From Bugula neritina (taxonomy: Eukaryota > Animalia > Bryozoa), in the NCBI GenBank assembly GCA_964035545.1, contig OZ037769.1, positions 8,103,929 to 8,167,928 of the forward strand: a DNA stretch of 64,000 bases, written 5' to 3'. The notes under the pieces were generated by a model. That model did no database searches. It was not told where the DNA came from and was given only the letters and a program-made list of their open reading frames with translations. Below, in pieces: positions 1 to 64,000 of the stretch; position 1 is the stretch's first letter, and each line of letters starts with the position of its first letter. The position numbers and the translations under genes are program-made.

Positions 1-1182
<1,182 letters not shown>

Positions 1183-1203
1183 TTACGAGCTAGCAATTTG
1201 ATT

Positions 1204-1399
1204 ATAAATAGGTATACGAGAAACATTGTTGATTTATTACTTTATTAGGTAAAGTAATTACACTGATATTTCGGGTACCACTGTACCCATCTTCAGAGTA
1301 GCAATGAAGATGGGTACAGTGGTACCCAAAATATATCAGTGTAATTACTTTACCTAATAAAGTAATAAATCAACAATGTTTCTCGTATACCTATTTATA
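1204..1399. repeat. Near-perfect ~195 bp inverted repeat (foldback) of the Penelope pLTR end
   Basis: 1204-1295 is the reverse complement of 1305-1399 with a ~9 nt spacer. The same sequence ends the PLE at 48382-48477. Confidence 0.92.
1262..1299 (-). ncRNA. Minimal type I hammerhead motif
   Basis: Minus strand reads act CTGAAGA t gggtac agtg gtaccc GAAA ta TC agt. AUAU palindromic stem III; AUC cleavage after 1265. Confidence 0.75.
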
Positions 1400-1409
1400 T
1401 ATATATATT

Positions 1410-1985
1410 TATATACCTTGATTATGATTAATTATGATTAAATATACGAAAAAATATTTCTTGTTTTATTACTTTATTAGCTAAAGTAATTGACTTATAT
1501 TTCGGACACCACTTTGCCCATCTTCAGAGTTACAATGAATAATCAAATTTCAAAAGTTATTACGTTACGTTGGACACTATGCATGACACAACGAATAGAG
1601 AGTGGCAGTTATTGCAAATTATTCAAACTGAAGGAAATAATCTTGCTTTTTATATTACGCAAGTCAAAATTGTGCTGATTTCTTTGCATAAAAAATAAAT
1701 AATTAGAGTTGACAAAATATAGATATCCAAATATAAAAACAACATGAATCAGTGAAAAGTGTGTGAGAGTTGAGTAGTGTAGAGCTTATTGGTATAGTTT
1801 TAGTGGTATGGAGTAATTTTGCTTGTTAACTTGCAGTTTTATTTGTTTAATGTAGAGAGCTTTAGCTAATTTGAGGTGGCGGATTCTTTTAAATGACTGA
1901 TTTAGAACTGTTACATTGTCTATTGAAATGCTTTGGTGGTTAGTGGTGGATCGAGATATGTTGATAATTTTTTGAATTAATGTCA
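1410..1985 (-). mobile_element. Inverted Penelope pLTR copy with GIY-YIG C-terminus (Poseidon/Penelope type)
   Basis: ORF 1786-1986 (ISIDNVTVLN...ALYIKQIK.Q.NKQNYSIPLKLYQ) matches the end of the 46677-48128 ORF. 1410-1720 is nearly identical to 48557-48860. Confidence 0.88.
1492..1531 (-). ncRNA. Minimal type I hammerhead motif (variant B)
   Basis: Minus strand reads aact CTGAAGA t gggca aagtgg tgtcc GAAA ta TA agt. AUA cleavage after 1496. Confidence 0.72.
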
Positions 1986-2480
1986 TGACAGTATTCTCTC
2001 AAAACAACACAAATTTATTCATTGCAAACATGAGCAAAAAGATTAAACAACTTCGAAACAACATTCAAGACCCTAAAGCTCAAAAATTGAACACTGTGAA
2101 GAGCCTACACAGTTTCTTTTCAGTTCAACTTACAAATCAACAGCAAGCTATTGCCAGAGAATTAGATGTACACACTCTTACAAGAGCTAACAAAATTTAT
2201 ATTAAATCAAAACTTGAATCTTTCTACCAACAAATTTCCTCAAATCAGCATCAAGCATCTAAAGATAAACTTGAAGTAATTAAAGGTAAATTCTTAGATA
2301 TACGTATGATCTAACTTTATAAAGATTAAAACACCAAAATATTTTGATGACTCTCCAAAAAAAATTGAAAAATAAAAAAGTTATCACATTAAACAAAACA
2401 AAGGAAAGGGTATACTTTTGTCATGAATAAAAAGGATTACATTAACAAATGTTAAGAAATACTGAAGACACCAAAATTTT
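1985..2480 (+). mobile_element. Decayed N-terminal (pre-RT) part of a Penelope-like ORF
   Basis: FFSVQLTNQQQAIAR.LDVH...KLESFYQQI, then a frameshifted KQNKGKGI..VMNKKDYINKC*EILKTPKF (KADKG-like motif that precedes the PLE RT). Confidence 0.65.
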
Positions 2481-2676
2481 CAACATGTTCCATCCTTTAA
2501 TTTTAAAAATTAGTTGAATATAACAAATTTTTTTTTCCTGTTATTGCAGTGTTATCTCAAACCAATGGTTTGCTTGAGTAAATATGAAACACAATTAAGC
2601 CTTTTTTCTCAGCTTGTTGATGTTCACATGATTTTACAATTAATATTATATTATAAACTGAGTGAGATGCAGCTAT

Positions 2677-5600
2677 TTAAGCATCACAGTTGACAGGTAT
2701 GGATGAGCAATTCTTTACGAGATCCAGTCTAAGCTCTTCAACAAAGATATGGAATGAAGATTGCCAGCCGGTGTAGGCATCAGTGCCATCAAACCCAGAG
2801 CATTGACCAACAGCATAGGTGATGTTGTGACTTCCCAAAGATATCCCGTGACATATTCCACTCACTGAAATATTTAACAAAAATCTGTATAAAGCTTGTT
2901 TGATCAGTTCTTTTTATAATTATTTGCGAATACATATTATACCAATATTAAAACATTACATGATATGGTTGTGCAGATAGTTGCTGTGTAAGTCGAAAAA
3001 AAATAAAGAGCTCAGAAATGAAAAAGTAGAAGCCTGTTCGGAATGAGCATACAGTTCATGTCTTGTATAAGCAACGTATAATTTGTGCCGTCTAAAACCA
3101 TTTACCTTGCATTGGACGGTGCATAGCTGTCTCCAAATTGAAGAAGTATAACCCTTCTATCCTCCCTGGTGAAGTACATTCAGCATTGCCAATTTTAAAA
3201 AACCTGTAATAAATACATATATTGGGTTAACATGTACAGTTTTATTACAATAACTAAAATTCCTTATCATTGAACTATTATTTTCATAAGCTTACCATCT
3301 CCCACAGTTTGAGTACCCATTACCCGATTTAATCTGATGATCTCCACTAGCTGTCAGTCTGAGTCCAGTGTCTGCATATTCCTTCACATAAGTTATGGTG
3401 TACAGATCTGCCACATCCTCTCCTTTATTACTTGCCCAGTAGTGAAATCTCTCTAGATTTCCGCTGTGACTTCGGTACATCTGCCGGTTACGGGATATTA
3501 CTAAAACATTGTATATGCAATTTTGTTAGAGAAGTATCTAATGAAAACCTCTAATAATAAATTGATTTATTACAGTTTATATTTGGGTTATAGATTTGAA
3601 ACAGCAATTAATGTAATATGCCGACTGCTTTCTGCACAATAAATTTAATTCAAACATACAAATTTTTCATTGTGGCAACAGGAAAGCTTGCCTTGTTAAT
3701 TTCGAATTAAATAAAGTTTTTGGAAACTTTCACGTTCTTAGCAGCTTAAAATTTTATACTTGCAGAGCAAATTTTAAACAATTTGTTTTGTTGGCTATAT
3801 GCATGCAGTTTAACTGAAACTATTTTTCATTCGAAAATACTTCTCAATTATAGTAACAAGTTACATTTATTTAAAGTCAAAGCCTATAAACTTAGTTAAA
3901 TAATGCATTCAATAAAAGAAACATACTTTCAATGAAAAAAATCATATTGTTGATTAGGAAAAGCAAATATTTCTACAGAGATATATTAGAAAATTGTATT
4001 CAAATATGTTTGGTAAGACAACTATATTATGTGACTTCTAACAAGAATTGATTTCCACTGCATTGACTTCGTGCATGATCTCTTCTCACTTTTTAATATG
4101 TATACTTAGAGCCTTGAATGCACTATATAACACCAATTGGAGCTCATTTAGAGCACTTGCATGAACAATTTTACTTTGTTATCCGTATTATATAAGAACT
4201 AAAATCTTAAAGTTATACTTATATACATATTAACTATAATATTATGCTTATTAGGAAGTCTATTAGCACCTCCATCAACCACAAGACCTCTCCTCACTTC
4301 TTCAATGTGCAGACGTGAAGGAGAGTTAAATCCACCAGTAACAATTCTTGTAGGTTGATTATAACTATCAATGCATCTCCCAACGTATATTCTAATGGTG
4401 TGTGTTCCTTTAGGCAATATGTTGTCACATATTCCTTCCACTGAAGCAAAAAGTTATGCAAAATACATATTTAGACTTACAGTTATATAAAATGCTGGTA
4501 AAAATTGATTGATTATTAGTGCTTGTCATACAGGGGACCAGCTGCCAAAAATGAAATTCTGTTTAGGCTTTTATAATTGAAATATTTTAAATGACTGGGT
4601 CTGATTTTGACTCATTAAATGCTCTTTTAATCAGTTGCAACAATAAAAATGACAGATTCACAACCATTATATAGAACTTTAGTAAAAAGCATAATCCATT
4701 GTTAATTTTTTAAAATAAATTTCATGAAACTCGGTACATATAATTGCATTAAAATTTTTATTTGTGTTGCCTATCAAAAACAAATAGTTCATAATGGCTA
4801 ACATAGCATCTTATGTAGCTAGAATAAATTTATCTCCAGTAATAGCTAATTTAAGCTAGCTTAAATTAGTAATCAACTATAACTAGTCGTTCACTCAAAC
4901 ATATAGCTTATGTAGTTGCTATACGAGACATAGCTTGATTACTGAGTTTGTATGCAATGTATCCCATGGCTGATCCGATACTGTAAACAAGCACTAATAA
5001 TAACTTAAGACGTGTTACTATACAAAAAACGAAATCAAAACCACAACAACACCCCTTATACTATCAAACATTTTGCCATTTGCCATTTGCCATTTTGCAG
5101 GTTTAAAAGCAAAGTTAGATCCATGGTTTAAAATATCAAATTTACAAAAGTACGCTGCTAGTTTCATAAAACGATAAAACAAGACCTAGCCCAGAAGACC
5201 GGTAGCCTAATAATTATAGTCTAATTATATACATCAACTGACAAAACAAATAATCTTTACCATATGAAAATTACCAACGGAGAGCTTATATATACTGCAC
5301 ATCAACAAATTGCTAGGGATTACAAAAAAAAATCAAAACACACTTCAAGAAATGAACTTAAAAGCTAAACATCGTTGCTTTGAAAAAAGACAATGTAATA
5401 TTTACAAGTTCCGCTTTTCCTATGATGCCTCCAGTATTTGTAGTTATTAGGTGAAGTGTGAGATATTACATAATCAAGTTGGGGAGAGCACTCACTGTCT
5501 TCTATCTTCACAAACCTGTACAAATGTGAGCAGCATCTAAGAATATACTAAAACCACCAACACACATAGAAATTGAAAAATGTTGAAATACAACTATAAA

Positions 5601-8600
5601 TTTTTAAATTCAAACTGCTAAATTTTTTAAACGACAATTGAAGCTCAAAATGGTGCCTGTTAAATGGTAATTGGCCAAAATGAACAAACTTTCACCAGCT
5701 ACATTTTACACTCGCCATGCATGCAACATTCTTTGGTCGCAGTCCGTGCAGCAAATCAGCATTGTGTGATTTTAAAGTACTTTCATTACAAAATATAAAT
5801 GGCTTATATAGTGTTAAATTCTCAAAAACCTCAGTTAATCACCTTGACAATTGAAATTGTTTTTTAATTTAGACACAATATATAGAAATAAATGTTGTAC
5901 CAAAAAGAATTCAATATAGTAGTTTGTTTTTTTATTCAAGAAAAAAAGCCATTTATAAACTTTTTAAAAAATGTGATAGACCAAACCTGTTATACTGTTT
6001 AAAATTTTGTGTGACCTAAAGCCTGAAACATGTATGAAATTGAGGTTGCTTTAACGGTATAATGCACTGGCAAAAAACTGCCAATAATGATCTATGATCA
6101 TGACAAACATATATATATGCATATTTTTGAGTGATTTCCTAAAAAAAGTTCCTTTAAGATTGTAAGATTACTATAATGAGAAGGAGGTTACTTGAAATTT
6201 TCCTAAAAAAGTCTTAAAACTTAATAAATTAAAAGTGTATATATATAGCAGCTCAACAAGTTGTAAAAATAAAGCAGTGTGAAATAACTAAGAAATACAA
6301 ACATAATTTATATAAATAATATAAGTAATAAATTATGCTAGTAAAAATACCTAAAGGTGTCACCTAAACTTTTTTATTACTTTATTATCAGTGTAAAAGT
6401 CACTGTTTAAAAATTATTACCTAAGGCATGGAACTTACCACCTGGCGCAGTAAGGTGGTGCTTTTGTATCAACAACTACAGATGCCAATGCGCTGTACTT
6501 TATTCTAAGACTTGTGTTGTCTGAAACTTTGTCGTATGTCACTTCCTGTGTAAATAAAATGCTAGCTTAACAAATAGATTATGCCGCTTGTAACTATATA
6601 TTTTTGTTTGAATATAGGATATTTAATTTTTATTCGAAGTTTATTAATCCGAAAATATATTATAATGCATGCTTCGAACACTGTGTAAATACTCCAATAA
6701 TAAAAATATTTTATTATAACACCGCTGTTGTAAAAGTCTGATAAAAAAGTAAGTCATGTTTCTTTCTTATCTTGGAGAGCAGTTGCAATGCTAGTAGCTA
6801 AAGTGCTGGGCTAGTAAACACAGGGTGGTAGGTTCAGATCTTGGTAAAGATAATTGGTGCTGCCAGAAAAGGCATTTAACGTCATAATTTTCTATGTGTC
6901 ACAGTAAAAGCAAGCCTTTAATCTCTCAGGAGTGTTTTCATTGGTGATGATTTTAGAAATAAGTGCGAGGATGAATACAAAATTATTTAAAACAACAAAT
7001 ATTTAATTAAACTCTTTTTAGTTGCCTATAGTTGAGATAATTTTAGCGCTATGGCTTGCCTTTAATAACACAATCTAAGGTTTCAAAAAGATTGAAAAGA
7101 AATTGTGACATTTGAAAATAAATTTGCCAAGATTCAATTGTTAGAATAGCTGCTACAGCAAAAAACAAAATATATTGTTGGGTACAAAGTCACACGTCCT
7201 TTAACAACTTTTTATAATTTTATAGTTTAATTTTTACTATCAAGTTTGATTTAAAAGCTGAAACTAGAAAATGGTATTATTCAGCCAGAGCTCATATTTT
7301 TGTGTGGTACGTTAGCTTAAGTGAATAAAGGTTTATGCATGCAGGAATATGTATAGATCATATAGTACCTTAATGAGGATTTCGTCAGCATGAAGATCAA
7401 CCGTCTGATCAACTTCTTCATTCCAAGTCTCATACATGTAGTTGAACCCATTGTGGAGAGGGCAGAAAAGAAGGTTTTCTTCTAAAACATATTGGTGAAG
7501 GATATTTATCTACAATATCCGATTTTCATCAAGCTGATAAATACGACTACCTAATATTCATTATAAAGTTGCTAAAGCAGCTGGCTAGTCAGCTAAATGA
7601 ACTTGTAAATTAACTTGATTGCTAACATATTCTTAAGATTTATCATTTGCCGGCAATACTATAAGAAAAGTTGCGTGACATATATTTTATTTGTTTTAGC
7701 TAATAGACTTAGCAATTTATGAATAATTAATCTGCTGCTTAAGCTTGAAATCAATAACAATATCAAATTTATTTTTTTAAGATATTGGCAGTGTTCCAAG
7801 TGAGTTTTACCACAATGTATATACACTGAATGGTTAATGGCACAAAGGACAAAGAAACACAAGTTTCTGGTGTTGATAATGATAGAGCTCAAACTCACTA
7901 CATCTGTCATGGTAATGTTGGGAACTTGATATATTGTGATTATTTATGATAATTTCCCAATGTAATTATAATTGACTTTGATTTTGCTAAATTTAAATTA
8001 CGAATATTTTGTAAAGTACTTTTAAGAACTGTGATGCTAAAAGCTAGAAAAAAATTTTTAATTTGCTTTATCGCAACACTTTAGAAACTAATTAGAACTA
8101 AATCAAAGAATTATTTGTCTTCACAGCGTTATATCTAATTCAGAAAGCTGCTGCATACCTAGAGTTACTTGTGGTGGCACCATCTCCATAATCAACATCG
8201 TTCTTGCAGAGTTCCATCCAGAGAGAGCATCACTGGTTCCATAACCATCACATGGGCCGACTACTAATTCTACTACTCTGTCACCAGCCTCCAGTCCATA
8301 GCATGTACCATCAACTAAATATTAGTTGATTTAAGTGACGCTAACATTACCTACTGCAACAAATTTGCAGAAATCAACACCAATTCTAGTTAGTCTCTGT
8401 TTTTATAAGTAATGCTCTTTGGTTTATAAAATTACATTGCATCTGGCATCTTAAAAATAAAAGTGGACATTTAAAGTTTTTAAAAACTTATTATCTTGTT
8501 ACATAGTCTTTTAACAGTGGTTTGTTTCATGAACAGCATATTATATTGCATTTCACTAAATAGTTCTTCTAGGAAAACAATCAATATTTAAAATAGTGTT

Positions 8601-11600
8601 GTTATACTAAACTTACTATCTATTGCTCGATGTAAATCTCCTGTAGTAGCACTGTAATCTAACACCTCAATAGTGTCTGGGTTAGAGCACTTGTTACCAT
8701 CGAATGTCAAGTACCAGTGGTGACAAAAGTCAACTATATTAGCATGGCCTCTGACAGCCATGTGGATAATAACTCTCAGTCCCGAGTCTGCCCTAGACTT
8801 TGGGTATGTGGCTATCTGAAAATATTGTTAACATAATCTGACTAACAGCTTCTTAAATCTTAAGTCAACACAAACCTAGTTTTGTATAAATAATGAAATA
8901 TATAATATATTATATATTGACGCAATTGCTTTAAATATAAATTCATTTTAGTTACTTTTTAAAAACAACAACTGGATGTTTTCAACAAAATTGTGAATTA
9001 AACCTAATACAGTTGCTCAGTACAAACTATTGCTATAATATTTTACAATTGTACATCTTACCATTATGATGCCTTCATCTGTGATATCTGGAAGATCTGT
9101 AGACCAATAATGTCTGATGTTTGTGTATTCATTTTTCAACCCACATTCAGTTGATTCTTCACCTGCTGTGGAATTATTCTCAAGTAATTACTAGAATCAA
9201 GATGGTTATAAAATAGACCTAATGTTATTTTACATAAATGCAATCTAACTTGGTGATTGTGCTTTTTTCAAACATAGAAGCTTATTCATAACTATAATCT
9301 ACAATTATTGCTATATGAAACGGGAATATATATACACTGTTGTTTTAATATTGTTACTTCGGTTTTGTGTACAGGCATAGCTAGACTGCTATGATATGTA
9401 AGATCTTGAATCACAGTGAATTTTAACATTGCAAAAAGAGTGAGAGATTAAAAAACCTTAATTATTTTCAGGAGAACATATTTCTACTTTATTCATAAAA
9501 TAGTGTGAGTTAATTGAATGCATCGATGCTTTGTTGAAGCACAATTATTTCATAGGTTCCTGTGATCTTGTATTGTGGTTAAACATGAGAATTCACCTAC
9601 CTAAGCAAATCGGGTTTTCCAAGACAGTCTCTCCACATCCAACCATGCAGATTTCTAAATTTGAACAATTTCTACCACTGCAGTTTGTCAGCTATCAAAC
9701 AGAAAAATAGACAAGTATTTATGTACATCACAATTGACAAATATATTCAATCAGTATATTAAATCAATAAACTAAAAATATACTTTGTGTTTAATATTTC
9801 TAAATATAACAAATATTTATAATTTATATTTGCGTGCATGTTAGCAGTAGCCCACAATAAAAGACTGAATAGAAAAAAGTATATTACAAAATATGTTTAA
9901 TTACTGGCATACTGTCTTTAAATCATACAAAAGAGATAAAATAATAAATTTATAAAAAGACTTTTAATATGTTTTATTATGCTGGTTTGATTTTAATTAT
10001 TGTTTAAAAACTGCGTAAATCAACAAGCTAAAATATTATTTGAAATGTAGTCTGTATACTCACTACACTACAGTTGTTCCCAATAAATTAGTAGTATAGC
10101 AGTATTTTACCCCGAAAAAGGTACCAAATAATTTTAATAAAATGAAATACAATCTAATATAAAAGTTTAAAGGCACCATCACCTCTGAAATTGTTGAGGG
10201 AAATTTAGCTTATTTAAATTTGATTGGGGTTTAAAGCTTACCTCCCCTGTTGCCATTAGCTCCATGAAATATCCGTCAACGGAACCATTTTTAGAAGATA
10301 AATTCAAAGTGGAAGTTGACCCATTCAATTCATAACACATTCCTAAAACAGCTATGATGCGTCATAATAGATATGAAATCACCAAACAAATATTTTAGGT
10401 GCATCATAAAGATGCATAATTAACCTGATTTCTTATTTGCTAGTAAAAAAGAAATTGAAATAAAAGTATCGCATTAGCATTATTCTCATTTGTTTATTTA
10501 TTATAATCATTTTAAGCTATACTTTAAAACATTTTGTTAAGTGCATACATATTTTATTAAATGAATCCATTGGACCCTATATAATATTAAAATTTCTTAG
10601 TTCACAATTTACACATTTCACACAAATTGCTACTTAAGTAACCAGTAACATATTATGCTACATTTATGTAATATAATAAATAAGATATAATATATTATGT
10701 AATATATTAAAATAATATTTATTGTATGATGAATTTGTAGAAAATTCTGAAAACAAAGTTCTAGGCAGCTGGCAACATACTTTTGTGCCATTTAATGTTA
10801 AACTATAAATCATTGAGTGACGAAGACTTTTTGCATTTGCAAATATTAATATTTAAATATTATTAGGAACTTTGCTGATGAAAATATGTGTGTGATTTAA
10901 TAAAAGTAAGCTTATAAAAAGGTCTGCAAAAGGCAAAACATGTTCTTCTCAAATCACAATGCAAATTTAGTTTTATTATAGAACTCATTATATATATGTC
11001 ACAATGTATGCAACAATTCAATGCACACATTTTATTACATGCTTATATAATAACAAACACTGTTGTTATATATGTAGTTATTGACTTGATATATATAATT
11101 GATGATTATTTTATAATATGAAAACAAAATAGCTTTTTAATGCAACCTTAGACATCAAACAATATTTTAATAATGCAGTTGATGTACAGAAAAGTGATTA
11201 TGTGACAAAGAAATTAAAACTAAAATAATGATCCATTAAGCATAAAATAGATGTCAATTGTTGTCAAACTTAATTGCAAAGACAAAAACAGCAAAGCTTA
11301 TATTTGAATTATTGATTTGTTCAAAAGTTTAAGCATTTGTTATAGTATCATGTAACAATTAAAAATAGCTATAGGCAATTTGACTTACATGCAGACGCAA
11401 ACAATCCACTACTACTTGTGTATATATCCACACACGGTTATAGAGGGTTGCTTGAGTCTGTAAGTCAAAATGCCTAGCTATTCCTAATTGTTACATGATA
11501 TTAATTAAATGGCTGTTGAGAGAAATATTTAAATTTTATCAACTTATATCTAGAACAAAATCACTTTATTTGTGTTGTTCAAAATATTTCTTTTACCAAT

Positions 11601-12356
11601 ATAGTTTCTAATTTCTAAACAATTTATTAAAACTGCTATCTTTTACCTGCATTGCTTCTAAAAATAGCATTACATTGCAAAGGGAAATTTCTCCAGCAGT
11701 TGACTAAACACTCTGTAAGACTTCTGGTTGATGATTTTCTGGTTATAAGAGAGCTCTTAGGGTTGAGATACTGGTCTTTTGATACACTGACAGAGTTTCC
11801 ACAGTCTGGTAAATCTACAAAATATTATGTGCAGGATACCAAGCTTAGCATTATCACAGGTTTATTCTATATGATTTTATTATTTTTAGAACATATAATG
11901 TATTATACTGATATATGCAAATAATTTATATGAAAACAATATGATTTTCTAGACTCAGTAGAATAACTATACAATAGGTTGCCACACAATACATTCAATG
12001 TTTAAACATTTTAACAGCAACTGCAGTATTATTTAGAGTAAGTTAAAAATTTATGTTGATTAACATGTTACTGAATCTAATCTTGTAGGAAATAATCATT
12101 TAATTATGCCAATGAATTCTGTAGTCTGCATGGCACAAAATGAATACCAATAAATCTAACTTTTTAGGTTGTTTAAAATTTACAATGAAAACAAAACCTA
12201 AATTTTAAAACTCATATTAAGCTGCTTTTCCCATTGATAACTTTATAAGTAATATATAATGACAGAAACACACTTACCTAATATACCCGTCATAGCTAAA
12301 TGAAATGATGATGAACATAACCAACTGATGAACAGTGTCGTACTTTTCAACTTCAT
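2677..12356 (-). CDS. Secreted protein, 628 aa: signal peptide + PAN/Apple domain + Cys-rich linker + 3 tandem CTHRC1 C-terminal-like domains (no collagen repeat)
   Basis: 14 coding exons with GT-AG boundaries and matching phases: 12278-12356, 11647-11814, 10242-10342, 9601-9691, 9062-9162, 8617-8815, 8159-8314, 7369-7481, 6439-6545, 5406-5515, 4270-4440 (weak donor), 3296-3500, 3106-3203, 2677-2864; total 1887 nt with no internal stop. N-terminus MKLKSTTLFISWLCSSSFHLAMTGIL. PAN: SLTECLVNCWRNFPLQCNAIFRSNAGMCYEL. Each repeat has YxKxxxxT/S(G/S)LR...CxxWYxxxxxxxC..IE...HR...xGxCxGL..G...VGxC...DAx(T/S)GWNS...IEE, as in the CTHRC1 C-terminal domain. Confidence 0.85.
6775..6900 (+). mobile_element. 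Degenerate tRNA-derived SINE in intron
   Basis: A-box-like tagtagctaaag and B-box-like ggttcagatctt, followed by a GGTGCTGCCAGAAAAGGCAT core-like segment. Confidence 0.4.
11346..11500. mobile_element. MITE-like foldback element in intron
   Basis: ~45 bp terminal inverted repeats: tatcatgtaacaatt..aatagcta..ggca.tttgacttaca / tgtaagtcaaaatgcctagctatt..taattgttacatgata. Confidence 0.7.
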
Positions 12357-13714
12357 CCTAAAATACATGAGTCAACTATTTTAGCTTATGTTATTCAATA
12401 TAAAAGTTTACATATATTATATTGATAATTGCTAGTGCTATAATAATCTTTTTTTTTATAATATTTTAGTAATAACATATGAACATTCTAACATAGCTAG
12501 AATTTTGAATAGATTTATATATAGATGTTAATAACTCATTTTCTTTTTAGGATAACTTGGAGCACTTGGGCATAGTTTAATTTGTTTGGTTATGCATAAT
12601 TTATCTATTTAAATTTTTTTTAAAAATAATAGTGGTTTTGGAACATGAGAAAAAACATTAGAATTTAAATTTGTCACAATAATTATGATATTTATAATTA
12701 TATCATAACAATTTATGTTATAATTATTTTCTAAACGAGCTACTATAAAATTGATTGAATTATCACAGTATCTATATAAGGTTTGAGATTTACCAATAAA
12801 ATGACAATAATTGAAATTTTCTAAATTACTTTACAGAGATTTTTTGCAATATATTGAATATTTCAATGCATAAATTAAACAAAAGCTGACCTTTTTCTAA
12901 CAAACCTCTCAACTTTAATTTATTTGTTATAACTGATATGTGCTAGGTCTATATATATATAGTGTCTAATAATGCAACAGTAAATAATTGACAGAAACTT
13001 GTTTATTAGTTTTTTCTCAATCATATTAAACAATAAATTCACCTTAATGTACTATGCAAAAATAAAAGGCTCTAATCAAAATTGTTTAATCTGGTAATTT
13101 TTCTATATTTTGAAAAATTCAATGTTTTACAAAATATATGACTCTATGATATATCAACAAGAATGTGAAGAAATAATGCGCTTGTTGCTTACTTATGTAT
13201 AATGAAAAAATACAAACACAAAAATTAGGTATACATTAAAAAAGACACCTAAATATTAAACTAAGCATTGAATAATAAAAAAAATTGTTTATAAAACAGT
13301 TTAAAGAAGTTTATAGATTGTAAACGCATAGTGAAATACCTGACTCGACAATTAAGAGAAGGCAGACATAAGAGCTGGTTTAATGTGTGTAGACCAACTG
13401 CAAGCACCTTCACCAAGAAACTGCAACAGGAATATTGATTTCTATCTGCTGTCGTAATTTCAGTATCTATTGATTGTTTGCATATTTTATAACAACATTA
13501 CTCCACAGTATAATATTGCAATAGCATAATATTTATATATACATACATATCATATTATTTTATGTTTCTGTATTCTGAACAATAATTATTGATGTGTGAT
13601 ATTTTGCTAGTAAATGTTTTTATTTTGAAGATTTGCAGTTTTTGTAATGACTGTATTTGATGTCTTATACTCACTAACCATTAACACTGTGATTATAGTC
13701 TGGCAGAACTGGGG

Positions 13715-16700
13715 GTTAGGTTCGCAATCTCGGATAAAGTTTTTTTCTCTTTTGATTACTTATCTTGAGGGTCCAGGTAGATGTTTCCAGGTGGGTGTGG
13801 ACCTGTCACCCTTGAGCATTTCGAGAAATCCAAGATAGCCGCCAATTATGAAAAAATTGTAATCCAGTCAGCATAAAGTCTGTATTATGTTGCAAAAACA
13901 AAATTTTTTTGATGATTGAAAAATATGTGCATTTTTAGAATGAATATGTGCCATGCCAGTAAAAAGGAATCAAAGTAAAGAGCCAAGAGACATGTTTCTC
14001 AGCTCAAAAATCGGAATTGCTTCAATAAAACATCACATATGGTGCAGAGAAATAATACAAGGTTTTTGAATAACTGTTTGGACACTGGACAGATATATAA
14101 AAAAACATTGCTTATTGCCAATGAATAGAAAGTGAAAAAAGATACAGATGCAGCATATTGCTCAGCTAAAGTTAAAATTGAACATATATATAATCGTACA
14201 AATGCGACAAACTTTCACTCATGTTCATATTAAACACCTTTTTCATTTTTTGCTATCATTAGCATTTGTTAGAAAGAAATGTTAGTTCATTGCAGCACAC
14301 TCCTGTTACTGCTTCACAAGGGCAGAACTCTGTGCATAGGATAGATGTACTAGAATAGCCATATCGTGTTGTTTTGCATGATTGTTGGCTTCCACAGGAG
14401 CATTTAATGAATTTGGGACAATTTACTTTATTTAGTACACATCAGCAGATTATGATCAAATATTTTGAAGTTTGCTCAAAATTCATGAACACTTACTATA
14501 TGGGGTAATAGTATTTGCTGATTCTATCTATGCATAACAAAAATGACTGGGAAGAGGTCCTGCAACATTTAAGCGCGGCGTCATCGTCATACGAGCTAAA
14601 TATACATTTGTGAATCATCACGGCCTATATAATATCCCAATGTAATAATAAATTAGGAATAGACATAGAAAATAATGCATAACTGGAAATTATTCAGTTT
14701 TATTTGTTAAAATTTTGATAGTTTGAGGCAAAAATCTATATACAATAGCAGCTAAATCGTAAAAAATCGCCAAAAGCTAGAGTCGTCGAGTGTACACCAA
14801 ATTAACTAACATGATCCACTTCATAATACTGTCTGGTGTAAGCACAACATCATTTTCTACTCCTTTTGGGAAAAGAGATTCTATTAGATTCCCTATCACC
14901 TACCAATGTTCTAGTGGGTTTAATGCCGCAGTTTCATATGGCTACCTGGAGGTGTGCTCTGGTGACATTGTCCAATAGCTTCATCTGTAGGAGGCAAAGT
15001 ACATAAGTTAAAGGCACATCGCAAATAGCATTGCTGACCTTGGTTTCCCAAGCCTTTTGTCTTGTAGATGTCATGGAGGAGCACTTTGCATAATTGTAGC
15101 AACATAGCATAAACTTGGTAGCTTTTTATGAATAGTCATCCTGAAAAAAAGCACTAGTGTCACCAAATCACACTTTCCTTCTACCAAGACATTTAGTATG
15201 ACTCCCTTTCCAATATTTTACATTGTTGCCCCTGAGAGGCCATAGGAAGACAGCAAATTGTTCATTATAGGGCTTTGTCTCGAACTTTCTCACTTAGTAT
15301 ACGATGTGGTCCAGGATGAGTAGCAGTTTTGCAGGGCACCAAGTGCTATCAGAGAGTGTCATCTGATTCTATTGTCAACATCTTCATCTGAGAAGCCACA
15401 TTTCAGTATGCCATCCTTCACTGTATCTATTAACCTTTTTTTGCCCCCCCCTCTCTTTCTCTTTCTCTGTATCTTCATCTCAGCCACCATTATAATATCT
15501 TCCTCCGTATCTCTTCTGCGCACATGTTCATACCATTGAAGGGGTCTCCTCCTCATGTCTATTGCAATGGCTTCTATTTTCACCTCCTCTTTTATATTAT
15601 CATTTGTTACATGGTCTTCCAATTTATATTGTAAATGTGTTGAAGCATCCTCATCTCAGTTGCACTTATCTGCTTCAATATTGACAAGAGCAACTGGGTG
15701 GCATCATTCTTTGAGTGGGTCATTGCAGAGTTCAATTTTCCATTTGACAGACTCCCTGTCTTTTGAATCAGAGTGGATTCTTGATTGCATCTCATCCTTA
15801 TCAGTAGTGAAAGCATTTATTTCAGACTTATTTCTGATGTCACTGAGGCCCTACTGTATCTTGTTGCATGCAGAAATGCTGTACACTCACACCTAGAGAG
15901 TTTTAGATTTAGTGGTAATGCCAATAATTCCCTCTTGTTGTGACTAAATCTCACGAAGGTCACCTCAATGGTCATGTCTGACCAGATGCCGTCAAGCTGG
16001 CCGCGTTTATGATGCATTGTGTGGTTACCAGCCGCGAATTCAATCCTTACATCTTGTGGCATGATCTCCATGCTATGCAGATAGTGCATTTCCTCTTCCA
16101 TTGCTAGGTGTAAGGCCCAGTCTTCCTCTTTAACAACTATGATGTGGGTGTTGATGGTAAAAATTGGTCCAATAAAGCACATGGCCTACAGTTTTGCTAT
16201 TCTTGAGTTCTCTACAATTTTAATCAACATCTTTTCAAAGTCCTTCATGCTAGTGATTACACTTTCATGAAGACTGGCTCTAACAGCTCTCCCACCAATA
16301 TTCTCCGACATCGTACATTCTGGAAAAACTTTTCTAATTAGCATTTTGGAGAAACCACCAAAAGTAAAATTAACTACTTCCACCAAATCTGTTTCAGCCA
16401 TTAGTGTGCCAGTGCACCCAACATAGGTCATTAAAAGAGGAGAAATTAATAGTAAACATTAATGAAAGGAGATTGGTATGAAAAAAGGTAGGGAACCACT
16501 GTTTTAATAGATATATTACTTGCCCCATCATAAAAAACTGTTGACAAATGCTTTTAGAGGAAAATTCAAATGTGCTGATTGCAGAAATAGTTTTCGAAAG
16601 CAAAAATGTCAATATTTAGATAAATGATGTGTCAATAATAAAGCAATTAAATTATGTTAAGAAGCCATGGTGTTGTGTTATTAAGGTTTTTGACCCCTTT

Positions 16701-17298
16701 TTATAACTTTAAAAAACATAACTAAAGTTTTAAAACTGAAAATAACTATTAAGTTGGCAGCTCAACAAACCTTTTTTGATAAGCATGCTAGTTTGAAATA
16801 AATTGCGATTTAGCTCATATGGCAAGGATGTTGCATTTTAAGTTTGCAGAACCCTTTTCAGCTTTATTTGGTGGACATATTTGTAAACAGCATATAAAAT
16901 CGCACCATACAGTAAATTTTCATGAAGTTAGAACAAACTGATGCAAGGAAATTATAAACACGGCAAGGCTAGGTTAAACTTGAAAAAATAAATGATTAAG
17001 GCTTTGCTTAGTTACCCTTGGTTATCATTGGCCTATTACTCAATAATGCACATGATAAAGGCACATGCATCTGTATTACATTAGTTTCTAAAGATTTCAA
17101 AGCAATGGAACCCTAAATTTAGCCCCGATGGGTAGATACATTTGAATTATAAAAAATCGTTTGGTGCCTGGCAGCCATAGTCATTTTCTCAAAATGCTCG
17201 AGGATAAGAAGTCCACATCCACCTGAAAACGTTTACTTAGACCCTATATTTGAATAATCAGGAGAGTAAAGAACTTTATCCAGGATTCCAAACCTAAG
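13715..17298 (-). mobile_element. Decayed long-TIR DNA transposon (unclassified) with pseudogenised ORF
   Basis: ~130 bp degenerate TIRs (13715-13845 vs 17169-17298) and a second internal inverted pair (~14552-14600 vs ~16808-16859). Minus-strand fragments YVGCTGTLMAETDL..FGGFSKML, EEDWALHL, GIWSDMTIEVTF and LCTLPPTDEA belong to a large ORF family commonly seen in invertebrate repeats. Confidence 0.7.
15300..15625 (-). mobile_element. RTE-type LINE 3' fragment nested in the TIR element
   Basis: RRRPLQWYEHVRRRD...KRKRGGGKKRLIDTVKD resembles the RTE C-terminal RLRWFGHV..RGRPKKRW.D motif and interrupts the host ORF. Confidence 0.7.
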
Positions 17299-17976
17299 TC
17301 AAAAATTGGCATATATAAGTTGAATGCTTATATGCAATCAACTGCACAAATAATATTATTAGAAATAGAAGTTATCCCTAAATTTCTCTCTCTCTTAATG
17401 CCTTAAGCCTGAAATAGACTGATTTCTAATATGTTTAAATTTATGAACTGTCGAGTGTTATTCACTCAAAACTGTTATTTTTGTTTAATTTTCTTGCAAG
17501 AAATTTTTTATATAGCAAAAATGTGTTTATGAACTGCAACGTATAGCGTGATTTTTATACCAATATTTGTATTTTTGTCTTTAGAATAACAAATTTTTGA
17601 GTTAATTAGACGTGGGAGACAAGTACCAAACTTAAATTTTTTTATGATGAGCTCATTTATATTGCGCACTATTTTAATACTGTAAAACTGTTTTGAGTGG
17701 AGTTGAGGATTACTGTATATTGTAGTATTTACACGTGCTACAGATTGTTAGTGTGGCATTGGCATATAATATGCATTATATAAATATATTGCAGAACACC
17801 ACCATACAATGATTATAATTAATTGTTTCTCCTCACCCAAATAAAGGATTAACTAAAACTCACACTCACTCACTCACACAATTTTACAGTCATCATCCCT
17901 GTGAGAAAACTCTTGATCGAAAAGTTTCTTTTTGTTGAATCGGGCTAAAGACTAATTATGCAGATGAGGCACAGAA

Positions 17977-18123
<147 letters not shown>

Positions 18124-18683
18124 CCATGAACATATATTTTATTAAAACAGTAATTTAGGTACAAATTTTCATTTCTGATAATACAATGTTTTAGTTTATA
18201 AATAGTAAATAATAAGAAAGATAATGATTCTAATCATGCGTCTGCTTTTACAACAACAACTATCTACCATAAACAACAGAGAAAATATCAATTTGGTTTG
18301 AACTAGTCCAACAAAACTATCAGGCCTAAATTTGTTTAGGTAAATATTTACACAGATATTTGTTGATAAAATAAAAAAATAATAAATAAAAGAATAAATA
18401 AAATCATAAATCAAAAATAACAAGCGTAGGTACATTATACGTAGAGTTGGATGAAAAAGTTATTACATTTGTAATATATTATTTTATATACTCTGTGCTT
18501 ATCAAAGGTTTTTCTATTTTGTTCATCCCAAAATTTCTGCTTATTTTCAATATATAGCATGTTGATTTGATACAGCAGATCTATTTTGCTAGTTTCATCT
18601 ATTGTTATATTTTGTTTGAATAAAACAACTTTTGTTATAGTTATGCAATTTTTTAAATGCTGTATGTTGATCTATCCTGTTTG

Positions 18684-21204
18684 CTAAGGCTTATCAGAAG
18701 TTTCCAGTCCATGAATCTCAAGCTCATAAATATTGAGTGCTTTATTCACTTCAACAGCTGTTACTCTCACATATCTACCATACATTCTAGTACGGCATGC
18801 TACCAGAAATATATCTGTTGGTGGTTGTCCAGAAAGGTAGTCACAGATCTCATCTTCTGGTGGATCATCAAAGTTAGTATCAGTTTTACCTACTGCTACT
18901 CTGACATTGGCCAGTTTGTCATTGCTAGCTAAAAGATGAGAATGGTATAAACTATGAACTTGGAATGTAATCATTTTAAACTGAACATGTAGTCATAGTT
19001 TTACTAATCATTGCTCGACTACTACATACATTTATCTACATGTACATAAATCATTAATCTATTTGCAATTAACATTGTAAACAGCCAATAGTAAAAAAAA
19101 CCAAAAAAGCCTTTAGTTTGAGCTGATATAGTTTTCTATGCTTGTCAATGCTGGTTATTTTATTCTAATGTTTACACCAGGTTAATCATTTGCTTTAGTC
19201 AAAGCTATAAGTTTAACAATATATTTTAAATTTTATCATGTGTTAGCTAGTATAAACAGCTTATACAAATTTTATTCATTCTTTTTTTAAAAAAAGTTAG
19301 TACATTGAAACATTGTTATAACAAATAACTTGCAAATCTCAACAATTTCTGTATTGACTCACCAGAATTGTAGCTTTCAGATCTGTCCCAGATATTGACT
19401 CCATCAACAAAGTGGTTGACAGCTAAATCCACTTGTATCCATGGAGACAGCTCTGGTAAAGTGTGTGCTAAACTGTCAAGCTCTCCCAGACCAGAGTCAG
19501 AAGGGAGATAAATATCATCAGTAGCTTTGTAGCCTGAATACCTTGCACTGAATATGCTGCTCATGTTAACTGCTTTGTCTAAAATCAGGTGGACAAAATG
19601 AAAGAAAACTGTCATGTTTGCTGGTTGAATAATGCATGTCATATGAATGAGTATACTGTTTGGTGAATAAATAGATGTAATAGATGTGATAAAATCATTT
19701 TAAAAATATTAACCATAATTCAAAAATATTCTTAACATGAAAAATTTGAAAATATGTTGCTATTTATTATACTAGTTGTATTTCCAAAATTAGCTCATCA
19801 AATATCATTCATGTGCTTGTCTAGAAAAGTTATAATTCAAAAGAGTTTCAACAAGAAAGCTGTTTCACCTTTAGCAAGATTGGATGAGAAGCCATAGGTC
19901 ACCAAGTCTTCGGAGTAGATCTCCTTAACCGAACAGAATCTACTTGCTTCCTGTGTGGTGTTCAGCAAATTTGGTTTATCAGACAGGAAACAGGTTGAAG
20001 AGTTCTTGTCATATGACACGGCAACACAAGATTGGTCACAAGAACAAAGAGACAGGCAGGATTCATATGTAGAAGGAATAATTTTATTGTAATAAGTGAT
20101 CACATCTGCAGATGTCTGATCTAAAAGTAATTATGTCAGTATACATTTAACTATTTTGTAATTGAAAAACTTGGCATGGATCCAAGATTGTTTTGGTAAG
20201 TTCTTATAGTATTAGCTAATATTCACACCTGTTTATTATTCAGTTAAAGTTTAAACAATCAATTTCTTATTCTTATATATGAAGCATATTTATCATATAT
20301 TAACAAAGTCTTATAGAGTAGAGTATTTTATATGAAATATTTACCAATCATTATAGAAAATAACTTCATAAAGTAAATTGTTTCCTTATTCTCTCCATCC
20401 TCTAGGTGATTTAGAATGCTGTCATTATAAAGCTGACAAACCTGGTCTGATGATTCAAAGGTACCAGATTGACACCCGGTGTTGTGAAAACTGCATTGAG
20501 TCATGCACTGAAGCTTACTCCGTGCTACATTAAAATAGTTATTAATAAATTTTTTTTGTAGTTTATATAAATGCAAATAAAGTCCCCCACAAGGCGCCAG
20601 ACACTCAACTGTGTTTTGAGATGTTCTGTTTGCAAATTAATCAATTAAATAAATGACAGATTGTGCTACAGCTTAGAGGTGTGCTAAAGCAACAAGTCTT
20701 TACTTAATGTCAGAAAACTGTTTTTATATAAGATTAAATTTTAGATAATGATACGCAGCGTCACAAAGCTCCGACATAACACATTCTTCAGATTTGAATG
20801 TACTAAAGTACTAAAATTATAAGCTTCCAAAAAAGGTAAATTAATTACCTTACCTAAACAGCTAATTATTACTTTATAAATTGCCATGGGGAGAACTATT
20901 ATTCATTGAAATGTCTTTTAAGCTCAGAATATAAAAAATATATATTTTGATTTTTATGAAGAGACATTGAATAATACTAATGCATAGAATGATTTTTTGT
21001 CACATATTCTTTTGCAAGTGCTATATACAGCTAAAATGTAATAACAAAGTTTATACCTTGTCGAGACTCCAAAATGTAAGATTCTGAACCAACGTTCCTT
21101 GAGATATTCTTCACACAATACATTTGCTGAGTCATGTTTATAGTTAAAGCCAAAGCTGGCGCAAGTAGTAAAGTCAGCGGTGTGTAAACCAGTGGCAACG
21201 CCAT
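18684..21204 (-). CDS. Secreted PAN-PAN-F-type lectin (FTP/fucolectin, F5/8C-like) protein, 346 aa, copy A
   Basis: Exons 21057-21204, 20345-20524, 19869-20120, 19363-19578, 18684-18928 (all phase 1, GT-AG, 1041 nt). Signal peptide MALPLVYTPLTLLLAPALA. Two CxxxC...C...C PAN repeats. FTP motifs NLAKDK.V.MSS, ATD, HT..ELSPWIQVDL, IWDR, GRYVRV, LNIYELEIHG. Confidence 0.85.
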
Positions 21205-22129
21205 GTTTGAAGAAAACAACTGTCTCAGAGGAGCACAGCAGCTTAAAAGTTTTAATTTTAATAAGCTGATGCAATTTGTATTAAACGACTTTCTAATTCA
21301 AATAGCAAAGTTTTGGTTTATTTATTTGACTAGAGAAGTTATTTATATTTCTTTGCAAATTACCAAAGAAGCCTATTAATTATTTACTAATATTTAACAG
21401 TGTGTCAATAAGAGTTAGAATTTTTGTAATATATATGCAGCTTATATGTATTTAGCGGCTTGTTTGCTTTAATAACCTATAATACAATACACTTTTCAAT
21501 TGAGAAAAACAATTTTTGCTTCCACTCAAAAATTAATTTTAAAAAAATTGAATTATTTACTTATATTAGAAAAAATATACATACTGGTATATTATATGTT
21601 GAACCAATAAATAAATTAATATAAGTTAAGATTTCATTTCTTTTTTTGAAAAAAAAGAGAAATCAACAAGAGAAATAACTGTGGATAAAACCAAACATAT
21701 TGCACTTTGGTTTGGCTCATGCTAAAATTTACTATACTTTCTTCACCTAAAAAATACTGTCCAGTGTCTTTGAAATCGTTCATGAAATAAATTAGGGTAT
21801 TTTAATGTTGATTCAAAAATTTTGCTCAACTGTGAAAAGGAGCTTTTTTATTGCTAACCCCTGCTGGTCACCACAATTTTTAACTTATATTAGAAAGTAC
21901 CATGACATTGTCTTATTATGCTCAATTTAAAGTTATGCTCTCACTTTTATATTATTGATCATTATTGAAATTCCTGAATGTATTATGGTATTTTTAGTCA
22001 TAACAACAATAACATCACAATTTTCAAAGTACCAAGTGTGAAACAAGGACAAGATATTTTCGATCAGTATAAATATTCATTTCAATTTCTCTTTTAACAA
22101 AACAAAATATCATACATGGCAACCGAAGT

Positions 22130-24290
22130 ATGTTAGAAAAAATGAATGCAGAAAACAGATAAACAGCTCCTAGGACAGTTGTAGTGTCCCAGAATATACC
22201 CAAGATTTAGCTTCCATGTAAGGTTATTCTTGATTCAAATACAGAGGTAAATTTTCAAGAATTCAAAAGTACATGCATGGGACTCATGAAAAATTTCATC
22301 TAGGCACCTGAGAAGTTATTAGGTGCCCAGAAAGCATTGTTACTATATACACCAGTGTTGGCGTCAATTACATATGAATGTAATTAATTACAATTACAAT
22401 TACTTTTGTTTTCACAAATAACAAATAGAAGTTACATAGTCTTATTTCTGGAGTCCAACTACCTGGGCAATTTTAACAGCGGAGAACCTTCTATGTTCTC
22501 CACAGGGTGATACAAAACCACATTTAAATATTATGAACTTTTTAGTAGACATGTTAGGAGAAGTATGAATTAGATAAGATTTAAAAAATTGAAGTAATTG
22601 TTATGTAATTATAAAGTGATTGGAAAAATCAATTACATTGGCTATGTAAGTAATTACAGTTACACTTACATTTTTATACATCAATTACAAATTACAGTTA
22701 ATTACTTGAAAAGACATAATTAATTACAACCAATTACAATTACAATTACCCCAACCCTGCTATACACAGTAGGTGATAGTGCAGCTAGAATTTTAGAATC
22801 ATCTGCAAAGTATGAGGAAGATCAAAGCCTTGAGTCCATACTAATACTTTGGACCAGCACTGCATTAGAGAGAATAATGTGGTACATGATAGGTACAAGT
22901 TCAATACGAGGAACCAACTCACAGAAGTGACTTTAAATACCTTTTATGCAGAATTGAAGTCATTAACTGCCAAATACAAATTTAACTACCAAAGGGGTAA
23001 TGCTGACCCAACAACTCTATTAAATGAAATACTTAGACACAGAATAACCTTGGGTTGATGTGAGATAAGGCAAGAAGTAAAAAAAAACTAAAATCACAAG
23101 GTTATAACACCTTGAGCTTTGAGCACTTATTTTAAATCGGTAGAAACAGTGAGGTCACTTTTACAGTGGTGAAGTCAGTAGACAAGGTTATAGAAAAGAT
23201 GTTGATGCAGTAAATTATTGCAAACTTCCAGCTTTAAAACAAAGAAAAATTGTGTTTATTAAACCAACTCAATCAAAATCTATATAGTAAAAAAGTGATC
23301 TGTTGCCTCATCACAGTTGCATACATGTATAAACGCAGCGACTGTCAGTACAAATAAACTAAAAAAACTTCTCTGGGAGGATAGATTATCTCAAAAGGCA
23401 CTATAAGTCAATTAATCAAATTGGAAAAAAAAGTGAAAGCCTGCTAGATGCTATTACCACTAATAAAGCAGAACTAGAAAAAGTGTGCATTTGAAAGATG
23501 ACTGATTGTCTATACAGCTATAAAGCAGTAGGGCACAAATAGAATATAAGAAAGACCATTATAGTAAAGGCCCTAGGTCTGAAGTTGTCAGTGAAATAAA
23601 AAATCAATAGGACGACTTCTAGTTCACTGGCAAGCTAAAATAAGTCACGTCTCCTGAACAGTAAAAATTTTTGCAAATGGTCATGACACACTATTCAAGG
23701 TAGAAACTGGTGCATGTGACACTGTGGTGAGCTGTGATGAAACATGGCTGAAGCGTGTTAACTTCAACACACCCCGCACTCTTTCACAAGACCAAGAGAA
23801 AAGGGAAATGGAAGTTATTGGCACATTCAGAGCTGATATGAGGTATAGCAATGAAACATGCTTCAAAGTAGTATGTGGGATCCAAATTAAAAATATCACT
23901 GTTTACCAGAACAGCATGTACAGAGCTTCTATTTTGTAGCATTTTTAGAAAATAAATCTGTAACCAGACACTATTTCAGGAGACAAAGAAAAGAGAGAAA
24001 TAGAGGTTATTGGCACATTAAAAGCTGATATGAGGCACAGGAATGGACAGACATGCGTCAAAGTGGTATAACATGTAATCCAAAATTAAAAATACCACTG
24101 TTTAGCAGCAAAGCATGTACAGAGCTTCTAACTTGTAACATTTCAGAAAATAAAGCTGTAGAAGTCATTGACTGAAAGCAGTCTCTGCATGTTTTATTTA
24201 AAAGCGAGTTTACAAAGATTGGTTAGGTCTATTAAAAAGTTATACCTACAAAATATCCTTCAGACTTAGTGCTCAAACCATGCACATGGG
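22130..24290 (+). mobile_element. Decayed Ty3/Gypsy gag-protease remnant (left arm)
   Basis: LYTVGDSAARIL...HCIRENNVVHDRYKFNTRNQ..E.TLNTFYAELKSL...EILRHRITLG (gag-like) and FKVETGA (degenerate aspartic protease DTGA) at ~23695; many stops. Confidence 0.75.
22353..22759. mobile_element. hAT-like MITE inserted in the Gypsy remnant
   Basis: Termini cagtgttgg.../...ccaaccctg, GTAATT subterminal repeats, 8-bp TSD atatacac/ctatacac (7 of 8 match). Confidence 0.8.
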
Positions 24291-24859
24291 GAAAAAAAAA
24301 GGGCATTTTTGATTATTAGTCTTTATATAGCTTGAAAGGGAATTGTTATGTAATAAACAAATGCATACATAATTATTATATTTAGCTATTTGTTTAGTTT
24401 TGGGTAAATACAGCTATATGAAATCATAACATGAAGATACTTTAAGAATGACATATACATGGATTTCAGTAATTAAAGAAAATGAGTCAATATAAAACAC
24501 ATTTAACATGGCACGGAAATCTTTATTAAAAAGGGAGTGAGATGAAACAAAGCTCGCAGCTAAAACTTATTTTTTTATAAACTTCTTTATGAATTGCATC
24601 TTACCAGAAAAGGTTTAATGAAAAATCAGCCAACTATAGGAGTAGAAGGGATTTTAGAGGTAGCAGCAAGCTAAAGGTTACATTGCTATAAAAAAAGCAG
24701 GAGAATAAAAAAAGAAGATTACAGCTGACCTGGTGAAAATGATACACACACAGCAAAACAGTTGTGACAACTGAGTCAGGATGGTGATATTTAAACAGTT
24801 GTTGCTCCGATAGATTCTAATACTGCTGTCATTATATAGTCTAAGCATTTTCTTGAATT

Positions 24860-26880
24860 TGATGAAACGCTTGTCTTTAATTAATTGAATGGCTTTACAT
24901 GCTATTTAAAAACAGGATTATTGAGCATAGCAAATGTTTGCCACCTTTTTCTTTATATGAAAAAGCATTTCAAAAGATTGGGAGAAGTTGTGAATAAAAC
25001 TGAAAAAATTGAATATGTTTAGGAACACAGTTTTAGTAGCTAAAATAGACTATGTTTTTTTGGGTATTGATATATTTTACTTTGAAACAAGTAATTAAAC
25101 ATCCTACATATATACCTTTATATATTATCCTTATGCTTAAAGTTTACAGATGGCCACATACACCAACTTTGGCAGCTGTCACCTTCTATTATCCACATAC
25201 TCTGCTGCTGATAGTTGAATCATCAGAAGACAATTCAAAGGTAAACAGGTGAATGTGACTGCAGTATCTTTTCTCACATTAAGTGACTGCAAAATTATCT
25301 ATTTTACTTTTAATAAAATAGTTTTTTTAGTAACCGTTCAAATATTTAACTAATATAATTATCAACATTTCTATTGCAACAATACAAACATATGAGTATT
25401 AGGCCATTGTTGAAGAATAACTGAAATAACTTCAAACTAATGCTATTTTATAAACCATCCTTGCTTACAGCTTCATTTTCGTTAATTTTATGTATGCAGC
25501 ATCTGGTAAATTCTCTTTTAACATGTACAATATTGCTATATATAATGAATGATTATGTATTGTTATAAATGACATTATAATTATTGATCGGTATAGATTA
25601 GTAATTATTATACACTCAGCTGTTTTGTATTCTGAACAGCATATTTAACTTAAAAGAGCTGGTTAAGTATATGGTTATTGAGTTACATTCATTACTTCAA
25701 CATTATAACTATTATAACTACTGGTATATAATATCATTTCAAGAAATAACAACAATGGTGAACACTAATAATAGGTAGTAATAACATATATTGTAGGTGC
25801 AGAAAAGTAATAATTCACTAGTCTATTAACTGTCAAATATAAAACTAATATCATTTATTCTGACTATTTTGTTGGATTTGATGAATAGCATGTCTTTCAT
25901 TAGTTGACTGGCTTTACATGTCTTTAAAATACAAACTTATATAGAAAAATTATTTAAAAAACTTGAAAAAAATTGTGAATAACATGGAAAACATGTATAT
26001 GCTTTGGAACAGGATTTCAGCAGCTAAACCTATGATATTATTTTTTCTTTTTCAGAAAAAAGACTGAAAAATAATTATGTGAATTAAGAAGCTCATCTAT
26101 TTTCAGTCCCTCACCTAGTCAGCTCAACGTATCAAACACCAGAAAGTAAAAACTATTAGGACAAAAACTAATATCCTGCATATGTCCTAGTATATCACCA
26201 GTTTAGGCTTCTTCGAGCAGCAGACACCTCTAAAGATGCATTAAGGTAAAAGAAAAACTGATGTGTAAATATCTCTGTAGGAAATATGTATTGATATTGA
26301 CATATTTTACTCGCATATAAAGTAATCAAACAGTTCTATACATACCTCAATATACTATCACAATGCTAGAAATTAACAGCTCTGGCAGCTGTCAAATTTT
26401 ACTATCTACACACTTCCTGCTGATAGTTAGAGGTAAACCGGTGAATGTAGCTGCGGTATCTTATCTTACATTGAGTAACTGCAAAATGACTTTTTTACAT
26501 TAAATAAACAAATTTTCTAGTAACAATTCAAATGTTAAACTAATAATATAATTGTCAACAATTTTTATTCTAACAATACGAACATATGAATATCAAACCA
26601 TTGTTGAAGAACAATTTAAATAACCTCAATTGGATGCTATTTTATAAAACATTAAATTGTCTACTTTACTTGTGATAATTTTATGTATAAAACTAGTATA
26701 TATTTATATGTTCTTTCAACATGTACAAAACTGTTATATATAATAGATGATTATATTGATGCGAATGACATATTAATTATTATCTAATATGGATTGGTGT
26801 GTAAACAATACACTCCGCTGTTCTGTATCTTGATTAGTGTACTTAACCTAGAAGATTTGGGTGATGTATGTGACATTGTT
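24860..26880. repeat. Diverged ~1 kb tandem duplication (24860-25680 vs 25870-26880)
   Basis: Shared blocks such as ggtaaacaggtgaatgtgactgcagtatctt / ggtaaaccggtgaatgtagctgcggtatctt and ccattgttgaagaa. Confidence 0.75.
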
Positions 26881-26912
26881 CCAAATTGTTCAATAAATAA
26901 AATTATTGGAGC

Positions 26913-26916
26913 TATA

Positions 26917-26975
<59 letters not shown>
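26913..26975. repeat. (TA)n microsatellite in the spacer of the inverted duplication
   Basis: Direct reading. Confidence 0.95.
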
Positions 26976-26978
<3 letters not shown>

Positions 26979-26979
26979 A

Positions 26980-27590
26980 ATATAAATATTTAGTACTGAT
27001 ACAATTTTGGATATAAAATAAACTTATATAATCACTTTTTCGACTACAATATTGTTTCACGTAGTGCAAGCTACGATGAGTGATTTTGTTTTGAAATTAG
27101 CATTGTTTATGTATCGTTACGCTGGAATGTCTTAATTAGCGTCTGTTAAATGCGCAAGTAAAAATCTACGCTTATGTCTGCACGTGGTGGAGAGCTCTTT
27201 TTGTTTGTTGAGGGAGGATAATTCCGGTTGTTTTAAAATTAGATATTTCTCATAGCTGCCTAAGTTACATCTGTTGGTTAGGGTTGAGTAGGATTTGCAA
27301 ATTTTAAAAATATTCCATTTTAAGCTGAATTTCGTGTTGTTGTCTTTTAAATTCCAGATGTGTCTGATGAGTTGTGTGCTGTTGGCTTTATCTGCATGTA
27401 GGAAAGAGGCTTTATGGTTATTGAATCTGGTTTTGAAGGTAGTTGAACAGAGTCCTATGTATGAATGGCTAGAATTATTGTCCTGTCTTGTCACAGTTGC
27501 TTGGTATATTACGTTTTTTTATAAGCATTTACCATTTAGTGGACAGTGGGAAGGTTGTTAGCAGTTACATTGTGTGTCATTTAGTTTTGT
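26980..27590 (-). mobile_element. Penelope-like (Neptune-type) GIY-YIG 3' fragment
   Basis: CPLNGKCL..VIYQATVTRQD...YIGLCSTTFKTRFNNHKASF...CNL..YEKYLI...LNKQKELSTTCRHKRRFLL. Its 3' end runs into (TA)n. Confidence 0.88.
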
Positions 27591-28016
27591 AGCTATGACG
27601 GCGCTGAGACCTGCCAACTAATTAGAATATACCTACTTAATCTACTAACTACTGAAATGAACATAGAATGCAATTTAGGCTTATATAGACATGATGGTCT
27701 CATAGTTTGTGAAGGAACACCTTATAGACATATAGAACTGTTTGATTACTCTATATGCAAGTAAAATATGTCAATACATATTTCCCACAAAAATATTTAC
27801 ACACTAGTTTTTCTTTTACCTTAATGCATCTTTAGAGTTGCTCTGCTGCCCGAAGAAGCCTAAACTGGTGATATACTAGGACAGGCTGGATATTAGTTTT
27901 TGTCCTAATTTTTTTAAATTCCCAATAGTTTTTACTTTCTGGTTTTTAATTGATACGTTGAGCTGACTAGGTGAGGGACTGAAAATAGATACGCTTTTGT
28001 AGTGTTGAGTTTACCC

Positions 28017-28092
28017 AGTGGCCTTCATGATGTAATGGTAGCACACTTGCTTGCAAGCCAGAGGTCTCGGGTTTGATTCTCAGTGGTGGCAA
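28017..28092 (+). mobile_element. tRNA-derived SINE head / tRNA pseudogene
   Basis: A box tgatgtaatggtagc, TGC-like anticodon loop, B box ggtttgattct. Absent from the left arm. A related copy lies at ~39063-39131. Confidence 0.55.
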
Positions 28093-30869
28093 TTATTTTA
28101 CAGCTTTTTAATGCACATGCATAATTATTTTTCAGTCTTTTTTTTTGAAAACAGAAAAAATGATATTTTAGGTTTAGCGGCTAGAATCCTGTTCCAAAGC
28201 ATTCTCATTTTTTCAATGTTATTCACAATTTCTTTCAAATTTTTTAAATATTTTTTCTATATAAGTTTGTTTTTTCAAAAACATGTAAAGCCAGCCAACT
28301 AATGAAAGACATGCTATTCATCAGATCCAACAAAATACCCAGAATAAATGATATAATAGTTTTAAAGTCGGATTGAGTAGTACCCTTCTGACTCAGTGTT
28401 ATAACTGCCTTGCTGCGTGTGTATCATTTTCACCACATCAATCTTTTATCATTTTCATCTTATAACTGCTCTTTTTAACAACACTCTTTAGCTTGCTACT
28501 TTAGCTAATATTCCTTTTTTTCCCATAGTTGGTTACTCTTTTACGAAGCTACTTTTATGTGAAATTTATCATTTTTGTTGTATACTGGTCCATCCATATA
28601 CAACAAAAATTAGTGCTAATACTCAGGGCTCTTTTAGTCCAGTCTAGAAAATACATTAAATGAAGTCCAACTTGACTTTAAAAAGCAAAGCCTTTTTCTC
28701 TGTTATTATTCAGTATTAGTAGCAGAAGTGGATTAATTCGTGGTAACTCGCCAGGTGTTTGAAGTATGACAAAGGTTTCAAACACATTCATTTTTAGAAG
28801 TTATAGTAAAAACACTTATTAAAGCAAAACAGTTAAAAAAACGTGTCAATTTTTATTGGATAAATTTTTGAAAAATTTTAACTAATAACGGTCACTTTGA
28901 GTGTAAAAAATCCTGACATTCATTGGAGCAGGAGAAGGCTGGGTGTTTCCATTTTGAGTTGGTGTTACATTTGTTTAAGTATTTGATCCTGAGCCAGTAT
29001 TACATTTGTTTGAGTCTTTTTATTCACAGTTGATCTTGAAACCGTTTAGGTTTAGGTTTTTCTAAACTTCATATTGCTAAGATTATAATAGTCTGTTGTG
29101 AGATGATGTCCTAAATACAATATGCTTTATCTAATCTCCTGTAATAGATGTACATATTCATAGATAATAGTACTTAAAAATAACCTATAGACACTTAAAG
29201 GGCTGACTTTGGTTTTTCAACACAAAAATCTTTGTCTAGATTTTTTAACAAAAGCGCTAGTTATAGTAAAAGCGGAAGCTTTTAAGTTTCCACAAACAAT
29301 AAACATTCTGCATGATTATATTATAGTTAGCTGGAGTAATGACAAAAATTTGTATTTTTGTGCAAGATAAATATCTTACTAAAAATTATAAATTTTATAG
29401 ATGTTATATATAAATAATATAAATAAAATTATATTTGGCAGTTTAGACTAGTGAATTGTTACTATTCTGCACCTACAATATTGTTATTACTAGTATAAGT
29501 GTTCACTGTTGTTGCTATTTCTTGAAATGATATTATTTACTAGTAGTTATAATAGTTATAATGTTGAACTAATGAATGTAACACAATAATCATATACTTA
29601 ACCAGCTCTTTTAGGTTAAATATGCTGTTCAGAATACAGAACAGCTGAGTGTATAATAATTAACAATCCATATCAAACAATAATTATAATGTCATAATGT
29701 CATTATATATAGCAATATTGTACATGTTAACAGAGAATTTACCAGATGCTGCATACATAAAATTAACAAAAGTGAAGCTGTAAGCAAGAATAGTTTTTAA
29801 AATAGCATTGGGTTGAAGTTATTTCAGTTATTCTTCAACAATGGCTTAATACTCATATGCTTGTATTGTTGCAATAGAAATGTTGATAATAATATTAGTT
29901 AGATATTTGAACTGTTATTAAAAAACGACTTTAATTAAAGTAAAATAAATAGTTTTGCAGTTAAATAACGTGAGATAAGATACTGCAGTCACATTTACCT
30001 ATTTACCTTTGAATTGTCTTCTGATGATTTAACTGTCAGCAGCAGAGTATGTGGATAATAGAAGGTGACAGCTGCCAAAGTTGGTGTATGTGGCCATGTG
30101 CAAACTTTAAACATAAGGATAATATATAAAGGTATACATGTAGGATGTTTAATTACTTGTTTAAAAGTAAAATATATCAATACCCAAAAAAACACATAGT
30201 CTAATCTTAGCTGTTAAAACTGTGTTCCTAAGCATATTCTTTTTTTTCAGTTTTTTTCACAACTTCTTTCAATGCTTTGAAATGATTTTTTTATATAAAC
30301 AAAAAGTGGCAAACATTTGCTATGCTCTTAAGTCTGTTTTTAAAACAACTAATTAAAGGCAAGTGTTTCATCAGCACCATATATTGACTCGGTGTCACAA
30401 CTGGCTTGCTGTGTGTGTATCATTTTCACCAGGTAGGCCGCAATATTTTTTTCAATCTACCGCTCCTTTTATAGCAATTTACCCTATAGCTTTCTGCTAC
30501 ATTTAATATCCCTTCTACTCCAATATAGTTGGCTAATTTTTCATTAAAATTTTTTCTGTTGCGATTTAATTTAATAAAGGCGTTTATAAAAATAAGTTTT
30601 AGCTGAGAGCTTTGTTTCAAATCCCACTGCCTTTTTGATAAAGATATCTTTGCCATGTCAAATGTATATTGTGACTAATATTCTTCAACTACTAAACTCA
30701 ATCTATGTCATCCTTAAAGTATCTTCATGTTATGATTTTATATACAGTATTTAACTAAAACCACACAAATAGCTAAATATAATAATTATGTATGCATTTG
30801 TTTATTACGTAACAATTCCCTTTCAAGCTATAATATAAAAAATAATAATTAACAATGCCTTATTTTTCT

Positions 30870-32900
30870 TATGTGGTTTGAGCACTTAGCCAAAAGGATG
30901 TTCTGTAAGTATATAACCTTTTAATTGACCAAACCAATCTTTGAAAGCTCACTTTTAAATACAACATGTAAAAATTTCATTTATCGAGTGAATGAATTCT
31001 ACAGCTTTATTTTCTAAAATGTTACAAGTTAGAAGCTCTGTACATGTTTTGCTGATAAACAGTGGTATTTTTAATTTTGGATCACATATACTACTTTAAA
31101 GGATGTCCCATTTCTGTACCTCATATCCGCTTTTAATGTGCTAATAACTTCTATTTCTATCTTTTCTTGGTCTCCTGAAATAGTGTCAGGTTTGTTGAGG
31201 TTAGCCATGCTTCAGCACAGCTCATCACAGTGTTTTCTGCACCACTTGCTACCTTGAATAGTGTGTCATGACCATTTACAAAAGATTTTGCTGTTCAGGA
31301 GTCAACTTGACCTATTTTTAGTTTGCCAGTAAGCTGGAGGTTATCCTATTGATTTTTTATTTCACTGACAACTTTAGACCCACCGCCTTTACTATATTGG
31401 TCTTTTTTATGATATTTGTGCCACACTGCCTTTTATCTGCATGCACAGTCGCCTTTTAAATGCCCATTTTTCCCAGTTCTGTTTTACTAGTGGTACTAGC
31501 ATGGAGCAGACTTTCATTTTTCTCCAATTTGCTTTATTGACTTATAGTGTCTTTTGGAATAATCTTTCCTTCCAGAGAAATTTTTTTACTTTATTTGTAC
31601 TGACAGTCACTACGTTTATATATGCGACTGTGAAGAGGCACTATAGCTCACTTTTTACTAGATATTAAGTTTGTTTACTAAACACAGTTTTTCTTTGATT
31701 AGCTGGCAGTTTTGATAATGTACTGCATCAACATTTTTTTATAACCTTGTCTACTGACATACCACTGTAGAAGTGACCTCACTGGTTCTACCGATTTAAA
31801 ATAAGTCCTTAAAGCTCAAGGTGATATAACCTTGTGATATTAGTTTTTTACTTTTTGCATTATCCCATACCAACCAAAGACGATTCTGTGTCTAAGTATC
31901 TTATTTAATGGAGCTGTTGCGTCAGCATTACTCCTTTGGTAGTTTAATTTGTATTTGGCAGTTAATGACTTCAATTCTGCATAAAAGGTATTTAAAGTCA
32001 CTTCTGTGAGTTGGTTCCTCGTATTGAGCTTGTATCTATCATGCACCACATTGCTCTTTCTAATGCAGTGCTGGTCCAAAGTATTAGTATGAACTAAAGT
32101 CTTTGATCTCCCTCATACTTTGCAGACGAGTCTACAATTCGAGCTGCACTATCACCTACTGTGTATAGCAGGGTTGAGGTAATTGTAATTGTAATTGGTT
32201 GTAATTAATTGTAATTTTTCAAGTAATTGAATGTAATTTGTAATTGATGTTAATTGTAACTGTAATTAATTGCATAGCCAATGTAATTGATTTTTCCAAC
32301 TACTTAATAATTACATAACAAAGACTTCAAATTTTCAAATCTTATACAATTCCTACCATGCATGCCTACTGGTTATTAAAAAGTTCATACCAATAATATG
32401 TAGTTTTGTATCATCCTACTAATCACTGTGGAGAACAAAGGAGGTTTACCATTGTCAGAACTGCCCCAAGTAGTTGGACCTCAGAAGTGACATCATATAA
32501 CTTTTATTTGTCTCCTGTGAAAACAAAAGTAATTGAATTGTAATTAATTACTGTACATTGCCGTGTAATTGTAATTATAAATCATTAGATTAATTTTAAC
32601 TGTAATTATAATTGTAATTGCAATTGACAAATTTTCATTTAATTTTAATAGTAATTAATTACTATCATATGTAATTGACCCCAACCCTGGTTTTTAGTAG
32701 CAATGCTTTCTGGGCACCTAATGACTATACTTAGGTGCCTAGATAAATTTTCTCATGACTTCAATGTACTTTTGAGTTCTTGAAAATTCACCTCTGTATC
32801 TGAATCAAGGCATGGAAGCTAAATCTTGGGTATATTCTCGAACACTAAAACTGCCCTAGGAGCTGTTTATCTGTTTTCTGCAGCCATTCTTTTTAAACTA
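30870..32900 (-). mobile_element. Decayed Ty3/Gypsy gag-protease remnant (right arm copy)
   Basis: Mirror of 22130-24290; ORF 31840-32079. Confidence 0.72.
32169..32689. mobile_element. hAT-like MITE (right arm copy)
   Basis: cagggttg.../...ccaaccctg at the same position within gag as the left copy. Confidence 0.78.
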
Positions 32901-33841
32901 CTGCGGCTGCCAAGTATGATATTTTATATTGTGAAAAGAAAAATTGAAATAAATAATTATTTATAATGATATAAGATATTTTTTCCTTGTTTTACTTTTG
33001 ATATTTTTAATTGTGATGCCATTGTTATCGTGGCTAAATATATCATAATGCATTCAGGATTTTCAATAATTTCAATAACAATTTAAAAATCAGAGCATAA
33101 GACAATGTCGTGGTTTCTAATAAAAGTTAAAAATTTTGCTGACCAGCAGAGGTTAGCAATAAAAAAGAAAACTCACTTTTACAGTTGAGCAAATATAGAT
33201 ATTAAAATAGATACTGAAATTTTTGAATAGACATTAAAATACCATAATTCTTTCAATGTAAGATTTTAAAGACACTGGACATGGACACGGACAGTATTTT
33301 TTAGGTGAAAAAAGTAAAGAAATTTTTAACATGAGCCACACTAAAGTGATATATGTTAGTTTTTATCCACAGTTAATTATCTTGTTGATTCCTCACTTTT
33401 ACCTAGAAAAAATAAGTCAAATTTTAATTTATTTGAGTTTGTTTATGGGGTCAACATATAATATATATCTAGTTTTTCTAATATTATATATAGATACATT
33501 ATACCCATTTTTTAAAATTATCTTTTGAGTGGGAGCAAAAACTATTTTCATCAATATAAAAGTATATTGTATTATAGATCACTGAAGCAAATAGCCCGCT
33601 AAATACATAGCTGCATATTACAGAAACTAACTTTTATTAACACACTGTTTAATATTACTGAATAATTAATAGGCTTCTTTCGGTAATTTTCAAAGAAACA
33701 TAAATAACTCTTCTTGTTGAATAAATAAACCAAAACTTTGCTAAATGAATTAGAAAGTCGTTTAATACAAGTTGCATAAGCTTATTAAAATTAAAACTTT
33801 TAAGCTGCTGTGCTCTTCTGAGACAGTTGTTTTCCTCAAAC

Positions 33842-36437
33842 ATAGCATTGCCACTGGTTTACACACTGCTGACTTTACTACTTGCGCCAGCTTTGGCTTT
33901 AACTATAAACATGACTCAGCAAATGTATTGTGTGAAGAATATCTCAAGGAACGTTGGTTCAAAATCTTACATTTTGGAGTCTCGAAAAGGTATAAACTTT
34001 GTTACTACATTTTAGCTGTAGCACTTGCAAAAGAATATGTGACAAAAAACATTCCATGCATTAGTATTAGCTTCAAATGTTTAATGTCTCTTCATAGAAA
34101 TTAAAATATATAATTTTTATGTTCTGAGCTTTAAAAGACATTTTAATAAATAATAGTTCTCCCCATGGCAATTTGAAGTAATAATTAGCTGTTTATAGGT
34201 GAGGTTATTAATTTACCTTTTTTGGAATCTTATAACATTAGTACATTAGTACTTTAGTACATTCAAATCTGATGAATGTGTTATTTCGGAACTTTGTGAC
34301 ACTGTATCATTATCTAAAATTTTATCTTATATAAAAACAGTTTTCTGACATTAAGTAAATACTTGTTGCTTTAACACACCTCTAAGCTTTCATTTGTTTA
34401 ATTGGTCAATTTGCAAACAAAACATCTCAAAACACAGTTGAGTGTCTGACGAATTGTAAGGGACTTTATTTGCATTTATATATACTACAATAAAAAAAAT
34501 ATTAATAATTAGCTTGATGAGCCCTAATAACTTTAATCAAAAAATATGGTAAGTATAATTATATTTATTACACAATATGGTAACTTTAATGAAACTAAAA
34601 AATGATAGGTTAATTGGTTGTAGCACGGAGTATGCTTCAGTGCATGACTCAATGCAGTTTCCACAACACCGAGTGTCAATCTGGTACCTTTGAATCATCA
34701 AACCAAGTTTGTCAGCTTTATAATGACAGCATTCTGAATCAGCTGGAGGATGGGGATAATAAGGAAACAATATACTTTATGAAGTTATTTTCTATAATGA
34801 TTGGTAAATATTTCATATAAAATACTCTACTCTATAAGACTTTGTTAATATATAGGAAGAAAAAATTGATTGTTTAACTGAATAATAAACAGGTGTGAAT
34901 ATTAACTAATACTATAAGAACTTACCCAAAACAATGTTGGATCAATGCCAAGTTTTTCAATTACAAAATAGTTAAATGTATACTGGCATAACTACTTTTA
35001 GATCAGACATCTGCAGATGTGATCACTTATTACAATAGAATTATTCCTTCTACATATGAGTCCTGCCTGTCTCTTTGTTCTTGTGACCAATCTTGTGTTG
35101 CCGTGTCATATGACAAGAACTCTTCAACCTGTTTCCTGTCTGATGAACCAAATTTACTGAACACCACACAGGAAGCAGGTAGATTCTGTTCGGTTAAGAA
35201 GATCTACTCCGAAGACTTGGTAACCTATGGCTTCTCATCCAATCTTGCTAAAGGTAAAACAGCTTTCTTGTTGAAACTCTTTCGAATTATAACTTTTCTA
35301 GACAAGCGCATGAAAGATATTTGATGAGCTAATTTCGGAAATACAACTATTATAATAAATAGCAACATATTTTCAAATTTTTCATGTTAGGAATATTTTT
35401 GAATTATGGTTAATATTTTTGAAATGATCGTATCACATGTATTATATCTATTTATTCACCAAACAGTATACTCATTCATATGACATGCATTATTCAACCA
35501 GCAAACATGACAGTTTTCTCACATTTTGTCCACCTGATTTTAGACAAAGCAGTTAACATGAGCAGCATATACCATGCAAGTTATTCAGGCTACAAGGCTA
35601 CTGATGGTATTTACCTCCCTTCTGACTCTAGTCTGGGAGATCTTGACAGTTTAACACACACTTCACCAGAGCTGTCTCCATGGATACAAGTGGATTTAGC
35701 CATCAACTACTATGTTGATGGAGTCAAAATCTGGGACAGATCTGAAAGCCATAGTTCCGGTGAGTCAATAGAGTAATTGTTGAGATTTACAAGTTATTTG
35801 TTATAACAATGTTTCAATGTACTAACTTTTTTAAAAAAAGAATGAATAACATTTGTATAAGCTGTTTATACTAGCTAACACATGATAAAATTTAAAATAT
35901 TCTGTTAAACTAGCTTTGGCTAAAGCAAATAATTAACCTGGTGTCAACATTAGAACAAAATAACCAGCATTGAAAAGCATAGAAAACTATATCAGCTCAA
36001 ACTAAAGGCTTTTATGGCTTTGTATTTACTATTGGCTGTTTACAATTTTAATTGCAAATAGATTAATGATTTATGTACATGTAGATATATGTATGTAGTA
36101 GTCGAGCAATGATTAGTAAAATTAGGACTACATGTCCAGTTCAAAAATGATTACATTCCAAGTTCATAGTTTATACGATCCTCATCTTTTAGCTAGCAAT
36201 GACAGACTGGCCAATATCAGAGTAACAGTTGGTAAAACTGATACTAACTTTGATGATCCACCAGAGAAAGAGATCTGTGACTATCTTTCTGGACAACCAG
36301 CAGCAGATATATTTCTGGTTACATGCCGTACTAGAATGTATGGTAGATATGTGAGAATAACAGCTGTTGAAGTAAATAAAGCACTCAATATTTATGAGCT
36401 TGAGATTCATGGACTGGAAGCTTTTGATAAGCCTTAG
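33842..36437 (+). CDS. PAN-PAN-F-type lectin paralogue, copy B (start codon ATG>ATA; otherwise open)
   Basis: Exons 33842-33989, 34624-34803, 35002-35253, 35544-35759, 36193-36437, with the same sizes and phases as copy A and no stops or frameshifts. Next in-frame ATG at 33911. Confidence 0.75.
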
Positions 36438-36968
36438 CAAACAGGATACATCAATATAGAGCATTTAAAAAATTGCATAACTATAATAAAGTTTTTTTAT
36501 TCAAATATAATATAACAATAGATAAAACTAGCAAAATAGATCTGCTGTATCAAATCAACATGCTATATTTAAAATAAGCAGAAATTTTGGAATGAACAAA
36601 ATAGAATAACCTTTGATAAGCACAGAGTATATAAAATAATATATTACAAATCTAATAACCTTTTCACCCAACTATAGGTATAATGTACCAATGCTTGTTA
36701 TTTTTATTTATTTTTAGACTATTTAATCAAAAATTTCTGTAAAAATATTTACCTAAACAAATTTAGGCTTGATAGTTTTGTTGGACTAGTTTAAGCCAAA
36801 TTGATATTTTCTCTGTTGTGTATGGTAGATAATTTTTGTTGTAAAAGCAGATGCATGATTAGAATCATTCTCTCTCTTATTATTTACTGTTTATAAAATA
36901 AAACTTTGTATTATCAGAAATAAAAATGTGTACCTAAATTACTGTTTTAATAAATATGTTCATGGCAA

Positions 36969-37099
<131 letters not shown>

Positions 37100-38476
37100 T
37101 ATTGGATTTTTGGTATATAGCTCAAAGTAATTTTTTAACTTAGAAAAAAACGTTTTATTTTATAATTTATGACTGTACTTCGGAAGCAAATAGTCTGACC
37201 ATTGTCTCTTTTAAAATAATTAATGCTATTTAAAATGTGCTGAGCAGTTTCACAAGTCAGGCTTCATTAACAAGCTTGATTTTGGCTACTTAGTTAATCT
37301 ATAATAAGTACACTATAATATTAGAGTTCGGCCTTCAGAAAAGAAATCTTTGAAGTGTTAAAATGATAATACAGAAGCCTTTATAATCAACATTATTAAA
37401 TCGCAATACACTAGCATTTCTAAACTACAGTTGATAAATCAATATTGTGTAACTTTATACTACATTTTGTTTTGTTTAAAGTTATAACTATGAATAAAGT
37501 TTTTAGTAAATGAAATATTGTGCAAAAAAGCAACTATAATACTTATGCACATATATTGATTATATAAACCCTAACCAAAAAATATAATCTACTTGTCTTT
37601 CATTTATAATTTAACAGTAATATACATACTAATCAATTTTTCTTTTTATGTCTCAAGAAAAATAAGATAAAGCTTAGTGCATTTGTTTTTTAATAGAAGC
37701 CATGGGTGACCCTTTATTAGAATTTAAAGTGTATATGCAAAACCTATAAGTTTATGAGTAACTTCACCATTATTGCTCAACAACAACATTTTGCATTTTA
37801 GTGGGCCACTGAAAACTAACTGTTTCTAAATTAAAATGTTGTGATGATTGCAAAACTAAATTTCTAGAATTGTATCTCTACCCAAATTCAAGCAATTAGG
37901 AAAAATGGATATCCAGCATCTTGAACGGATGATTCAAGTAAAAGTATTAATTTCACAAAATAGTATCCAATATTAACTAGCTGTCTATAAACAAATTTGT
38001 TTGATGAGATACCAAATTTGATTGTTTTTTTTAAGTCTGGGCTTTTTCTGAGTTTGTAATTTATGAAATGCTATTTTAATTCAAAACCAAGTTTTCAATA
38101 GAAGCATATAAAATGAAGGAAACAAGCAATGTAATATTAAATGCTTTTTATACTGATAGGTAAAATATTTAAATTGAAAAAAACACATAGCATGGGAGCT
38201 TGTTGAAATCTCTTGAGCATCCGCTTAGTGAGTCTTTTATTAGTTTAGTCCCAGGTAGACGCTTCCCAGTTACATGCTAGACTACACAGAGAGAAATATT
38301 AGTGTTAGAGTGAACATTAGCTGACAACTAAAACCTCTCGTTTTTTGGATCCCTAAATTGACCAGCAGTGAATAGAAATTAGTGTCAGGTACTGTTCACA
38401 GTGAATAGTATGTTAGATCAATGGTGATATAAAGAGTTGTGAAGTTGATTCTTTGTATTTATCACAATGAGCCAAG

Positions 38477-38760
38477 TTATGTTCAATAGTGATCTAATAT
38501 AAGTTCAGTGGTTATCTAATATATGTTCAGTGGTTATCTAATACATGTTCAGTGTTGATCTTATATATGTTCAATGGTGAGCTTATATATGTTCAATGGT
38601 GAGCTTATATATTTTCAACGGTGATCTTATTTATTCTCAATAGTGATATTATATATGTTTAATGATAATCTTATTTATGTTCAATGGTGATCTTAGTTAT
38701 GCTCAATGTTTTACTAAGTTATATTCAATGCTGAACTTATAAATGTTCCATGCTGCTCTA
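38477..38760. repeat. 22-bp minisatellite (~13 degenerate units)
   Basis: Unit approximately atatatgttcaatggtgatctt. Confidence 0.85.
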
Positions 38761-39062
38761 ATGTTTGTTGGAAATAAGCTTCTGCAAAAAATTATTTCTG
38801 ATCATTCTGAACTAACTTGTTATAACTTTTAACCAGTATGAGAGTATAGTAATGTGGATTTTATTGTATATAATAGTTGAATATAAGAAATGCAAAAAAA
38901 ATAACTTTTAAAAATTAAAATAAGAAAAAAACATGAAAATGAACATTTGCAGAATTTTCTACGACTTTAAATTCAGTTAACTTTTCTCAATATTAGCAGA
39001 ACCTGCTAAGACCATAGTGTCTGTCATTACATTCTTGCTCTGTAGTGTAGCGATAACCAAGC

Positions 39063-39135
39063 AGTTGTGGTGTGTAATGGTCAACACACTTGTGTGCAAG
39101 TCCGAGGTCTGTGATAGGAACCCAAGTACGGGAGG
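39063..39135 (+). mobile_element. Degenerate tRNA-derived SINE head
   Basis: tggtgtgtaatggtcaacacacttgtgtgcaagtccgaggtct, similar to 28017-28092. Confidence 0.45.
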
Positions 39136-42100
39136 GGGAGGGGAAAATTTTATAACTAATTTCAGCGGTTAGTAAAGTGTTGTAGTACTCCAAGAGGAGT
39201 TGAGTGGCCAGGGAAGTCTGAAGGAGTAGTATAAAAATGGCAGCTGAGTTCTTGAGAAGTGGGTGAGGTGTAGTGTCGAGAGCACCCAGTGAAGCTTGTA
39301 ATGTAGTGGTGAGTGCGTCTGCTTGCAGGCTGAAGGTCTCAGCATGATTCGAAGTTTTGTAGCGATCAAATTCTTTTTTGTGCTCCTATTCAGCATCTTT
39401 GAGTGCATGTTCTTGAAAAATGTTAAGGGATCTACAACAAAAGATAAAAGTTGTTTAAAATTAAAACTCCTATTAGTATGAACAGTAAAAATGTGTTAAG
39501 ATATACAATCACAAACTTAAATAAATTAAGTTCAACTTTGTAGAAGCTGAAGTCTAAGGCCAAAACTAATAGTATTAACAACGCTAGCTATAAATCTCTC
39601 AGCATAATTTCAGTGTCATCATAATAACTGAATAACTGTACAGGCTTTGGCAAACTTATGATCGTTATGTTGCGTAGTGTTTGGGTCAGTTTGAGCTTAT
39701 CAAAATTTAGTAACAATTTTGGATCATTTTATTTTACTTCTTTCTTAATTACAAATGCAAGAGCTGTTGGGCATAGTTAGTTTAGTTGATAGAAGCTTCT
39801 CTGCAAAAATATCTCAAAATGTCAGAGAACCACAATTTAAGCTAGAGTCAGCATTTTATATAGACCCCTCATATTGAGATAACAGATATTGATAAGTTTC
39901 AGTACAATATAATAAAGTACTACCAAAAAAATATTGCTACTTAAACATGTTTTTATATCTAATTGTGCTGTGCAAAGATAAATAAAAGAATAAACTGGTA
40001 GCACGGAGGTTAATAAAAAAATTTGCCAACTTTGCCAACTCACCACTAATATTGGCATTTTGGTACTTAGCTATAAAACAAGAAGCTAGCTTGGCAGCTG
40101 CTTAAGGCTAATAACTACTTTTAGACTGCTAAACTGCATTATTAACAATACTTCTACAATGGGGGGGGGGGGGGGAATTCAAATTAATGAATTTAGCACA
40201 AATTGCTAGAAGGTGAAGTAGAAATAAAACGCTAAATTTTTTGAAAATAGATTGTTACAGGAAAACTCGTATCAAATTGATATAGGAATAGAGTAGTTTG
40301 GGAAATATCAGTCAATGTGGTCTCTTTGTAGTGTCCTTTATAATAAATAGTAAAATTTCATAAATTTGGTTTTATTTAGTTTGCTTACTGACACTCTGCT
40401 GCCAATTTGTTCATAACTGTCATAATATATATCAATTAGCAATTTAGCATTTACCGACATTGCCACACTGCGTTTGTGTTGTCACATATTCCAACAGCGA
40501 TGAATCACCCATCCTTAGTGTACTCTTTAGCACTTGTTTGTCACTGTTTTTTTTATCTTCAAGACCATTTTAGTATCACTCGGTGCATTGCAAGTTTTAT
40601 TTTGCACTGGCTGCACTCAAAAAACCATGACTAAGAAGCTGAGTGCACTAGCTTTACACATGCCGACAAAAACAGTTAAAATACATTTAGCCAGGACATT
40701 ATCGTAAGAACCCTCAAGCGTCAAGGTTCCATTCTCATCTACTCTCACATAATATTATAGCTATTTTTACAAACACACGGTATAAAATGTTGCTTTCTTT
40801 ATACTACTAACTCTCTCCTAGAAAGGGTGAAAGAGGTATGCTTTTATATATTATAACTTTGTTGATTTATACTGTTACTTTGAATATTTTAATAATTATA
40901 AAACAAGCAATTTATCAAATTCTTTTATGTACTTTTCTGTGTTTAATTTGCTCTTATTCTATCATATTTTAATCATTTTGTTTTGTGAAAATTGTAGTTT
41001 CACGGTGTAAAAGGTGTAAATGGTGTGAACAGTGTAAATCAATAAACTATCTACACTAAAACATACACCCGTATGGAACTTTCATAGCAAACTAGGAGGG
41101 CAGTTACATCTTAAAAGTTATAGTTGCACAAATTCAATTATCTGTCTACAGCAATAGTCATACTGTCATTGTGATATAAAATGACAACGTTAAGCAAATG
41201 ATTGAGCTTACCTTTTGCTGCAATGACAACTTCAGTTCCTAACTCTGAAAGAAAGTGATCATCTTCTATCTCTGAGAGGTAACTGCAATCTTTACCCATG
41301 TGATGAAATGATTCAATGTTTTCCATGTTGTGAGGTTGTTTGGAAGCACAAATTCACTGAATCTCAAAGCACAACCTTTTAGTCTGAGCCTCTGGTGTTC
41401 ACTATGCCGGCAGAATATTTCTTCTGTCAATAGCAGTGAATGAAAACTATGTGCTGTTATGTAATAACCTTTGTTTGCTCTTTCTATGCTTGGTAAGCCA
41501 GTTTCTTGCCTTTGAATTACAATTTAAATATTTCCTTACTATAGCTCTGTTATGCAACATCTTCTTTTGTTCCACCAGGTAGTTTACGCAAGTTACACAA
41601 GGCTTTTGAAGTGGTTCACCTGATCCACAATTGACTATTCAGTAGCTTGTTTCATTGTTAATTTTAAGCTTCTTGTTTGAAACACATTTGCTGATAACTG
41701 AGTACATTAGAGTTTAATGGTGCATCTCCCTGATCTCTCTTTTACACACATTTTAAATTAGTTGGCTTTCCTTTCCATGAATGAAATTGACTAGTGAAGC
41801 CTAAACTACCCATGCAAGAGATATGTGCAGTTGAAATTTTTTGTTGATAAATTCAACTTAAGTCTTTGATAAACGGAGTGGGCAATGTTTGTTAGTAGTC
41901 TGGTAACAAGCTATTTGAAAATATCTTGGATTCAAAAAAATTTCGAAATCATAAAAAGCTAGTAGTTTGAAGGAGTTTCATTCCACTTATATGCTCCCCG
42001 GTTAGGTTGTATTTTTTGTTTTGGTACTAAGTATTATATACCTATATACCCTTATATAACTTTCATATCAATTGCTAAACATAAAATAACCATTAATATA

Positions 42101-42624
42101 ATATATTTGCAATAATATTTAAATTTTTCCAAAATTGTGTTGAAAAAAAGCATTAAATGCATTAATAATAACATTTTTTCAAAAAACAAAAAATATAGAA
42201 AATGCAAAATTAATAGGTTTATGCAGAGCAAAGAAATTTATTTGTGTGCCAATTATAAAAAGCAATTGACTCAAATTTATTTAAATACACATATATTTCA
42301 ATAGTATTCAAATAAATTGCACGTAAAATGTATAAATAGCATCTAACTGGGAAGCACCAATTGAAATGACCCAAATGTAGGGTTTAACTCTATCCTAGCT
42401 TCCTATAAAGGTTTGTGATCATCATTAGTGCACATGTGAACGAATAATGTTGTTAGGTGAACAACTGCCGATTGTTCCATAATTCTTATGTAAATAAAAT
42501 TTTGCTTGAACATATGTAGTTGTAGCATTGATCTCACTTTCTGCTCCTATCAACTACTGTTTAGCTTCATTCAGATCTAGGGATGATGATTACGTAATAC
42601 TTGTGAAAAGTAGCGTTGACTTAA

Positions 42625-45600
42625 GGCTGGACTATGATTAAAAATTAAGAAATTGTGGTCAATTTGGCCATATTTGGATTTTACTATGCATAAAAACTCT
42701 AAAATTTCCAGATTCGAGTGATGTGATTCTTTTTGATATTCTACTTTTCTTTCTATTAAAATTGTGTATTTAAAGTTACCCCTTTGTTGCAACTGGTGTG
42801 AAAAACAAAAAAAATGCAGCCATAATCACTAACTTTAGCACCATTGTTAACTGTTTTCAACTCGGCATTCTCAGTTGCACTGTACAGCATTAGTTTCAGA
42901 AAAGCCTACTTTACTAATGGGCAGTGTATAACACCTCTCAGTAAGCGCATTGAGGCAAAACAAAGATAATTGATTTAGCATAGTTTTGTCGGATTTTATT
43001 ACCCTGACCCCGTGACCCGCGATTCACTTCATTTATTGGCTGTGCTTATCGCGTGATCTGTGACGCACATCCTGTTTGCCAAAACGAACAAAGAAGCTAC
43101 ACGCAATATTCCAAACTGCCAAAACAATCTGATAATTTACCATCAATCCTTCATCTAGATCTTCTACAACCGGTGAAAATAAAGAGAAGACATATTTGAC
43201 TTTATATTTATCAACATTTTGTTTTACGAAGTGCCGTGATTTACTTATTTTGACATTAGTAATATTACATAATATTTATATTCGTACCGACTCGTTATAT
43301 AAGTCTCTAACATAGCAGCACGTATACTACAGACACAGTAAACATGCCTAAGGTTAAAAAAAGGCAGTTTCGAGGAAATCAGTACAGAAAAGCTGACCCA
43401 GTACTAGATATTACTACTAGTACTACTACTACGACGCCTGCAAGTGCTACGACGCCTGCAACTGCAAGTGCAACGACGCCCACAACTACGCCTACTACTA
43501 GACCACCCATGACGATTACTACTACTACTACTACTACTATTGCCGGCACCGCTACGCCAGTTATCGCTACTACTATTAGTAACACTAATGTAACTAACTC
43601 TACTGCACATCTAAGTGCATCTACAAGCTTTTCAGTTAGTACTATGGACTTTCAATTGGAGCCCCAGTCTGCTGCATCTGACCATCAACTTATACCACCG
43701 ACTGCCTCCAGCTCTTTGAGTCTGACTAGTGATGCTACACCTACAGTTACCGGCACTACTCCTGCTGCAACTGCCAGCTCTGCTAAACTAAATGATCAGC
43801 TAAGTACTTCAAATTTCTTATTTAGTTCTGCAAATTCTCAGCCTGACAGTATTATAGTGCAGACTAAGTTAGTTTTAGAACTTATGGGTAGGTTGTCATC
43901 TGGTAGTATTGCTTGTAAAGATCACCCTGCTATGTCCTTGCGAATTAGTGTAAAATGCCATAGTGGAATTGTACCAGCTTTTGATTTTACCTGTTCTGTT
44001 TGTGGTGTTCTTATTGAAAGTAGTGTAATGAGTGATCGTGATGTAGATCATAGGTTTTCTTTGAATACTCGGTTGGCTTTTGGTACAACCTTGGCAGGTG
44101 GGCATAGAAGTACTGCTGCAACTATTTCTGCTCATCTAGGTTTGCCCCCACCTGTCGCTTTTAGTGAGTGGGCCAAGGATGTAGAGCGACTTGGTAACAT
44201 TACTAAGGAGCTAGCTAGTAAGTCAATGGACCAGGCTGCCAGGGAAGCTGCTAGTATGAGTAACAGTAGTGATATAACAGTATCTTGTGATGGTACCTGG
44301 CAGCGTAGGGGCTTTAGTAGTAAGAATGGGGTAGCTACTGTTATTACCCATTCAGTAGGAAAACCAGGTAAAGTAGTTGATACTGAAGTTCTCTCTAGTT
44401 ATTGTTTTACATGTGCCAGTCATAAAGATAGTATACCACCAGAGCATAGTTGTGTCAAAAATCATGAGGGTTCAGCTGGTGGTATGGAGCCGGTAGGTAT
44501 GGTTAGAATTTTCAGGAGGTCAGTCGAGAAGAGAGGAGTACGGTTTGTAAAATATTTAGGGGATGGAGACTCCAAGTCTTATAGTGCTGTAAGTAAGGCC
44601 CAACCCTATGGCCCAGATGTTGTTGTTGAGAAACTTGAATGCGTAGGTCATGTGCAAAAGCGAATGGGCAAGCTTTTATTAGATAAAGTGCAGCAATGTA
44701 AGGGAAAAGAGTTTTATTGGGAAGGCCGTAAGTATAAAGGTATAGGAGGTAGTGGTAAGTTGCATAAAGCTGCTATAAAGAGAATTCAGGGTCATTATGG
44801 AGCAGCTATTAGGAATAATGTAGGAAACTTAGAGGGTATGAAAGCAAGCATTTGGAGAATATGGCATCATAGGAATAGGAATCATAGCTCATGTGATAAT
44901 TCTTGCCCGGCAGTAAATGGTAGTGGTGATGGTAATTCGAATAGTCTCCCACCTTTTGTACTAGAAGAGATAAAACCGGTTTTTGAAGCTCTTACAGCCG
45001 ATTCTCTGCTTTCAAAATGCTTGCATGGGGGTACACAAAATAATAACGAGTCTTTTCATAGGATAATTTGGTTACTTTGCCCTAAAGTGCAGTTTGTGCA
45101 GAAGCCTAGGTTAGAACTTGCTGTCAACTGTGCTGTCTTACAATTCAATGATGGTAGTACTGCTCTTGCTGCTGTTTATGATATTTTAGGAATAACGATT
45201 GGAAAACAGCTGGTAATGCACACCCACAAAAAAGATCTGCAGAGAATAAAGGCTTCCAAGAGACGGGCCACCTATCAAAGAGCAACAATAGCCAGACGAC
45301 CTGACCGGAGTGACTACCAAGCTGGAGCTTTTTAGAGATGAAATTTCAATAAACCCTCAACTTTGAAGATAAGTTAACTTTGTTACTTCGCCCCCAAAGT
45401 GAAAATTTTACAAAAACCTAAGTTTATTTTTGTTGTCAGCTGTTCTGTCGTATAATTCAATGATAATAGTACTGATTTTGTACCTGTTTACTTTGTTTTA
45501 GGAACACTGATTGTGAAGCAGTTTGCCATTTATACCCACAAAAAGATCTTCTAATAATAGTGAGTTCCCGCCACAAAGCCCAGCAGTCTGGCCAAAGTAT

Positions 45601-46427
45601 TACAAGACTGGAGTTTTCTGGAGATAGAACTTCACTAAATTTATAATTTATTCTGTAATTTTTTTTGAAATCATGCAAATACAACTAAGATTTTGAAATG
45701 AGATCATATCGATTGATAAATTTTTCGTCATTGAATTTTTTATTTGTGTATTTTCGGTTGTTACAGTAGTAAAATTATTGCTTCTCCTATAGGTTTTATG
45801 CTATTTTTATGAAATTTGGAGTATAATATGATGAGATGTGCTTCTAACAACCATGCCAAAATAATATATATTTAACTTGTAGGTTTCAAGATATAGTCAT
45901 TTCAATTTATTGAATTTTCGTCCTCAATTTTCTCATTTGTATGTTTTTTCGGTTGCTACGATAGTAAAATTCTATCTCCTCCTACAATTTTTGACCTACC
46001 CATATGAAATTTGGAACATAATATGCTTAAATGTATATCTAGCAACCCTACCAGAATTGGGCATGTGCATGTAATAGGTTTCAAGATATGGTCATCTCAA
46101 TACATGGTACCTGCTAAAAATCTAGAACTCCGGCGAAAAGTGCATAGATCTTGTTATCTAGTAAACCTAGAAGGCTAAATGTGGTAGGGGTTCTAGATAA
46201 ATATGTTTTGCTTCAAATTGTGGAGTTGGAGCAGAATTGAAATATTATTCTAGGAGAAGATAACTCTTTAGTGCACTCCGGCCAAAATCGCTATAATTTA
46301 ACCTTGACCTCTGAAATTGTGGGGGGGTGTGGGTAGGCCCATGGTTAGGAACATATCAAAATTTGAGGTCAGTAGGGCTATTATTTTTCAAGATATGGCC
46401 AATCAAGTGGAAAATCAGAGTCCTGCC
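42625..46427 (+). mobile_element. Kolobok-type (Kolobok-Hydra-like) DNA transposon, apparently full length
   Basis: TTAA at 42621-42624 and 46428-46431; TIRs GGCTGGACTATGATT / AATCAGAGTCCTGCC (13 of 15 match); repeated subterminal motifs (taggtttcaagatat.gtc, tatgaaatttgga) near the right end; internal transposase ORF. Confidence 0.85.
43344..45335 (+). CDS. DDE transposase (Mutator-like/Kolobok family), 663 aa, with Thr/Ser/Pro-rich N-terminus
   Basis: Uninterrupted ORF with DGTWQRRGFSSKNG, NHEGSAGGME, YLGDGDSKSY, KLECVGHVQKRMG, CLHGGTQNNNES and AVLQFNDG. aataaa follows the stop. Confidence 0.92.
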   Translation: MPKVKKRQFRGNQYRKADPVLDITTSTTTTTPASATTPATASATTPTTTPTTRPPMTITTTTTTTIAGTATPVIATTISNTNVTNSTAHLSASTSFSVSTMDFQLEPQSAASDHQLIPPTASSSLSLTSDATPTVTGTTPAATASSAKLNDQLSTSNFLFSSANSQPDSIIVQTKLVLELMGRLSSGSIACKDHPAMSLRISVKCHSGIVPAFDFTCSVCGVLIESSVMSDRDVDHRFSLNTRLAFGTTLAGGHRSTAATISAHLGLPPPVAFSEWAKDVERLGNITKELASKSMDQAAREAASMSNSSDITVSCDGTWQRRGFSSKNGVATVITHSVGKPGKVVDTEVLSSYCFTCASHKDSIPPEHSCVKNHEGSAGGMEPVGMVRIFRRSVEKRGVRFVKYLGDGDSKSYSAVSKAQPYGPDVVVEKLECVGHVQKRMGKLLLDKVQQCKGKEFYWEGRKYKGIGGSGKLHKAAIKRIQGHYGAAIRNNVGNLEGMKASIWRIWHHRNRNHSSCDNSCPAVNGSGDGNSNSLPPFVLEEIKPVFEALTADSLLSKCLHGGTQNNNESFHRIIWLLCPKVQFVQKPRLELAVNCAVLQFNDGSTALAAVYDILGITIGKQLVMHTHKKDLQRIKASKRRATYQRATIARRPDRSDYQAGAF

Positions 46428-46676
46428 TTAACAACTAAGTGGTTTCAGAGCTACTACAAAATATTTTTCAGCTTACACTAATCGGATTAATTTTCAATTT
46501 CATCAAAATAAGTGCAGGTCCAACAACTATTAGAGGTGTGGTGCAGGCTATACTGACAATAAAAGGCTCTTTGAACAACTTTAGTGCAAGCGCTGCACTA
46601 ATATTTCTCTCTGTGTAAATTTTCCACTTGAACGTTTCCCACTTAGACGCTTCTCAGTTAGACACTATTTCTTATT

Positions 46677-48128
46677 TTGGTACCATATAATATAGCAATA
46701 TACCTATATATATATATGGCCAAAATACACAAACTCAAACAAGGAGATGGTATAGAGAAGCTACAAATGCGACCAATAATTTCTAACATAGGCACTGCAT
46801 CATACCAACTTGCGAAATACCTGGCCAAAATGCTAAAACCACTTAGTGAATCTGAAAGTAATATCGAATCAACCGATAGTTTTCTTACATATATACGGCA
46901 ACTTCATATTCCAGCAAACCATCAACTGATATCATTTGATGTTGTTTCCCTCTTTACTTCTGTACCACTTGACTACACGATTTCAGCAATCATAACTGAT
47001 ATTTATGAGAAACAACGAATCCAAACAACTATACCAAAAAAGAAAATGATAAACTTACTCAACCTTTGTACAAAACAAGTTCACTTTACTTTCAACGATA
47101 TCATTTATACACAGACGGATGGTGTTGCTATGGGATCTCCTCTAGGACCAATAATTGCGAATATATTCATGACAAAACTAGAACAGAAAGTATTACCAAA
47201 ATTGAATTCAATGTCACCTTGGGTGAGATACATAGATGACACATTTGCAACCATAGACCCTGATTATATTAACACAACACTCAACACACTTAATAATTTT
47301 CATCCTAACATAAAATTTACACACGAACTAGAAACCAATAAATCACTTTCTTTTCTGGATGTTACAGTTTTGCGACACAATAGCTCAGTGGAAACCACAG
47401 TATTCCGCAAGCCAACACATAACGATACATATTTACATTGGAACTCTTTCTCACTAAAAACATGGAAGCTAAGCACACTCAAGTCACTAGTATTAAGGGC
47501 TAATAAAATCTGTTCTACTCCAGCACTTAAGACCCAAGAACTTAACTATATTCGAAATGTTTTTGAACATAAAAATGGTTACCCTAAATATGTAATAGAG
47601 AAAACTATTAACAACATTGGTGACGGACTACTTAGTGAAAAAGACAACAGGAAACACATTTTACTCCAGCTGCCTTATAAAGGAGTAACAGGAGAAAAAC
47701 TAATCCGCTCCCTCAATAAATTAATTACAGACTCTTTTTCAAATGAACTCAATGCCCGGATTTTATTTAAAGGAACCCCTTTAAGTTCACATTTTAATCT
47801 CAAAGATAAAACCAATAAAGAACACATTCACAACTTAGTCTACAAAATAACCTGCCCTGAAGCTACCTGTCAACAAACATATGTAGGCGAAACCGGACGT
47901 CGCCTATCACACAGGATACATGAACACTGCCATGACATCAATTCCAAAATTTATCAACACTCTTCCACCACTAATCATGGAAACATATCAATAGACAATG
48001 TAACAGTTTTAAATCATTCATTTAAAGGAATCCACCATCGAAAAGTAGCCGAAGCTCTCTACATTAAACAAATAAAACCGCAACTCAATAAACAAAATTA
48101 CTCCATACCACTAAAACTATATCAATAG
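46677..48128 (+). CDS. PLE reverse transcriptase + GIY-YIG endonuclease (N-terminally truncated)
   Basis: AKIHK, RPIISNIG, SFDVVSLFT, GVAMGSPLGP, RYIDD, FLDV, RKPTH and VYKITCPEATCQQTYVGET...RIHEH. Homology starts at about 46713. Confidence 0.9.
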   Translation: MVPYNIAIYLYIYMAKIHKLKQGDGIEKLQMRPIISNIGTASYQLAKYLAKMLKPLSESESNIESTDSFLTYIRQLHIPANHQLISFDVVSLFTSVPLDYTISAIITDIYEKQRIQTTIPKKKMINLLNLCTKQVHFTFNDIIYTQTDGVAMGSPLGPIIANIFMTKLEQKVLPKLNSMSPWVRYIDDTFATIDPDYINTTLNTLNNFHPNIKFTHELETNKSLSFLDVTVLRHNSSVETTVFRKPTHNDTYLHWNSFSLKTWKLSTLKSLVLRANKICSTPALKTQELNYIRNVFEHKNGYPKYVIEKTINNIGDGLLSEKDNRKHILLQLPYKGVTGEKLIRSLNKLITDSFSNELNARILFKGTPLSSHFNLKDKTNKEHIHNLVYKITCPEATCQQTYVGETGRRLSHRIHEHCHDINSKIYQHSSTTNHGNISIDNVTVLNHSFKGIHHRKVAEALYIKQIKPQLNKQNYSIPLKLYQ

Positions 48129-48468
48129 CTCCACACTACTCAACTCTCGCATAGTTTCACTAATTCTTGCCATTTTTATACTTGGATATCTATATTTTTT
48201 TGTCAACTCTAATTTATTTTTTATGCAAAACAATCAGTATAATTTTTGACCTGCGTAACATATAAAATAAGATTATCTCCCTAAGTTTCAATAATTTACA
48301 ATAACTGCCACTCTCTACTCTTTGTGTCATGCATAACGTCTAACGTAACATAATAATTTTTGAATTTCATTCATTGCTACTCTGAAGATGGGTACAGTGG
48401 TACCCGAAATATTAGTAGAATTATTTTACATATAATAAAGTAATAAATCAACAATGTTTCTCGTATAC

Positions 48469-48477
<9 letters not shown>
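46700..48477 (+). mobile_element. Penelope-like retroelement (Poseidon/Penelope type), 5'-truncated, RT + GIY-YIG + pLTR
   Basis: Open RT-endonuclease frame, then a ~350 bp 3' region with a hammerhead motif, ending in (TA)n. Confidence 0.92.
48377..48418 (+). ncRNA. Minimal type I hammerhead motif
   Basis: ctact CTGAAGA t gggtac agtg gtaccc GAAA ta TT agtag. 5-bp stem I; AUU cleavage after 48413. Confidence 0.8.

Positions 48478-48557
<80 letters not shown>
48474..48557. repeat. (TA)n microsatellite between tail-to-tail PLE ends
   Basis: Direct reading. Confidence 0.97.
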
Positions 48558-48560
<3 letters not shown>

Positions 48561-48860
48561 GGATTATGATTAATTATGATTGAATACACGAAAAAATATT
48601 TTTTGTTGTATAACTTTATTAGGCAAAGTAATTAACTTATATTTCGGACACCACTTTGCCCATCTTCAGAGTTACAATGAATAATCAAATTTCAAAAGTT
48701 ATTACATTATGTTGGACACTATGCATGACACAAAGAATAGAGAGTGGCAGTTATTGCAAATTATTCAAACTGAAAGAAATAATGTTGCTTTTTATATTAC
48801 ACAAGTCAAAATTATGCTGGTTTCTTTGCATAAAAAATAAATTAGAATTGACAAAATATA
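48557..48860 (-). mobile_element. Inverted PLE pLTR (variant B)
   Basis: Diverged reverse complement of 48190-48470; nearly identical to 1415-1720. Confidence 0.85.
48633..48674 (-). ncRNA. Minimal type I hammerhead motif (variant B)
   Basis: Minus strand reads taact CTGAAGA t gggca aagtgg tgtcc GAAA ta TA agtta. 5-bp stem I. Confidence 0.78.
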
Positions 48861-49372
48861 GCAGGGCATAATTTCACAGTATCTCGTCCTCAGACATAAC
48901 ACTTATGTACCAATACGAGATACATTACATCATAATTAAATGTTGTCTATCGGCAAAAATTTCGCAGTAGCCAATCATAGTACTATAACAGGGCAGTCTG
49001 AGTGTAGTATCTCGTTCATCGGCATAATTATAATAGCCCGTAGTTGAAGATGGAGTTGGAAGCTTTTCAAATACCTCCCGCATATAATAGCATTTATGCT
49101 AGTCCTTAAAACTAAATAAACATTATGGTAGACCAATAATCATGAAAGCTCTACTCATTTGTAACTGGAGGATTTGTAGCACCACAATACTAAATTTCTT
49201 GCATTGGAGGTGCTTAGGCTGTGTTGTCATAGTGATATGTACTTATTGGGGCTTGGTATAAAATTAAACCTGACAATTATAAGGAGTAAGGTATTATTGC
49301 TGTGGTTTCAACTGACCAACTTTGGAGTTATTATCTTGATTCTTTGTCAGGAATGGTTAGATAATTTCATGC

Positions 49373-49436
49373 AATAATGAGTTTTGGCTTTATATCATTA
49401 TAAATAATGAGTTTTGGCTTTATATCATTATAAATA
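49373..49436. repeat. Perfect 30-bp tandem duplication
   Basis: aataatgagttttggctttatatcattata repeated twice. Confidence 0.9.
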
Positions 49437-52400
49437 TCTACATTGATGGCAGCACTGAGCTAGAATTCTAATATCTTTTCAAGCTCATTGGGTGGCAGCT
49501 TATCGGCTAAATTTTATGCAGATATTGAATAATGTGGTTTGATAGTTATGCTATATTGTTAGGTTCACAAGCATCTTTAAAAAGTTATAATTATTGCGTT
49601 AACCATAGGTCAAAAAATTACCTAAAGAGAGGGCAGACAACTCCAAAAGATTGTTTTCGCAGAAGCAAGTAAAATTCAGCTAAACTGAATACTCCAACTG
49701 ATCAACATTTTTCATCTATTGAAATTGAAGAAAAGTTAAATATTATTATACTATTCCAATCATGAATAGGCACAAGCTCAAAAGATATTTATTTCAAAAA
49801 ATATAAAAAGTAAAGTAACACAACAATGTTTGCAAACGCAGACCTAAAAATGTGAATATTCTAGCTTGAAATTAAGTCTGAAATTCAGATTTTTCTAGGT
49901 TGAATTGACTTTAATTGACTCACCAGAAAAAACAATCAATAAAATTATAAAGACAAGCATGTAATGAAAAATGTAGTTCATTAGCAAAACTGGAGGAAAG
50001 CACTTTTTTTTCTAGAAATTGTTCGATTACATAATACATTTTGTGCAAATGATATTTTTTAATAAAATGAAACTGTTGTATTGTTTGGCTAGATGAAGTT
50101 TCAAAAGTATTTTTAATATTTTCTCAAATAAAGTAGACATGCACTCCATTTTCACATTTTTTGGCAAAACATATGATTGGGATTCAGTAGTCAATCAGTT
50201 AAGCTTGACATAAGGAGTTGTCACATCCATCCTAAAGAACAAGACCATCTACAATAACAAACATGGAAAGTACTTAAAATTACATTTAAGTTTACAATAA
50301 TCCTTAAAATATATGTTGCCTTCTGCAAATGCTAAATAAAACACGATGTAATGCTATGTTTACTTAGACTAAATCTTGCTGACTTACAATGAAATTCATT
50401 CATTTCAATTTGAAAATTCCTGTCAATAACTTGACTCTATGCTAACAACTAATTGTAATACCAAAATCACACTGCTACTTTTAGTTTAGGGAATTTATTT
50501 TCATTATTAGTTCAATATTCAGCAGAGGTTTTTCTTTAATGAACAAACAATAGGCATACATGCAGATGAAAAATTAGGTCTAGTGAATACTAATTTTGTG
50601 CCTAACAAAAAAAAATGAAAGACTGCATGAAAAACTAACAACTCTAAAAAATTGCAATTTGAATGAGGCTCAGGCTTTTAGGTGAGCAAGAGTAACCAGA
50701 AGAGCTACTTTAATGGAAGAAATTACTGACTGATTGTGTAGTTGCAGGCTGCATGATGTGTTTTGATTGTCACAACCACTTTTGAAAAGGGAAAATCCAG
50801 TAAATTAAGACTACTGGCAAACAACGGAACGATAAGGAAAAAATACCAAGTAGAAATTCACTTCTCAAAGCAAACTGTAGTTAATACATTATAGATGCTT
50901 AGAAGAAGCAGGCAATAGTGAATGCTATATAGTGTAGATCAGGATTCTATACAATGACAAGTAAACTGAAATTCCAGTGCACTTTGAAACTACTTGTAAG
51001 AATGGGCTTAGTGCTTTATAGTGCCTTGAAATTTTTTCAAGTCTAATTGGCACCATGCTATTAGAATTCGCAGAGAGATGACCCTTTAAACTTTCACTTT
51101 AAACTTTAATACCTTCACAATTTTCAGTAAGAAATTCAATTTATCTAGGTCTGAAATTTCACCGAGTTGCATTGCGAGCCGCTGGTCAAAATGTTTAGTT
51201 TGTGATAACTTAATCAGCTGATTTCAGAATAACAATCATTGGGAATGACATCTTCATGTAGATATAGATATTTATGCTTATAATTATATCGGCTGCCTTC
51301 ATCAATCATCGATACTATGCTGCCAAATCAACTAATTAATTACAGTTGGAAACTTCAAAGGGCATTGAATAGCAATTAAGCAAGTTATACTTTTAATATT
51401 ACAAAAAGAACTTATGCATCAATATGATTTAAAATATAGGTGGGCACTCCGCTAGTGATATTAACTGAAACTGGAACTTTTTTCATGCAGGAAAAGCAAA
51501 AACGCATCTCAACAGAAACCTAAAAATTTCCAGCACACTTTATGCTTTGACAACATGCACACAATAACTTCGTTTATGGTACAAACCTTTTTGTTGATTG
51601 TTTTCCAACATTTTCACTAGAGCAAAGCCGAAAGAAATTTGGAAACTGCATAATGATGCCAGCCACCGTGGCATCATCTTCTCTGGAAAATTATTGACAA
51701 ATCATCACCCAAAAACTTCAGCAAAGCCTCCATCAATAGTATGTAATACTTTAGGTGAAACTAAAAAGAAAGAGACAATATTTTCGTGTAATTTAACCCA
51801 TCAATAAACGCATCAATAGTTAGTGTGGCCACGGTTTAAACCTCATTAATTTCATGCTATTTAAGGCTTTTACAACTTAAAAGATGTAATTCATCTGCAA
51901 GAGAAATGTTAGGTATATGAAATGAGTAGAAGTGCAAAAGCAAGCAGGTATTAAGGAAGGAAGAGTTAGTAGGTGTACTTTGACTTGCGATAAATCAATG
52001 TGATACCAGATGTGAATTTTGAGGTGTGTTTACTCCAATCTCACTGAAAAGGTAGAAATAGCTAAATTTACGAGACACACAATATTTTATAAAATACTGC
52101 ACATTCATTAAAACTTTATAAAACTCTAGTGTGAAGGGTGACTCACACTTTTAAACCGTCGATGAGCTAAGTTGTAAAAGTTTGATAAGAACCTTTTACT
52201 CTATAAATTTATGCAATATAAAATACTCTCCACATATTCAACAGCTACGAAGTTTTGTTGAAGATAAACTTCCGCAACAAATATACAGAAAAAAGCTATT
52301 TGAAAGCCAAATTTCATAAGCATATTATAAGATTATTTGTGTTTCATCTTTATAAACAATGATTTAGTCATTTAACGGATAACTAATGATTTCACTTTGT

Positions 52401-52807
52401 TTTTCATTCAATAAAAACCAAGTGTAGTTGGTATTAAAAACAGCTTTCATTTCTCACTTTTTTTCTCACCCTAATCTGCGTAGGCAAACAATTGGTTTGT
52501 TTCAAACACCACAACAGCAAAGCGTGACAGCATAGCCAGTGGAGAAAACAATCATCTATACTGCTGGATCAGTGGCAACTTGTGAGTGTGTCAGAGTAGT
52601 GTCTTGTTGTGTGACTCTACAAATAAATTATGAATTTGAATATACTACAAAGTTGCAAACATTGTTTTAACAAAACACAGCATTTATTTGATATTATATG
52701 TAAAGCTCAAGTTGGTATAATATATATTAAATAAATTTTAGCTTTCCTTTTGGATACTCTGAAACAAAATAAAAAAATAAACCAAAATTGGGTAAAGCCA
52801 TGCAAAC

Positions 52808-53030
52808 TAGAGAGAGAAAGGTTAGGAGAGAGGATGGAAGAGAGATGGGGTAGAAGAGAGAAAGGGAGAGAGTCAGAGAGATAGTGGAAAAGGGAAGAGA
52901 GAAAGGTTAGGAGAGAGAGAAGGTGGGAGAGACAGAGGGTGGGAGAGAGGGAGGGTGGGAGAGAGGGAGAGAAAGAGAGAGAGGTTGAGTGGAAGGTGTG
53001 GGAGAAAGAGACAGAGAGAGGAGTGAGAGA
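52808..53030. repeat. Purine-rich (GA/GGA) low-complexity tract
   Basis: Direct reading. Confidence 0.9.
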
Positions 53031-53431
53031 GCTTCCAAACTAACACCATTGACTTAAAAAATGTTGATAAAAACTGCAGCAAGTCTTTAAAAACGATGCT
53101 AGCAAGTTCAAAGCTCACTATAACTTTCAAAATCAATAAAATGTCAAGTTCAAAAAACTCATCTGCGAGCAAAAAATAGTTACAGAGACAACCAGGTATT
53201 GGGCAAGAGCCAGCTAATTATAGGAGTACCTTTTTAGATAAACTGCATGCAGGCACAGTGAGATAGCATCGGTGAGTTGTGTCTTCATTTTAATTTCCTA
53301 AAAATGAACATAAACAAATGCTAGTAATGAAAGTTTTCAGGGTTATTAAGGGTGTAATTTTATCACTAAACATCATAGCAATAGCAAAAATTGCTCAGTA
53401 CAAATTTAGGAAAAATTTCTTTCATCCATTA

Positions 53432-55493
53432 GGGGAAGGCGGGGCAAGTTGGGTCAAAAAATGGTTTTTTTAATATTGTGGCTGATCTAAGCGTGTAAAT
53501 GTCAAACTGTTTGTCATAAAGATAGATTAACATGTTATCTGCAATAGCTCAATTTTATTTCGAGGCAACACCAACAATTAGTCAGCTACAGATAATACCG
53601 TAAAACCTTTCTTCTGACCCAACTTACCCCGCATGAGGGGTAAGTTGGGTCACCACCAAAAACAAATGGGGCAAGTTGGGTCGCTATTTCATTATTATAG
53701 CATCTAACATATCAGTGAAATTAATTCAGATTATTAATGTTTATTAGGTCTAAGTAATGATTAACATCATATTAGTTTGAGAAAAACATACAAAGTTTGT
53801 AACCTAGGCTCCCAGTCATCATCTAAGTTAGTGAGATTATTTGAGTTCAGACTCTGGGAATGGGCAAAAAAGAAGTAAACCAAATCTGCTTGGGGCTATT
53901 ATTTTTATTTAATAAAGGCATCAAGAAAACTAACTCGACTCAAAGCCTATGCCATCTAGTTTGTTGCCAAAACTAACACAGCCTAGAATTCGAACAGTTG
54001 TTCCAGTTGAGACAGGTGCCCCCAGCACTCTAACAATTTGCTCAAATTCCACTGCAGATATGTCTGGCTGCGATGGATTAGAGAATGTGCCCTGTAGAGT
54101 CTTTTTGTAAAAGTCCACTTTCCAATTTCCTTCATCCTTGCCAACCACCATTCCAACAAAACCTATGGTTGAACGTTTTCCTTTGTATTTTACCACCACA
54201 AACGCCACTTCTTCTACATCTGCCACATTCTGTTCTTCTACTTCCGCCTCGGATGGTGAATCGCTGTCTGTCTCTAGCTAAGCTATATGGTTCTGCTAAT
54301 CTTCTTCGCTGCAAGATTCTAGTTCTTTCTGTATAGGCTTACGCTTAGGTCGTTTCTTTCCTTTATTCAACTTGTCTGCTCATTCTTGTTCGATTCTTTC
54401 TTTCTCTGGTGTGTCTGTCAGTATAGCGTTCTTCTGGGTGCTCCATCTTTGCGTGGAGCAGCTTTGGGTAAGGGAAGAATATCTTGAGGGATAACAGGCT
54501 GCTTAGAGGTAGCCACCACCAGTGAAGTAGAAGTATCCTGAGAGGTAGCCCCTGCCAATAAACCAGAAGTACTAGGCGTGCTTGAATTGTGGATTGAAAT
54601 CTGGAATAAAGTTAGTTGAGATGAACTTAGCTAAGTTGAATCAGATCATCTTGCCCATTGATCGCTGTTTGAGGTCTGTCCGTAGCATCGGTTGGAACAT
54701 AGTCGGCGTCGGTAAATATGCCTGCGTTTGATGCCAAATGAGCGAAAGCTCGATGTTATATTAGCAACAGTCATGTTTTGTCCAAATGCTCGCTCTGTTA
54801 GGGTGCCAATGTCTTGCACTTTTATGCTCCTGTTCGGATAGGTTATCATTAAGTTATCCATTGCATTGTTGAAGTATGTTTTCATTGGACCGAAAACAGT
54901 TCTAACCAGAGACTGTAATCGGAGTGAAATATGTGGTGGCAAGGTGAGTAGAACATCACCTGATTCTTTAGCAAGTTACAGACTCTAAGGATATATGTGA
55001 GCATGCAGTGATTATCCAGTATCATGATCTGCAACAATAAATTTACATTAACATTATGTTTAGTGAATTGGGGCAAGTTGGGCCACTGACCCAACTAGCC
55101 CCAAAATTTTGACCCAACTTGCCCCATTGGCAGCAATTTTGGAAAGCATGTAATTTTTGCATGAAAAAATTAAATTAGAATGTTTTATAATCCACTAAAA
55201 ATAAGCTAACTACTTAAGCATCCATGACGCAAAACATCAACATTCTATCCCCATGCTTAATGACAAAATTTTGGTCTACTGTTTTGGTGAACAGAATGTC
55301 AAATGAAGCAAAAATATTGATATTTGCTAATATTTCACTCACCTTTTTTTTGATAATGTTGTTGTAATAACAAGAAGTTATTTTAGTTTGGCCTTTACTT
55401 CTTGACCTAACTATTTAGTTTCCTAGCATTGCAGATTTTGAGAAAATGGCCTGACCCAACTTGCCCCTTGACCCAACTTACCCCGTCTTCCCC
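53432..55493 (-). mobile_element. Internally deleted pogo/Tigger-like (Tc1/mariner superfamily) DNA transposon
   Basis: TA TSD. TIRs ggggaaggcggggcaagttgggtca / tgacccaacttaccccgtcttcccc. Eight further copies or variants of ggggYaagttgggtca lie near the two ends. Frameshifted DDE_1-like ILDNH...LPPHISLRLQSLVRTVFGPMKTYF. Confidence 0.88.
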
Positions 55494-55989
55494 TACATAA
55501 TACCCGAAATCAAATCCATTTATTCAATTCATCAAGCTGAAAAACCAAGAATAATCAGAAAGACAGTAAAATCACTTTCTAGTAAAAACAGCTTTAGATC
55601 ATAATTGTTGGGTTCAGCTCTTAAGCTAAGACACCGATGCACTGAAATACGAAAAAGATCAGCATACTTTTGACTGTCACAAAATTTATTTTACGTGCAA
55701 CAGACATTTTAAGGTCACCCGCCACCCGCGCAGGAACACGTTGGTGAAAGGTGACCAGATATTTTAAGGTCAATCAAATTCAAGCAAAGTTCATCGTCAT
55801 ATTGCTTACTGCTTAATGCTGCAGCTTATTTTTGCTTACCAAGTTTCTTTCTGCAGAATAATTGTAGCTAGCTTCTCGATTTGCCATCTTTATTCCAGTC
55901 CAGGTTCAAATGACATCTTGATCGTTGCAAATATCCATGCAAGCTAAAAAATATTTATCAATCAGTACAACAACAGAAATACTTACAAT

Positions 55990-58900
55990 GATCCAAATAT
56001 TACTATTACATTACTATAACATTACACAGTAACACTATGTTTATAATTGTAATACGGAAGCATGACTTTGTGGTAGTTTGATATGCTATAGCAAAAGGTA
56101 GAAAAATCAACTGAAAAACCGACAGAAATAATCAAGTACAATTAACTAAAGTAAATAAACTTACTGAATAGTAAATATTTTACTATACTTAGTGAATTGA
56201 TTTACTTCCACTAGGTTTACTTTCATGATTAAATGCTTCTGTCTATTTTCCAGTTTATAGGAATATATTAAAAGTGAAACCAGTTATAATTACTATTACC
56301 TTATCTAGTTTTGACTATATATTTTTCACAAATATAAACATAGTTATATGCGTATTCCTATTGTGACTGCAGATACCATTGCGGTAACTGAAATCAAACT
56401 TCATTCTACTTCAAGTTTCAAACATTGTCCTAGTTCAAAGACTAACAAGTGAATAATTAATAACTGTGAAAGCTCCAATAAGTTACTTCATTATTAAATA
56501 AGATACAACTGATTCTACTGTATATGATACTATGGTATCTGTATTAAATTAAAACATAATTATGAAAATCAAAAGTTGTATTTTGAGCACTTATATTATA
56601 GTAATTAAATTAACAGCTTAAAATAGGCACATTAAACCATGATTGGAACTTTTATCCATTTATCTTTATAATTATATTTATTCTTTATTCTGAAAGTTGA
56701 CCCAACACTGGTAACAAAACTAAAAGTAATTGATTAAGTATGATTTATTCTTACACACTTTACCATTATATTTAGTCTTCCTGACTTTCAGTCTGTCATA
56801 GTGATTACTACTATATGAAAATGACTTTGACTTAGGAGTCATAATTATAGTCACAGTGTTGATAAGTCAACAGTGTAGGATTAACACAGCACTAGACTAG
56901 TACTACCTCCAGCTTTCAAGTTTATGTTAGGGTATCTCTAAGACTAAAGGGAAACCCTAATAATGTAAGCAAAGAGCAGTGAGTAATAAGCATGCTATTC
57001 AACTTCAAGTTTCACTATTACTATAACTAATACCACATGTATTTTAATAAAATTATGTAGCTGGTGAGTGAACTATAAAATTAAATAGGGATCAAACTTT
57101 GAGCAATATTAATAGAAATAATATTAGGACAGAGGTTTCCAATTATTAGTATGTGAAACCAAAGGGGAATGGATAACTACTATTAGTATTATTACATTTA
57201 CTTTATATTTAGTTTTACCAGTTCGTATTATGATTATCTTACTTTGAATTGTAAAGTATAATAATTATAATATTCATAGTAGTATATTTATATTAGTAAT
57301 TAATATGTATATTAGTAAAAACATTTGTTTTAAGTTGCTTGTTTATTAAAGTATTCTAAATCCTAATAACGATAATCTTAATATTAGTGATAATCATTAT
57401 GCTCATCACTGTCCCCAAGTGCTATCAGTATGACCATCGCAATGTGAACCTAGACGTGAATGTAAAAAGGCACTGCAAAACAGAACATGGGATGGAGGCA
57501 GATATCCAAACCATAATACAAATATCGATATTGAATTTGATAATCATAATAATTATACAAATATAATGATAATAACTACAATGATCAAAAATACATAATA
57601 CCAAAGAGTTTTCGAATTACTATTCATAAAATCAAATATCACATTTATAAAGATATAATCATATCTATTATTGAATTTAAGTCAATTATACTAATAGCAA
57701 TAGTAATATAAATAGAAAAAAGAATCATTGACCAGGAGTAGGTGCAAAATAAAAGTCAATTTTAAGACAAAGAGTAAGAAAAATACTAAATCGATATTTA
57801 AAATTACTTATTTTTAATCTTAGTCACTTACAGTCAGTCTTAGTTTAATTTTTACTACTAAGTCTTTAATTTCCAGTTCATTTTGACAATAAACTTGAAG
57901 ACTTTAACTAAGAATATGTATAATTCAAAATTCCAAACTGGTACAAGTAAAAGTTGCTACTGAAACTTTGTAATACTATTTTAAATTATTGGTATGATAG
58001 CATTATATTTTGATTCATAGCAATATTGATAGTGACAATTTCAAACATACCCATACCATTACTGTTACAGTTTAAGTTACTATTGGCATTGTGATTGCCG
58101 GTAATGAGTAAATATAACTTAAATTTATATGACTATTACTATTACTATTAGTATTACTATCACTTTCAGTACCGGTCTAGTATCAGTATCACCTTAATTC
58201 AAAATCAATGTATAATTTATCAAATTATTTTTATATTATCATTTATCAATAATATGTCTATCACTATAATATTATCATGATATTGATTTTTAATTTAAAC
58301 ATAATAAAATCATAGGTATAATCATAATGATAATCATAATGCTTAATTTTACTTTTAGGTCAGGTTCAATGATTTAAGAGTAAGTGAAAGTTACTATAAC
58401 TATTGCCATTGTGATTGCTAGAAATAAGTAAATATAATTTAAATTTATATGACTATTACTATTACCAACACTCAGACTTACTCGGACTCACTCTGTCTCT
58501 AACTCTAAGTCTGAGTCTCACTCCACCAGAGTGAGAGTGACACTGAATTACTATAACTATTACTATTAGTATTAGTATTAGCAAAATATATCAACCTTAT
58601 GATTATCTTATTAGTTATTACAATATGTTCGGCATTGATGTTGAACTAAAAATATTAATAGTTATTACAATCACAATGACATTGACAATGCCAATATGAA
58701 TATGATCAAAGACAAATGATTCCAAGCAGTTTGAGTTGAAGGTAAGTTATAAGTTGAAGTAGTACGTAAGTGGTAGTTGATACTGATACTATCAGTGATA
58801 GGTCTATACTCCATACCAATGAACTCAATAATATTACCTATATATTACCATAAATTATATTACTATTAGTATTACCTATAATTAAAACATATTATTTCTT

Positions 58901-60830
58901 TTCCAGCTCAGCGCTCTATACCCTCTACTTAGTCTAATGCCGCGCACATGACGAGAATGTGAGGTGAAGGTCACTCACAGCTAAAATCGCCAAGGATCTG
59001 TAATCCATCACTAGTAGTAGTAGTTCTAGTAGTCGTACTACCAGTAATCTGGCTTCGCTATGGCACTACGAATTGAATGTTGACAAGACGCATGCATGTT
59101 TGCTGTTGGTAAACTAATTTTTACTGAATTTTAATCATGCTAAGGTGCAACCTATTTTCTAATGAAATAATAATATATTCAATAATAATATTAATATAAT
59201 AAATATAATAATTATCATTATAATATTAATAATATTAATATTTTATCATTTAATTTTATAACTTTTACTTTTAGTTTTAGTATTTTGGTTTTACATCAAA
59301 ATTTACATCAAAAGTTACATCATTATGATTATCATTATAATTACAAAATGAAAATAATTATCATTAATCATTACGGCACTGAGTGATTACCTTTTAATTT
59401 ATGATTATAATTAATGTTAGAATTACCACAATTACAATCATAATGATAATGGCATAATGCCAATGATAATCCCAATCGTAACACTAATAATAATAGTAAT
59501 AGTCAAACTCAAGGATTGAGCCAATGATTCAGATTGTCTAAATTTAATTAAATAAATTTCAGCCTTGGGTTTAACTTTACAGTTCACAATTTTATTTTAC
59601 AGTACGACTGAGAGTCACAGTAACTGTAAGACTAAGAAAAGGAGTAAGTCATACCTTTCTTGCAGTTATTTTCAAAGTTTGTAGTTGTACTAGTACAGTA
59701 GTAGACCTAGTAGTAATACTAGTAGTAGTAGTAGTAACAGTACTATTAGTAGTAGTAGTACTAGTACTAGTTTTAGTACTAGTATCAGTGGTAGTAGTAA
59801 TAGGACTGCGATCTTAGATGTAAGTCTAATGAAATACGAATAATAATAGTATAAGTATAACTTTTACATATTTAGTTTTACTATAAGTGTAAATATAATG
59901 AGTAATAGTAAAACTCAAAGTATATACATTAACTCAGTTTAGCATCAATGATAAAATATAATAATTATAATAAAGTAATATGATCACCATTACGATTATA
60001 ATTAAAATTCTTAGTAACACTTTTATGATACTCAGTTTAATTTATTAATATTAATTATTAGTTTGGCTACCACAAATAACTAATAAGTGCTACTATAGGT
60101 AACTGTAAAGATAAGTATAAATTTAACTATAACATAGACTACCAGCAATAATAATATATCATATTGATATTAAACTATAATATATGGATAATGCAAATCA
60201 TAGATCATACCTCATGATAATTATTCCTAATGATCTTACTTTTTATATGCTGATGCTAATAAGTAGTAATTTTAAATTTGATAACTCATGAATGATGAAT
60301 AAGATAACAAGAATAATACTGGACCTAGTAATATTATTAGTCCTACTACTAGAATTTTATTATCTTATATGTGTAATACGTTTCTTTTAGTAATACTGCT
60401 GGTCAAAGTTAGTGTTAATCATATTTATAGTTAAATGTTGAAGGAATAAATTAGTTCATAACATAAACATTGCACTATGTGAATATGAAATTTAATATGA
60501 ATATCCCAATTACACTTGCTGTTGCTCTTTAGAGACTAGAGTTATAACTTATAACTATGATATAATAATGAATACCATTATTTTAACTAATCATATTACT
60601 CAGCTAATGTTAATGATAACTGTAAGTCTAAAAACCATTACGGTTATAGGTATCACTGACTAATATTATTAATAATATAATCATTCGTTTTATACTTGTA
60701 CCTATATTTATATTTATACTTATACCTATTTTTATACTTATGATCATATCTATACTTTCACGTATGCTTGTACATTTTACTCATAGTATCAGGGTGGCCA
60801 TCGAAAAGTCATAATCGATATGCTAATCTA
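55990..60830. other. AT-rich low-complexity region with cryptic (TAN)n/(TAG)n triplet repeats
   Basis: Dense tacta/tagta/ataat motifs, (TAG)n at ~59690-59800, no ORFs, and an internal ~75 bp duplication (58075-58150 / 58398-58465). Confidence 0.65.
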
Positions 60831-60875
60831 ATAATAGAACCAACTGCACTAATATAGTTGTATATTATTATTATT

Positions 60876-63820
60876 GTTGATTGACCGTAGTTTTTTAGCT
60901 GGTGTAACCTTTTACCATTGGCCTAGTTATACTAGGCTGAAATGGATAGAACTTTCCTCAGGATGTGAGCTTATCCTGATCCTAGTAAGGGTGTCTGCTG
61001 AATTAATGAGCATTTGTTTTCAGCTACTCCAAGTAGTGTCAGCCAGTCTACAATCTTGTATAAACCTCCAAAGGCTCCAGTTACAACGGGATGACTTTTT
61101 TGATGTTTTCCAAAGGCGGGTTTATTCTAGTGCTAAATTCTGATATTTTCCTAACTTTTCGAATTTTTTTCTTTTACTCTGTAGTCAACAGGGACTGTGA
61201 TATCAATTATCGTTGTTTCAGCATTATGCTTGTCAACTACTAATATATCGGGTCTCCTAACTTTGATGACTACGTCAGTGTGTATGTTAAAATCTTACAA
61301 GGTTTTTACATTATCATTTTCCAGTACTGATTCTGCTTGATGGCTGTACCAATTCTTACTTTTCTGAAACCCACGAAGTTCACACAACTACTATTGAAAT
61401 TATCAATGCCAAAAGGTTGTGTTTTTTCTTATATTCTCCTTCTGCTACCTTCTCAAACTCACTCAATACGTGCATCGAAGTTTTGTCTCTTGTGTTACAC
61501 ATTCCACACTTCTTGCTACCCTGTTCTTTCATCATAGCCACTTTATAATTTCTAGTAGTGAATAGTTGATCTTGCGCAGCTGTCAGCAGTCCTTCTGTTT
61601 CCTTTTTCAGCCAACCATACTTCAACCAGTTCCAGGAAAATGCTTTCATGTCTTCCACCATTTTGATGTATTGACCACGTGAAGCTTTTCTTTACACTTA
61701 TCAGTTCTTTCTATCACTTTATCATTATTTAGTTCTACCGCCGTTTTGTCTTTTAGGAAGGTATTCAGTGTAGTGTTTCTATCAGTCTATGTTATATTTA
61801 TGTAGTCTGACATGCTGCAGTTTTCAATCTTTATGCATTTTTCAGTTGACAACATTCTTCTACTGCCTTCCCTTCTGCTAAAATACAGCCTGCCTACATC
61901 TGCTCTCGGATAGGGTACACGGTTTGTTGTCATTAGCTTCCTTGTCTTTCAGTCCATATTTTTTAGCTCATGAAACAGTTCAGTCAAGTATTCTAGCTGT
62001 GTAATGCACTGCTGTTACTGCCCATGTGTTTATTGCTTTGATTGTGTTCTCACCATTCAGTTTTGAATCCAGAACTTTTCTTATTTGTTTGTAGTACTCC
62101 TTGATCTTATTTTTCATTTCATATATTTGTATTCTATCAATCTCAAGAACTCCTAGATATTTATACGGCTTCTCACCCAGATCTTTGATTACCTGTTCAT
62201 CAGGCAAACTGATTCCTGTGTCCTTGATTTTCTTTCCCTTTCTCATAACCAGTGTGGCACATTTTTTAATCCAAATTTCATTTCTATATCCCTTGTGAAG
62301 ATCCCGGCAGTGTTTACCAAAGCTTCCAGTTCTGACTTTGATTTCCTATTTACCTTCAGGTCATCCACATATAGGAGATGGTTTGTTTTCTGTCTCGTCG
62401 AAATTTGCATCATTGAGCCGCTTCTGTCATGCGAATCGGTAATTGGAGAAAAGGGATAGAGATAAAGAGTCTCCTTGGAAAATTCTTAGTTTGATCTTTA
62501 TTTCTCCTATCTTTTCTTCCAGGTATTTCAGTTGTGTTTTCCAGGTTTCATGCTTTTTCTTATCAACCTTATGACATTAATTGCTATTCCAGTTGTGTGC
62601 ATCGTTTCTAAGATCTAATTTCCTTGTCTTTACATATGCTCCAATTTGTTGCTAACTTTATTTAGTCATTCTGCATTGGTATTATTTTTAGTTGGCTGAC
62701 CCCATATATTTTATCGGAATGCTTTTGATTTCCTTGTCAGGTGCCTCTTTAGATGTACGTATTCATTTCCTCATAATTCTTGATAAAAGCGCTTATCATT
62801 GTAAACATTGTGTTCTGATTATATTGATCAACTCATTCTGTATATCTGTTTATCTTCTGGCTTACAGCTCTCAGATTTTGCTTCAGTTTTTCAATCACTA
62901 CACCACACTCTTTGTTCTTTATCCTATATTTTTCTTCAACCATTCTTCTCAATGAATCATTGTAAGCTCTACTTTTTCACTCTGCTATTTTACTTAAGTC
63001 TGATCTAATATCTTTTTATTTCTTCTGCAGTCGTATTTTCCATACTTGTACATTGTCAGTTTTTCTTTTTCCTTTTTGTTACACACTTGTTCTGTTACTA
63101 TTTTTCGCACAAGCCATGGTGGTGTTATTAAGCTCAATGGTATTAATAATCTCAACACAGTTTAGCACATCATTAATCTGTTTTACTGCCTGTAGTAATT
63201 TGACCCTCTCAATGTGCCTAAGGGCTCTTAGTGTTGGTCGATCATTAGATAGTTTGTTATGCTCATTTATAATTTTTCTACTAACACTTTTTCTACCTCT
63301 GAACTAGGTACTCTTAAAATTCTCATGGCTGATTTATATGCTATCTCATGTTGTACTATAACATCCTCTATTTGCAAATTTAGCTCTTCATTATCTTCTT
63401 CACCAATTGATGTGCCTAATTTTTGCAAGGTTCCTTCTTCAATCTTATGGAGTTCTTCTTCCATAAAATGCTTGTGTTTTTTCATAGTTCTTGCTTAATC
63501 CGCTAGTCTCTATTCGCTGATGTTAAACTCTCCTCTGTTTTCCAGCGTTTGCACATTCTTTTTAAATAATTCTTTGATCCGGGTCTACAGAGCTCATACA
63601 TTGTTTTTCTATAACCTCTCAATTTGGGTGTACTTTTGAAGCAGCATTTCATGACAACTTTGTTGTCTTCTCTTGAGTATCTTCTTCTAGTTGTGCCATT
63701 AACGGATTGACGGCCGTAGGTTGCCTGGTCCTCCACATACCCACTGCCAGACGAGACATGCCATGTTTAGTTAGACATACCATTAACGTCGTTGGCTTTA
63801 TTAGTTCTATTTTAATGGAT
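60876..63820 (-). mobile_element. Decayed Dong/R4-type (RLE) non-LTR retrotransposon
   Basis: N-terminal RRRYSREDNKVVMKC..RGYRK.M; RT remnants (IFQGDSLS, HLLYVDDL, YKYLGVLE, NTIKAINTWAV); KETEGLLTAAQDQ, CGMC zinc knuckle and RRPDILVVD RLE motif. Flanked by (TAT/TAA)n runs at ~60862-60875 and ~63823-63850. Confidence 0.82.
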
Positions 63821-64000
63821 CATATTATTATTTTTAATTATTATTATTATCACTATCAGTAGCAAATAAATAATGTTATATTTGTTATTAGTTACTACTT
63901 ATAGAAATTGAGTGCCACAGCTTGAGGGTTATAAAGTCAGTCTTAGTCAATGTAATGGGGATGCTGATACTGACATTTGGCTTCGAGCTCATAGTTAAAT

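What the first reader, a model, noticed from the sequence alone, without database searches (positions are those of the whole stretch)
2677..12356. Collagen-less secreted protein with a PAN domain and three tandem CTHRC1-C domains
Seen: 14 phase-compatible exons give a 628-aa ORF of signal peptide, PAN/Apple, Cys linker and three highly diverged repeats, each keeping the CTHRC1 C-terminal signature (C..W.....EC, HR, G.C.G, VG.C, GWNS-like, IEE). There is no Gly-X-Y stretch. Known: vertebrate CTHRC1 has a short collagen triple helix followed by one such globular domain and acts as a secreted trimer, linked to Wnt/PCP and TGF-beta modulation. Inference: three domains on one chain could form an intramolecular pseudo-trimer that needs no collagen helix, with PAN as a protein/glycan targeting module. 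I do not recognise this architecture as described.
Basis: partly seen in the sequence, partly recalled or inferred. Interest (0 to 1): 0.85.

Follow-up and report, generated by a model that had tools for sequence, protein, structure and literature searches.

The report
Collagen-less triple CTHRC1-head secreted protein
This is a real 14-exon gene of a bryozoan-type animal for a secreted protein that has no collagen stalk but carries three different CTHRC1 head domains on one chain. In models of two distant relatives these domains pack like a C1q trimer, so one chain probably does the job of three.

Summary
On the minus strand, 14 GT-AG exons (12356 to 2677) join in phase into a 629-aa ORF, or 628 aa with a tandem acceptor. 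It comprises a leader, a Cys-rich N-terminal module, a 6-Cys linker and three diverged CTHRC1_C domains. No Gly-X-Y run occurs in any frame.

- **Domains:** Pfam PF25815 hits exons of all three repeats. Repeat 2 is marginal.
- **Gene integrity:** Two 93%-identical paralogs keep every splice site and all 27 Cys, have no exon indels, and give Ka/Ks of about 0.3. A Bugula neritina contig holds two genes with the same exon order.
- **PAN:** No window exon hits Pfam PAN. The module is homologous (hhalign 92%) to that of Lingula relatives, which pass PAN_1 and model as apple domains.
- **Pseudo-trimer:** AlphaFold models of two relatives superpose over about 336 residues on engineered single-chain C1q and adiponectin trimers (Z 25-27).

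The window's own spliced protein could not be folded or searched as one piece, and no RNA run exists.

The family has at least 23 genes here and sits uncharacterised in databases. A 2020 paper notes it only in a footnote. The scan found it before on other DNA of this genome. I class it as a new variant of a known kind.

The parts
12278..12356 (-). Exon 1: start codon and N-terminal leader (aa 1-27), probable signal peptide
   Evidence: ATG at 12356 and a gtaagt donor. Hydropathy is moderate. Relatives have clear leaders. No signal-peptide predictor was available.
11647..11814 (-). Exon 2: first two thirds of the PAN/apple-like module (aa 27-83, Cys 31, 62, 66, 74)
   Evidence: No Pfam hit. 23 copies occur in the genome. 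hhalign against the Lingula PAN region gives 92.4% probability, E 5e-7. Ka/Ks is 0.07-0.11 for the N-terminal part.
10242..10342 (-). Exon 3: end of the PAN-like module (aa 83-116, Cys 85, three N-x-S/T sites)
   Evidence: Phase-compatible join to exon 2. Kept without indels in two paralogs.
9601..9691 (-). Exon 4: Cys-rich linker (aa 117-147, 5 Cys; a sixth lies in exon 5)
   Evidence: it aligns with the 6-Cys linker of the relatives. 48-50% identical copies lie in the B. neritina contig.
9062..9165 (-). Exon 5: start of CTHRC1_C domain 1. A tandem NAGNAG acceptor at 9165/9162 explains 629 versus 628 aa
   Evidence: The local family HMM places domain 1 at aa 154-294.
8617..8815 (-). Exon 6: middle of domain 1 (C..W...C, HR)
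   Evidence: PF25815, 31.6 bits, profile positions 27-81.
8159..8314 (-). Exon 7: end of domain 1 (G.C.G, VG.C, GWNS) plus the short linker to domain 2
   Evidence: PF25815, 39.0 bits, profile positions 96-137.
7369..7481 (-). Exon 8: start of domain 2
   Evidence: Phase fit. A 41% identical copy lies in the B. neritina gene. No Pfam hit alone.
6439..6545 (-). Exon 9: domain 2, second piece
   Evidence: 38-56% identity to B. neritina exons. No Pfam hit alone.
5406..5515 (-). Exon 10: domain 2, third piece (W...EC, HR)
   Evidence: No Pfam hit alone.
4270..4440 (-). Exon 11: end of domain 2 (G.C, VG.C, GGFNS, IEE) plus the linker to domain 3
   Evidence: PF25815, 26.3 bits, profile positions 95-136, just under the 27-bit cut-off. 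The local family HMM gives 76 bits for the whole of domain 2.
3296..3500 (-). Exon 12: start of domain 3 (no N-terminal Cys, as in domain 3 of the relatives)
   Evidence: PF25815, 25.9 bits, profile positions 1-57.
3106..3203 (-). Exon 13: middle of domain 3
   Evidence: PF25815, 17.7 bits, profile positions 53-82.
2677..2864 (-). Exon 14: end of domain 3, a short 2-Cys tail and the stop codon (2679-2677)
   Evidence: PF25815, 49.2 bits, profile positions 94-137.

Best explanation
The locus is an intact gene for a secreted, glycosylated extracellular protein. It is one of at least about 23 such genes in this bryozoan-type genome. Behind a leader peptide the protein has a small PAN/apple-like module, a 6-Cys linker and three diverged CTHRC1_C domains joined by linkers of only about 10-13 residues. 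It has no collagen stalk.

**Inferred mechanism.** The three domains fold back on one another into a single C1q/TNF-like three-lobed head. Canonical CTHRC1 builds this head from three identical chains tied by a collagen helix. Here it is built from one chain as a fixed A-B-C 'heterotrimer'. Assembly then needs no collagen helix, the stoichiometry is fixed, and each lobe can diverge on its own.

**Likely role.** The PAN-like module and the head most likely act as extracellular binding surfaces. The gene family has expanded in tandem, and among recent paralogs the changes cluster in loops while the PAN part is tightly conserved. I therefore think a diversified recognition or adhesion role is more likely than a single conserved signalling role.

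**Shown:** the gene structure, the domain content, the absence of collagen, purifying selection, and the same exon order in Bugula neritina.
**Inferred from models of relatives:** the trimer-like packing and the apple fold.
**Unknown:** the ligand and the biological role.
For: - **Gene model:** 14 GT-AG exons in phase giving 629 aa.
- **Domains:** PF25815 hits on exons of all three repeats. No G-X-Y run in any frame.
- **Paralogs:** Two copies at 93% DNA identity keep every splice site, have 0 exon indels against about 100 gapped intron bases, intact ORFs and all 27 Cys. Ka/Ks is 0.31-0.33 overall, 0.07-0.11 in the PAN part and 0.2-0.6 in the domains.
- **Other species:** A B. neritina contig holds two tandem genes with the same exon order, exon 2 through exon 14. 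A 611-aa ORF with PAN_1 plus three domains lies on an intronless 2.6-kb run contig, so it is transcript-like. Lingula RefSeq models have the same architecture.
- **Models:** P0003 has pLDDT 81 and pTM 0.72. It matches 5HZF and 5HKJ at Z 26.6 and 26.3 (336 aa, rmsd 3.3-3.4), 4DOU at Z 26.2, 5KCA at Z 24.5 and 4ZCH at Z 22.8 (Foldseek TM by target 0.55). P0015 has pTM 0.75 and matches 4DOU and 5HZF at Z 25.7.
- **Domain tree:** Position-1 domains of bryozoan, Lingula and P0015 form one group (support 92). Labels cluster by position (3 changes against 11.7 when shuffled). An unrelated 9-domain protein resolves as (ABC)x3.
- **Linkers:** 10 and 13 residues between the domain envelopes.
Against: - The window's own spliced product was never folded or searched as one piece, so the packing is transferred from relatives that are only 30-45% identical.
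- AlphaFold may place any three C1q-like domains in a remembered trimer. A complex test with the three Lingula domains as separate chains gave no verdict.
- There is no RNA evidence for this species.
- The window's exons do not hit Pfam PAN.
- Domain 2 is very diverged: it sits on a long branch and only one of its exons comes near the Pfam cut-off.
- Bryozoan domain 3 does not group with the Lingula domain 3 in the free tree, although joining them is not rejected (p-AU 0.46).
- An Oscarella protein has four domains plus collagen, so tandem copies are not always in threes.
- In mussel proteins with three gC1q domains, each domain binds ligands when expressed alone (PMC5519582).
Confidence: 0.68

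Rival explanations
1. Beads on a string. The three CTHRC1_C domains do not pack with each other. Each one trimerises with domains of other chains, giving multivalent oligomers or networks, or each acts as an independent binding unit.
For: Tandem domain duplication often just raises valency; this view is taken for multi-gC1q proteins in the review PMC10672478. The three gC1q domains of mussel HcC1qDC6 each bind ligands when expressed alone. The separate-chain complex test gave no verdict. An Oscarella protein has four domains plus collagen.
Against: Two independent models pack the domains as one trimer, with Z 25-27 to single-chain trimers and pTM 0.72-0.75. The linkers are short. The domains show position-specific orthology, and another organism has an (ABC)x3 array. 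Copy numbers of 3 or 9 dominate among database relatives.
Confidence: 0.17
2. Annotation artefact or dying gene. The 14 open pieces belong to more than one transcript, for instance a PAN gene plus separate single-domain genes, or the locus is an untranscribed recent duplicate.
For: There is no RNA run for this organism; the one run that holds the stretch is DNA and shows no joints. The gene sits in a cluster of very recent duplicates. Exon and intron identity between paralogs are similar, 95-96% against 94.5-95%.
Against: Only exon 1 offers a start and leader, and all phases fit. Three paralogs keep the ORF, the splice sites and the Cys, with Ka/Ks about 0.3 and no exon indels. The same exon order occurs in two B. 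neritina genes. Relatives have single ORFs with the same architecture, one of them on an intronless contig.
Confidence: 0.05
3. Same job as vertebrate CTHRC1. The protein is a conserved co-factor of Wnt/PCP or TGF-beta/BMP signalling and of collagen-matrix remodelling, merely built without collagen.
For: It shares the CTHRC1_C domain. Leclere et al. 2020 (PMC7058181) argue for a conserved signalling role of Cthrc1 across animals.
Against: At least 23 tandemly duplicated genes, with paralog differences concentrated in loops, fit diversified recognition better than one conserved ligand. The domains are only 30-40% identical to canonical ones. No functional data exist for any member.
Confidence: 0.1

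Closest known systems
Vertebrate and cnidarian CTHRC1 / Cthrc1 (signal peptide, short collagen triple helix, one CTHRC1_C domain; Leclere et al. 2020, PMC7058181)
   Same: Secreted, with the same C-terminal domain family (PF25815) and its Cys and GW/EE motifs. The C1q-like head is presumably a three-lobed unit.
   Different: No Gly-X-Y stretch at all. Three diverged domains sit on one chain instead of three identical chains. It has an extra PAN-like module and a 6-Cys linker. It belongs to a large tandem family. By the paper's definition (CTHR plus C-terminal domain) it is not a Cthrc1 gene.
Lingula anatina uncharacterised proteins LOC106162620, LOC106180315, LOC106178942, LOC106165752 (P0003, P0151, P0152, P0006/P0157), and Bugula neritina KAF6026444.1 'CTHRC1' (P0010)
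   Same: The same architecture: leader, PAN_1, Cys linker and three CTHRC1_C domains. Domain 1 is orthologous by position. The B. neritina locus has the same exon order.
   Different: Only 30-50% identical. None has been studied. The B. neritina model is incomplete: it skips the domain-2 exons and the PAN exon.
Engineered single-chain trimers of the C1q/TNF superfamily (scC1q globular head 5HKJ/5HZF, sc-adiponectin 4DOU, scAPRIL-BAFF-BAFF 4ZCH)
   Same: Three jelly-roll domains on one chain, joined by short linkers and packed as a trimer. Models of two relatives superpose on them at Z 21-27 over about 336-348 residues.
   Different: Those are laboratory constructs of other families with about 7% sequence identity. 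This one is natural and ancient.
Bivalve C1qDC proteins with three tandem gC1q domains (HcC1qDC5/6, CfC1qDC-2; PMC5519582, PMC10672478)
   Same: Natural, secreted, collagen-less proteins with three tandem domains of the same superfamily. They come from tandemly expanded families and are linked to pattern recognition.
   Different: The Pfam family differs (C1q, not CTHRC1_C). They have no PAN module. The papers do not discuss intramolecular trimer packing. They arose independently.

Membership tests
CTHRC1_C domain family (Pfam PF25815) | Match to the PF25815 profile at or above the 27-bit gathering score, in each of the three repeats | tested here: met
   Tested exon by exon. Repeat 1 scores 31.6 and 39.0 bits. 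Repeat 3 scores 49.2 bits, plus 25.9 and 17.7. Repeat 2 scores only 26.3 bits, on its last exon. So the feature is met for repeats 1 and 3 and marginal for repeat 2. Repeat 2 scores 76 bits against a family HMM I built locally.
Cthrc1 sensu Leclere et al. 2020 (collagen-like family) | A collagen triple-helix (Gly-X-Y) stretch N-terminal of the C-terminal domain | tested here: not met
   No (G-X-Y)x3 run in the ORF and no (G-X-Y)x4 run in any of six frames of window 1-16000.
PAN/apple domain (Pfam PAN_1, PF00024) | Match to a PAN profile at or above the gathering score | tested here: not met
   No Pfam hit at E <= 10 for exons 2 and 3 of the window. A profile of 17 bryozoan exon-2 copies found nothing among PDB sequences. 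The domain is split over two exons that I could not join for a search.
PAN/apple domain (Pfam PAN_1, PF00024) | Homology to proteins that do pass the profile, and an apple fold | tested here: inconclusive
   hhalign of the exon-2 family against the N-terminal module of the relatives gives 92.4% probability, E 5e-7, over 36 columns including three Cys. The relatives score 20.6-29 bits on PAN_1 against a cut-off of 21.4; five of the six pass and P0157 at 20.6 bits falls just under. Their models match FXI/prekallikrein apple domains at Z 8.7-9.3 and SML-2 at Z 8.0-8.4. This is transitive evidence and was not tested on the window's own product.
C1q/TNF-like trimeric head, single-chain form | Three jelly-roll domains packed around a pseudo-threefold axis | tested here: inconclusive
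   Met in AlphaFold2 models of two relatives, with Z 25-27 to single-chain C1q and adiponectin. Not tested on this gene's product, which has no reference for the spliced sequence. The separate-chain complex test gave no verdict.
Secreted protein | Cleavable N-terminal signal peptide | not testable with these tools
   The N-terminus has a basic start and a moderately hydrophobic stretch. The protein has 8 N-x-S/T sites and 26 Cys outside the leader. No signal-peptide predictor was on hand.

The most novel reading that the evidence does not exclude
The triplet of CTHRC1_C domains is an ancient, obligate A-B-C unit: a natural single-chain heterotrimer. It would have been fixed before bryozoans and brachiopods split, and it recurs as (ABC)n arrays in other eukaryotes. 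In lophophorates it has been expanded into a diversified family of PAN-tethered extracellular recognition proteins, an immune- or adhesion-type repertoire built on the CTHRC1 head in the way bivalves built one on gC1q.
Probability: 0.3. Interest if true: 0.7.

Novelty: new variant of a known kind. Interest (0 to 1): 0.55.

Why it matters
CTHRC1 is much studied in fibrosis, cancer and Wnt/PCP signalling, yet no structure of its head has been published and the way it assembles is only inferred. A natural protein that encodes the whole three-lobed head in one chain has three uses:

- It would give a monomeric, collagen-free and probably easy-to-express form of that head for structural and binding work.
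- It shows that evolution reached the 'single-chain trimer' design that protein engineers built for C1q, adiponectin and TNF ligands.
- It points to a large, unstudied family of secreted proteins in bryozoans, brachiopods and probably phoronids, whose biology (immunity, adhesion or matrix) is unknown.

The scan has met this family repeatedly on other stretches of the same genome, so this locus is one more member rather than a new discovery.

Tried and rejected
- **RNA evidence.** The look-up of sequencing runs found one run only. Its contigs cover introns and exons alike with no joints, so it is DNA. There is therefore no transcript test.
- **Open segment 11490-11362.** It looks exon-like, but it cannot be joined in phase without a stop or a poor donor. 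Exon 2 joins exon 3 directly and gives a normal PAN Cys pattern.
- **Pfam PAN on single exons.** No hits. A profile of 17 exon-2 copies against PDB sequences also found nothing.
- **The search for homologous proteins.** An alignment of relatives and P0010 as queries added nothing new; both were limited by the word index. No full-length bryozoan model exists in the libraries, only ORF fragments and the incomplete P0010.
- **Mixing exon pieces into a full-length alignment.** MAFFT scattered them, so the alignment was not used.
- **P0015 against the own genome.** No match, so it is not a close relative.
- **Complex prediction.** The three Lingula domains were run as separate chains. The result was 'no answer': score 0.44, but a control with chain 2 replaced scored 0.49. 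This is not evidence either way.
- **ESM Atlas.** Nothing usable by features. By shape it returned only single-domain CTHRC1 clusters and unrelated PAN proteins.
- **Literature.** No hit for the Lingula LOC ids, PF25815, or tandem CTHRC1 domains.
- **Left out by rule.** The joined spliced protein was not sent to any search, fold or complex tool. All such calls used single exons by reference, or relatives.
Full report
**What is there.** The region is AT-rich (about 30% G+C) and the coding signal lies on the minus strand. I listed every AG/GT site around the open segments and derived a 14-exon model: 12356-12278, 11814-11647, 10342-10242, 9691-9601, 9165-9062, 8815-8617, 8314-8159, 7481-7369, 6545-6439, 5515-5406, 4440-4270, 3500-3296, 3203-3106 and 2864-2677. 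All 13 introns are GT..AG with pyrimidine-rich acceptors and all phases fit. The ORF is 629 aa plus stop.

A tandem NAGNAG acceptor (9165/9162) accounts for his 628 aa. One exon-like open segment (11490-11362) cannot be joined in phase and is not needed. Exon 2 joins exon 3 directly and gives the Cys spacing seen in the N-terminal (PAN-type) module of the relatives.

The product has 27 Cys (26 outside the leader) and eight N-x-S/T sites. It has no Gly-X-Y run, and no (G-X-Y)x4 run exists in any of six frames of window 1-16000, so no collagen exon is hidden.

**How the spliced model was handled.** The joined sequence was never sent to a search, fold or complex tool. It was assembled only inside local scripts that read window.fa by coordinates. 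Those scripts covered the frame check, Ka/Ks, domain boundaries against an HMM I built locally from relatives, and the domain tree.

**Domain content.** Pfam CTHRC1_C (PF25815, cut-off 27 bits) hits exon pieces of three separate repeats:
- Repeat 1: exons 6 and 7, at 31.6 and 39.0 bits.
- Repeat 2: exon 11 only, at 26.3 bits.
- Repeat 3: exons 12, 13 and 14, at 25.9, 17.7 and 49.2 bits.

Repeat 2 is the most diverged. It scores 76 bits against my local family HMM, compared with 124 and 129 bits for repeats 1 and 3. The gaps between domain envelopes are 10 and 13 residues.

**Is it a working gene?** No RNA run is available. The single run that holds the stretch covers introns and exons evenly and shows no joints, so it is DNA. 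Indirect evidence is good:
- The gene has two full-length paralogs at 93% DNA identity, 70 kb and 240 kb away. Both keep every splice site and have no indel in any exon, while introns carry about 100 gapped bases. Both have intact 1890-nt ORFs and all 27 Cys.
- Ka/Ks is 0.31-0.33 overall, 0.07-0.11 in the leader/PAN/linker part and 0.2-0.6 in the three domains.
- A Bugula neritina contig (GCA_010799875.2) carries two tandem genes with the same exon order, from the PAN exon to the last exon, at 33-64% amino-acid identity. The annotated product there (KAF6026444.1 'CTHRC1', 321 aa) simply skipped the PAN and domain-2 exons.

**Family size and organism.** The genome (216 Mb) has at least 117 CTHRC1_C exon hits, of which I counted 69 domain C-termini by hand. 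It has 23 copies of the PAN-type exon. Most lie in clusters on contigs C5 and C9, with smaller groups on C3 and C6. This implies at least about 23 genes of this kind.

The organism is inferred to be a bryozoan related to B. neritina, but not the same species as the sources I could compare. A metagenome contig carrying a close homologue matches at no more than 80% DNA identity.

**Relatives elsewhere.** I searched 1.84 billion representative proteins with a profile of the three last-exon pieces. Multi-domain proteins came out on top. Several Lingula anatina 'uncharacterized proteins' (603, 596 and 594 aa among them) have PAN_1 plus three CTHRC1_C domains. So does a 611-aa ORF on an intronless 2.6-kb contig of a public run, which is transcript-like.

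Tandem CTHRC1_C domains also occur in other proteins:
- Symbiodinium proteins.
- An Oscarella protein with collagen plus four domains.
- An anonymous 1395-aa protein with nine domains.

**Domain tree.** In the tree, the position-1 domains of the window gene, B. neritina, Lingula and the anonymous transcript form one group (support 92). The window's domain 2 joins a Lingula-type domain 2 (support 88) on a long branch. Labels cluster by position, needing 3 changes against 11.7 when shuffled.

The nine-domain protein resolves as three clades holding domains 1/4/7, 2/5/8 and 3/6/9. That is an (ABC)x3 array and speaks for the triplet as the unit.

Bryozoan domain 3 falls elsewhere in the free tree. 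Joining it with the other domain 3s is not rejected (p-AU 0.46), and holding the whole family as one clade fits slightly better than the free search.

**PAN.** No window exon reaches any Pfam PAN model, and a profile of 17 bryozoan exon-2 copies finds nothing among PDB sequences. That profile does align to the N-terminal module of the relatives, with 92.4% probability and E 5e-7, including three conserved Cys. The relatives score 20.6-29 bits on PAN_1 against a cut-off of 21.4. Their modelled modules match apple domains of factor XI and prekallikrein (Z 8.7-9.3), Sarcocystis SML-2 (Z 8.0-8.4) and the HGF N domain (Z 7.3). I call the window's module PAN-like by homology, not a tested member.

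**Pseudo-trimer.** I ran AlphaFold2 on Lingula P0003 (38-row alignment, pLDDT 81, pTM 0.72) and on the anonymous P0015 (42 rows, pLDDT 79, pTM 0.75). Both gave all-beta domains with high confidence, and low confidence only in the leader and linkers.

Both models superpose as a whole three-domain block on engineered single-chain trimers:

| PDB entry | P0003 model | P0015 model |
|---|---|---|
| 5HZF / 5HKJ, scC1q head | Z 26.6 / 26.3, 336 aa, rmsd 3.4 / 3.3 | Z 25.7 / 25.3 |
| 4DOU, sc-adiponectin | Z 26.2 | Z 25.7 |
| 5KCA, Cbln1 | Z 24.5 | Z 23.7 |
| 4ZCH, scAPRIL-BAFF-BAFF | Z 22.8 | Z 21.0 |

Single C1q/TNF-type domains reach only Z 5-7. Foldseek gives TM 0.53-0.55 normalised by target for the same entries. 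A beads-on-a-string model could not align over all three domains at once.

There are three caveats. These are relatives only 30-45% identical to the window gene. The predictor may reproduce a remembered trimer. A complex test with the three domains as separate chains gave no verdict.

**Likely function.** This part is inference. The protein is probably a secreted binding protein whose head is a fixed A-B-C heterotrimer on one chain, with a conserved PAN-like module as a second binding or anchoring surface. Among the three recent paralogs, the 64 variable residues cluster in a few loops at equivalent positions of the three domains. The clearest is the loop between the VG.C and GW motifs. The PAN part is nearly invariant. 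Together with the tandem expansion, this resembles recognition families such as bivalve C1qDC proteins more than a single conserved signalling co-factor. With only three sequences, this is a hint and no more.

**What is known.** Leclere et al. 2020 (PMC7058181) define Cthrc1 as CTHR plus the C-terminal domain and model the head as C1q-like. [quoted passage not shown]

Bivalve proteins with three tandem gC1q domains are known and linked to immunity. The HcC1qDC6 paper does not use the word 'trimer', and I found no discussion of intramolecular packing in the passages I read. I found no paper on tandem CTHRC1_C proteins, the Lingula loci or PF25815.

Earlier notes of this scan describe the same family on eight other stretches of this genome, with the same reading. 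I took them as leads and re-tested the points above myself.

**Verdict.** This is a new variant of a known kind: a natural single-chain form of the CTHRC1 head. It is present but uncharacterised in public databases, and this locus is one of many copies.

Noticed in passing
window 43344-45335 (+): An intact 663-aa ORF with a strong Mutator-like transposase match (PF20700, 202 bits). It is probably a MULE-type DNA transposon inside the gene cluster.
   Followed up: partly
window 46677-48128 (+): A 483-aa open frame with a reverse-transcriptase domain (RVT_1, 43.8 bits). It looks like a retroelement fragment next to the transposase.
   Followed up: partly
window 9162-9165 (-): A tandem NAGNAG acceptor (cacagcag) at the start of exon 5. 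Either site keeps the frame and the two products differ by one Ala (629 versus 628 aa).
   Followed up: partly
window 11362-11490 (-): An exon-like open segment in intron 2 with a perfect gtaagt donor. It cannot be joined in phase with its neighbours, so it would mislead a gene predictor.
   Followed up: yes
L028:8851-26913 (Bugula neritina VXIV02002276.1): Two tandem genes with the full PAN, linker and three-domain exon series. The deposited model KAF6026444.1 (321 aa) covers only part of the first gene, and the second gene is not annotated.
   Followed up: partly
L029:55-4242 (JGI 3300009028) and L030 (SRR1922582): A 1395-aa ORF on intronless contigs from an unidentified eukaryote. It has nine CTHRC1_C domains, which group in the tree as (ABC)x3.
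   Followed up: partly
window exons 6, 7 and 11-14; product aa 172-209, 241-278, 417-443, 522-564 and 592-594: Amino-acid differences among the three 93%-identical paralogs cluster in loops at equivalent positions of the three domains, while the PAN part is almost invariant. Synonymous divergence (Ks about 0.10-0.12) exceeds intron divergence (about 0.05).
   Followed up: partly
G000:C5:8442583-8442918 (-): In a paralog of the same cluster, a CTHRC1_C domain (profile positions 14-137) lies in one 133-aa open frame. This suggests loss of the introns that split the domain in the window gene.
   Followed up: no
G000:C3:26057543-26131702: CTHRC1_C hits repeat with a spacing of about 34.1 kb, three times over. 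This is a very recent tandem segmental triplication, or possibly an assembly duplication.
   Followed up: no
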